A DNA stretch of 63,050 bases, filler included, from Globobulimina sp. (Eukaryota): the NCBI GenBank assembly GCA_003354225.1. It is 34 parts of 34 records of this genome, joined end to end, with 100 filler letters (N's around TTAATTAATTAA, not from the genome) between each part and the next. Parts side by side here need not be neighbours in the genome. Positions count along the whole stretch, not along the records: positions 1,860 to 3,618 come from PIVH01012272.1; 33 more parts are not named here. The stretch is one strand, 5' to 3'. A model generated the notes under the pieces. It saw only the letters and a list, made by a program, of their open reading frames with translations. It was not told the DNA's origin and ran no database searches. Shown here one piece after another: positions 1 to 63,050 of this stretch. A program made the translations under genes and the position numbers. Within the stretch, counting starts at the first letter, position 1. Each line of letters starts with the position of its first letter.

Positions 1-527
1 ACGAAATGACGGTCATTTTGTTAAAAAAAAACAGAAATGACGGTCATTTTGTTAAAAAAAAAGCACACATTCACAGTATACAACAGTATACACAAATGAC
101 GAGAACATTTGAATCACTCCTGAAAAGTTAAATGTTACCTTTAACATTTTATTATTAACCTATTTTCCTTCCAAATATAATGAATAAGCGTGTTCATTGG
201 CGATGCCATATCACGAAGGCAGTAGGAGACACTACGATGCGTTGAATGAGATTACAAGACAAGACTAGTATTTTTCAAATTAATCAGAGGAAATGTACTA
301 TTTTACAAAGCAATACACCGTTAAACCAATTTGCTACACAATTCCCCTTTACCTTCCCTTTAAAATTAATTTGAATAAAAATATATTATTTAATTATAAA
401 TTTATATATCATTTATAATCATCATTAGAACTAAAAATTAAAACATTGCTCCATTTGATTTGATTTTGCATAAAATAATAAAAATAATAATCATTAATAA
501 CAATCATACAAATAAATATATTCAATG

Positions 528-1688
528 TCACGATTTATAGACTACAGCTGGTCCTGGATAGACAATAAAATTATTATTCTTGACAATATTAATATATTTA
601 TCTGTAATCCCAAGATCAATATTGGTTTTTTCGCGATAATTTATCCGTTTTAATGAAGAAGATATCATTTCCAATTTCTCTATGTGCGAATACGGTATTT
701 TCATTGATAACTTATCCCGTAAACACACATTGACATTCATCTTATTATCAACATTAATATTTTTATTATTATTCAATACCAATTGCAAATCGCTAACAAC
801 ATGCTTTTTTTTCTTGCTTTTCTTTTTCTTTTTGATTAATTTCTTATTTTTCACTTTCTCGCTCTCTGCGTTTGTATTCACATTCGAGCTCTCCATATTA
901 ATATTACTTAATTTCCTTTTTTTATTAGGCGTGGATGGCACCGCTACACTCGCTGTTATTTCACATGTATTTACCTCTGAAATGGATCGTTTTCGTTTCT
1001 TTTTTGCGATCAACGCAGCAATGGAATCAATACGTTTTCCTTTTTGCGATGTACTAAGCGGCGGTATGCACGATTTTGCACGATGCATTTCTTTGATTTT
1101 CAACGAGTCCGTCCGTTGACTTTGACTTTGCAATTTAATTTGGCTCAAATCTGACTGCGATCGCTCGATTCGCTCCATCAACGACAATGAGGCAACAACA
1201 TCACCCACACTTCGGTTGATTTTCCTTTTTTGAACCATTGCTTTATCCGTTTTATTCTCCACTTTACCATCATTTTTATCCTTTTCCTTATCCACTGCAT
1301 CATTTTTCTTCTTTTTGTCTGCTTTTTTTTGTTTTTTTTTACTGTTTTTCTTCTCTTTGCCCTTACTTTTATTATTCTTACTGGTTCTGATCACATTTGG
1401 CGTCGCTTGTTTCTCCTCCATTTTATCCTTACTTTTCTTTCCATTCTTATTCTTCGCCCGTTTGATACTTCTTATCTTCTGCTTTTCGTCCAAATTACTT
1501 CGGGTCGAACTCGTAGACCGCACACTATTCCTATCAATATTGATATTATTCTTATTACTTCGCGAACTGTACACTCTCTCCGCCTCTGCTGAGTCTGATC
1601 GCGATGTTGCACTGTTCCGCGACGACACACTATGCGACCTACTCGATCGCGATCTCGTTCTTAAACAAAAAAAATGCACACTCAACAC
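528..1688 (-). CDS. Lys/Ser/Arg-rich low-complexity hypothetical protein (ends uncertain)
   Basis: 386-aa ORF with RS-rich N-terminus, poly-K tracts and NLS-like PNKKRK. Confidence 0.55.
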   Translation of the reverse strand: MLSVHFFCLRTRSRSSRSHSVSSRNSATSRSDSAEAERVYSSRSNKNNINIDRNSVRSTSSTRSNLDEKQKIRSIKRAKNKNGKKSKDKMEEKQATPNVIRTSKNNKSKGKEKKNSKKKQKKADKKKKNDAVDKEKDKNDGKVENKTDKAMVQKRKINRSVGDVVASLSLMERIERSQSDLSQIKLQSQSQRTDSLKIKEMHRAKSCIPPLSTSQKGKRIDSIAALIAKKKRKRSISEVNTCEITASVAVPSTPNKKRKLSNINMESSNVNTNAESEKVKNKKLIKKKKKSKKKKHVVSDLQLVLNNNKNINVDNKMNVNVCLRDKLSMKIPYSHIEKLEMISSSLKRINYREKTNIDLGITDKYINIVKNNNFIVYPGPAVVYKS

Positions 1689-1759
1689 ATGGCATGCACA
1701 CTAAAAAAAAACTTACCTGCTTTGACTGTGACTGGCCGATCGAGAATGGCTTCGACTTG

Positions 1760-1859
1760 NNNNNNNNNNNNNNNNNNNNNNNNNNNNNNNNNNNNNNNNN
1801 NNNTTAATTAATTAANNNNNNNNNNNNNNNNNNNNNNNNNNNNNNNNNNNNNNNNNNNN
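1760..1859. other. Artificial contig spacer N44-TTAATTAATTAA-N44 (first of 33, recurring about every 1,857 bp; last at 61195-61294)
   Basis: Identical 100-nt N-padded linker with stops in all six frames; contig lengths fall steadily from 1759 to 1756. Confidence 0.98.
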
Positions 1860-1974
1860 TCTTGAGAAATATTGAATTTTATGTCAAATCGTTTTCACCA
1901 CCAATCTTAGAATATTTTTTTACATATTTCTATATTTTTTTTTTTTGTGTGGGAGCAAACCTGTGATTTTTAAA

Positions 1975-2779
1975 ATCATTCTCGATCATTCTCGATTCTA
2001 GCTATTTTCGAAAACTTGATTTAGTGGTCAATCCTTTCCTCAAGGCAAGTGTAAACTATTATTGTGTTTATTTGTGTGCCATCCATAACCATTATTTGTT
2101 ATTATTTGCACTTGGCCATGCACTAGGCCATCCATAACCATCCAATATTTGTCATTTTTTATCTTTCATCCAAATCTATATTTTATCCCCCTTTTTTCAT
2201 CTTTATTTTCTCTTTTTTTCCTTCAAATCCATTATCCCATCAAATTAAATTCAATTTAATCCAATTTATAATTCAATATCAACTCAATTAATCCAATTTA
2301 ATCAACATTCAATTAATTCATTTAACTCGAATACAATTTCCCATCATATATTTATTTGCTTGAATTTGGTGGTGTACGTACATTGCACGTGGTACATTGT
2401 CACCAAATAATCATTCATCTGATGACGCCGCCTCAGGGATTGAACCTGAATCTTCTGGGTACATATAACCAGTGCTCTACTTGAGCTAGGCGATTAAATA
2501 AATTGCTTTCACGTTGGTCATCTCAGTCTCATCTGGTTTGTTGACTTTGTTCTTCTTTTTTTGATTTTTATTCTTTGGGGTTTGATTGCTTTTGATGGTT
2601 TTGGCGCAGCATATTCCCTTAAAAGCTGTCCTGGTCTCGACTTTGTATCCAAACGTGGTTTTCTTCGTGCAACAGGTGGTGCAGAAGGTAGACTTTGCTT
2701 GTTCGTGGCCTCAGATTGTACGTTGCCATGTTCTGACTAGAAAAAAAAAGTTAGTTTATCGAGAATGATCGAGAATGAT
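1975..2779. mobile_element. Non-autonomous TIR (MITE-like) element of about 805 bp
   Basis: Perfect 22-bp inverted repeats ATCATTCTCGATCATTCTCGAT (1975-1996) and ATCGAGAATGATCGAGAATGAT (2758-2779); no long ORF inside; no clear TSD. Confidence 0.5.
2426..2495 (-). repeat. tRNA-like / tRNA-derived SINE-type element, copy 1
   Basis: Minus strand reads CGCC-TA-GCTC-AAGTA-GAGC-A-CTGG..CCAG-..-TCAGG-TTCAATC-CCTGA-GGCG. It has A-box and B-box-like motifs, but a short D loop and an irregular anticodon arm. Confidence 0.7.
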
Positions 2780-3120
2780 CTATTATGCAAATTTCATTTT
2801 TAGAAAGAACAAACAACCGCAGACCAAAAAAAAAGGTACGTCACCATACCAAATGATATTATTTGATTATATACCAAATATAAAGTTGATAGCACAAAGT
2901 TATGGCATAGTTGAATAATTCGAAATATTTCACAAAGCTATTGCACGAATCTCAAAACAAGGTCCAAGTGCAGATCCTGAATTCTTAGAACTAGTTAGAA
3001 GTCAGAATAAAAGGCATTAAAATTGTATGTGAAATAACAAGAAGCTTTGGGTTTATATCAAAATGTAGAGGATCCGGATGATGGATATGGTACAACAAAA
3101 GCTCAACAAGCAAATGAGGT

Positions 3121-3618
3121 TTAAAGTGCCTTCAAAATACATAAATATTTTTGTTGTCTGTCTTTATCTTTCGTTTTTTTCCAATATACAGCAAAAGCAA
3201 AAGCCACCAACACCATCACTATGCCAACTATAAATAAGTAAATCTTCATACCATTTCTTATGCTGACTCGCCATTTGAACATCATGTTTATAAAATAACT
3301 CCCGAGTATCCAACACATCGCGAGTGGAAAGACCATCGTCATTAAAATCAGCAAAATAAAATAATGCTTCATCTAAAACATGCTGCGGGAAATTATCAAA
3401 CTGCTTATCATGAATATCCTGCCACACCGCCCAGGCCAAATCAACATAGCCGTGCAACATAAAAAATAACGGATCGTTTGGGCTCCACGGGATTTGCATT
3501 TGATGTCCACCAACTATTCGATGTAAAGTACTGTGCGCAATGCTACACTCAGACGCATTGCGCGGATTACAGCCTTCGAGTTGCGCTCTGAATGAACGCG
3601 CACAGTGACTGGTATCCC
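3121..3618 (-). CDS. Tyrosinase-family protein, C-terminal fragment (CuB site) with an apparent frameshift before the TM anchor
   Basis: HSTLHRIVGGHQM...SPNDPLFFMLHGYVD is a CuB signature. The hydrophobic helix and basic tail (IYLFIVGIVMVLVAFAFAVYWKK) lie in a different frame. Confidence 0.8.
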
Positions 3619-3718
3619 NNNNNNNNNNNNNNNNNNNNNNNNNNNNNNNNNNNNNNNNNNNNTTAATTAATTAANNNNNNNNNNNNNNNNNNNNNNNNNN
3701 NNNNNNNNNNNNNNNNNN

Positions 3719-5213
3719 CATACAACGCGGTATTGTCTGCTACGTCTTTTATACATTGTTTGTTTGCGCCCACAGTGCCATCGCCGCCCATCCCCCAAAA
3801 CATGGCCTGGGTCAACGACTTTGGTAAAGAGGATAACGACTCGTCCACCAACGTTTTACTATATGCCAACGAGGTATGGGTCACATCGTCATTTATTCCA
3901 ATCACATAATGATTTTTCGCTGGCGACGCATTTAAATTGTCATAGACTGCTCGAATCATTGAGGGTGTAAATTCTTTGGATGATAAACCATATATTCCGC
4001 CCGTCAATACATCTATTTTATGACTGGCGTTATCAAATAAAGACATGGCGACATCTAAGTGTAATGGTTGCGATTGGGCGCCATCTTCGAGAGTGCGGTC
4101 CAAGACTGCTATTTTCTTGACAGAGCTGGGTAAGGCACCTAAAAAATGTTTGGCAGACCACGGGCGAAATAATCTCACTTTTAAGAGACCAACGTTTTCG
4201 CCGCGCTTATTGAGTTCGTCGATGGTCTGTTCCACCGTATCGCAGCCACTCCCCATCAAAATCACGCATCGATCTGCATTCTCTGCGCCATAATAGTCGA
4301 ATAATTGGTATTTACGACCAAATATGCGATGAAAATCGTTCATGGTGGTTTCAATTAGCTGTGCCGCATTGGTATAGTACTTATTGTTGGCAATTAAGGC
4401 TTGGAAATATATATCCGGCCCTTGGGCCGTACCCCTCATATTTGCGGCATTCACATTAATCGCAATATTACGCAAATTATTTTCTAGATCTTGCCATGGA
4501 TACATTTCCTTGATTTGATTGTCATTAAATAATGAAATTTTATGTACAGTGGACGAAGTGCGCCAACCATCAAAGAAATGAATAAAAGGCAGTCGTGTTT
4601 TCAATGACGCACAATGACTGATAATGGCCAAGTCTTGGGATTCTTGCGGATTATTCGAGCATAGCATGGCAACCCCAGTTTGCCGACAGGCCATAACGTC
4701 CTGGTGGTCACCGAAAATAGAGAGGGCCTGTTTGGTAATGGACCTCGCAGCGACATGGAACACAGCGGGCAATAACTCGCCTGAAAACTGATACAAATTC
4801 GGTATCATTAATAACAAGCCTTGCGATGCAGTGAATGTGGTAGCTAAGGCACCAGACACTGCGGCACCATGCATTGCTCCAACGGCACCGGCTTCCGACT
4901 GCATCTCATGGACACTTACCGGCATCTCACCGATTACTGAGTGACGTCCAGCCACACTCCATTCATCAAATTGCTCACTCATTGCGGTTGAAGGGGTGAT
5001 GGGATAAATAAATGCTACTTCAGACAATGCATATGCTGCATTTGCACATGCTTCACCACCATCCATTGGTGCTGTTGCTACTGTTACTGTTTCTGTTGCT
5101 GCTTCTGATGCTTTCTCGTCTGTTTTGCATGTTGACGATACTGAGGCTCGCAAACATGATTGCAACGATTGAATTTGTGATAGGTTACGTTTGTTTCGTA
5201 AAAGTCGTAGCAT
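3719..5213 (-). CDS. PFO: Pyruvate:ferredoxin/flavodoxin oxidoreductase (PFOR, or PNO) N-terminal part with putative mitochondrial presequence; 3' truncated
   Basis: Motifs AFIYPITPST, EMQSEAGA, TTFTASQGLLLMIPN, IFGDHQDVMACRQTG, GTAQGPDIYFQ and FWGMGGDGTVGANK; about 45-aa N-terminal extension. Confidence 0.96.
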
Positions 5214-5271
5214 CCTGCAACAAAATTAAAGTGTTTTTGAAGCTCTAACTGTCTAACAACCAAATTTAAAA

Positions 5272-5329
5272 ACCGTTACATTTAAAGTCAACTTATTCCT
5301 AAGAGGATCGCATGCCAGCGGCGTGGATT
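5272..5329. repeat. 58-bp dispersed conserved element, copy 1 (upstream of PFOR)
   Basis: 52/58 identical to 59254-59311. Confidence 0.85.
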
Positions 5330-5332
5330 TAT

Positions 5333-5461
5333 AAGAGCATCCGGTTTTCAGCGTCAGATTTTTATTGTTTCTGAGAAACGAAGGCAAACCTATATTATTT
5401 TTACCTTTATCAGTCACCAGAAACCTGAATAAAAATCTGACGCTGAAGACCGGATGCTCTT
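5333..5461. mobile_element. Small foldback/MITE-like element with 34-bp TIRs
   Basis: AAGAGCATCCGGTTTTCAGCGTCAGATTTTTATT versus the reverse complement at 5428-5461, one mismatch. Confidence 0.75.
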
Positions 5462-5577
5462 TTCTATCCCCTCTTGTNNNNNNNNNNNNNNNNNNNNNNN
5501 NNNNNNNNNNNNNNNNNNNNNTTAATTAATTAANNNNNNNNNNNNNNNNNNNNNNNNNNNNNNNNNNNNNNNNNNNN

Positions 5578-5967
5578 AAGGCCATCCAGCGTTACCATTT
5601 CTCCCGTACGGATTGCACCGGTCACTCCCCGCACTCCCATAACAGCGGGGATACCGTAATCCCTGGCTATAAGTGCACCGTGGCTCAGCAAACCTCCGGT
5701 TTCGGTAACGAGTCCGGCAAGCATAGGAAAAACACAGGTCCATCCGGGATCTGTGTTTATGGTGATCAGTATCTCACCTGGTTTTATCTGATCAAGCTGT
5801 TCCAGGCTGGTGACCACACGAGCCGGTGCGCTAACCTTGCCCTGGACCGCGGGCAATCCGGAAGCAACATAGTTCCCTTCTCCCGAATCAGCTTGAATTT
5901 TCCTGCATGAATCAGCGGGGTCATCATCGACCTCTACATCGTCGCCGGGTGCTATCAATATGCCCAA
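5578..5967 (-). CDS. Bacterial-type PEP-utilizing enzyme mobile (His) domain fragment (PEP synthase / rifampin phosphotransferase-like)
   Basis: GEILITINTDPGWT...GLVTETGGLLSHGALIARDYGIPAV; clearly higher GC than the rest of the contig. Confidence 0.9.
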
Positions 5968-7436
5968 TAATCGAACCGGTAATGCAATAATTAATTATGC
6001 AAAAATACAATCACATAATCAGGCACATACAAATATTAATGAACACATTCATATTGATATGAATATGCATATTTCTGCACATATACCGATTATCAAAGCA
6101 AAAACATTATTAATGCCGCAACATTATGGCAATATTGGGCATGGTGCAGTGGCATCATTGGGAACCCAAATTAATGTAAAAACACCAACCCAAAGGTATC
6201 AAGGTTCCCCAGAGCATAATATATTATTTTCTGGACCGCAATCAATCACAGAATTTATGCCATTAACGGATGAAAGTAAAACAAATAGCAATACCAATGT
6301 AACACCGATGAGCCAAACTGATCACAGTATAAGTAATCGTAATATAGCATTTAAACCCGCAAACAAAACTGGATCCATTCCGGTCATAAACAAATACAGA
6401 AAACCACATAAAATTATGGGTTTTTGATTTTTATAATTTCTAGGTTTTTGATTATGGGTTTTTATCTCCATATTTCTACGTTTAATTTGACATTAAATAT
6501 TTATAATAAAAGAGAATTTTGACATTCAATATTTCTAGTTTTGTCTGATTCGAATTCAATATTAATGCAACAAAACATATTGATTTGCATTAAATTGATG
6601 AATCAAAGTTTTGTGTCAAGTTCTATGTTATGACATTATATTAAATTGTCCCCGGAAACAGTTTGTTTAGTTTTTCTCTCTGTTTTTGTGTTTGATTAAT
6701 TTGAAAATCTGTTTTTGTGTTGTCTTACATTTTCTTGATAATTTACAATTTAAATATTTCGGAAATACATCGGACTTCATAATGAAAGTTGGCATCGGAA
6801 ATACAGACATTGTGAAATATGTCCTAAGTCAGCAAACTAGTCGTCGGTAAACAACGTAACGCTGAAGACAAAAAATACAAAAACGTTTTTCATAATTGAA
6901 AAAAAAAAGTGATTTACAAGAGGAACAACTCATACGTACCAACACAATGTCACTTCCATTCCAAACAAAAAAAAACAAAAAAACAATTCTATATTAAATA
7001 TCTGTTTCAGTGCAAGGATAGTTTTTGTTTTTGTACTCCAAAAAAAAACAAAACCAACAAAAACATGACAAAATATTTTTTATTTATTTTTTTTACAAAC
7101 AACGGGAATGATAATTTTTGCCAATGTTTGCATAGAAAGTTAAATTTATCATTAATGATTATTATAATTAATAATTGAATTTGAGAATGAGATAAAATCA
7201 GATATTGTTCAATAAGATATTAATAATTAATTTATTATCCGCTCCATTAATATAACACCCATAGTCCCATAATAATAAATTAATGAATGAATGACCTTAA
7301 CCCCAGCATAAAATTAAAAAAAAAACAAAAAAAAACNNNNNNNNNNNNNNNNNNNNNNNNNNNNNNNNNNNNNNNNNNNNTTAATTAATTAANNNNNNNN
7401 NNNNNNNNNNNNNNNNNNNNNNNNNNNNNNNNNNNN

Positions 7437-7512
7437 CTTTACTGTATTCATATTCATCGTATGGTTCATCATACTCATATTCATCGTATTTTTCATCATA
7501 TTCGAAGGCCAT
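7437..7512 (-). CDS. 5' end of a tandem paralog of the adjacent 3CxxC zinc-finger gene
   Basis: MAFEYDEKYDEYEYDEPYDEYEYSK nearly matches the N-terminus at about 8686-8760; upstream DNA is also similar. Confidence 0.75.
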
Positions 7513-7622
7513 AGTGAGTAGATAAAAGTAAGGATGTTTGAGAATTATTTCTTAGTAAAAAAGCCAAGTTACGAAAAAAAAAAGGAGGTGACATAAATTA
7601 AAATATATCAATAACAAACAAT

Positions 7623-8771
7623 TTAAAAAAGAGACTGAAAAGGATAGTTTATTATTTCTCCTCTTCCTTTTTTATAAACCTTATTTTGTCTTTCATTGTT
7701 TTGTTTATTATTTCTTGATTTAACATTCGCAGCTGGTCTTGTTTGTTTTTGTAGCTTTTTGTTTCTATTTCTGAAATTATTCTGATTTGGTGAGAAATTA
7801 TTTTGTACATAATAAAATTGTTTGGTATTAACATAATGACAGTATACATATGGTTTAATATCAAACACGTAATGTTTATAACCACCCAATTGATCATACC
7901 CATCAATATGTTGTTGCACTGGCATTAAAAATGAACTCTTAACAGTATCATCATATTCATTTATCTTCCATATTGATTGAATATTATCATTTAATAATGC
8001 ATCAAAAATAGTAGCTGGCTGCACAAATAATAAACGACAATCTGTCCAAATATCACATGCTTCACATAAATCATTTCTATGCGGAGCATTTGGCTCATTT
8101 CGAGTGTTGCCTTTTTTTGGTTTGAGATCATATTTGATAAATCTTGCAGTATTACCACAATTTGCACATTTATATCTTGTTGGTGGTTTAAATGTATTTG
8201 GATCTAATAAACATATTCCAACCTTAAATACTCGGCCTTTGCAAATATGATTAAAACATTTAAAATAGCCAGAAACTGTGCAAATATGGACTCCAAATCT
8301 AGGATCTGGTTTTAATGCGCCACCACATACTACACAATCACCTGCTTCTTTTTCATCATCGTCAGGAATACCTTTACCATCTCGATATTGTTGAGAACTC
8401 ATTCGGATTAAATGTTTAATTACAGAAAGCGTGTCAGGATCATCAGTTTGAACTTGAAAACCAAAATAAGAATGAACATTATTATTACGCACTTCCCATT
8501 TACCACTGCCATGTTTAATAACATGGAAATCTCGATCAATAGCTAAAGATTTTGGCAATTTTGAAAGTAATTCTTGTGGTGATATATATTGTACGTTGAT
8601 TGATTCCTTGGAATTGCATTTAGCCTGTAAACAATACACGATTGCGTTATAAACTGCTGTCTCAACTTCATATTTTGCTTGATCCTCTTTACTATATTCA
8701 TATTCATCGCATGGTTCATCATACTCATATTCATCGTATTTTTCATCACATTCAAACATATTCTTCATCAT
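7623..8771 (-). CDS. 3CxxC-type (ZAR1/RTP-like) zinc-finger protein
   Basis: GYFKCxxxxC...KCANC...PHRNDLCEAC pattern plus an extra CVVC pair; acidic Y/D/E N-terminus. Confidence 0.65.
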   Translation of the reverse strand: MMKNMFECDEKYDEYEYDEPCDEYEYSKEDQAKYEVETAVYNAIVYCLQAKCNSKESINVQYISPQELLSKLPKSLAIDRDFHVIKHGSGKWEVRNNNVHSYFGFQVQTDDPDTLSVIKHLIRMSSQQYRDGKGIPDDDEKEAGDCVVCGGALKPDPRFGVHICTVSGYFKCFNHICKGRVFKVGICLLDPNTFKPPTRYKCANCGNTARFIKYDLKPKKGNTRNEPNAPHRNDLCEACDIWTDCRLLFVQPATIFDALLNDNIQSIWKINEYDDTVKSSFLMPVQQHIDGYDQLGGYKHYVFDIKPYVYCHYVNTKQFYYVQNNFSPNQNNFRNRNKKLQKQTRPAANVKSRNNKQNNERQNKVYKKGRGEIINYPFQSLF

Positions 8772-10771
8772 GTGTGAGAAAAGCAAGGTTGTTTGAGAAT
8801 TAGTTTTAGTAAAATCAATTTTTTTTTATATCACAGTCGCGAAAAGTCAAGTTGACGAAAAGTTTTTCTCGTAACTATCCAAGTTATGAAATTTTAGAAA
8901 CACTTGATTAAAAATCAACGTTTATTACAAAACCGAATCCAAAACAACAATTCCTTCGAGAGTACTAACATATTCCTCGCCAAACCCAATAGTATTTAAT
9001 ACATTTTTAACTTCCTCTTTCTTATCAAACATTTCCTTATTTAATTCCTTAATTTTATGTGATAATAATTTTAAAAATACAAATGCAATAAAACACCATG
9101 TTTTTGATGTAAATGTAGGAATAGCTTCATGTATATCAAATGTATGAATTAATAAATGAATATCATTGCAAACCATTGATATTAACATCGGTTTNNNNNN
9201 NNNNNNNNNNNNNNNNNNNNNNNNNNNNNNNNNNNNNNTTAATTAATTAANNNNNNNNNNNNNNNNNNNNNNNNNNNNNNNNNNNNNNNNNNNNTAGCCA
9301 AAAAATCTATGGGAGGAAATGACTATTTTTCACTTTTTTGCCTTCTAAAGTGATTTTTATGGTTAAATTTCGATATAATATGGACATGGAGCATAGACTA
9401 CTTGTTGTTAGTGGTTTAAAACAGTCTTTTCACGAATTTTCATAGGTTTTCATACCAAAAAAAACGTCAGTGCGTCAACACGAATTTGTGCATTTTTATA
9501 TTGTTTTATACATTGTGCGGACGGATTCTCCTAATCAGGCATGCTTACTTCGGTTTCAGCTGCTTTTCTTGACCCCCTTGTAAATCGTTTACTTGACTAC
9601 CTTCAACATTGAACCAATCAGACCATATCATATCGTTTACACTTGCCATTTCTTTCTCCGAATTAGTCCGATCAAAACTGAAAATATAAACTATATAAAC
9701 TAATTTGTAAAACATTATGACGCAATAATGTACTGTTCTGTTATCACTGGCCATTTCAAGAATGTGACTGTTAAAAATTAAAAAAAAGAAAAGCAGGAAC
9801 CACACGGCACTTACTGTATTTGTTCATTTTGTTGACTACCAAGTCCATATTGAATATTTCCTCCATCCGAGAGAACCGGTCGGTGACTGAAAAATGTATC
9901 ACATACATACGGTAAGTAGACTGTCAGTTCAGTATATATCAAATCAAAACATACAGTATGTACAGCACAACACAGTAATGTTTTTTAAGATCAAGTCACT
10001 GAGGGTGCGGGGTACTGTAATGGTTACTTTGATTACACAATAGCCTCTTCTCAACAGGACATACTCAATACCATAATTATTTACTATTACCACGCGGATG
10101 CATGGAATGGACAAGGACATTATGTAACCACGTCAAAATGTCGTGAAAACACAAAACTGATTGAGTAATAATGCGATCTATGAAGCAAGTGGCATGAATA
10201 CAAATAAATAAGAAGCAACAAAAATTGGCTTACGATGGATGAGCAGATCCAACAGTTGTATCCAAATCTTTGTCTCCTTGTATGACTGCCTTAAGTCTAA
10301 AAACGATGACAAAGGTTAAACTGTATATTACTATTTATTTATATACAGCTTCGCTTGCTTCAATCTTAGGATTAACTTTAATGCTTCATTCATGCCTTTG
10401 ACTAAATGTTTGAAGCAATCGCGAAAAGGGGCACCTCGATGGTGTGGAGCCATAATGAGCAAAGTACAGTAAAGTCGTTAAAAATGAAATAGTTATAATT
10501 ATCGTATGAAAGCGTTTTATAATTTAATTTTGATAAATACTGTACTTGGCTCCTTTTGGCTCCAAGCCATCGATCTGTATCTGACTGTTTCAGCTTTACT
10601 ATAACTCCTCACTTCACAGACAAAAAGTAGAAACTGTTGTGGACGTGGCTACACAACAGAGAGTGGCCCACTTAGACTTCCCAAAAGTAAAACTAATTGG
10701 AAAACAAAGTTATATGGCGATATAGGCAAAAAAAATGGAAAAGCATAATTTTTTCATGAAATTTCACTACT

Positions 10772-10852
10772 TGGGTTTTGTGTTTGGGTTTTTGGGTATG
10801 TGGGGGTTAAGTACTTGGGTGTGGGTATTGGGTTTTGGGTATTTGGGTTTTT
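10772..10852 (+). repeat. Degenerate T(n)GGG telomere-like / G-quadruplex-prone tract
   Basis: About nine GGG runs separated by short T-rich spacers. Confidence 0.55.
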
Positions 10853-11219
10853 ACTACTTGTTGCCACTTTAAAATATATTGCAAGAGAAAGACAGTCCAA
10901 CATATACAAACATACTACAACATTATTCATCCATTCGCCCGTCAATGGCGCGTGGGTCGTAGCGCCATGTATCTTTTTCGCTTTTTGGCGTCTAAAGTGA
11001 TTTTTATAGTTAAATTTCGATATAATACAGTCAGGGCATAGTTGCGTTTGGGNNNNNNNNNNNNNNNNNNNNNNNNNNNNNNNNNNNNNNNNNNNNTTAA
11101 TTAATTAANNNNNNNNNNNNNNNNNNNNNNNNNNNNNNNNNNNNNNNNNNNNACACCCAAATGGTTTAACAATTTCCTCATGGTTTTATTTGTCCGCTCG
11201 CTACCTGCGACCAACGCGC

Positions 11220-12838
11220 ATCGTTGCCAATAATAGCAATATTAATGACATTTATTCTGTGCTCCAACCAACACCGGATATTGCACTGACGTCGAGTTAT
11301 ATGTAGTAATTGTGGCCTCTTGTCATGCGATACAGGGACATATGCTGATTACACTCCGTGTTGTTGGGGTTACGCTGCTGATTATGGTGCCTCTGGTTTT
11401 GAATGTTGCAAAGCCAGCTGCCAAAGCAATGCGTGTTGGACAAATTGTCCCTTTACAGGCGGTACCTTAGTACGGCAATTACCGCAAAATATACAGCCAA
11501 ATGTAATCTATTGCAACACAAATATATTGACCGCCACTACAAACGGGGCAAACGCTGCTGATTATATCGCGTATTACTCATTAACCACATCAGATCCATA
11601 TTTGTCAGGTGTTAATATCCAATTTGACTCATGCGATTCGTCCTTTGATACTGAATTATATTTATTTGATGCAACTGGCACATTGTTACAAAATAACGGC
11701 GACTCTGATGACTGTGGTTTTAACTCACATCAATCGCAATTAATTTATGCAGACACCGGCTCTCAAACATATATTATTAAACTCATTGGCGTCGATGATT
11801 CACAATATGGCAGTTATTATATCAATGTGCAGTGTACAGCAATCAATACATTTCAACCGACCAAATTGCCCACTTCACCCCCCACAAATTTACCCACTTC
11901 AACCCCTACAAATATCCCATCATTAATCCCAACCAATATCCCTTCAAACTCGCCCACAAATAATCCTTCATTAATACCCACCAATGGCCCTACAATAATA
12001 CCTACGTTTTCTCCGTCAATAATACCAACCGTTTCTCCTTCATTAATACCAACTGTTTCTCCTTCATTTGAACCTACGATCTCTCCTTCATTAATACCAA
12101 CAAATGTCGCTTCCAAAACCTACGAATATGCCGATTGATATATCGAGTTTGAAGGAAGCGGTGTCGAGGAATAACTATACTGTGCCGGCTATTTTTATCA
12201 TAGTGTTTTTAATTATTGTTTTAAGTGCGATTAGTATATGTTTATTATGCTATTATTGTAAAAAACGGAAAGTAGATAAAATTGTAACAAATAATATTAT
12301 TAATGGACAAACAGATGTTATTCGTATGGAAACAGTGAATAGTTTGTCTCATATCGATTCAAATGAACTTAATATTGGTGATTTACCCATTGATGAAAAT
12401 GGATATGTTTATAATGATGAATCTGATGACGAAATTGGAGTAAATACAAAAGGTATAGCGGAGAATTTAAATGAAGCACATTTTAATATGAAAAATAGAG
12501 AAAACGATGAGGTATATTTATGGTTGAATGGTGTGCATATGGTTGGATGTGGAGAATATTATGATTTATTTATGCGGAGTGGATATGTGACATTAGAAAT
12601 GATTAAAGGCATCGATGGAGAACAGGTATTATATGATTTGGGTATTAGTTTAAGTGCGCATGTTGAGGCATTGTATGAAGCGATTTTAAAATTAAAAGTG
12701 GAATATGAAGGGAATGTGGATGTGGATGTGAATGATATTCAGTATGTATATGAAGGTGGTGGCGGTACAGAAGAAGAAGGGGATGATGCGGATGATGATA
12801 TTGTTAATTATATTAATGATCAGCATACTACAACCTAG
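11220..12838 (+). pseudogene. Cell-surface protein (Cys-rich, PPC-like domain, PT/PS mucin repeats, TM, SAM), frameshifted
   Basis: DSCDSSFDTELYLFD domain, PTxxP repeats, TM (IFIIVFLIIVLSAISICLLC), SAM-like EVYLWL...LGI. There is a frame change near 12104-12138 and a disrupted signal-peptide region. Confidence 0.6.
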
Positions 12839-13010
12839 TGGGGTCAAGACCCTGTAACCCTTGGGAAAAACGTTCTGCAAATGCGAGTGCAAAGATAAAA
12901 ATAAAAAACTNNNNNNNNNNNNNNNNNNNNNNNNNNNNNNNNNNNNNNNNNNNNTTAATTAATTAANNNNNNNNNNNNNNNNNNNNNNNNNNNNNNNNNN
13001 NNNNNNNNNN

Positions 13011-13436
13011 ACAGCTTAAGCATGCCAAACGATATAGACAGCAGAAATTCTTTGGTGGAGGAACTGTATCTACAACGACAATCTGTGCGTTGTTGTTGCA
13101 TTCGTATACATATTTCTGTGATGCCGGTTGCTGAATATGTTGTTGTTGGTATGCTGGGTATGCGGATCCTTGCAGCTGTGTAGGAGGTACTTGGTAAGAA
13201 AGCACTACTGGCTGTTGTTGGATTTGCTGTGTTGCCAGTGGTTGATGTGTGGATTGAATATATTGATATTGTTGTTGAGAAACAATTGGCTGTATTGGAA
13301 GTTGCTGGGCTGTCGCTTGTGGAGAATATGCTGGCGGCGGAGCAACTACATTAATTTGGGGAGAATACGCTGTATATGCTGGAGGTGGTTGGTCAGCACC
13401 TTCTGGTTGCAATTGATTAGCACCGGGTTCGTACAT
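13011..13436 (-). CDS. P/Q/Y-rich protein with PPxY motifs, N-terminal fragment
   Basis: Two PPPAY motifs and a Q-rich region, followed by a Cys-rich segment cut by the contig end. Confidence 0.6.
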
Positions 13437-14868
13437 CCAATTCTGTTGGAAAATTAAAATATTTTGTCGATGATTGTAAGTCGCATTACAAATTATATGT
13501 TTTTGTTTCAATTGTCAAAAATTGGGCATAAGGAAAAAGCAAAAAGGAAATAATTGAATTGTTTTTACATAACTGTAGATTCTCAGAGTCTTGATATTTT
13601 AAGAAGATATTTTTGGCATAAAATTATAGGCAAATTATCTATTTTTATAATTATGAATGCACAGCAGCTGAAGTCAAGAAATCGCGGTGAGACTGCAAAA
13701 ACTGTGAAGCAGCAGCCATGGGCCTGCAGAACAGTAAAGCACCAAAAGACGAATGCAACTTCAACGTATCATCCAACGCAACTGTTGAAAGAAACGCAGT
13801 TAATAATAATACTTCTAAATTAGGCCAAGGATATTTCGAGAAATGTGAAGAAGAAAATGAAAAGCGGAGGCGCGCGGCTATAAATTGGATGGCAGTTTGG
13901 ATGGTGAATTTGGAGAAAAAAACCCTCCGCATGGTTTTCAATTTTCTGGATATATGAAAGGATGTACCGGTATTGTTTGGAAAAAAAAGGATAGTTCATG
14001 CAGTTCATGGGTAGGACAATCTGGTTACTGCGCCAAATGTGGCTTCTCCCTCTTTCATTACGCCGACCAAATGTGCACTGTGCAAAAAGAAAAACATCCT
14101 CTTTGGATTGGTGATCACGGAAATAACAAATCCGATCCCCTTAATTTAATACCGAAGTAATACAACATGATACGTTTGGTAAAGTGTTTCTGCTTTGTTC
14201 GCAATTCAGTCTGCAGATCCCATGAATCTTTGAAGCAACGGAAAACATAAAAATCAATATCAAAAGGCAGTTGACTTTTTAGGCTTAAACTTCTAAACAC
14301 TTCTTTTGTGATTTGCAAGGTTTTTGGGTTAGCTAGAGTGGTTTTCAACTTTGAATACTAGGATTCGAATACTAGGTCAACTTCAAATACTAGGTTGAAA
14401 TGATATTTTGTGGCCATCCGGTTGGATTAAAGGACTTAAAGGTTAAATCAAATGGATAATTCCATAGAAACCCAAATTTTTGTAATGGATTTTTCCGAGA
14501 TGATTGAGATATTCCTGTTTCTACTCCTTTGACACATTTCCAATCTGCACCAAAATTAATCGAGTATTTACTGTAAATTCTGTCATACCCTGATACCTAA
14601 AATTATATGTAAATGAAGCAGATTTATTTCCTAGCAACATAGGCAAAACTACTTAACATTGCAGCTCTCCACCTGGCCATTAGCCATCAAATAAAAACAA
14701 TTATCTGCTGACATATTCAATATTTCAATTCTGCGTTCAGTTCATGTTTTTCAGTTGGAAAACTGTATNNNNNNNNNNNNNNNNNNNNNNNNNNNNNNNN
14801 NNNNNNNNNNNNTTAATTAATTAANNNNNNNNNNNNNNNNNNNNNNNNNNNNNNNNNNNNNNNNNNNN

Positions 14869-15128
14869 CCTTTTCCTTTTCCTTTTTTTTTTTTACCCAT
14901 TCCACCATTTAAAGATAAACAGACATTGACTGTAATTATCTCATCCTCTTCAAAATCATTCAAATTATCAAATTCTTGATTCATATCATGTCCACCAATC
15001 AACAATCTTTGCTCTTCCAATGATATTCCTTCTTTATTTAAAATAAATGATTTTATTTTGGAAAGGTTATCTGACGATGATGCATTGAGTAGATATTTGT
15101 TTTTTAACCCGACAATCCAGAATTTCAT
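14869..15128 (-). CDS. Divergent ubiquitin-like domain fused to a basic tail (possibly ribosomal eS31/S27a fusion), truncated
   Basis: IKSFILNKEGISLEEQRLL...LSLNGG followed by MGKKKKGKGK. Confidence 0.65.
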
Positions 15129-15358
15129 ATTTAGTTTGGTCGATGATTGAATTGCGTTTGGCTTTAATTTAATACTGAGTAACAACAACCATTTTGACGT
15201 AATAAGTTACAACAAATGTATAAGAGTAGGATGCACAAAAACTGTTGGAAAAACTGTAAGATTATTATAAAGGCCAAAGCTGCATTTTCTCAATTTGTAT
15301 GCCCACTGCTTAGCTCTCAGGAAATTATCGGAAATTTCTGCCAATAGTAATCATAGAA

Positions 15359-16626
15359 ATGTGCGATGAATTGCCATTGGAATACGAACAACCTTTTATT
15401 GACATTTTAAACGAGATATTAAAAGACTATTTGGATCCTAATCACACCCCAAATGACATTGTTTCTATAATAACCTCCTACCTATTCTGCAATGAATATT
15501 ATTTTCGGCGAGATTGCCATATCATTGATATCGTTAATCATACGATAACATTGTATTTGTATCACAGTAAGTTTTGTATAAATTTATTTAAATTGGAATG
15601 TCCAATCGGCGGCGATGATTTTCTAAACTACATTGATTCCATTTATTCGGTCGAATCGACGCCAAATACAACAATTACAAATAACAATGCACAGACTACA
15701 AACACTGAACACGTCGACAAAGCGAACCCAATCAAAGCATGGATAGACACAGAATGTAAAGACGACGCATTTTCAAACTCAAAGTCTGCAAATATGAGGA
15801 ACCAGTCATATTTTTTAATGATGACATATTTCGAAGAAAGCAGACAAAACATAACACCGTGGTTAGTACAATGGAGATATGACAATACTAATAATTCAAC
15901 GCCGGCGCCCTATATCCAAGTGATTGCACGCATTATCTCATATCCTTCGGATTGGAATTATGTCACTCTCACTTACAAAGATAATGTGTCTGCTATTTTC
16001 TATACGTCGCAGGAACAGCACACCATTCACTTTGAGCCGCACTCGAACCCCAATGACGCTGCGGACGGCTACTCGGAGAATGTGGCAATCATTAAGTTTG
16101 GAAATGGTTTGAATTATCCATGGTTAATGTTTGGCAGCGCGGCCACCAAAGTGTTGGCTTACAGTGACATTCTGCTGTTATTCGGCAATGAATCATCGGA
16201 ATTGCTGAATGGAAACATTAATTTGCAAAGAGAGTGCGAATATTTTGTGACCAGATCCTGCAAAAACTTCACCGAAATGCGAGATCACGGAGCATTTTGG
16301 ACCACCTCTCGCGATCACATTTGCATATTCCAAATAACAGAGAAAAGAGCTTCTACCAAAACATTGTCACACGATCTGGATGAAAAAAAGGAGGAAGAAG
16401 TGGTTGACTTCAATGTTCAAAGTCAATTTGCTATCTTTAGCAATGTTGACAATGAAGGTTTTAATGCTAATATGTTGGATGTGACTGTAACCAAAAATTG
16501 GTCCAATCGGTTTCAACGTAAATATGACATTAAATATAACCATAAATTGTTCATGATCTTATATACTGAGATCAGGCATGATATAAAAACCACAGATTTG
16601 TATGCCTCATATTTGTCAGTGCTGTC
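15359..16626 (+). CDS. Hypothetical protein with F-box-like N-terminal motif, 3' truncated
   Basis: Long ORF; PNDIVSIITSYL motif. Confidence 0.6.
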
Positions 16627-16726
16627 NNNNNNNNNNNNNNNNNNNNNNNNNNNNNNNNNNNNNNNNNNNNTTAATTAATTAANNNNNNNNNNNNNNNNNN
16701 NNNNNNNNNNNNNNNNNNNNNNNNNN

Positions 16727-17555
16727 TGTGGCCTGCAACATTTATCGGGGAAAAACATATTGTTACTTCCAAGCAAACCCATTGGCGCTGTGTACCTCAC
16801 TCTCTCTCCGATGCCGAAGTAACGCAACCCACAGAGGCTGATGTTCAGCGATGCCATGCTGCGAATGATGAGGAGTTGCACATTGAATTGGAAGTGATCT
16901 CTCAAAAGCCGCGTGCCTTTGTGATAAAAAACACGTTAAGGTGAGATACTGTGTTATATGTTTGTTGTCTGTATATAATAAGAAATAACACCGTCATGTC
17001 AGTGAAGCAGAATGCGATCTGATTATAAAATTGGCGGCGTCCAAAGTAAAGAGGTCGAGAGCAGGGCAGGATGGCGGATTGGAAACAACTACGCGCACTT
17101 CGAAGAATGCGTGGTTAGGCCGTAGGGCTCATTATGTGTTGGATACTATCTATCGGAGAGCAGCGGATATAATGAATATATCGGAGAGTTTATTCCAACC
17201 AAGAAGGAAAGGCAATGTTGTGGAGGATATGCAAGTGTTGTTGTATGGCGTTGGCGAGCAATACACTCCTCATCATGACTTTGGTGCGAATGGCAGGCCA
17301 GAACAGCGATATGTCACTTTGTTGTTTTATTTGAGTGACCAGCTCGATGAGGAAAGTGGCGGAGAGACCAATTTCCCCAAAGCTGACGGTGGGAAGGGAG
17401 TGGCTGTCCATCCCGGTAAGGGGAGCAGTATAATGTTTTATAGTATATTGCCGGATGGGAATGCAGATGATAAGTCGTTGCATGCTGCCTTGCCGGTGTT
17501 GAAAGGAATTAAATGGTTGGCAAATTTTTGGGTTTGGGATCCTCAGAGATCGTGA
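16727..17555 (+). CDS. Prolyl 4-hydroxylase alpha (2OG-Fe(II) oxygenase), 5' partial, intron 16941-17002
   Basis: PRAFVIKNTLSEAEC after splicing; YTPHHD, GGETNFP, SLHAALPV and KWLANFW motifs. Confidence 0.9.
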
Positions 17556-17635
17556 GAAATATGACAAAAATTATAATATTGTTTGACAGTTAACATCCCT
17601 TTCAAGTGATTTAATAAAAATATTTTTTTAACTAA

Positions 17636-18484
17636 TTAAAAGAATGCGCAGTCAATGCTATCCAATATATCTTTGGCACTTTGGATCTGTTGTAAATTGG
17701 TTCTGTTTTGTTTCACCTTTATCATCAATTCTTTCTCCAAACTCATCAATCTTAAAACATCCTTATTCTTTGATAATACCGTTCGATGTAAATCTTTTTG
17801 TGTCTGTTATTTGTGTTTTTCATGTAACACAAGTGAACATATATAGTGCATGTATAATAAAACTAAACTGTGGATTTGAGCAAGGAATGTACCAATTTGT
17901 ACCAAATTAACATCGGAATATGATCAATAACTCTTTTTAGTACCACTTTCCAATATGCAGCAATTTTAACTGCCTCTTTAATGATTAAAATATCCTCATT
18001 ACTTTTCTCTTGTATATTATAAATAGATGCAAATCCAAACAATTCTGTGATCGGATTAGTTGTCTCTGAAATTTTTAAACGACATACTTTAATATTTTTA
18101 TCAACAATGCTTCCTTCTTTTTTATTACCGCTATAAACAAACCATTGATCAACTTGTTCAATTGATGGATCTTCCTCGTCCACATCAGTACTCTCTTCCT
18201 TCGAACACATATAATGGGATTTCGAATTTAACCCATTCGAAATGAACCACCTCGTACCACCCCAATAAGCTGAAAATTTCTTGTTTTTCTGTTGTTTGTA
18301 CCAAGGTTTATTGTTACAGCTACCTGGTTGTAATACATAATCACCATTAACAGAGGAATTAAACCCGGTTCTCCCAGAGATTTGAATTACAGTTGTTTTA
18401 ACATTTTCCTCTTCAATACCCTCTTGTTTTTGTTTGGTTATCTCATTGATGGCTGTTTCCATTTTTTCAACAGTTGTCATATCA
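17636..18484 (-). CDS. Mx-like dynamin C-terminal region (GED) with inserted domain, 5' partial, intron about 17804-17868
   Basis: AAYWKVVLKRVIDHIPMLI GED motif; the spliced last exon TQKDLHRTV...LQQIQSAKDILDSI is open to a TAA at 17636. Confidence 0.75.
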
Positions 18485-18603
18485 NNNNNNNNNNNNNNNN
18501 NNNNNNNNNNNNNNNNNNNNNNNNNNNNTTAATTAATTAANNNNNNNNNNNNNNNNNNNNNNNNNNNNNNNNNNNNNNNNNNNNTTTTAGAGTTGAAGTA
18601 AAG

Positions 18604-20342
18604 ATGAAAAAACTGTCAAAACGTCGACAAAGGCTGAATCACTTGACTGCACTCTACGTTATTCTTATCTGTTTGATATTATTTGTGTTATTTACATCGT
18701 GGTATGGATACCAATATGTCATTGATATTGATGGGTTGGATGGAAAACTGAAACTATTAACAAAAGAGTATTATGAATCAACTCAAAATAAACTTTCAAA
18801 ACAACAGCATATGAATGATATGATAAAATGGAATGACGAGACATATCTGCTTGGATATTACCATTGGATTCGTGGTTTAGGAAATAGCTATCTATCAAAT
18901 GATGATATGCAATCTTGTAAGTTCCATTATGTTCCTTACCGATTATCCAAATCGCAAGGTTTAAATAATGATCCATTTTATCAAGAGATGCATGAATGTT
19001 ATTCATGGAAATTCAGTCAAATATATGGACGCATAATCACTGTAAAGTGCAAGCATCCGAAATATGGCGTACATTATTTCGAAAATGAGACATTATTTAT
19101 TCCAGATCCCAGAGATATAAATGATAAACAATGGATAGCTTTTAATAAAACTGACCCACAGCAATATAATCCTGAATTGGATTAATATATATTACATTTA
19201 AATGGCAATACTCAAATAACATGGATTAAATGTAATTTTCATTATAATTATCATTTATCATTATTGCCATTAAAACATCATTTACCATCACAGTTTAACA
19301 AAATAAAAAAGCAATATAAAGAATTATATCATCAAAATAAAAATAAAGAAATGAAACCACCAAATATTGTTTTATTTATATTAGATTCCATGTCCCGCCA
19401 AAATTTTATGAGAGCATGCAAAGAAACAGTTAATTATTTGAATATATTAATGACGCATCAACAATCTCCAGTTTATGTATATCAATTCTTTCGTCATTCC
19501 ACTGTTGGGTGGGGCACAAATATTAACTTAGGCGCATTGTTAGGTGGCAAAGTGAGTGGTATAAACAGTGACAAATCACAATTACTTGATTTAGCTCAGT
19601 ATTTTGAGAAAATGGGTTATTATGTCCCTGGTTTCTATGAATGGAGACAACATACAAAATATAGGGCGGCATGGCAGGACGATTGGTGCTTTGCATTAAG
19701 TACCAATTTTGGAAATGAATATTGTTGGATGAAACAACGAGATGATATTGAAATGTATGTTGAATTTGTGCTGGAAAATATTAATAATTTGGCAAGTATT
19801 GATGGTTTACCATATTTTATAGTATTACATAGCATTGCTAATCATGCAGCAAATGGTGCTTACGCATGGAACTTAGATCGATATCTGAGGAAATTAGTAG
19901 AATATCTTGATTTTTCTAACACGATACTTCATATTGTGGCAGATCATGGATGTTTAGTGGGGACAGGAAGTACCACAATTTATGGTAGAATTGAAGTTAA
20001 AAATCCAATCTCAATATTAATTATTCCTAAAAATAAAACATTTTCGGAATTTGACAAATATTTATCTGTCAACCAACAACGAATGCTGACTCATTATGAT
20101 TTCCATGCATTTTATAAATCTATTCCTTTGTTGTTTGTTGATAATGGAACAAAACGTGAGTTAGTATCTGGTGATTTATATACTGCAAAATATGCAAATA
20201 TGGCAATTGGTGCAACATTGCCAATAAACAATGGAATTAAAATGTCTTCGTCTGTGATGACTCAATATATAGAAAATGACCGATCATGCATAGGAATTGA
20301 TGTTGGATTTTGTTTTTGTGACACTAAAAAAGCAGTGGGTAT
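18604..20342 (+). CDS. Type II membrane DUF229 / alkaline-phosphatase-sulfatase superfamily protein with one in-frame TAA (19183-19185)
   Basis: N-terminal TM; NIVLFILDSMSR, ADHG, NQQRMLTHYDFH and terminal FCFC motifs; both ORF halves are in the same frame. Confidence 0.75.
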
Positions 20343-21175
20343 NNNNNNNNNNNNNNNNNNNNNNNNNNNNNNNNNNNNNNNNNNNNTTAATTAATTAANN
20401 NNNNNNNNNNNNNNNNNNNNNNNNNNNNNNNNNNNNNNNNNNCTATACAAATATATGTATATAGTATGTGTGTATTTATTTATAATAACTGTATTCCCCA
20501 TAAGTAGTTTTCAGGGACTACCAACCCCAAATGGTTTTACTCGGACAGCTCTCGACAAGGTCAGGTACCAACAACCCTCCGTAATCACACAAATATACAC
20601 AAAACTTTAATTAGAACATCGCCATCCATCTCCACCGGACATGCCTTTTTTATTACGTTTAATCAATAAATTCCTCGCAGAATTCACAAATATATTTCGG
20701 TTATTTCCAATCGCGTATATTGATCCAATCAACGTGCCATTCTTTAATAATATTTGCTGAACACGACAGGTGCAGCATTGTGTCATGCATGTTGTATGAA
20801 ATTGGTCGTTGGTTTTGTATATGTTACAGATATGACAATGATAATATTTGTTGTTGCTCGCATCTCAACATACGCACGAAACGTGTGGACATAACCGATA
20901 ATGTTTTGTTTCTCATAACCGATATTTGGATCCAATCTCTCCAATGAACATTGTCAATCTCTGATCCAGTTAAGTTGACATGATGCTAAAGCAATATTTA
21001 GATGCGACTCTCAGTTTTTGAAGGATCCAGCATCATATTGTTCTATTGCGTACGTGTATTGCGTATAACACCGCAACTAAAACATTCGAAAAAAAAATGT
21101 ACATAATACCGCAAAACATTATCGTATATATAACACTATCAATAAAAGCAAGTCCAAAGCAACTTTCACAAACAA

Positions 21176-22200
21176 TCAATCCCCAAAAAACCTATCAAAG
21201 AACCCAGCCTTTTTCTTCTTCTGTGCCCCCAATATCTGCCCCGTAAACTCCACACTAACCCGACCCCGACGCTTATCCTGCTCTGACAGCTCAACCTCCA
21301 ATTCCTCCCTCAACACATTCTTATAAATCACCACCAAAACCCTCTCAAACTCATCCACCAAAATGGCGCCATCCTCTTTCCTCCCAACTCTGCCCTCCAG
21401 TTTCCATACTTTATGCTCAAAATCCGGGAAAAACTTCCTATCCTTCCTCGGCACCACCGGACATCTCCTCAAATCATCGTATTGTTCCCGAGCCAGCCCA
21501 GCCTGAGTATCGCCGTCTTGGTACGCTTTGTTATAATATTCCGCCGTTATCTTAGTGATCCTCGATATGGTCGAATAAGTTTCATACATTTTCCACAATG
21601 TCCACAGTTCGCGCAAACCTATAAACAATGTAGCTTCGTCCTTGCGAGTGGCCAGAAAATCTGCTTCCTGCTGCTCCACTTCCTGCAAACTGCGCAATGT
21701 TTCATTGTTTTCGTTGTTTAAATGGTCGATCTCCACTTGGAATGTACGCAATGTCTCCTCCAATTCGTCATTGTCTTCGCTGATTCCATCGGCTAAATCC
21801 TGCAGCTCCGCAGTGACACGTTTTAGCCGTTTGTCGTTTTCCTTGCTCACTTCGCTTAACTTATACGTGCCATAGCAGCCACAGCAGGACATCAGAATGT
21901 TTGTGCCGGACAGCACTAAAATGAGCCATTGCGTATATTGCGCCAAATCAAACTCGAATAACGAGGCAGCCCAATCCAGCAAATAGAAGATGATGGCGCC
22001 GATGGCGAGGATCATTAATAAACCAAAGCCGGTGACGATTATGAATTCTATGATTTGTAGGCTGAAACTTAGTTTTTCAGCATCTTGCAATTCGGCATCT
22101 TGCAATGCAGCATCTAGCTCTGCTGCTGTTTGTGTTTGCTTTGCGTCTTTGTTGTTTGGATCTGGTGATAGAACTTCGGTTTCGTCTTTTTTTTCAACCA
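21176..22200 (-). CDS. Membrane protein with two TM segments and a coiled coil, 5' partial
   Basis: Two hydrophobic helices, CCGCYG motif, heptad region. Confidence 0.7.
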
Positions 22201-22604
22201 NNNNNNNNNNNNNNNNNNNNNNNNNNNNNNNNNNNNNNNNNNNNTTAATTAATTAANNNNNNNNNNNNNNNNNNNNNNNNNNNNNNNNNNNNNNNNNNNN
22301 AAACAAAAAGGTATTTTAAGACATGAAGGCATTTTAAAGATTAGTTGAATGCATGTTAAAGGAATTCTAGCATATTTGATGCATTGTAAAGCGATTTGCA
22401 GAATTTGGTGATATCGGCGTGTTTTTGGCAAATTTATTGATAATTTGCAATTTATGAATAAAATTGTGAATAATAATTAAATGAATAAAATGATGGATTT
22501 TTGAGTTTGATTGATTGTTGCAGATTGTTTTGTGTTTATTTGTTATTTATGATTAAGGATAACAGTATGAAGGAGAAGTAACGACTAACGGAGTAACGTA
22601 CCTT

Positions 22605-23498
22605 TTGACTTCAATAGAACGAAAGGATGATATTGTTGGAGATATAGTAAAAGATGTAAGGTTTTTTTGGTACCAAAATAAAAACTTTCCTCAACAACTA
22701 CTAGTTCAACAAATTATGGGTCTCTCTTATTCGCTCGATCTAGAAAATACATCCAACGATGTAATGGTGAACAGTAGTAATCAAATACAGTTTGGAAGTA
22801 ATTACGACTCGGAAGAATTTCAACTTGTACAAACATTAAATCGTATGGGATTTGAGAATAAATTAGTATTAAATGCATGTAATAAATATAAAAAACCAGA
22901 AGAATTACGAAATGCCATAACCTATGTGTTATCACAAAAAAAATCTTTAAGTTTATCATCCAAAAAATCAAAATGTAGCTATGGTGAATTGCATTATTAT
23001 GATGATATCGATTATGAAATTTATGATGCCGATGATTTAATGACATCCGAACTCGAAATTGATGAAGATGGATATTATAAACTTGCTGACGAACAATCAT
23101 TAAACAGTAATAATAATAAGAATGACTATAATAATAAACGTCGTTCATCCTCTTCGTTAATCGAGGACGAAGTCATTAGGTTCCATTTGGATATACATAA
23201 AGAATCGATACAAGAACAAAGAATTATAAATGAAATGGCTCAGCAATATGAACAAGAACGAATTTATGCAGAAATGCTAGAAAATGAAGAAAAAGGTAAT
23301 ATAAAACAATGTATCTTTGAGATACAACAAAACTTACAACTGTTACAATCTTCATTTTATGCACAATGTCAATTTATATATCAAACATATCAAATGAAAT
23401 TAATTGAAAATAAAAACATGGAATTAATACAAAATGAATTTCAAAATAAAATGATAATATTAAACGGAGGTTATTTGAAACAAGGAATTTTTGGATAA
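22605..23498 (+). CDS. UBA-like domain and coiled-coil protein
   Basis: LNRMGFENKLV...AITYVL is UBA-like. Confidence 0.55.
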   Translation: MTSIERKDDIVGDIVKDVRFFWYQNKNFPQQLLVQQIMGLSYSLDLENTSNDVMVNSSNQIQFGSNYDSEEFQLVQTLNRMGFENKLVLNACNKYKKPEELRNAITYVLSQKKSLSLSSKKSKCSYGELHYYDDIDYEIYDADDLMTSELEIDEDGYYKLADEQSLNSNNNKNDYNNKRRSSSSLIEDEVIRFHLDIHKESIQEQRIINEMAQQYEQERIYAEMLENEEKGNIKQCIFEIQQNLQLLQSSFYAQCQFIYQTYQMKLIENKNMELIQNEFQNKMIILNGGYLKQGIFG

Positions 23499-24158
23499 AA
23501 ATATACGTGAATTACAAAAGTTATTTGATTCATATAATAAAAAATATGATATTGTTTGTAATGATCAAATGGAAAATTTAACAGATTTAAATATTAACGA
23601 TGTACCTGAGTATATTCCCTCTGATGTCTCGATATCGTAAGATTTTTCAAACATTCTTCGTTTTTTTTTTGTTGTTTGTGTTTTTCTCTGACATAAATGT
23701 TGAAAATGTATATTTTGTGTCTGTTTGCACATAATGTTGCATTTTGTCTATAATTTCCAATGTCAGTCTAATTTTATAATCGATACTCAACTGATTCAAA
23801 ATTGATGATTCACCAATCTTCAAATTATACTTTTTTTTTGGACTATACTTTTGTATATTAAAACTACATACAAATTACAAACTGATGCAAAGCGCAGTGA
23901 CAAACAACCATGAACTAATGCATGGTAATGGTGATCATACATGTATTAAAGTATAAATAAATAAAACAATTGACGAGGAGGAATATAAATGTTGACAAAG
24001 TCTATCTGTGGGTATTTTACGCAAATATTTGGAGTAAATTGTAGATGTAAAATGAAACNNNNNNNNNNNNNNNNNNNNNNNNNNNNNNNNNNNNNNNNNN
24101 NNTTAATTAATTAANNNNNNNNNNNNNNNNNNNNNNNNNNNNNNNNNNNNNNNNNNNN

Positions 24159-24986
24159 ATCCCAATTTTCTAAAAATATTCTTGTTTTGTAAGTACCAGG
24201 ACCAGCTACTGAATGAAGTTTCTTAAAAACATCTTGTTCAATGGCGAAATGATACAATTCCGCAAATTTACAGCGATCATTGTTCCATAATTTTTGCATA
24301 ACATCACCAAATTTTGGTTCACGTTCGATAATTTTTACAGGAAAATCATGAATACTTTGCATTAATTTACCTATTTCATCTTGATCTTCTCGATTGAAAT
24401 ATCCAAAACGTTCCTCATACCATCCTTTTGTCTTTCCTTGGATACTTCTTAAATCAATCAATAGAACTTCTTCTTTCTGTTCGTTGCAACCTATATATGG
24501 ATAACGAGACATATCTCTTAATTTTGCAGCTTTGATTCCTAATCTTGATAAGAGTTCATTTGTAAATCTCATTTGTTTTGTTCCAGTTAATCCTTTTTCA
24601 GATATTGATTTAATTTGACCGACATATGCAGTTTGATCGGTATAATCTAGTTCAAGCCAATAAAAAATTATGTTATGGTCATTAATATCACGACTACGTA
24701 TTTCTACTTTTGATTTCTTGTGTTGAAATTCGATTTCTAATGCACCAAATTCAAATGTATTCATGTAGTCTGGTCCCAGTACATATTTGTATATTTTAAG
24801 GATATCTTCGTTAATTGTTGTGCTTTGTTTTGCTGTTTCTTTAATATCAATTACCAATGAGTCCAAATTTAGTGGTATTTCATGTATGACCAACACTCCT
24901 TTAGTAATGGATCGAAATTTATTGATAACTGCTCCTTTAGCAATGGATAGTGTTATGATCATTATTGTTGTGATTGATGAGAACAT
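24159..24986 (-). CDS. Secreted hypothetical protein resembling a giant-virus/endosymbiont GNAT-like family, 3' truncated
   Basis: Signal-peptide-like N-terminus; GTxxM...LxDxS...C...GWYEERFGY motif series; intronless. Confidence 0.5.
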
Positions 24987-26016
24987 TGTAGATTCTTGAT
25001 TTGAATAAATTTATTCTGGCTAATTATTTGTTACAGGAATGTTGCTTGAAAATCTAAACTTAGTTTGTTTATAGTATAAAATATTTCTATTTCTGCAAAT
25101 ATGAGATTATGAAAATTGAAACATACATGAATAGCTCGCTATATTTGCCGCTCAGCTGCACTTTAGTTTACAGTAGATTATGGACAAATTACAATGACAA
25201 TGTCATTGAATTGTCATTTGATGTCCGTTGTAGAAGGCTGGTATGAAAAATGACATTGAATCTGGTTTTTTTTCGAAAAATGCCAAAATTTCAAGTTGTG
25301 AGTTCAAAATTGATGTTGTTATCCAAAAACATTTTTGTCAATTGCCTAATAGTGTGATGGGCAGCTACACGACAGCTTTTAAACACGAATTTCAAGATAT
25401 ACAGTCAATTTTCGTAGTAAAAAGTACGAGATCCATATCAGATTCATTCGTCCTGCCGAGAACACTTTCGGGTTCTCATTTAATTCTTTGTTTCTGTAAT
25501 CAGTTTGTCAGACGAAATTTGCAAACATAACATAAATTGAATAATAATATCAATCAAACAAAAAAATAATACAACTTAATACATAAAAAAATAATAATAA
25601 ATCAGAACTCTTATAATAAAATATAAAATGGATGTTATACATTTATTTGTCATTTTCCAGCGACTTCAAAATGCGATTCTAGAAAAACAAGCAAAATCGT
25701 AACTGTGGTTCACAATATCAACGGTGCTTATTTCTGCATTCTGTTCTTTTGTGTTGTGGTGCAAAACATAATTATTGATAAGCTATATATATTGCAATTG
25801 AATGGCACACAAATATTTATGGCGAATTAAATTATTAAAATTAAAAAGAATAGAATATTGCGGGCCGCGCACAATTAAATATATTATACAGTACGTATCA
25901 TGCACAAAACAGTGGCNNNNNNNNNNNNNNNNNNNNNNNNNNNNNNNNNNNNNNNNNNNNTTAATTAATTAANNNNNNNNNNNNNNNNNNNNNNNNNNNN
26001 NNNNNNNNNNNNNNNN

Positions 26017-26337
26017 TCGGTCCCTACCAATTTAATGAGTGAGAATGTGCTAAAAAAACATGGCATGAAAGAGGAAGAACGCAAACCTAATGTTGATTTT
26101 TGGAAAAAGGAATTGAGAGTGTTGAAAGATGCTGGTTTTGAGAGTAAAAAAAAGAATTTGTGCATGTTGGTGAAATATACGGTAAAGAATGATGATGAGG
26201 TCATTGATAAAAGAATGACACAATCTGTGGTTATTAGGATATTGCAAAAAGAGAAAACACAAAAGATAAAAAATGAGGAAATGGAGAATTATTTGGAACA
26301 TGAATGGGAAAATAAAGAGCAAATCATTGTAGTGTGA
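26017..26337 (+). CDS. C-terminal fragment with a UBA-like domain (NBR1 type)
   Basis: LKDAGFESKKKNLCMLVKY. Confidence 0.4.
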   Translation, partial: SVPTNLMSENVLKKHGMKEEERKPNVDFWKKELRVLKDAGFESKKKNLCMLVKYTVKNDDEVIDKRMTQSVVIRILQKEKTQKIKNEEMENYLEHEWENKEQIIVV

Positions 26338-26482
26338 TGTTGTGTGACTGTGTGTTGTGTTTATATTATTTTGAATAAAACATTTCTGCACGGCCAGCAA
26401 GTCACTTCTTTCCTCATAGTCAGTAGAAGTCACATTTTTTGCAACCTTTGAAAAACGTTCTCGAAGTGAGCTAGTGATCATT

Positions 26483-27773
26483 ATGAGTGAAGAGAAAAAA
26501 GAAGCGATTTCTTGGTATTGCCAGTCAAATGACGCGTGGATTCCATTACCATCGAGTGTATCCCGTAAAATTGATAAAGCGGGAAGGAACGCAAAAATTC
26601 ATATAGTGGTTAAAGAAATTAATCAATTTGGCTATGAAATAATTAAAACAAGTAATAACTGTGCATGGCAAAGAAACACATTTACAAACAAAGTACGGCC
26701 GGTTATTCGTAACATAGAAGAGGTAAAAGATGAAACAGAAATATTAAACCAAAAAGATGCACATAACCCATTTGCTGCAACACAAAAAGATCAAAAAAAA
26801 TATTTAGGTGCTGATTACCAAAGATTTGGTGAAATATTACCTGATGATTCATATGTTGGTGGAGAGTATAAATGGCTACATTGTCAATTTATGGCTGATG
26901 AACAAATTAAAGATATCTTAATAAAAACATCAAAACTTATTAATAATATTGATCACTTAATGGATAAACAATGGGTTAATCCGTTAAAATATTCGTTAGC
27001 AGATATTAGTCCTCTTTCTATTGAATGGTTTAAAAAAATGATTGGATTATATACAAGAGAGGGCGGCAATATGTACGTTAAATTGAATTGGAATTTAAGA
27101 GCGAATGAATGGTTTAATATACAAAAGGAATTATCGCCCATAGTATTTGCACTAAAATGTGTTTGTGAGGGATATTGTTATCGAATAACTAAGGATGAAA
27201 AATTTAAACCATATGAAGGCACAGTACATCGTGTTATGGATTATAAAAAATCGATATCTGCACAGATTAATGATATTAATGTTGGAGATGAAATATATTT
27301 CGGTGGATTCACATCGACCACAAAAAATTGGAAAATGACAAATAAAATTGCAAAATCACGTGGTTTTGTTTATGAGCCAGCTGAAAATGGAATATATTTA
27401 AAAATTAAAGTAAAAGCAGAGCATAAATGTGCTGTCGATATCACTGATACCTCAGAATTTGAATACGAAGAAGAAGTATTAATTTCGTGCTTTACAAGGT
27501 TTGTTTTGTAATCTGATGATATTTTGTGCATATTAATATGTTGTCGGTTGAATGTGTTTGTTTTATGTTATGTGAACTTCTGTGATGATAGATTTAGAAT
27601 TACAGGAATTGATAATCCACAAAACAAACCAAGTTATATTGCTGTCCATTTAGAATCATTGCCTGCATATTACACAAGTTGGAAGCAATGGGAATCCGAA
27701 AGAAAAGTAAGAGAACAATTAGCAGCTCTTGCATATTCATATCAGTTTGGTGAAGCTGTAGAATTAATAAAAT
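26483..27773 (+). CDS. WWE-domain plus R-S-E clade ADP-ribosyltransferase; intron 27499-27591; 3' truncated
   Basis: WYCQSNDAWIPL...QRNTFTNKVRPVIR (WWE); LYT, VHRV, FTSTT and EEEVL ART motifs; the splice restores FTRFRI. Confidence 0.85.
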
Positions 27774-27873
27774 NNNNNNNNNNNNNNNNNNNNNNNNNNN
27801 NNNNNNNNNNNNNNNNNTTAATTAATTAANNNNNNNNNNNNNNNNNNNNNNNNNNNNNNNNNNNNNNNNNNNN

Positions 27874-28172
27874 ATGAAGGGTTTGTTATTTTTAGTAAAG
27901 CATATTTAAACCCTTGTACCAATACAGGACCATCTGCGAATCAATTTATGTATGAAATGTTGATGGAATTTGATTATATACCACTTAATGAAGAAATTGA
28001 TCATAGGTTTGCACTGAGTGTAGGAGTTTCTTTTGCTGCGGTGTTTTGTTGCATAGTGGTCATATTTGTAGTAATGTATTGGTTGTCAGACAAAGAGGAT
28101 GATCATTACCCCCACAATATCTATGCTGCCAATCGAAAATATGGTGCTGTACACACAACGCAAATGTTGTAA
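27874..28172 (+). CDS. C-terminal fragment of a single-pass membrane protein
   Basis: TM helix followed by a YGAV-containing tail. Confidence 0.45.
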
Positions 28173-28550
28173 AATGTTTTACAGTGATTTCTTTCATAGT
28201 TTTAATATTTTTTTTTCAAAAACGTTACTTTTCAGCACAGAATCATGACTCATCATGGCAAATTTCGATCAGATGATCCATCTGAAACAAATTGGAAAAG
28301 GTCCGCATTAAACTTATATTCCTAAAAATAACACGTTATTTATTGATGAATTATGTTACATTCACATTTTTCCACATTCATTCTACTCATAATTATGATA
28401 CAAACCACTCATAATTATGCAAAAACCACTCATATTCATCATACATTATCATTATACATCAAGCAAACTTCATAACAATACACAAAAAATATAAAATATA
28501 CAAAACAAAGTTCTGATTTATTACACGATTCCACCCCATATTACAATCAA

Positions 28551-29235
28551 ATGAATGACGAAAATATAAATGATTCGACCAACACGAATGAGCAAGAATT
28601 TTATTCAACAAACTCGCCCAATTATGGTAATTATAATGATGGGGCAAATATGAATGGGAATCAAGTGCAACAAAAATGGACCCGTTCATACAATAAACAG
28701 AATGCATACAATGAGCACCCGAAAAACTATAATAACGGATTTAAATCTGGTATTCGGAGAAATAATTTTCATCCAAAATACAATAATTACAATGGCAGAG
28801 GAGGTAGAAGAGGGAGAGGGAGAGGAAGGGGCATGGCAAGGGGCAGAGGAAGAGGACGTAATAATAATTATAGACGGAGCAACAGAGGCTTTGGAGGGAG
28901 AGGCAGAGGATACAGAAACAGAGGGAGAGGGAGAGGAAGAGGAAGAGGTAGAGGCAGAGGCCGACGATTTAATAATAAAGCGACTACAAAGTTAAGTGTG
29001 CGAATGTGCGATGCGATGGAATTTAATGGAAATTTCGGTTGTTGTGTTATTTGTGTATATATATAGGCAAGATTTGGACCGTGATTTAGAGAAATATTTG
29101 TATGGTGGAGATGATGGAGCGGTGAGAAAAAAAAACGATTTGGATGATGATTTGGATTCGTATTGGAATGATAGTAATATTAATAACGGAAAAAAGGAGC
29201 AAAATGAGAATGAGAATGAGAAAGAGAAAGAGTAG
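28551..29235 (+). CDS. RGG/GAR-rich RNA-binding protein with duplicated FoP/CHTOP-type C-terminal motifs; intron 28991-29066
   Basis: RGRG repeats; LDRDLEKY and LDDDLDSYW motifs. Confidence 0.75.
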
Positions 29236-30252
29236 GTTGATCTCGATGTAAATGATGACAATGATAAGAAGAACAAGGAAAATACAGGTTTGTGAGCAGT
29301 GTTTGTGTGTTTTTGTGTTTCTTTGTTGGTGTAAGGATAATGTTTGTTGTGTAGTAAATGTAGGCGATGATATCGATACAGATAAAGGTAATGAATGATT
29401 GTTTTTATGATATATGGGCGGATAACTCGTAAATTAATTTAATTGTAATCAATGTTTAGCATTTTTAATTTATTTGTGGACTCATTTTTTAACGATTGTG
29501 GTATTTCTCTATTGAAAGGAATGCATTTAAGACTTTTAAGTCAAAGGTTCAGAAGGCATATCAAAACATTTTCGGGTACCCCATGTTTTGCATATCAAAA
29601 AAACAATATTCAACTGCACTGTGTTGACATNNNNNNNNNNNNNNNNNNNNNNNNNNNNNNNNNNNNNNNNNNNNTTAATTAATTAANNNNNNNNNNNNNN
29701 NNNNNNNNNNNNNNNNNNNNNNNNNNNNNNATATATATATGATATTTTCATGAAATTATAAAAAAAAAATCATATATATTATTCGAATTTTCAATATATG
29801 ATCAGAATCCTAAGGGAAACTTCGCAGTCTAATATATATATTAGCTGTACTAATATATATATTAGTACTAATATGCGTACCTCTTATCGGGAACACTACT
29901 GTACTCCACATCCACCTCATCCACACCCACCACCTCCTCCCACACCACGATAACCAACACGAACGCATCCATCAATAATACCATATCACTATAAAGTATA
30001 AACAATGTATAACAAATAAATGTATAAATAGAAACAGAAATAAATACTTAATTGAGTGATTTGGAAAATACATTGATTGAGCTGGATCGGACTTGTTGAC
30101 TGGTTCCATGATAAAAGATTAAAAGAAAAAGAAAAAGTTTTGTTACTTTAAGTTAGTCACTTTATCATGGTCTCATTAGTCTACACAAAGGATGCGTATG
30201 GATGGATTATATGATGGATTTATTGCACTGATGGATTTGGTACATCTGATGG

Positions 30253-30726
30253 ATGATCACGAGGAAAAGTTTTTTTTTCAGTTTTTTAATTTATAACAAA
30301 ATTGTGATTTGTTTTTTAATTACATATTCTACTGTTGTACGTACTGACTCGTACAAACAAACAAATATCAGAGATTGGGAAAATGAAGAGATTTTAGACT
30401 GGATAAAATCTATTGATTTATCAGAGAAATGGACAGAAAAAATAACAGAGTCGGAATGTACTGGAACAGAGCTGCTTTCATTAAACAATGGCAAAGAATT
30501 GGATGAATCATTTGGTCTCAACAATCCAATGTTATCTAATCGTCTATTTCGAGAATTGAAAAAAATAAAAACAGTTTTACCATCATCTGAATTTGAAGTA
30601 ATTACTGTTGAACTTCAAGCAACAGCTGGAGGCCAGGGATACCCACAAGAAATTATTGATGATTTATTAATATTCCTCCCTCCATATCGCCACCGCAAGC
30701 GCATCAGACATGGATTAAAATGCTGA
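30253..30726 (+). CDS. SAM-domain protein fragment (possibly degraded)
   Basis: WENEEILDWIKSI...CTGTELLSL...FGL. Confidence 0.55.
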   Translation: MITRKSFFFSFLIYNKIVICFLITYSTVVRTDSYKQTNIRDWENEEILDWIKSIDLSEKWTEKITESECTGTELLSLNNGKELDESFGLNNPMLSNRLFRELKKIKTVLPSSEFEVITVELQATAGGQGYPQEIIDDLLIFLPPYRHRKRIRHGLKC

Positions 30727-31074
30727 TATGTGTCAACAAAAAAACTAACAATACGCCCTCGGAAATTATAAATCGAGAAGAAATAATTGAAATATTGACA
30801 GAAGAACAACATGGATACTAAGCATAGTGATGATGCGATGTACACAGTTCGTATGGAGGCATTGCCACACAAACCATTTTCATATACATTTGCATCATTT
30901 GGTTGTGCCATATCGTGAAATTCTTTATTTCCAGCTCAATCTTTACGGGCATGATTTGAGGACAATGTGCTTCAAACCAATTGGTGTGATTCACATAAAA
31001 ACCATTGTTTAGTGTATGGTTTACAACTCCAATCTCCGCGGAATTCAACTTTAGTCAGTACTTTGAGCGCCAAA

Positions 31075-31487
31075 ATGGGCAAAACAATCCCAAGAGAAAA
31101 GTGTGTGAAATGGAATGTGATTTGTCTGTATTGTATTGGTGGTTTGTTTTATTTTTTTGGAGCATGTGGCTTTGCCCACGCATGGAACTTAGTGGATGGC
31201 TCATCCGTTGCTGGCATATATTTTGCAGAGCAAACATTTGTTGGTTTGCATGGAATGTTGTTGGCTGGCTTTGATTTGTATGAAATGAAGATTTTGAACG
31301 AGAAGAAATGGAGAATTGTTATCTACAATGCATTGTTTTTATTTTTGGCATTGATTGATTTTTTTTCTTTTGCAGTGCTCAGTGCCACATTTGATGAATT
31401 CGGAGTGGATAACGGTGCGATTGCATTTGTAGCAGCTTTTTATTTTTTGGTTATGATTCCTCCGATTTCTTTTTTGCTCACAAAACC
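31075..31487 (+). CDS. Multi-pass membrane protein, 3' truncated
   Basis: Four hydrophobic segments in the ORF. Confidence 0.55.
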
Positions 31488-31587
31488 NNNNNNNNNNNNN
31501 NNNNNNNNNNNNNNNNNNNNNNNNNNNNNNNTTAATTAATTAANNNNNNNNNNNNNNNNNNNNNNNNNNNNNNNNNNNNNNNNNNNN

Positions 31588-32500
31588 TGATTTAATGAAA
31601 AACAGATTGAATAAATATTTTAAAATGAGATATGACAGCATGGAAATCGATGTTCAACCATCCAAACACAGGGCGGATAACGACTGGATCGACGATATTG
31701 CGCTAATAAAAAGAGTCAGAAATCATATTCAAATCAATGGTGTAAATAATGAGCGAACCATGTTTAATCCACAGGTATTAATTAAAAAAAACAATGTTAT
31801 CATAAATTCCATTTCAAATGCCACCAATCAAAAAGTCACAGACGTGTTTGAAATATCGCAATGTGATCAATTTAATTTGTTTGATTTTGTCCAAAAATAT
31901 AATATTTGCTCACCACATCGCATTGGAAAATTGGAGGGCAAAATGGGATTAAGAGCGAAGAAATTTATTCCCAAAGGTACTGTTTTAGGCAAATATGTGG
32001 GAAAAGAATATTTGACCAAAGAATTTGATGCAATTTACGAGCATTCCTCGGAGTATCATTTAAGAAATATGTACGCCTTTGATGTCAATGCATATATTCC
32101 AGCGGATATTGATGATAATAATAATATTAAAGTGAATAGTTTGTATTATGAGACTGCCACAAAACAGTCCATACTCATCGATGGCTGGGAAGAGAGGAAA
32201 AGGAATCCATTGGTTTGGATCAATGATTGTAGGCAGAATATTCTTTTACATGATCAACCGACAGGGAATGATGAGAAATATTGGAACTGCAGTTTTCGAA
32301 CCATAATAATTAACGGATGGCCCTCCATTTTTGTTGTAGCAAGAAAAGATATCGTCGTTGGTGAGATATTTAACATTTTTTACGGATATAATTATGGTGT
32401 TTCTATAAATAAAATGGATAATCATCAAACGTTAAGAGCAAGACTTAGCGGATTAGTCGATGATACTATTTTAAATATTTTAGGAGCAAATACTTGTTAA
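31588..32500 (+). CDS. SET-domain lysine methyltransferase-like protein, 5' partial
   Basis: GKMGLRAKKFIPKGTVLGKYVG, WINDCR, and ARKDIVVGEIFNIFYGYNY. Confidence 0.85.
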
Positions 32501-32546
32501 TTAATTATGTAGAAAAACAATTTTTTAGTCCAATTTTTAATTAGGA

Positions 32547-33344
32547 ATGCAATCTTTTGAATGGAAGTTGGCCGATTCAACACTGAGTGACATAAAGTCA
32601 GCATTGAACGGTGCTGGTTTTAGTAGTCCTCAATTTTCTATTCACAATATATCATTTAATATTTTATTGTATCCAAATGGAATGACACCGGTTCAACTTG
32701 GTTCGGTAAAAGCATTTATTGCCATTCCTTCCTGGCCAAAACAATTAATTTCGTTTGATGCGCGCTGTAAACTGTCCATTATTGAAGCTGATATATCGTC
32801 AGAGGATATTACTAAATTCATGTCAGACAATTTAAATAGTTCGGTGTTTGACGGGCCGAGCACTGCGGAATTGCAAATATATAATCCATTGACATTTAAA
32901 TTGGAAATTGAAGTTTTATCTGCTTTGGACAATAATGTGCAAGATATCAGGCATCAATATATGGTGCAACAAGAACAAGATCAAGAAATAAAGAAAGTAA
33001 ATCCAATGTTGTTGGGATCAATAATGCGAAAAATAAACGAATTAACTGTGAATTTTGATAAATTGCAGCAACAGATACAATATATTGAATTACGAATGAA
33101 TGAGGATGAAAAAATGGATGATACCATGCACACAATAATGAAAAGAATGGATGTGATGGAGGCAAATATGAATAATATCTCATTGAATGGGGATGGGAAT
33201 GTTGTAAATGCAGAAGCACAGAAATTAAGATTATGGCTGCAGAATGAAGTGAAATTAAAAGAATATTATACTGTATTTGTGGAGAGCGGTATTGAGGATT
33301 TAGAGACAGTATCATTGCTAACAAAGGATTCATTGAAAGATATG
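32547..33344 (+). CDS. MATH/TRAF domain, coiled coil and SAM domain protein, 3' truncated
   Basis: FEWK...FSSPQF...LYPNG (MATH); LWLQNEVKLKEYY...GIEDL (SAM). Confidence 0.8.
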
Positions 33345-33444
33345 NNNNNNNNNNNNNNNNNNNNNNNNNNNNNNNNNNNNNNNNNNNNTTAATTAATTAA
33401 NNNNNNNNNNNNNNNNNNNNNNNNNNNNNNNNNNNNNNNNNNNN

Positions 33445-34272
33445 CAACGAATGGAATAACTGCACCTGCGCTTGGATGGAATACTGCGACAACGGCGACA
33501 AATCAATGATGAATAATATCAACGCATTCAAGTGCGCCAAGGCCGTAATCGCTTGCATTTCGATGGTGTTTCGCTCGCTCAATGGTTTCTGATCCAATAT
33601 GCCCGGCGAGTCAATGATTTGGTACCGTAAATAGTTATAATCGCAGTGGCCGACATATAGCGATTTGGTGGTGAAGGGATACGACGCCACCTCCACATTT
33701 GCGCGAGTTATCTTGTTGATAAATGACGATTTGCCGCAGGAGGGGAAGCCCGTTAATAATATCGTTTTTTGGTACGGGTCGATGGTGGGCAATCTACCGA
33801 TATGTTGGCGAACCTGTTCTAGATATAACAAGGACGCTTTTTGTTGTCGCAAGATCTTCACCATGCGGCCCAAGGCGGCGCGCTTTAAATGTTTGCAGCG
33901 ATATAATGAGTCACCATATTTTAGTAATTTGTGGTAATCGCGGCCGAGGTTTATGATGAGTTGCCGGGCGATGTTGAGTTGGGATAAGGCGATTTTGTAA
34001 TGGTCGCGGTCGTATAATACGTTCATTAAATCGGAGTAGAATGGATGGATCGAGTCGAGTTTGGGGAACTCGGCTAGGATTTTGGTCAAACGTTTGGTCA
34101 TGTTTTGTTGCGTGAATTTCACCTTTCTCATATAAAAGGAACGTATGGAGGATATGCGCCACCGCGCACGGACCACGGTTGGGGTTTGCCGGTTCGTGCG
34201 CGATAGCATTATGTCGACAAATTCTGTCGCTGATGGCACAACGCCAATGTCCTTGAAATTGTATTTCACCAT
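33445..34272 (-). CDS. NOG1: Nucleolar GTP-binding protein 1, N-terminal part
   Basis: [57 protein letters not shown]. Confidence 0.97.
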
Positions 34273-34342
34273 CTTTGCAGAGAGGGATGATATAACACTG
34301 ACTTGATTAATATCAACTAATATAGTCTGAAAACTTTCTAGT

Positions 34343-35201
34343 ATGAAGAAACATCATGGCTACTTTTCTGGTTTTTTAATATTATCAAAGCTCCAAATCC
34401 TATGTCTATTTATATGGTTTCTATTGGTATTTGCGGGTTTCATCATTTCCTCGGAAATGTCACATGGCATTCAATTGTTTTATTACCCGGCACACGCACT
34501 GTATCACAACAAATGGAATAATGTAAAATCATCACATTTCATTAGACACTCAACCACAAAACAACAATATGCGAATTTAACAGTGTTAGTCGGTATTGGC
34601 ACTGTTAAATCTGGAACCACATCATTTCGATCATTGATTCATGAAAACGTGAAACAAATCAATGCCTTCAATTGGCGCGATGTTCCCCGCGAAACACATT
34701 ACTTTGACAAATGCACAAATTGTTCGTTTGATGCTTATCTCGAAGCACTTCTATCATTCTATAGAGACAGCAAAAAAGATGAAAGAAAAATGATTTTAAC
34801 AGAAAAGTGTCCGACGTATGTTTGGAATGAGGGCGCTTCGTTTTTGTTGACCCTCTATGCACATCAATACGATGTTAAATTTTGGCTGTTATTAAGGAAT
34901 CCAATCAAAAGATATTGGTCCAATATATGGATGGAGGAAAGCGGTCGCTGTATCGGATCGAATCTATTTTGGGACTGTATGTTTTTCAAAAAACAAAATC
35001 AACTGTTTTCAGAAAATATCACTGATGTAAATAAAATGAGTGAACGGCTACTTGTTTCCATTAAATATTATGATAAACAGTATCCGTCCTCAAATGCATT
35101 GAGGCAGAGATTAAAAATTATGGATAAAGGGCATAGAAATTATGATATTGATGAAGAAGAAACAGTTACTTTGTTTAATAAAGTAATGTATGGCGAACAT
35201 G
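34343..35201 (+). CDS. Golgi-type sulfotransferase (heparan sulfate 3-O-ST-like), 3' truncated
   Basis: N-terminal TM; 5'-[24 protein letters not shown] and 3'-[12 protein letters not shown]. Confidence 0.85.
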
Positions 35202-35301
35202 NNNNNNNNNNNNNNNNNNNNNNNNNNNNNNNNNNNNNNNNNNNNTTAATTAATTAANNNNNNNNNNNNNNNNNNNNNNNNNNNNNNNNNNNNNNNNNNN
35301 N

Positions 35302-36690
35302 ATGCAGCAACGCATCATCGATATCAACGCAGCCTGGCGGGTCTACACTGAATATGTTGTCATAGCCTTCCGTGATTAAATTGCGTCGAATCTTCAAATC
35401 GCGCACAAGAGCCATATTTACATTGCCATCGCTATCCTGTTCCGCCGGTTTAGGCAAACATTTCAACACAGAGTCAGACCATGGATTGTATGGTATATCA
35501 TGCTCTAATAAAAGAACTTGTGTTTCTGTCTCCAAGTCGCCGATCACGCCAATTGTTTCTGTGTAATGTCCAAACGGATATTTTGAACTTATTTTCCATT
35601 CATCAATATTGACAATGATTCGCTTATCCATCAAATTGCCAATTTGAGAGCTTTTTATTCTGATTTTGGGGATGCGGCAATCGATTGGAATGAATAAACA
35701 AACGGTTTGACTGCTTGCCGTGTCAGGATCCAATGAGCCACAGTATGATCTCCAATGTTTTTCCATTATGGACACAATTTCACCCTTCTCCTCATCCAAT
35801 AACTTGACACTTACAATATCTTCGTGAATGGCGCGGTTTATATTACTCAATCCATAAACGAATATTTCTGGTGTTTCAGAGCTGTGCGTCAGTACTTTTC
35901 CATATGCATTGTTGCCATAAGCACGAATCGAAAAATATTTACCTTTAAAGATCTTTTGATTATTTTTTAATTCCATTTCAACTCTATTTATTTTCCAATG
36001 TGGTTTATATAATAAATTGTTATTTTTATTTTTGTCATCTGCAGTGTCAACAATGCAAGACAATGAATCTTGTAAATTGCATAAATGTGCAGGAAATAAT
36101 GTTTTTATAAATAAGTTGATTTGCATCGCATTTACATTAAATAATTGCAATAATTTTACGTTTTTGGCTGACTCAGTGATTGCAAATAGAAATTTCTTGT
36201 TGTTGTCAAAGGATAAATGTCCATTATACCATTTGTAGGCTCTCACAAGTTGTTTAAATTGAAAATCGATTAATAACTCATTATTTTGTTTTTGAATGTT
36301 TGTGTTTTTATTAAATTTATTCATAAAAATATAAATTGGTGCATTGTATTGATTACATTCAATTAATTCAGATTCAATTCTTTTGTATAATGAATAATTT
36401 GTTTGTTTAATATTATTTAGAATGGTTTGTAATAAAATAACATTAAATTTAGAGAGAAATAGAGGCGATGTAATAATATCAATTTGGTGTTGAATTGTTA
36501 ATAAATCTGGAATTAAATAAATATTCCTTGACAAAGTAGGTTTAAGTGGTGGTAAATAACTACATTCGTTGCATGACAACGTACCACAACCAATATCGTT
36601 ACGACAATAAATCTCAGTCGATTTACAAATAACTCTGCCTCGTCTCGTCCGTTGTAAATTCATTTCACAATTTCTTAATGGGTTTTCCAT
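35302..36690 (-). CDS. DIS3: Exosome nuclease DIS3/RRP44 family, N-terminal part
   Basis: CR3 Cys motif, PIN-like region, NRAIHEDIV, IPKIRI, YPFGHY, and RNB start SVDPPGCVDIDDAL. Confidence 0.92.
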
Positions 36691-37158
36691 CCTGATTTTG
36701 ACGTTTTTTTTCAAAGTTAAAGTTTTTGATTTTAACTAGAAAATCAACTCTCTTTTCTTACATCTTTCCAATGGCATCCAAGGGTGATAAAGCTGTTAAA
36801 CCTTCGTTAAAGAAGTTACCAACGAAATTCAAAATTTATCAAAATTGTTTATCAATATTAAATCTGTGGACAAGAAGCAGTAAATTACCTAAAACATATT
36901 ACAAATTATATCCAAAAATATTATATAAACTTATTATTGCATTTTATTATAACGCTGCCTGGTTAGTATTTGATCATAAACAGCACCAAAACAATATGTA
37001 TGATTCCTTATCATTTAGTAATCATAATTTGTCAGTTCAACATAAAGAAACAACACATNNNNNNNNNNNNNNNNNNNNNNNNNNNNNNNNNNNNNNNNNN
37101 NNTTAATTAATTAANNNNNNNNNNNNNNNNNNNNNNNNNNNNNNNNNNNNNNNNNNNN

Positions 37159-38179
37159 GTCTGTGTATGAGGCCATTTTATATATTTTGCCAACACGATC
37201 CAGAATGGCAGCACATCCGTTTATTACTGACCCAATCAAATCGTTTGTATATTCATTGTTAGATTCGTTGCTTGGAATTGTGGTTATGATGATTATTAAC
37301 CATAGGTTACGGAAGGAACACATTACTGACTTAGATAATAATTTTAAAAACTTTCTACATATTGCTAGTGAGATAATGGCACAGCCAAATGTGAAAACTG
37401 TTGAAGACAAAAAAAAAAAGAAATTGCAAAAAAATGAAAAAATTGAAAAAAAACAAAAGAAACGAAAAAAAAAATTAAAAAAAATGAAAGTGGATATAAT
37501 TGAAGAAGGAGACAATAAAATTTATGCACAACAGGGTGATGTAGTAATTATTAATTATGTATCAAAATATTATGGAGGTGATTATCATAAAAAAGAGATT
37601 GATTCAGGAAGCAATAAAGTATTTAAAATCGGTCGGAAACAAGTGATTCAAGGATGGGAAGAATGTTTGACTGCAAATAAATTATCATTAGGATGCAAAG
37701 CGAAAATAAGAATGCCCCATAATTTATGTTATGGCTATCACATTGATATTCCATTCGGTCAGGACATGCATTTCGAGATTGAATTATTGCAAATTAATGC
37801 AGAAAAACGAATTATTAAACCTTTTACTGAATTAAATACAATAATAGTAAAAGAAGGAGATAATGAAACATTTCCAGTGAAAAATGATTATATTTTGATA
37901 CATTATTCTGGATTTTTCCATGGAGGCCACAAACATACCCAAAAATTTGACTCCTCACTTGATAGAAATAAAACATTTGGATTTAAAATTGGCAAAAAAC
38001 AAGTAATCAAAGGTTGGGATGAAGCAATTATGAATTTAAGCAAAGGCAGTAAAGCTACACTTGAAATACCATCGGAATTTGGCTATGGCAAAAAAGGGTC
38101 GCCGGATAAAACCGTGCCAAAAAATCAAGATTTGCGTTTTGAGATTGAAATTATTGACATTAAATCAAACAAAAAATGA
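37159..38179 (+). CDS. Tandem double FKBP-type peptidyl-prolyl isomerase
   Basis: Two QVIxGW repeats; FDSSLDR; GYGKKG...LRFEIEI. Confidence 0.9.
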
Positions 38180-38299
38180 AGAAATTAATATGTAAGACAG
38201 AAATTACAGAACAAAGAAACAAAAAAATTGAAAACAATATTATATACTAAGAAAGATAAATAAATGGTAGAATAAGAATATACATATCAATGATCGATG

Positions 38300-38915
38300 T
38301 CATTTTTGTGTTCGAGGGTATCGTTTAGTTCTTGCGGGTTGACCCTTTGTACAACAATAGAATTCAATTCTGGTTTCATATCTATTCCTCACTATTCGAC
38401 AGCAAAATGTCCAAATTAATATAAACAAAATCGCCAATATAATGATTGAAACACACGTAATAAACACGAGTATCTCAACAATGGTCGCCATGAATAACAC
38501 GGGTGAATTGTCTCTAATCCATTCATATTGAACTGATACTTCAATCACAATCGCAAATAAACCAAAAAAATAAAAAATTAATATGATATAAAACAACAAC
38601 GTCGCATATAACTTATTATTCGGATTCTCCTCCACCGAAAATATTTTGCCCCATAACTCAAGCATGCGTAACAAAAATATTCCGCTCCATGGCAAACATA
38701 CTAAAAACAAATTAATCCACCAAATGTTATATTTCTTTGGCGCATTCTCAGGCTTTGGCTGTTCAATCAGCACCGGCAACAAATATATGATAAATAGGAT
38801 CAACAAAATAACAGATTCGATTATTTTTGATCGCTGTGATCTTTTCTTGACTGGATATGTACTGAACGGCCAATGGAATGGCAGTGGCTGTTTAGAGTCT
38901 AACTGTTCATCCACA
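38300..38915 (-). CDS. Four-TM membrane protein, 5' partial
   Basis: Four hydrophobic helices. Confidence 0.6.
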
Positions 38916-39045
38916 NNNNNNNNNNNNNNNNNNNNNNNNNNNNNNNNNNNNNNNNNNNNTTAATTAATTAANNNNNNNNNNNNNNNNNNNNNNNNNNNNN
39001 NNNNNNNNNNNNNNNTTCGATGCAATTAAACAACGAATCATAGCA

Positions 39046-39751
39046 ATGAATGAACAAAAGCAGCCGCAATCAAATTCATTATATTCAAATTTTGATTCTT
39101 TGTCCCGACCACATCCTATGGATTACGTAATAAATTCACAAAAAAATCCAGTTTCAAAATCGATCCATACACAATTAACCCAAACGGATAGAAACTCATT
39201 TGATTCCAACCAGTTATTTTACATTTTTTCTTTACTGTTTTAATATTAATTTATAATTCAACACAATTCACAGATTATTGGGAAATGAACAAATTCAGAA
39301 TGAAAATTATGACAAAATAATGTTAAAATTAAATGAAATGAAAGATTTAATAAATAATAATGGTAAACAAATAAAACAAAATGAAATAACTCAAAATGAT
39401 AATAATAAAATGCAAATTGAACAAATTCAAGATTTAAATCAATTGTTTGAAATGAAACTAAATAAACATAATGAAAAATTAGTGAATGACATAAATATTA
39501 CCTTACAATCTTTCACACAAATAATAAATCATCAAATCACACAAAACAATAAACAAATGATCAGATATATTGATTCAAAATTTAATAATAAACGTAAACG
39601 AAGAAATTCAAAGCAAAATAACAGAAATAAAAATAAAAATAAACGAAGAAAGTCTAATAAAAATAATAATACACAAAGACGAATGAGTATTATATCGATA
39701 TCTGAAGCGTTTCAGTTAATTAATATATCTGTTTTGAATTCATTGCAATAA
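39046..39751 (+). CDS. N/Q/K-rich coiled-coil hypothetical protein (likely spliced)
   Basis: Two adjacent ORFs; low complexity. Confidence 0.35.
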
Positions 39752-40107
39752 ATCCAATGTTTTAATTGTAGAAACAGTCAAGTTTTTGATTTTCTATTAA
39801 ACGAAACTCCATTATCACAAAAAAATGATAATAATAAAAGAAAAAGAAAAAGAAAAAAGAAAACACCGAAACAAATTTCATTATTTGATTCATCCGATGA
39901 AGAGAGCAGCAGTGATGATCAAGACATGGACAATGCATATTATTTGAGATCCAAAAGACGGAAAGTAATGAACAAGAGGACACTTTCTTGACTCTTTTAA
40001 CATAAAAACTGTTTTTTTTTTGTCGTTTTCTTACTGACTGACAGTGACAGCATCCTTTCGTTTCATTACTTTGAGCCGTAGTCTAGAAACAAAAAACGAC
40101 CTATTAA

Positions 40108-40772
40108 ATGGGTTCAGCAATATCAGGGGAAGCGCCAACCGCTCAGTTAAAGCAAAAAGCGAGAAACATTGATGCACAATTATTAGAATATAAAGAAGGT
40201 GGCGATTATGGCAGTGGTTCCTCACCAAATGTACAATGGGATAATATGATACAAAATAAATCAACTAATGATTTATTAGAAGAATCCATTGATCCGAACA
40301 ATAATAAATTAAATAACGACCCATGCGTACAAAGATTAACGTATATAATAAATGAATATAATAATATTCAAAAAAAGAAAGCATCGCCATATGCCTTCAT
40401 CAATGGATTAAAAGCATACTCTTTAATACAACTCCTCAATGATTGGATTCATATCAAATCCGTGTACATTGATAATAAATATGGGAATAATGCATTTAAT
40501 CCCCAAGCCATATGGGATTATTTAAATATGAGCTTAAAGGAAACCGAAGAATCACAAGATATCTATACACGCAATGTTCGCGACAAATCGTTATTAGGCA
40601 ATCAAGGTTCACGTAAAGATGTATATAATGGTTATAGCGATACCTTTAATGTGGTAACCTTTCATATTTTGGACTCAATTCATTGTTATTTTTACCACGG
40701 TGAGCCAGTCAATGATAATGACGAAGATTTAATTAAACAAAAAACAGAATGGGAACGTAAATGTGGAGTTGG
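40108..40772 (+). CDS. Hypothetical protein with MG-x-x-x-S myristoylation-like start and His-rich helical domain, 3' truncated
   Basis: MGSAIS; CVQRL...LLNDWIH...R..RD...LDSIHCYFYH. Confidence 0.65.
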
Positions 40773-40872
40773 NNNNNNNNNNNNNNNNNNNNNNNNNNNN
40801 NNNNNNNNNNNNNNNNTTAATTAATTAANNNNNNNNNNNNNNNNNNNNNNNNNNNNNNNNNNNNNNNNNNNN

Positions 40873-41540
40873 AACCGCTAAAATTGTATATTTCCGAATC
40901 ATTGTAATCATTTTTGATTCTTTGTTTTTATCATCGTCACTTTGATTTGAACTGGATTGTGTCACTTGAAATAATTTATAAATAAATTGAAGTGATAAGA
41001 TTGCATGAAATATTACCACACAAAATAACAATATGCCCCCAGCTAACAACGAATATGCTTCATTCTCCACAATATAATCAAAATAAACCACTGGTAATAA
41101 AGTCACAATTCCTGCCAAAAAAAAGAATGTGAAGAAACAGCATATAAACGTTTTTGATATCTCATAGGCGGTGGTATGGAAAATATAATACAAACGAAAG
41201 AATAACGCCAATAAAACAGCACCCCAATGGATTATATAGCTCATTATTGCCACCATCCAGGATATATCAGAGAGGGAAGAATAATTTGGAGTGAAACAAT
41301 AAATAAAATGATTATTCGTATATAAGATTGTTGATATTATACAAGAAATATAGAATAATATATGCGTGATATGCAGAAATCTCATCCCTTTTAATTTTGC
41401 CATCTCACTCATTTTACGCAGTGCGCGTATACACAAGATACTTGTAATGAATGTAATGAAAAATTCCACAAAAAATGTTCCGATTTCCCAATACAAATGA
41501 TTTTTGCATATCTCATTGACAAACAGAGAATTAATTAACA
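40873..41540 (-). CDS. 7TM GPCR-like membrane protein, 3' truncated
   Basis: Five TM helices; FFRLYYIF after TM3; KYTIL at the start of TM6. Confidence 0.7.
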
Positions 41541-41746
41541 TTGCTTTGCGATTTTCACTGTGATATTGCAAGCAAAAATAAAGCATGTCGGCAGGGCAAA
41601 TTAAACAATGGGCGCAAACGCAAGACAATCTCGATATTTATCAAATAAATGCATTTTTATTTGGCACAGGACAACGTAAATTTTATCCAATCGGAGTGTG
41701 GAAAGTAAGTTTGCCTTTTACAACCTGAGTAACAATCAAAATTAAT

Positions 41747-42601
41747 ATGGAACTAAAAAAAGTGAAACAAAGTACAAAAAGTACACTTTTTTTTTGTTCC
41801 ATAAATCATTGTGGTACGTTACACTCTAAAGTTATTGGCATGTGTTGGTTTACAATTATTTGGTATCGTCTTTTTAACTCTACAAACATGGGATGATGCA
41901 GGCTTTAATTGTGGCGATGCCGCTGTCTGTCAGGGATACAATGGCGACACAGACACTGTTGCATGGTATGGTTTGTTTACTTTGTTTTTGGTAATAATAC
42001 ATATTCAAATCAAATGTGCATGTTTTAGGATGGCATTCTTTTTTGTCTCCTTTGTATCGATAACTTGTGCGGAGGAATTAAGAAATCTTGGCAATTATGG
42101 AATGTATGTTTGTTATCCTCGCACCTCATACATAGATAAATAGATAAATATATGTAAATATATTGAAGGTATGGTTGGGGAGACCAACAGCCAGAGTTTG
42201 TGAGCAAAATACTTGTTGCCGTCGGATTGTATGCCAATATAATCGTATTAATCTTAGCATGGTTATGTTCTTCAATCGTTATTTTTGCATCCAAGGACAT
42301 GTTAGAAATGGTGTTAAATAGTGTGGCTGTCTTATTTATGATAACCATCGACGATGAGATTGTAGGATTCAGTGATTATAACAATGTAATGACAACCATG
42401 GCGTCGTATGCCTCACAATCAAAAGCATCTGCTGCATTGGATAAAATTGCGACAACTTTGTTAAAAATTCAAAAAATATGGGCAAAACCAATTATTTGTA
42501 CAGTACTTATTACTCCATTAACCATTATCGCACCGTTATTTACAATCTTGTGCTATGGATCGACCGGTTATGATTCTAATTGTAGTGTTGTTGTGCCATA
42601 A
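41747..42601 (+). CDS. Multi-pass membrane protein (spliced)
   Basis: Consecutive hydrophobic exons; MVLNSVAVLFMITIDDE motif. Confidence 0.6.
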
Positions 42602-42729
42602 ACACATTGTAATTATAAAACTGTAAATTNNNNNNNNNNNNNNNNNNNNNNNNNNNNNNNNNNNNNNNNNNNNTTAATTAATTAANNNNNNNNNNNNNNN
42701 NNNNNNNNNNNNNNNNNNNNNNNNNNNNN

Positions 42730-44246
42730 CTTTAAAAGAATTAAAAGAAGTCGGTGTTAATGATGTTACCTTATTTGAGTATTTTGATGAAATTGGAGGA
42801 AATTGGAATCCCAATAATGACAAATGTGGTGGCTATAAAGGAATGATAAGTAACAGTTCATATACAGTTTGGCCATATTCTGACTATATTTATGATATAC
42901 AAAATTATGGCTTTACTATAAAAAATCATCCAAAATTTACAAAGATTGAACATGTTTATCAACATCTTGTGAATTATGCAAACCATTTTAATTTATACCA
43001 GAATATCCAATTAAATTCAGAGGTGGTTAAAATCAGAAAAAATAACATCAGCAATAAATGGGATGTCCACGTATTAAATACCAAAACTAATAATATTAAT
43101 ATTAATGTGTTTGATAAAGTTGTTTTATGCATTGGAACCTATCGATCACCACAATATCCGTCGAATTTTAATCAAATAAAAGCAAATTTTAAAGGAGAAA
43201 TATATCATTCAAGAGATATGAAACAAGTAAAATCATTTAAGAATAAAAAAGTATTAGTTGTAGGAAATTCTGTTTCTGCTTCAGATGTGGTCGAATATGC
43301 ATCAATGAATAATGCTGAACACGTTTATAATATATATCGCGAACCACGATTATTATGCAAATGGTTCAGAACAGATAATGATAATATAAATGAAGCAGAT
43401 CATACCATGGACTCTGTGCTAATGGCAAGAAATAGCAAATTGGATCCAAGCAAATATGCAGTATATTTAGATAAATATGGATTTATTACACCAAACGATA
43501 TCGCAACTGCAAAATTGCGTTTTTGTTTTGGTTTAGAATATTTTTGTAAAACAGGACTTGTCACAGGAATTCATGGCGAAATTGAATATGCTGAAAATAA
43601 CAATGTGTATTTAAAGAATTATGCATTAAATAATATCGATATAATTATATTTGCGACTGGATATTATCCAAATGGTCATTACAATAAAATTTTATCTAAA
43701 AATATTATTAATCGAATTTATAAACCGGAAATATCGAGATTTCAGCACTTATTATATTTATTAACATTTATTCCGGGATACGAACAAGAAAATATTGCAT
43801 TTAATGGAGCGAACAGTATATTTAATCAAACTGCTCTCGAACTTCAAGCAAGATTAATCGCGCAAGTTTGGAATGGAAACGTTAAATTGGATGACATTGA
43901 TAAACAGCAGAAATGGATCAAGGATACGTTAATTGATAATGATCCATTATGGTATACACCGGCAATATTACCATTTCCTTATATGGACGATATTGCCGAA
44001 TGTATCGGAATTTTACCAAAAAAGAAAGACTTTCCAGCTGAATATCAATATATTTATGAGAAATTAAAAAGAGATTATGGCTATCCGTCACAATTTAGAG
44101 TTGTTGGGCCAGGCAGCAATGATCAAATTAAAAGTCAATCTATAAAAATGTTAGCAAAAATACTTGCGATCGATAAAAGAGAGTCGAAATTTCTTCAAGC
44201 ACAAGTTTGTGGTATTCCGTTTGCTAAACTTTATAGTAAATTGTGA
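42730..44246 (+). CDS. Flavin-containing monooxygenase (FMO), 5' partial
   Basis: IGGNW upstream, FKGEIYHSRD (FxGxxxHS), VLVVGNSVS, FATGY, ELQAR. Confidence 0.92.
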
Positions 44247-44900
44247 TTTAAAAAATGCACTTATTTTCTTTCTATTTTATTTTGTAATTTGTATCTTGAG
44301 AATATATATATATATATTCCCCAAGAATATATATATTCTCAATATATATTATTACAGTGATGTATCGGATAAGATGAAGACAAAATGATCAAAATTATAT
44401 GTGTGTGATTTACATTGTGTCTTAATAAAATAAAAAACTTCTCGCCCATTTTTGTGAAAATCCTTGAAAAAAAAAAACAATTTGTANNNNNNNNNNNNNN
44501 NNNNNNNNNNNNNNNNNNNNNNNNNNNNNNTTAATTAATTAANNNNNNNNNNNNNNNNNNNNNNNNNNNNNNNNNNNNNNNNNNNNCTTTTCAAAACAAA
44601 AGTATAGGGTGAGAGTCTTTGCAAAACATGGTGTCCCTGCTTATGTTTTGATACGAAATACCCCACTACGGATACAACATTTTTAGATGTTTGGGGTTCA
44701 AATGGGGATCTCTGGGATGACTTCTCTGTCTCACAAATTGATGGTAAAAATGCCATTGTTGGCTATGATGATATAAGCTATGAATCGCAATACGTGTACC
44801 GATTGTGTACTTTAAAATTAAAACAAACAAACAAAGTCAAACAGATACATAATCAAAGAAACAAAGGATCTTATATTCATCCAATATTTCTAAGTGTCAG

Positions 44901-46343
44901 TTACAATGAATTTATTGATTGATTAACAACGTTTAATTCATTTCGTATCCGATCAACTTGTTGTTTTAAACCATTATCTTGGTTTTTCAATATCATTCCA
45001 CGTGCTTTTAACTCATCAATTGGCGATTTAATATGTTTACATTCAAATTTATCATCGGATATAACATTAATCAAAGCCTGGATTGATTCCTCATAACTTT
45101 CTAATCCAATCGGTATGACAGGAATATTCATATTCAGATCAAATCTCTTACAAATATCTTGCTGCAATGATAATGTTTGATTATTTCTTTCAAACTGAAG
45201 TTTATTAATTCGTGAATCAATTCTCGTTGCCACAATTATCAACAATTTAAAAAATACATCGCCAAACATTTTATAATATTGTTGCAACATTTTTTGAAAT
45301 CCATCATCAAACCTAACATTGGTAGAATTTCTAATCAATATAAAATTATTAATACCTCCGCAGCCTTTCAAATATTTACATAATTTATTCCCATGATCTC
45401 TATATAATCAATACATAACATATCATGTTATGTGATAACATTCACACAATTAACACACAACAAAAATGCCATTCAAACATACCTATCCCTACCAAACGAG
45501 TCGCTGAATCCAGGAGTATCGACCACTGTGATTTTATTGTTATTCATTACTATAATTGATTTTGAATGTTTCTGAGTGCATGACGCCCCATCACCAGATG
45601 CTTTAAATGGTCCTTCATCGCCAAACATAGATTTATCACCACTTAATCTGTTACAAAATGTCGATTTACCATCACCGGTATGACCGAGAGTTATAATAAG
45701 TTTTGTCCCTTCATCATTTCGCTCGGCTTTAAAGTCCTCGATTTCTTTTTCTTCTCTATATATTTGTTGCATTAAATTAACAAATTCTGCATGTTTGAGA
45801 TTATATTCTTGCCGTTTTTCAGTGAGTTGCGTGGTTAACCATTTTTTTCTATTTTCTAATTGTGTTTTTTGTTCTGCTCGTTTTTGCCTTAATTGCTGAG
45901 CATGCCGTCTTTGTTCCTCAGCTAACTGTTGTTGTAATCTTCTAATTTCTGCCTCTCGTGCTCTCCTTTCCCGTTCTATTCGTTCCCGTTCTTCTCTCGC
46001 TCTACGTTCTGCTGCTTCCCTCGCTTTGCGTGCTACATCTTCTCTCGCTCTGCGTGCAGCATCTTCTCTCGCTCTACGTGCGGCATCTTCTCTCGCTTTA
46101 CGTTCTGCTGCTTCTCTGGCTCTCTGAGGCGCAAAATGGCCATGTAATTTTTTACATAATTCTTCCAGTGCATGTTTTTTTGCTCCGTTTCTAGATTTCC
46201 ATCCTGATGAACGTACTGAAATTCCAGTGGCAGAATCACGTGCGTAACCAGTTCGACGGTGCAATCCAGATACATCAACGGTGCAATGTCTTCCTAATAT
46301 ATCGTTTGGATAACTAAATGAAGGACTCGTTTGTGACACTACG
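44901..46343 (-). CDS. AIG1/GIMAP-like P-loop GTPase with N-terminal dsRBD-like domain and charged helical repeats; intron 45400-45482
   Basis: GHTGDGKS, SCT, VVDTPGFSDS and TRID motifs; REDAARRA repeats; the splice keeps the frame. Confidence 0.85.
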
Positions 46344-46443
46344 NNNNNNNNNNNNNNNNNNNNNNNNNNNNNNNNNNNNNNNNNNNNTTAATTAATTAAN
46401 NNNNNNNNNNNNNNNNNNNNNNNNNNNNNNNNNNNNNNNNNNN

Positions 46444-47497
46444 AATGGATACTATGCAACTTATCAATGTTTATAAATTTAGCAATATATCCATTGCAAC
46501 GGCAAAGAATTGGAATGCAAATTATTGGATTGCTGGAAAGCAAAGAAATGAAAAAACAAAGTATTATTTGGGCGCATTGCAAGCAACTACACCAACACAA
46601 AATGATTATTGTCGCAAAACTAATTTTGATTTGATTCATAACTCGCATCAATTGGGACAGTTTAAACTGTTACAAAGCAACTTTAATCACAACAAAAAGA
46701 AACAAGTTTGTCGATATGATAATATTCATCGATTCGGCGGGCGATGGATTAAACAAAATAAAAATGCGAATCTCAACCAGTATAAAAATAAGCAATGTAG
46801 AAAGAAAGAGTGGTTTTGTAATGTTCCTGCGATATATGTGCCATATGATTGTGAGTGGAGATATAATGATACTGTTCAAATATTGCTTGATTTATATCAT
46901 TTGAATGGAATTCATGAAATAACATTTATTGGCGACTCTATTATCAATCAGATGTTTGATACAATGAATACTTTGTTGAGTGACAATTTATTGATAAGTT
47001 TGGAGAACGTCAAATGGGACAAATTTGAACGTTTTTTGTTTCATGACATGAGGATAAATGGTATAAATGCTGCAGTGGAATCTAAGAATGTATTTATAAC
47101 AAATTTGGAACTGGTTCATAGATTATGGCATGATACTATTGCCGAAGTGGAACAGTTTTTGAATAAAACTGCAAATTTGTTTGAGACTTACTTCATTGTC
47201 AGATATGGGGAGGATAGCAATAATTGGCCAGCATTGGTGATTGTGGAATTACCACTAATTATATCGGAAAGAGAATATCATTGTACTGCACCACGAGTGG
47301 TTAAGATAAATAAATTATTGCATCATTACTTTGCCAATCAGGGCCATTATGAATATAAATGGAACATATTGCCTTTAGAGGCGTTGACTGCAGCAATGCA
47401 ATATAAATATAGTTTGTTGCAGGATGGATTGCATCCTTCTGCTTTTGTTACTGTTGACATAATTAGGATTATGCTCGAAATGCTGCTTAATATTTAG
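46444..47497 (+). CDS. SGNH / PC-esterase-like protein, 5' partial
   Basis: YVPYDC, FIGDSI and QDGLHP motifs. Confidence 0.8.
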
Positions 47498-47589
47498 TGT
47501 TAGTAACTGACAGTTAGTTTGCTCAAACGAGTCAAATCCATCAACATTTTCTTAAAGCTAACGGATAACATTAAGTCAATTAAATTGTA

Positions 47590-48080
47590 ATTATATATGT
47601 TAATATTGTCGACACATTCAAAATTGCGCATAAATTGATTACAATCTCAAACAATGGGAAAACTGTTACAGGCAATGGTGGCGGTGGTCGGTTTAGCAAT
47701 GCATTTGGAAGTATAGGAATTGATGCGAGCAGCAAAGAAAAATATAAATGGAGGTTGACATGTAAGAAAAGGAGGAGAGGTTCGATGTTCATTGGTATTC
47801 AATCAAACAGGAATGTTTATGCTGAGTGGAATGAGATGGTGGTGCTGCTGAGAAATTACATTTAGGAAAACAGGAAGAATATGGAATTAAATGGGGTGTC
47901 GGTGATGTAATTGAGATGAGAGTTGATTTTGGAAAACAAGAAATGGGATATTCAGTAAATGGCAGTGATCAAGGAATTGCTTTTAGGAATCTACAGTTGG
48001 CAAAAACATATTATTTGGTTGTTGCAATGTATAGGAATGTTAAAGGAAATAGCAGCATTTTTTTACATGATTTTAAATAA
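47590..48080 (+). pseudogene. SPRY/B30.2 domain remnant with a frameshift near 47835
   Basis: First frame NAFGS...YKWRL...FIGI; second frame YGIKWGVGDVIEMRVDF...NGSDQGIAF...YYLVV ends at TAA 48080. Confidence 0.7.
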
Positions 48081-48300
48081 TATAATCTGTAATAATTATT
48101 ATTACAATGTCCACTAAGTTCAGAGGTTAACAAGTTAGAAAACTTTGTTTGTTTATTCAAAGTTGAAAACCACTCTCGCCAATCACAAAAGAAGTGTGAA
48201 NNNNNNNNNNNNNNNNNNNNNNNNNNNNNNNNNNNNNNNNNNNNTTAATTAATTAANNNNNNNNNNNNNNNNNNNNNNNNNNNNNNNNNNNNNNNNNNNN

Positions 48301-48893
48301 GATTGATTGAACAGAAAATAGGTTTGCTTATGCTCAATGACAATGAAATTGTGTCAACAAATATATTCAAACAACAATCACTTCAAAAAACAAAAACACC
48401 CAAAAGACTCAAAAAATATACAAAAACTAATTCGAATCGCAAGCGTCTGAACAAAAATGTATCTAAAAGGTGTACCAACAGTTTATACCAGAAACAATTC
48501 AAAAAACTGTATTCAAAAATTGCAAAGATTGATAATAAAATGAACAAATTGCATCAAAGATTACAAACAAATAACAAAGCAGATAAAATTCACAAAACTT
48601 CTTTGATAAAAAAGAAACGCGTACGCAAGACAAGAAAAACAAGATACAAATCCGAGACAAGACAACTCCAAAAAGTACACAAAGTGATTGGCACAGTACG
48701 TTCAACCAATCCTAATTCCGAAATACAACCAATGCAGATTCCGATTGTAATTCCAACAGAAAACAAGAAGAATGAAAAGGATCATGAAAAGTTATTGAAT
48801 CAACTGCAGCCACAAAAAGCAACCATAAAAGTACTTGAACAGCAAATAGAACAAATGAAACAAAGAGAGAGTACAATACATGAGTTATCATAG
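48301..48893 (+). CDS. Lys-rich coiled-coil hypothetical protein fragment
   Basis: 196-aa ORF open from the contig edge. Confidence 0.45.
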
Positions 48894-49039
48894 AAACTTC
48901 TACCAATACAAACTGTAATAAATATTACTTCTTGGAGTATGCTACTGCCCATCTAATTGATCTAAACTTCATATATATTTGACCGCAATGCGAAAGCGGT
49001 ATCTAGATGTTACTAATCAATTTTAGTTATATAATTACT

Positions 49040-49166
49040 TTAGAATAGGACGTTTTTAGAACACTTTTCTTTTGAAATTGTATACTTTATCCTAGCACTG
49101 TATGTCAATCTCCATAGGATTTTAAATTGTTTAAACACGCGGTATTCTAAACACGTCCTATTCTAA
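49040..49166. mobile_element. Small MITE-like element with 22-bp TIRs
   Basis: TTAGAATAGGACGTTTTTAGAA versus TTCTAAACACGTCCTATTCTAA, one mismatch. Confidence 0.6.
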
Positions 49167-50227
49167 TTAAGTATTATCAATGTTAGATTTTTTTCATCTT
49201 TTCTCATGACTACTAAATTAGTAGTCATGTTTTCTGTTGAAAAACTTTAAATTTTCCCAGAGTTCACGAATCTTCAAAACTTTAAGAAATCAATTTTCCC
49301 TCCACCCCACTAAACTAACCATCCCCTCGTCATTTTCAACGAGTGCAAAACGATATGTATCACCCGTGGATATGCCTCTCAATTGCTGGTGATAAGCGGA
49401 TGCAGCGTTCTCATGTATTATGCTGCACATAAGAGGATCGATTGGTGTTGCTGAAGTTTAGACGATTGGTATAATATCAAAAAAATGCTCGTTATTATCA
49501 AAGTTTTAATCAAGTCCAATGCAGTTATATTTACGTGGGTGAATGAAAACAGTTTAGGTGGATCGTGGAGTGGGGAGTTGATTATATAATGGTTATTAAA
49601 GTGGCGCATTATCGCGTCTTATGTATTATAAATAATTGAATGTGTTTTTTGATTTTTTTTCAAGTTTAATCCTATCCAAACATAAATGTGTTTTATAGTA
49701 TTTGTTTTACGCATATTCGCAATAAATAAATTATTATTAATTGTCCCTGTAACTAATGATTATTTAATGATTATTCAATGATTTTAAAATTGTGTACGTA
49801 GCAAATTCGCACACTAAAACTATTTTAGATTGGCATCAAAATTTAGTGTGATTTTGCGAATGTTTATAATTAATAATTATGTTTTTAAAATGTTTATAAT
49901 TAATATCAAGTTGTTGTATTTAGGACATGCACCAACAGAGAAAAAATCCTAAACCGTAAAAGGAGATATCAATCAAAGTGCCGCATTGAAACCTTGCTAA
50001 CTTTTATTTGTTTTTGGATCCTCTTTCTCTGTTTTTGTCCTCTCGTTATTTTTATTTNNNNNNNNNNNNNNNNNNNNNNNNNNNNNNNNNNNNNNNNNNN
50101 NTTAATTAATTAANNNNNNNNNNNNNNNNNNNNNNNNNNNNNNNNNNNNNNNNNNNNAAAAAAACCTCTATCCTTGCACTTAAATGTCAAGCAACTATTT
50201 ATTTTATTTATATATATATACAGTTAT

Positions 50228-51857
50228 TTACGAAGAATAAGTTCCATCAATATAATCTTTGAAGAATTGAAAGCCAGCTTCCGGGCAATAAGTCGGTATC
50301 GTGTGGCCACAATGCTTTACAGTTTGAAAAGTGATTCCTTGATACACTTTCACCACACCTGCGACATCTTGATTTAAATGCCAATCTTTCATATGTGTCA
50401 CCACAGATTGTCCTAAACATTCAATCCATCTTTGCGTCCCCAAAAACGGCACCGCACTGTCTGCGTCACCGCTCACTACCGATATCTTCCAACTTGGCTC
50501 ATTCGCAAAGAAACTCGGAAACAGCAACGCTATATTTGCTGTTTCCGAGCCATAACGCCATCCACTTGGCGTACTCGGCCACTTTCTCGCATAATGAGTG
50601 TCCGCATGGATAGCTTTCAAGACATCCGCTCGGTTCATATACTCTCCAGTCCAGTCAGACATGCATGGATTATACACATATGTTGTATTAATGTCATATT
50701 TCTCTTTTAAATATACCAACCACGGCGTGTGTTGCTCAACAAATCGTTTGTTCCAAGCTGTGTCAGCCTGTCTGTTGTGGCAGGTCGCTGCATTGATATC
50801 GTACGGATCCCATATGCTTGGAATATAACTGTAAGCCTCTCGGTTGGCAGAGGAACAGACTTGACTGGGATGCGTAAAATCTCTCGAACAGTTTGTTAAA
50901 AATTGAGTCCAATCGCAGGCGTCCCTCGATTTAATATACGCAGTTTGCGGCAATAAGCCATGGCTCCATAAATATGTCTGGAATGCATACTCGTTCGTGT
51001 TATAATACCAGTCACTGTTTATGGCAGGATTACCAATCAAAAATCCTTTAATTTGCCAAGAATTTGCTTTTCCATTTTCTACGATATATTGCGCCAATTG
51101 CGGAGTGTAATGACCCTGTTTTTTAATGTTTATCCGAGTGTATAATGTATGTATAATATAATATAATATAATAAGATGTGCATTTATGTATTTTGGCTTA
51201 ACAGCGTATGACTCTCCAGTTAAATAAAAATCATTGCTCACAAATGATGTGAAAACGTTAAAAAAGTTGACTAAAAATAGGTAATTCATTTTTGCAGATT
51301 TTTCGTCAGTGCAGTTATATCCGCTGCTTTTATTGCTATAACTAAAGCCAACGCCGGATGGAGATTCTAGATATATTATCGATGCAATCTTATTCCAACT
51401 CCAATCATAATCATTTACGCCCGCTGCATTTTCCTGCAGTCGAAACGGTCCATGTTCGATCCATAAACCTACCATACATTATACGTATGCAGTATGCACA
51501 GTTAACAGAAATCGATAGAAACGTTTCATACCATCAGCAATGGACGAAGCACCTGGTCCTCCTTAAATGCATAGTAACACAAACAACAAATAATCAAAAT
51601 ATAGCATAGAAATAAAACAAACCATTATTCCACAATGCAATTGGGTCTTTACCGGGATCTCCCCGACTTTCAACAAACCAAAAATATAATGCTGTTTCAT
51701 CTTCATCACCAAGAGGCATATAACCAGCATATTGCTTAAAAGACAAATCTGAGAATGTACCATTGTACAGAGGCAAATTAGTGATTAAAAAATCTGATGG
51801 TTGTAATTGAGAGTAACAACCAATTATACAAATTGAGAGAGCAATAAGGAATTGCAT
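50228..51857 (-). CDS. Serine carboxypeptidase (peptidase S10), complete, three short introns
   Basis: Signal peptide; LWNNGGPGASS and GESYAGHY after splicing; SGDADSAVP and CGHTIP. Confidence 0.95.
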
Positions 51858-52014
51858 CTTGGATGACTAGCTCACAATTGATCGACTTCACAGAAAACTT
51901 TGTTTGAAAATAACNNNNNNNNNNNNNNNNNNNNNNNNNNNNNNNNNNNNNNNNNNNNTTAATTAATTAANNNNNNNNNNNNNNNNNNNNNNNNNNNNNN
52001 NNNNNNNNNNNNNN

Positions 52015-53064
52015 TCCATTTTTCTTCTGTGTTTATTTTTGATTTTATTTGTGTCAATAATACCGGTATAAGAATAAGAATGATGTTCATTAATTCTGAT
52101 ATCCCATTTTTTGAATCCTTTATTAACAGAAATAATGCCAAATGAATGTGTATAGACATTTGTCAAACTGATACCGCCAATGGCTGTATATTTGGCATAT
52201 ATTTGAATGGCGTTATCCGTCAATGTTGGATGCCATTCATCAACATTTTGTACATCTAATTTTGATACATTTTGTTTTAAATAACAGTCAATATGGTGCC
52301 ATTTATTATTGTTTTCGTTCCAAAATATATTTCTGGCATCAAAATCTGAAGAATATAATGTTTTATTGCATTTTGAACAGATATCAAACATTTCATCTTT
52401 ATATTTTTTCTCATCTTCAACGCAACTCTGATCATTATTTATTTTCTGCTCTTTTTGTTTGATTTTACTTAATTCGCTGTTAATATTTAATAATGATTTT
52501 GATAATTTATCGATGGACTCTTTAAGTGATATATTTTCTGTTTTAATTCCATTGATTATATTTTTTTAATTGATTTATTTGGATATAACCATGATTCGTA
52601 TTTTTGTATTCAACATAAAGTTGATAAACATTGCATTGTTTTAAATGCGATAGTAATAATTGAACAGTTCCATTCCATTGACATTCGTCAAAAGTAATAT
52701 TATCATCGTCATTGATATTCTTATATTTAATATTCATTGGACATAATATCTTTAATGTTGGAATTATATTTGAAGCGAATACATTTTTTTGTAAATCGCT
52801 TATTTCGTGATTGCCATTGGGGCAATTTTCTTTATGTTCTAAACAATGATCAATGCATTTCTTACAAAACGAATGACCTTTATCACACATAAATGGATTT
52901 GCTGATACTGTTATTTCAGAGCATTTTCCACATTTAAATGTTTGGGCAAAAGCTTCAACAAATATATCAACTGGAAGAGTTTCAAATGCTTCGAATTCCC
53001 CTTTTCCACCTTCAATGTCTTTGGGTGGTTCTCCATTTTTGACTGTTGACGGCATGGTCGCCAT
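52015..53064 (-). CDS. RING, TRAF-type zinc finger, coiled coil, Zn-ribbon and SPRY-like protein (probable intron about 52538-52589), 3' truncated
   Basis: CGKC..CDKGHSFCKKC..CP RING; CP..CQWNG..HLKQC; the downstream frame is open through CSKC..HIDC to SFG..GFKKWDIRI. Confidence 0.65.
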
Positions 53065-53110
53065 GAAAAGTTGAAAACAAGTCAAAGGAAAACATCCTGT
53101 TTTATACAAA

Positions 53111-53755
53111 ATGGGTGCTTGTGTTTCAACTGCTCAGAAAGAAGAGGATGTAGATAGTGATGAGAAAACCGAATATATGTTAGATACAACTAAGCCACGA
53201 GCTGCAACATTATTAGATGTATGGGCAAACAAACCAGGATTTTATTTTGAATCATATTTAGCCCGTATTATGTACAAAAGTTTTTTTGAGACATTAAAAT
53301 CCAAAAAAAGTGATAATGCAAAAGATGTTGTATTGAATTTCCACCGTGTTGTTGCATATATTGCAGGAGCGGATGGATTAAGCAAATCAGAACGAGACAT
53401 ATTGATTCCAACAGCCAGGATATGGTCAGGATACACGGCCTCAGAGAAAGAAATCATAGATGCAATGAATGAAGGATTAACAATGAATACTGAACAAGCT
53501 GTAGATTTCGCAAATAAATTAGCACATACTCATGATATGGATGCAGGTATTTCATGTGTATGTATATTATATTATGCATTGACAGTGAGCGGAGTGGATG
53601 GTCTGTCTGACGAAGAGAAAAATGCATTTGAACAAGTGGCCAAAGGAATGGGTCTTTCACAAAATCTCATTGATGAAACAATTAATACATATCAAATGGA
53701 AGTTGAATTTGGGGATAGATTGTCCAAATTGTTAGGAACTGCTGGTAGCAAATAA
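53111..53755 (+). CDS. TerB-like protein with duplicated DG motifs and an MGxC lipidation motif
   Basis: IAGADGLSKSER and VSGVDGLSDEEK...LGL-type repeats; MGAC start. Confidence 0.7.
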   Translation: MGACVSTAQKEEDVDSDEKTEYMLDTTKPRAATLLDVWANKPGFYFESYLARIMYKSFFETLKSKKSDNAKDVVLNFHRVVAYIAGADGLSKSERDILIPTARIWSGYTASEKEIIDAMNEGLTMNTEQAVDFANKLAHTHDMDAGISCVCILYYALTVSGVDGLSDEEKNAFEQVAKGMGLSQNLIDETINTYQMEVEFGDRLSKLLGTAGSK

Positions 53756-53870
53756 CTCCACATTGTATTANNNNNNNNNNNNNNNNNNNNNNNNNNNNNN
53801 NNNNNNNNNNNNNNTTAATTAATTAANNNNNNNNNNNNNNNNNNNNNNNNNNNNNNNNNNNNNNNNNNNN

Positions 53871-55310
53871 ATGTAAAAAAGATAAGAGTGATCACTCATA
53901 TCCGCCAAATGCAGCCGTAGTATTAACTGGATTGGAGGCAATGATTAAGGTCCAGCCTATGGTTGTTATATATGATATTAGTGGTTTACGGCCGTACAAT
54001 TTTGAACCAAAAAACTGTGCGTTTCTTTGCAAAAATTTAGAGAGATATTTATGGGGAAACGGTATGGCAGAGGCTAATAACCTTCCTATTATCTTTAAAA
54101 AAAAGGAAATCAAACAGAATCCATATCAGTATCTCTCAAGAAAACAGATGTATCCAATACCCGGACAAAGTAATAACAATATGCAGCAGCAACAATATAA
54201 TGCAATGCAAAAGAACCCAAATATGCAGACTATGCAAAATAATATGAATCCAATGGCCAGACAACGTAATATGCACTACAATAATAACAATATGCAACAG
54301 CAACAGCAACAGCAACAGCAACAATATAATGCAATGCAAATGAACCCAAATATGCAGACTATGCAAAATAATATGAATCCAATGACCGGACAACGTAATA
54401 TGCACTACAATAATAACAATATGCAACAGCAACAGCAACCGCAACAATATAATCCAATGCAAATGAATAATTACATGCGTAGAAATCAACAAATTGAACA
54501 AAATATGCAAATGCAACAAGGCGTATATGATATATATGATAATTACAGACTGAACACAAATATGCAAATGAATCAAAATATGCGTCCAATGACAAATCGT
54601 AACAATCAACAAAATAAAAACAACAATAACAATAACAAGGAAATCGAGAAAAGGAAAGAAGCACTAAAACCATCTCAAAAAGTATGGTTTTTTTGTTTGC
54701 GATTTTTGTATAAATTGTGATTTTTTTATGCAGGAAAACAAAGTCAGTGAATGGCTCAAAAAAACAGTTTTAAAACCACAATATATAAAAAATTTCATTT
54801 CTGCTGGATTTGATACAATGGCTGGTATCCAAGATATGGATGAAACGGATTTAAAAGAAATAATAGGAATTGAATTGCCAGGACATCGGAGACATATTCT
54901 TAAACATATTAAAGAATTACAGACAAAAACAGATGAAAAAGAGAATAGACCGCAGTGTCTGAGCAACAATGCCGGCGTCGTATGCATTGCCATCAGCAAA
55001 TATGATAAAAATACGGCTCGTCCATCACTCCCCGACGTAAGAGACGACGTTGAAAGATACAAAAATGTATTAGGCGCCGGCTATAATTATACAATAATGT
55101 CAAGTTTGGATGAAAACGAATATAAAAATGGACGGATGACGGCAAGCGATGTAAAAAAATTTATAAATAAATGTTACGCTGAAATTATAGTATATGATGA
55201 AAGCGATTATACCCTTTCTTCCAAATTCGATGCGCTTTTTATCACAGTGAGCGGCCACGGCACCGCCACAAGTTTGGTCTGTTCGGATAATTCAAAAATT
55301 AAATATAATA
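53871..55310 (+). CDS. Q/N/M-rich repeat region, SAM domain and caspase-like (C14) domain; intron 54682-54733; both ends incomplete
   Basis: The splice joins the ORFs in frame; SAM VSEWL...GHRRHILKHI; caspase-like IAISKY...DALFITVSGHG. Confidence 0.8.
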
Positions 55311-55390
55311 ATAGTAATATTAACGTACTAATATTAAAACTAGTTATAATATTAATTTTAAATTAATTCTAAAGTAGTTTATATTACTTT

Positions 55391-55584
55391 AGAATTAATT
55401 CCATGTTTACATGGAATTAATGCAAATTAATTCCATGCTGGCATGGAATTAATTCCTCGAATTAATTTTTATATTTTAGAATTAATTCCATAGTTTCGAA
55501 TTAATTCCATAGTTTCGAATTAATTCAATAGTTTCGAATTAATTCCATAGTTTCGAATTAATTCCATAGTTTCGAATTAATTCC
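55391..55584. repeat. Palindromic GAATTAATTC array ending in a 19-bp minisatellite (GAATTAATTCCATAGTTTC, about 5.5 copies)
   Basis: Tandem copies visible directly at 55479-55584; hairpin-type copies upstream. Confidence 0.85.
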
Positions 55585-55946
55585 CATTCTCTAAATCTTT
55601 TTAACTTCGGTCACATTCTTTCTCTANNNNNNNNNNNNNNNNNNNNNNNNNNNNNNNNNNNNNNNNNNNNTTAATTAATTAANNNNNNNNNNNNNNNNNN
55701 NNNNNNNNNNNNNNNNNNNNNNNNNNAGAAGGGCGGAAAAAGAGTTAAAGCTTGATGAAAATGAACAAAAACCTCTCTCACCTACTCACTCTAAAAGAAG
55801 AAGGTGACCTTTTATCCTAAATCCTCTTGATTTATTGTATCTAACTTATTAGGTACTCCTTACTTTAAAAACTTTACTTAAAAACCCTTAGTTCAACCCT
55901 AGAACCAGGCTCGACCTACTACAGTAAATATACATCGATATCACGA

Positions 55947-57442
55947 TTATTTTGATGATTTTTTATGAGCGGGAATTTTATAAACCCTGACATCAAAATC
56001 ATTTGATCCAACAGCAATATATTGCGAATCTGGAGAAAAAGAAATTTGATTTATTTGTCCATTTTTATCTTTTCGACATAACACGTTTTCAAATTGACAA
56101 TGCAATTTAATTTTTTTCTTTCCATATTTTAATTTATAGATATAGATAATTTGTCTCTTTTCATTTAATACAGCAATGATATCATATTGATATGACATGA
56201 TTACTTTCTCAATGCTACCAATTCCTAAATCCTTTTGCAAAATCATTTGTGGTTTATTACCCCGCGCATAATCACAATTGGCAATATCCCATACTTTAAT
56301 ATATCCGTCTTTTGATGCGGATATCATAAATTGTGAATTACATGAAAACGTAACACAAGTAACACATTTCTGATGTGCACCGATAATCGAACATAATAAG
56401 CGCGTACCACCAAATCGCTTCTCTTGAATAATATCCCTTTTGCCTGGTTTAATATAATTTATTTTCCATAATCGAAGGTCTTTCTTAAATGTGCCAATAC
56501 TTAACCAATTACCATCTGATGATACCCCCAATTCATAGTTGACAAAATGTCCCGCATCGACTATTTCCATCGCTTTATCCACATTTTCTATCACCGCACG
56601 TAATTCTGCTTTATTCTGTGGTGCCACATTTAATTTTATTTTCTTCTGCTTACTCTCTCGTTGTTTTTTCTTTATATCATAAAAATATATCTTTGTGTTA
56701 TTAGTGCCGCTCACTGCGATAAAATGTAAAGCTGTGTGTGTTGCAATACATTTTACATCTTCTTTCATAAACTCTGTCTGAATGTTGCTGTATATTAACA
56801 AATTTAAGTGGAAAATTCTAACAATTTCAAATGCTAACAATTTACTTACCTGGTTATTTGCAATCGAATTTTAGGGGCACTATCAGTAAATTTTACATTG
56901 TAGGAATCCAATCCAAAACAACCATTTGTTGATGCAAATACAGAATTTGCTAATCGATTGTTTTTTTTCTCATCATCATCATTTTTTGCTTCAGGTGTTA
57001 TAATTGTATGCAATGCAGAGAAATATCCATTGTCCCGCGATTTAAGACTACCAATGAATGAATCGGTAATTTGCGGATTTGTGGGACTTTCCCAAATATA
57101 AAGATATTTGTCTTTGGATGAGGAGAATAAAAGATTTTGACTTTGATGCCAGCACACACCGCTTACATCATCTGTGTGACCACGAAAAACGGATACTAAA
57201 TTCTCATGATCTGATAAGTTTATTCTTGTTTTATTTTTTACGGCATTGAAACTTTTCATCAATGGCTGTTTTTTATTCGATCTCTTCTTATTTTGTTTCG
57301 ATGGCTTTTTTTTCCGTTTTTTCTTATCTTGTTTCTTTTTATTTGCAGGAGACTTAGACACTTTATTGTTGAAAAATGTGATGAAAATTATCGCCACAAT
57401 TCCTGCTCCGACCAACCCGGTTACTAAAAGCTCGACTAGCAT
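55947..57442 (-). CDS. TBL2: TBL2-like WD40 protein with N-terminal TM anchor; intron 56788-56849
   Basis: N-terminal TM plus K-rich linker; FRGHTDDV and AHQKCVTCVTFS...SASKDGYIKVWD repeats. Confidence 0.7.
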
Positions 57443-57954
57443 CGTATTGTGTTTGGAGTTTTTGGTGCTCGATAAAACTTGANNNNNNNNNNNNNNNNNN
57501 NNNNNNNNNNNNNNNNNNNNNNNNNNTTAATTAATTAANNNNNNNNNNNNNNNNNNNNNNNNNNNNNNNNNNNNNNNNNNNNTCACATGAATTTATCAGA
57601 TGCATGCATATGGCAATTATATTCAAGAAATGATATGACTGATTTCGAAACGATGCACCTTTTTTATTTTGTCTGCCAAATTCGCATTTTACAACTTTTG
57701 GATAAATAAAAAATCGTACATCATTTTGAAATCTGTAACATTTGAATTAAATAAAAATAGACTAAAAAAGAAAAAAACACTCCTATCATTATTAGCATTT
57801 ATTATTTTTACCAATGATGTTTATTGAACAATTGCAACACTTGAAATTAATGGAAACTTTGTAATAAAATAATGCATGAAACGAGACGATATAAAAAAAT
57901 AATACAAAAAATACAAATTAATTAAATGTACGTATAATTAAAAAAAGAAGTTAA

Positions 57955-59208
57955 TTAATTCTCATTGTTAGCTTTTTTTTTTGCAAAACGAATACAAATA
58001 TTTATAAAACATTGATTGCAGCGATGGCATAATTTTTCATTTATACACTCTCCAAAATGGAATAACATAATGGTTGAAACCGACCCGACCAAAGAATCAA
58101 TACTTGCCATATTCATTGGTATCAATAATGATAATCGTGTCTGTGGTAACAATATAAAACGAAATGCAAACCAACAAAACGTCACTAAAAGCACCGAAGC
58201 TGATGTCACAAATACTAAAACTGCATTTTTTGCTGTCAACTTTAAAAAAGAAACACTGAGATTTGCGTCTTCAAAAGCTGAAGACGACCGATGTTGGCTA
58301 TGTCGGCTACGCATATCCTCTGCGATTTCATTTGCATTTGATACAGAATCGTTTGATTGATAGGAATGAATATATAATGTTGGCATATTGCTGTCATGCG
58401 GCGTGATTTTTATCTCACTTTGCGATTTTTGTTCTGACGCTTTAATTTGAATTTGCTTTGGCACTTTAATTAATTGTATAGAATGTTGGCATAACGTTAA
58501 AAATAATAATCTGCGACTAAACATATATAGTAATATTAGTGTAATGATTTGATATGAAATGCGAAATGAATTGAAGGCAATTTCTGCAATGACTAAGTTG
58601 CCAAAATACACACCAAAATATGCAACAATTACGGAAATGACACCCATTACGGTGACAAAAACGTTTGTGGCTATAAATGTTTTTCGCGGATATTTGGAGA
58701 ATGAACCTTTGAATGCATAGAATAAGCGACCATTAAAAAACCATATTATTGCTATTGTGCCAATATACCAGCAAACGGTGGATAATATGCGTAGAAAATG
58801 AGAATAATGATTTTTATAAAATTTTTCTGTGGGTTGATATGGATCGATTACTAAATGAATACAATACAATGCATTGAAAAAACAACAGCCGACATTGCCG
58901 AACACACAAACCACCGATGAAAGCTTTATATAGTAATTGATATGTGGTTGATGCTCGGGACTGGATGCTTTGCTCATTCCTTTGCTCAATATTTGTTGGG
59001 CTGCCTCAGGCTTTGAACCTGAATCTCTGGATATATCTATCCAGTGCTCTACTTGAGCTAGGCAGGAGTTTGAGGACTGTGCATTGGATTGAGATTGCAT
59101 TTGCAATTCACAATCATCCAATGGCTGACTTTGCGGCTCGCTTTGAGACGAACGACAACATGACTGCATGTTGGACATAACAGAGGCAAAGTTTTTCATG
59201 TTAATCAT
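57955..59208 (-). CDS. 7TM GPCR-like membrane protein (true start/TM1 uncertain)
   Basis: About six TM helices; GRLFYAF, KNAVL, IDSLV and C-terminal CxxC. Confidence 0.7.
   Translation of the reverse strand: MINMKNFASVMSNMQSCCRSSQSEPQSQPLDDCELQMQSQSNAQSSNSCLAQVEHWIDISRDSGSKPEAAQQILSKGMSKASSPEHQPHINYYIKLSSVVCVFGNVGCCFFNALYCIHLVIDPYQPTEKFYKNHYSHFLRILSTVCWYIGTIAIIWFFNGRLFYAFKGSFSKYPRKTFIATNVFVTVMGVISVIVAYFGVYFGNLVIAEIAFNSFRISYQIITLILLYMFSRRLLFLTLCQHSIQLIKVPKQIQIKASEQKSQSEIKITPHDSNMPTLYIHSYQSNDSVSNANEIAEDMRSRHSQHRSSSAFEDANLSVSFLKLTAKNAVLVFVTSASVLLVTFCWFAFRFILLPQTRLSLLIPMNMASIDSLVGSVSTIMLFHFGECINEKLCHRCNQCFINICIRFAKKKANNEN
58998..59067 (-). repeat. tRNA-like / tRNA-derived element, copy 2, in frame within the 7TM ORF
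   Basis: Minus strand CTGCC-TA-GCTC-AAGTA-GAGC-A-CTGGA-TAGATATA-TCCAG-AGAT-TCAGG-TTCAAAG-CCTGA-GGCAG; homologous to 2426-2495. Confidence 0.75.
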
Positions 59209-59253
59209 TAAGCTTCATTTCATTAGACTATGGCCAACTAAGTTTTTTTTGAG

Positions 59254-59311
59254 ACCGTTACATTTAAAGTCTACTTATGTCTAAGAGGATTGCTTGCCAG
59301 CAGCGTGGATT
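59254..59311. repeat. 58-bp dispersed conserved element, copy 2
   Basis: 52/58 identical to 5272-5329. Confidence 0.85.
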
Positions 59312-59438
59312 AATAAATAGTCCTCACTCTATTGCCTCNNNNNNNNNNNNNNNNNNNNNNNNNNNNNNNNNNNNNNNNNNNNTTAATTAATTAANNNNNN
59401 NNNNNNNNNNNNNNNNNNNNNNNNNNNNNNNNNNNNNN

Positions 59439-61106
59439 ATTAGCGCTTGGCAACGCATTTGACGACATATACGCGGACGGCCAGGATAATGTTCTCATTG
59501 CAGCAGAAAATAAAGTAAATATCAAAGTGAATCACCCGAAAATCGTCAAACAAATCCAGCCTAAGCCCAGTGTGGATGACGACGGCCATATACACATTCA
59601 CATGAATGACGGCGCCCACTCCGACAACGAGTACAAGTACGACGAGCAGAAGGAAGGTCACTCCGAAGTCATTGATGAAAAAACGTATATATTCCCAAGG
59701 TTTGCGCACTTTTTTTGCTTTTTGAGATAACCTTGGAACTACTAACTAACTTCAGAGAGTACAAGAACATCGGTCCGGTGTTTTCTTACGGAAAGAACTG
59801 GTCAGCCTCCATTCAGCCCAAATACCAGCACCTAAAGGAAGAGGTATTGAACAACAAATACGCGCCCATCACGGAAAAGACGTGGAATGGAATCCTGAAA
59901 AAGTGCACCAAAATACTCAAGGTATGTGACGACGGCAAGGTATATATACTTTAAACATAGCCAAACTGCGCATTTTCTATATTGTTTTTGCTGGGTTATA
60001 GGGGGACTTTTCGTGCAAAAGAAAGAACCGATGGTCCAAGCTCTTGAAGGAGAACAGGATTGGAATGAAGCATTTGGTGGCGCTGAAGTTATACACTGAT
60101 TTCGATTTACTCCAAAGAGAGTTCCGAAAGTCGTTCCGCGCGCCGTACAACAAAACGAAAGAGCGGCTGCGCGCCTTCTTTCATTGGAGACAAGCGTTAC
60201 AGGAAACTTTTGTGAAATTCAGCAGCATTCCCTCTGCCTTGTCGCAGCCCAACACACTGTTCCATGGCATCAATTCCATTATGTGTTTGGATCAATATCA
60301 GGGATTTTACTATGGGCCATGCTCGACTACGACAGATCTGCACGTGGCGAGGTATGATGTTGTGATAATTGTTTGTATATAACTTTATGCTGCAACACTG
60401 CACTGTGCTTCACAGGTCCTTTGCGGGTAAGAATGGCATGATTTTGGTGATCAAACCGGAGACGAACATGCGGTTAACTCCCTACAAAGTATTAGACATT
60501 TCGTGGATCAGTGACTATCCGGACGAGAGAGAGTATTTGTTGCTGGACCACAAGATCGAAATTGAAACTTGGATCTTATCCTCGGACTATGACCAATATT
60601 ACCATTATTATCACAACACGTTGACCAAAAAGAAAGTGATGAAGGGGCCGTCGGGGCATTTGTCGTATCAAAATCAGAAGAAAATCCCCAAACATCTGAG
60701 CAAACTGAAGCTGCTCATTCAAGAAATTGAGGTGAAGCCAGTGATACAGACTGCCGCTAATTGCAATAAGGTGAAAATTAAACAAAACCTGGATTTTGAT
60801 AATGATGAAGTGGCGGAACAGGAAAAGATTGATTTGTTAATTTTTATGTTTCAGTTTGCTTTGGGATACAAATATGGAAAGAAGAAGCCGTCGAAATATG
60901 ATCAGTCTTTGAATGCAAATATTCAGCACGTTATGAAGACCATTCATATCATGCACGTGCCGGCTATGTTGGTGAACGAGTTCATGGAGCAATTACGGAT
61001 TAAGTTTAATAAGGAAATGAGTGCGTACTTTATCCGCTCAGTGCTCAACGAATATTTTATTAATACGTATGTTCCATTGGATGCTGTGGTCGATGCGAGT
61101 GTTTAA
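59439..61106 (+). CDS. ADP-ribosyltransferase-like protein, 5' partial; introns 59700-59755, about 59940-60001 and 60352-60415
   Basis: LKLYTD, LFHGI, GPCSTT, VARSFA and ISDYPDEREYL motifs; all three splices keep the frame. Confidence 0.75.
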
Positions 61107-61416
61107 TGCAAGTTAAATTAGCATGTTATCTCAGATAAATTAAGGTGACTGTTTCTTTTTTTTTAAATTCAATTTATACCACCAAAAAAAACAANNNNNN
61201 NNNNNNNNNNNNNNNNNNNNNNNNNNNNNNNNNNNNNNTTAATTAATTAANNNNNNNNNNNNNNNNNNNNNNNNNNNNNNNNNNNNNNNNNNNNTGTCGA
61301 TGTAAAATACAGAAAATATATCAAACATTTTTGACTGGATTTTCCGGTTGAAAATGCGTGTATTTACCTTTAGTGTTTTTTATATTGTTGAAAAACTGTG
61401 CTTGAAAATTCTAGAA

Positions 61417-62841
61417 ATGTCCGTTTGTTTACGTTCAATGCTATCGCGCAGAGTGTGCTATTATCCTAAGCACCACATGGAGTGTCAATTACTATCGAGA
61501 CACTCAATGAGCTCGGAACTGCAGAAAAAGAGTAAATTTATGAGCAATCTAAAAGCGAGCATTGATGAGGAGATGGACAATGAGAATGATGATAATTCGA
61601 ATAAAACATTAATCTCTGATATTATCGAGAAATACAATAAAGAATATACGGAATACGCGGATAATGATAGTATAATCTCAGCGGCACAGTCAATACCAAA
61701 TTTTAAACATTTATACATTGTCCAATTAATAAATCCATTCAATACCGGTGGCAAAATAAATGTGATTGGTATTCGCCAAGAATCGATAGCGGAACAAGAC
61801 AATGTCGCGCATGAAATAAAGCAGTTATTACACTCAATAAAGCCATCAAATTTAATCGTTCAATTATCAATGGATCGGTATTTAACGCATATGAATAATA
61901 TGGATATAAATGATGTGGAAAATTTAATACCTACCACCTATTCATTGTCTTCGTTATTATCACAGCAACACTTAACAAATTCTGTCCGCATTGCTTTGCA
62001 TTTAATAAATTATATCACGATGAACAATGTGCAGCGAATGAATCCATATTTGTATGCTTTGCTATATGCAAATAATGAAGAAAATGGGTGTGACTTTATT
62101 GAGAATATAATATTAGGCGACATTTCTTATGTAAATAATAGTTTGATGTATGAAAATAGACACAAATATATTGCAGCCACAACCTATAAACAACGCCGTA
62201 ATTATGGACAATATCCGGGTATTTATGATTTATTATTTAGTTTAAAATCGGTACATGGCGTATTTGAATGGACAAATAATAACAAAGAGTCCATTAAATT
62301 GAAAGAAAAAGATGTTTATCAATTTGCCATTGATATGCAAGAGAAATTAGAGTTTGGTAGAGATATCTTACAAACTTCTGCCAAATCAATGGCTTATTAT
62401 ACGTATAAATGTGCAGAAAAACATAGCAATGAGAATGAGAATGATAATATTTTAGTGTTGTGCAATATCTTTACAATGTTATGTATGCCAATGCAATTTG
62501 GTAAGGTGTCCAGTCAAGAAATTAAAAAATTAAAACAACTCTCGGAAACATCAAGAAATAATGACATGAAATATGTTTATAAAAAATGGATATTTAATTA
62601 TTGGAATGGTGTTTGTTGGATACTGTGTGCAATGCACACGACATTTCAAACTGGAATATATAACATTGATTATCCATATTTGCTACAATTTGGCGTTGCT
62701 TTGCCTATGGTGTATCCAATGATTTACATAGCCATCTCATTTCGGGCCAGACATAGGGTCAGAAAGTTGCAAAAAATCATTCTCAAAAAACAATCTAACA
62801 AACAACAATCGACTTCTTCATCCAAAATACAAATTGATTAA
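61417..62841 (+). CDS. Divergent TraB-domain-like protein with mitochondrial-type presequence and C-terminal TMs
   Basis: INVIG...IKPSNLIVQLSMDRY and IILGD motifs; R/S/L-rich N-terminus. Confidence 0.5.
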   Translation: MSVCLRSMLSRRVCYYPKHHMECQLLSRHSMSSELQKKSKFMSNLKASIDEEMDNENDDNSNKTLISDIIEKYNKEYTEYADNDSIISAAQSIPNFKHLYIVQLINPFNTGGKINVIGIRQESIAEQDNVAHEIKQLLHSIKPSNLIVQLSMDRYLTHMNNMDINDVENLIPTTYSLSSLLSQQHLTNSVRIALHLINYITMNNVQRMNPYLYALLYANNEENGCDFIENIILGDISYVNNSLMYENRHKYIAATTYKQRRNYGQYPGIYDLLFSLKSVHGVFEWTNNNKESIKLKEKDVYQFAIDMQEKLEFGRDILQTSAKSMAYYTYKCAEKHSNENENDNILVLCNIFTMLCMPMQFGKVSSQEIKKLKQLSETSRNNDMKYVYKKWIFNYWNGVCWILCAMHTTFQTGIYNIDYPYLLQFGVALPMVYPMIYIAISFRARHRVRKLQKIILKKQSNKQQSTSSSKIQID

Positions 62842-63050
62842 TTAAACCCTCGATCTTGCATTCAGTTAAATGGTTATTTTGTTCAGAGTATAAATCCGAG
62901 AAAGTCTGTTCACAGTATAAAAACCTTCATATGGCAATGTCCATAAATAATCTTGTCTGAAAACACGTGTGGTCTGAAAACACATTGCAGCTGGTTAGTA
63001 AAACTAGAAAAAAAAAGCTAAGCGTATCAAAATTTTTTTGGGTACCCCAT

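Follow-up and report, generated by a model that had tools for sequence, protein, structure and literature searches.

A highly repeated, dispersed family of non-decoding tRNA-like elements in the foraminiferan Globobulimina sp., probably SINE-like retroposons

Two small cloverleaf-forming sequences on unrelated contigs of Globobulimina sp. (assembly GCA_003354225.1) raise the question of whether they are tRNA genes, genes for another small RNA or copies of a mobile element. The window, that is, the whole stretch of DNA analysed, comprises 63,050 bases in 34 separate contigs of 1756–1759 bp each, arranged in order of length and joined via N44-TTAATTAATTAA-N44. The GC content of the contigs (26–43%) is that of an AT-rich eukaryote, and eukaryotic domains are found on the long ORFs (PFOR, NOG1, Dis3 OB, FKBP, serine carboxypeptidase, WD40 and SAM). 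A first-pass annotation had proposed either a tRNA-derived SINE or other mobile family or a Pol III noncoding RNA family selected for its fold. The data support this proposal and favour the mobile-element reading; a lineage-specific, high-copy family of tRNA-derived, SINE-like retroposons in the foraminiferan nuclear genome is, on balance, the probable identity of the sequences.

Both window cloverleafs (copies 1 and 2; Table 1) lie on the minus strand and span ∼70–74 nt. They are 87.7% identical across 65 bp (E 1.9e-16, blastn among the window contigs), and the similarity ends where the cloverleaf ends. The flanks of the two copies are unrelated, with 342/1000 and 259/1000 shuffles scoring equally well, and leader homology 5′ of copy 1 is no better than that of shuffles. 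The two similar cloverleafs on unrelated contigs are thus real. A covariance model (R1), built from four copies and run over the 63 kb with filters off, matches only copies 1 and 2, and the next best match scores 12.9 bits.

The fold of lowest energy is the cloverleaf in both copies, with z values of −1.90 (copy 1) and −3.96 (copy 2). As the first-pass annotation had it, the copies share the D arm GCTC-AAGTA-GAGC, with its 5-nt loop, and the T stem TCAGG/CCTGA, here read on the minus strand. Copy 1 is composed of a 5-bp acceptor stem, an 18-nt hairpin arm, a 5-nt variable loop and the T arm TCAGG/TTCAATC/CCTGA, which is followed by TCA. The middle arm of copy 2 uses 18 nt to form 7 bp and a 4-nt loop, and that of copy 1 adopts the same geometry with one U.C mismatch. 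The arm spans 10 to 25 nt among the relatives, and the anticodon loop is, as had been noted, not 7 nt long. The variable loop of copy 2 contains a 1-nt deletion that is absent from most copies; an extra T follows 59025 in 4929 of 6308 depth units in sequencing run X1. The D-arm region TAGCTCAAGTAGAGC is invariant in 6/6 copies, and the B-box-like pattern GGTTCRANNCC (a consensus from general background) matches exactly the two copies in the window, consistent with the A- and B-box-like motifs proposed earlier and with a putative internal promoter. A search with a mis-spaced D-arm pattern returned zero matches and is uninformative.

The tRNA-like elements are not working tRNAs. ARAGORN called no tRNA gene in the window, and a search of the window with Rfam at the gathering threshold returned nothing. 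In E-value mode, the Rfam tRNA model (RF00005) detected copy 1 only, at 29.0 bits (gathering score 29; E 0.058), over 2429–2492 and model positions 4–67; copy 2 was unlisted. Similar to canonical tRNA genes, the elements have a four-arm cloverleaf, U8-A9, a 5-nt variable loop with G46 and a 5-bp T stem closing a 7-nt TTCAAxx loop, and the similarity among copies is limited to the mature-tRNA span. Unlike canonical tRNA genes, both window copies have an acceptor stem of just 5 bp instead of 7 bp, the D loop is AAGTA (5 nt, no GG) in 9/9 close copies, the 7-nt anticodon loop and U33 are missing, and the sequence is repeated about a thousand-fold. Canonical tRNAs of the host are readily detected, as illustrated by six ARAGORN calls with long, GG-containing D loops on one 1339-nt contig (L017), and ordinary tRNA genes are present in another foraminiferan, as far as the accessible text of PMC3079666 describes. 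What was found is therefore neither an ordinary tRNA gene nor a pseudogene in few copies: the elements draw no ARAGORN call in the window, are highly repeated and dispersed, and have helices that covary.

No parent tRNA was identified among six canonical tRNA rows compared (three from L017, two from L014 and one from L024; seven other ARAGORN calls on these contigs lay outside the alignment), and the best identity was 0.60–0.68. A mitochondrial tRNA or NUMT origin was rejected and is unlikely because foraminiferal mitochondrial genomes carry no tRNA genes, according to the accessible text of 10.1101/2023.02.03.527036. Outside the window, ARAGORN labels three tRNA-like repeats (L007, L010 and L012) as tRNA-His(atg), tRNA-??? 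and tRNA-Lys(ttt), respectively.

The abundance of the family was estimated by aligning contigs of four sequencing runs to 58400–59338 at a likeness of at least 80%, and the figures given are from the best run, X1 (235 contigs). Summed word depth over the tRNA-like core is 8532–12430, as opposed to 8.3 over the flanking gene, which puts the element at ∼1000–1500 times the flanking level. X1 may derive from the very sample that gave the window. Summed depth is not a copy number, and we take the ratio only as showing that near-identical copies number on the order of a thousand; the window itself contains two copies per 60 kb. Further copies were recovered from other sequence sets. An exact-pattern scan of metagenome contigs yielded two (L001 and L002), and a scan of prokaryote genome bins yielded two sub-kilobase contigs (L003 and L004) from a bin labelled as a gammaproteobacterium. 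Viral contigs gave no match to the 22-nt core. When the 3.1-Mb bin was searched with R1, at least 21 matches were obtained from the 150 of 988 candidates that were scored. Four of them are canonical tRNAs by ARAGORN, which among the bin loci occur only in L014, L017 and L024, and the remainder are tRNA-like repeats on small, AT-rich contigs that are evidently misbinned eukaryotic DNA. The bin holds many such AT-rich contigs of <2.4 kb carrying tRNA-like repeats (L005–L013, L015–L023 and L025) together with the eukaryote-type six-tRNA cluster of L017 and is therefore contaminated with host DNA. Altogether, seven close copies and ∼14 copies from sister subfamilies were gathered beyond the window. 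The claim of a dispersed family is borne out by the nine close copies, which have unrelated flanks, and by the depth.

The copies fall into at least five subfamilies (g1–g5; Table 1). In g1, a leader (module B) precedes the tRNA-like core (module C), and B, C and a short CAACAAA tail form one composite repeat unit of ∼233 nt (58992–59224) with the cloverleaf at its 3′ terminus. The units of copy 2 and L006 align over 234 bp, and both flanks differ. Module B is also present in L001 and L002, and L005 is 5′-truncated and retains the last ∼40–50 nt of B. The two g1 lineages are 79–85% identical in the leader and 91–97% identical in the core. The 3′ ∼65 nt of module B fold as a long hairpin. The four g2 copies are solo cores with unrelated upstream flanks, and all begin with (A)TTGTCGCY or TCGCC. 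The sister subfamilies g3–g5 have the same short D arm combined with other, fully paired acceptor and T stems. The g4 copies have a very short middle arm and similarity limited to the unit, and T runs immediately follow three of the five copies; in these features, g4 resembles Pol III genes more closely than it does retroposed copies.

Table 1. Locations of the tRNA-like copies, associated modules and neighbouring genes, with summed depth in run X1 and the composition of the subfamilies
Feature	Location	Strand	Remarks
Copy 1, solo tRNA-like element (g2)	2423..2497	−	Contig 2 (1860–3618); R1 94.9 bits
Copy 2 (c32), tRNA-like module C (g1)	58996..59069	−	Contig 32 (57583–59338); R1 100.1 bits
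Module B, ∼155-nt leader fused to module C	59070..59224	−	97.4% to L006
End of short A-rich tail (CAACAAA) closing the repeat unit	58992..58995	−	Similarity among copies stops here
Conserved part of multi-pass membrane-protein gene	57958..58960	−	Homologues in foraminiferal transcriptomes
Tyrosinase ORF, C-terminal part	3167..3616	−	Pfam PF00264, E 5.9e-15
Flanking gene			Summed depth 8.3 (X1)
Module C (tRNA-like), depth segment	59008–59071		Summed depth 8532–12430 (X1)
Leader B, proximal part	59072–59135		Summed depth 2539–4364 (X1)
Leader B, distal part	59136–59199		Summed depth 80–210 (X1)
Module A, second unrelated repeat	59232–59327		Summed depth 13984–19285 (X1)
Subfamily g1	c32, L001, L002, L005 (= place of L004), L006		Leader B + core C, then CCCCAACAAA
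Subfamily g2	Copy 1, L007 (= place of L003), L008, L009		Solo cores
Subfamily g3			Acceptor GTACGCA/TGCGTAC, T stem ACAGG/CCTGT; head + at least 150 nt of common body
Subfamily g4	L013 85–152, L020 585–651, L021 754–820, L022 1185–1250, L025 87–152		Acceptor GTGATGA/TCATCAC (perfect 7 bp), T stem TTGGG/CCCAA; 66–68 nt
Subfamily g5			T stem GTAGG/CCTAC, long hairpin arm; then GGAAT repeats

The 3′ end of the close copies is sharply defined. The triplet after the 3′ acceptor strand is CCA in six of the nine g1 and g2 copies, TCA in two and CAA in one, and no discriminator base precedes it. The tail is CAACAAA in g1 and a longer A/C-rich stretch in L007 and L008; copy 1 and L009 have no clear tail, and L001, L002 and L005 run into minisatellites. 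Degenerate minisatellites of the TATTTATTATGG type and GC-rich palindromes (GGCGGCGAAGCCGCCGC) flank many copies, with minisatellite sites at L001 236–518, at L002 1–283, downstream of the element in L006 and in the flanks of L020, L022 and L025. L001 and L006 have ∼466 bp of minisatellite sequence in common, at 84%.

Both window copies reside near genes. Copy 1 is located ∼670 nt downstream of the tyrosinase ORF on the same strand. Copy 2 is adjacent to a gene for a multi-pass membrane protein, the homologues of which are 32–45% identical and conserved only from approximately residue 85. These relatives come only from eukaryotic transcriptome sets, one of which is labelled Ammonia sp., a foraminiferan, and an assignment to Pfam DUF2975 was dropped with a score under the cutoff. 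A 3′ splice site CAG at 58961–58963 is probable: in two runs, each from a different study and guessed to be RNA, contigs cease to match at 58961 and 58964, beside the gene-strand CAG. One of these contigs continues with 1301 unlike letters, and a DNA contig runs on past the splice-site region. These contig ends hint weakly that the exon begins at 58960, which would make copy 2 intronic or upstream. The two runs guessed to be RNA contribute short contigs of low depth (2–11) at 59015–59183 and none across 58976–59007.

The acceptor stems of the window copies differ at pair 4-69 (C-G versus U-A) and at pair 3-70 (U-G versus C-G). The first-pass annotation had taken these differences as compensatory, and they are as described; however, the two copies alone provide a single double change plus a wobble and do not reach significance. 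With L001 and L002 added, 89.1% of the cells are paired and one pair is changed on both sides, which 122/500 shuffles reach. The values for six copies are 89.9%, two pairs and 54/500 shuffles. In the nine g1 and g2 copies, 96.8% of the cells are paired, three pairs are changed on both sides (12/500 shuffles), and the six cells changed on both sides and the covariation score are each reached by 0/500 shuffles, in an alignment fitted to the model and so favouring pairing; controls in which the pairing was slid gave 0–1 pairs. Across 23 tRNA-like copies, with canonical tRNAs left out and the alignment likewise fitted to the model, 95.4% of the cells are paired, 13 of the 21 pairs are changed on both sides, and 77 cells are so changed. 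The paired percentage, pair count, cell count and covariation score are each reached by 0/500 shuffles, a control that is inflated by the relatedness of the sequences, and slid controls gave 2–7 pairs; the count of further pair types is unremarkable (221/500 shuffles). The check for significant covariation thus had a positive outcome in the shuffle tests on the 23 copies. Covariation of the paired stem positions is thus moderate inside the family but strong when subfamilies are compared. The subfamilies could in principle stem from different tRNAs, and descent from one altered ancestor is argued because the short D arm is common to them.

The covariation speaks for a second explanation, according to which the copies are multi-copy genes for a non-decoding tRNA-like small RNA. 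Pol III would make this RNA, RNase P and RNase Z would trim it, and selection would act on its fold; the copies would comprise functional genes and their decayed duplicates. The helices covary beyond the needs of a promoter, an observation that an independently functional RNA fits equally well. Moreover, G.U pairs fit the sense strand only, the sense folds are mostly better than the antisense folds, the short D arm is near-invariant across subfamilies while compensated replacements have exchanged the acceptor and T stems, and the T runs behind g4 copies are in keeping with such genes. However, the roughly thousand-fold depth far exceeds the need of any known small-RNA gene family, copies lie within genes or a short distance upstream of them, and an unrelated leader is joined to one copy. 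Pairs are also broken in individual copies (U.U in L002 and in L008, in addition to the U.C of the copy 1 hairpin), the hairpin arm is variable in length, and the alignments in which the changes were counted are biased toward pairing. We therefore regard small-RNA genes as unlikely to account for the family, although they are the best of the alternative explanations.

The retroposon reading would account for the repetition as follows. The family would descend from a tRNA or tRNA-like gene, the ∼70-nt core of which retains the D-arm and T-arm regions of an internal promoter and the cloverleaf helices, the decoding features having gone. Master copies would be transcribed by RNA polymerase III from the internal boxes, and a reverse transcriptase from another locus would convert the RNA into DNA, which would then be integrated at new positions. 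Solo copies such as copy 1, which start 2–4 nt before the cloverleaf and end in CCA or TCA plus a short A-rich tail, would result. One subfamily, represented by copy 2, would bear the core 3′-terminally in the composite unit, often with 5′ truncation, and copy 2 would have been inserted just upstream of the membrane-protein gene exon, where its 1-nt deletion happens to leave the frame open. Consistent with truncation, depth declines from C through proximal B to distal B, forming a gradient toward the 5′ end of the unit (Table 1).

Several observations do not fit a textbook SINE. The first-pass annotation had named target-site duplications as a check, and the outcome was negative: in 0/13 copies does a flank repeat exceed the length expected from shuffles (54/300 in the best case), in a test in which the exact element ends are uncertain and short duplications could escape. 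No reverse transcriptase or endonuclease domain was found in 46 scanned ORFs, out of the 76 in the window that reach 110 aa. In most copies, the head is not followed by a body, and the gene-like appearance of g4 also counts against retroposition. Against the SINE reading, the tRNA-like part of g1 is 3′-terminal, and this composite subfamily needs another explanation because an internal promoter at the 3′ end could not transcribe the leader.

Compared with known tRNA-derived SINEs, such as AfuSINE2 of the tRNA-related SINE families that PMC5063351 describes in Aspergillus fumigatus in its accessible text, the foraminiferal element is likewise a short unit related to tRNA in which the putative promoter regions of the D and T arms are retained. 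It is also present in high copy, dispersed in unrelated contexts including beside and inside genes, and divided into subfamilies; some copies have A-rich or simple-repeat 3′ ends, and the sister subfamily g3 has a head and a common body. It differs from these SINEs in the missing target-site duplications (0/13 copies), in the prevalence of copies consisting of the head only, in the position of the g1 tRNA-like part at the 3′ instead of the 5′ end of the unit, and in a cloverleaf that is kept by compensatory changes across subfamilies and has a plain hairpin in place of the anticodon arm.

In a variant of the retroposon reading, which we consider rather unlikely, the fold itself would be selected, and a tRNA-like structure at the 3′ end, in place of a 5′ promoter head, would serve the family in copying or in end formation. 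Its basis is that compensatory changes have rebuilt the helices in at least five subfamilies and that the odd short D arm is fixed. A 3′ tRNA-like tag for a reverse transcriptase or for RNase P/Z would fit the 3′-terminal cloverleaf, the CCA and the 5′ truncation and is a candidate reading of them. Two precedents are available for comparison. The mascRNA of the MALAT1 type is a tRNA-like processing element at the 3′ end of a long transcript that is cleaved by RNase P and RNase Z. The foraminiferal element is likewise a non-decoding cloverleaf with an altered anticodon arm, and in the composite unit it is located 3′ of a leader, where RNase P cleavage would set the leader 3′ end; its copy number is far higher. 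Neurospora mitochondrial retroplasmids and plant-virus TLSs have 3′ tRNA-like structures as polymerase start sites. They would be matched by the tRNA-like fold and CCA at the 3′ end of the unit and by the fixed 3′ and variable 5′ ends, but the foraminiferal element has no discriminator base before the CCA and no linked polymerase gene was seen, and its copies are nuclear and dispersed.

Spread at the DNA level, in which an old tRNA-derived piece would be contained in a DNA-transposon or foldback fragment or in a module spread by recombination among minisatellite-rich regions, is the next alternative to the retroposon reading. Copy 1 is enclosed by a perfect 22-nt inverted repeat at 1975–1996 and 2758–2779 of contig 2, the arms of which each consist of a doubled 10-mer and stand 761 nt apart. 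The contigs have a mosaic make-up of the short modules A, B and C and minisatellites, and the failure to find retroposon-type target duplications also suits this explanation. In addition, L023 (1003 nt) has g3-like copies at both ends (1–44 and 946–1003), inverted and with matching inner sequence; this pair may reflect either a genuine foldback or a palindrome created in assembly. However, no further occurrence of the 22-mer was found in the window or the 25 loci, and the element itself is not bounded by inverted repeats, unlike a MITE or other DNA transposon. The mobile reading by retroposition is favoured since it agrees better than a DNA-level repeat with a 3′ end that is constant, 5′ truncation that varies and ends that are A-rich or CCA-like. 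We judge a DNA-level repeat to be distinctly improbable.

Module A, one of the repeats that accompany the tRNA-like element, is a second, unrelated repeat, likewise short and dispersed. It is found at 59225–59338 of contig 32, where it abuts the B+C unit at 59222–59224, and at 5272–5334 of contig 3, 47–109 nt upstream of the PFOR ORF; the two occurrences match over 63 bp at 88.9%. Its depth in X1 exceeds that of the tRNA-like element (Table 1), and no fold signal was detected in it. Fragments of module A (L016 595–626 and L019 360–397) are situated 85–190 nt upstream of two g5 tRNA-like copies. Directly beside module A in contig 3, a near-perfect hairpin of ∼133 nt (5331–5463) scores 42.6 bits against a plant microRNA precursor model, far under the gathering score of 117, and is probably a foldback repeat, not a miRNA.

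It can hardly be credited that the copies are ordinary tRNA pseudogenes or that a conserved motif of a protein-coding sequence takes up the fold fortuitously: copy 2 does lie within a 419-codon open frame and the Rfam tRNA model does touch its threshold for copy 1, but all copies share the derived 5-nt D loop and hairpin arm, features that are not those of tRNAs and so indicate descent from one altered ancestor instead of separate tRNA genes, and four points speak against the coding reading. First, the window copies differ by a 1-nt indel that places their 5′ halves in different frames. Second, the extra base, which is in the majority in X1 and also present in L001, L002, L005 and copy 1, creates a stop codon in the T arm. 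Third, the homologous membrane proteins lack the N-terminal stretch and begin with a transmembrane segment that is missing from the 419-codon frame. Fourth, the 75-residue leader-plus-core peptide had one marginal, low-complexity match (E 6.3e-4) among 1.84 billion representatives, and a protein reading of leader plus core was rejected. A ciliate-type stop-codon reassignment, considered for a frame through copy 1, was dropped, as the frames of the two copies agree only downstream of the indel.

The retroposon reading would make the element, most likely, an ordinary kind of thing, a tRNA-derived mobile element, in a group where it is seemingly undescribed. A literature search, with the R. filosa repeat annotation outside its scope, found neither SINEs nor tRNA-like repeats described for foraminifera, the nuclear genomes of which are barely characterised. 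The accessible text of PMC13746701 describes a foraminiferal nuclear draft genome as highly fragmented, with ∼30% repeats. A family as abundant as the present one helps explain why such assemblies break into kilobase contigs. For annotation, such repeats will inflate tRNA counts in genomes of this kind and, as contig 32 illustrates, also give rise to spurious open reading frames. The repeat is at the same time a handy marker of eukaryotic contamination, as contigs that carry it sat in a bacterial bin. Should the fold prove to have a function, the family would offer a natural experiment on conservation of the tRNA shape without decoding.
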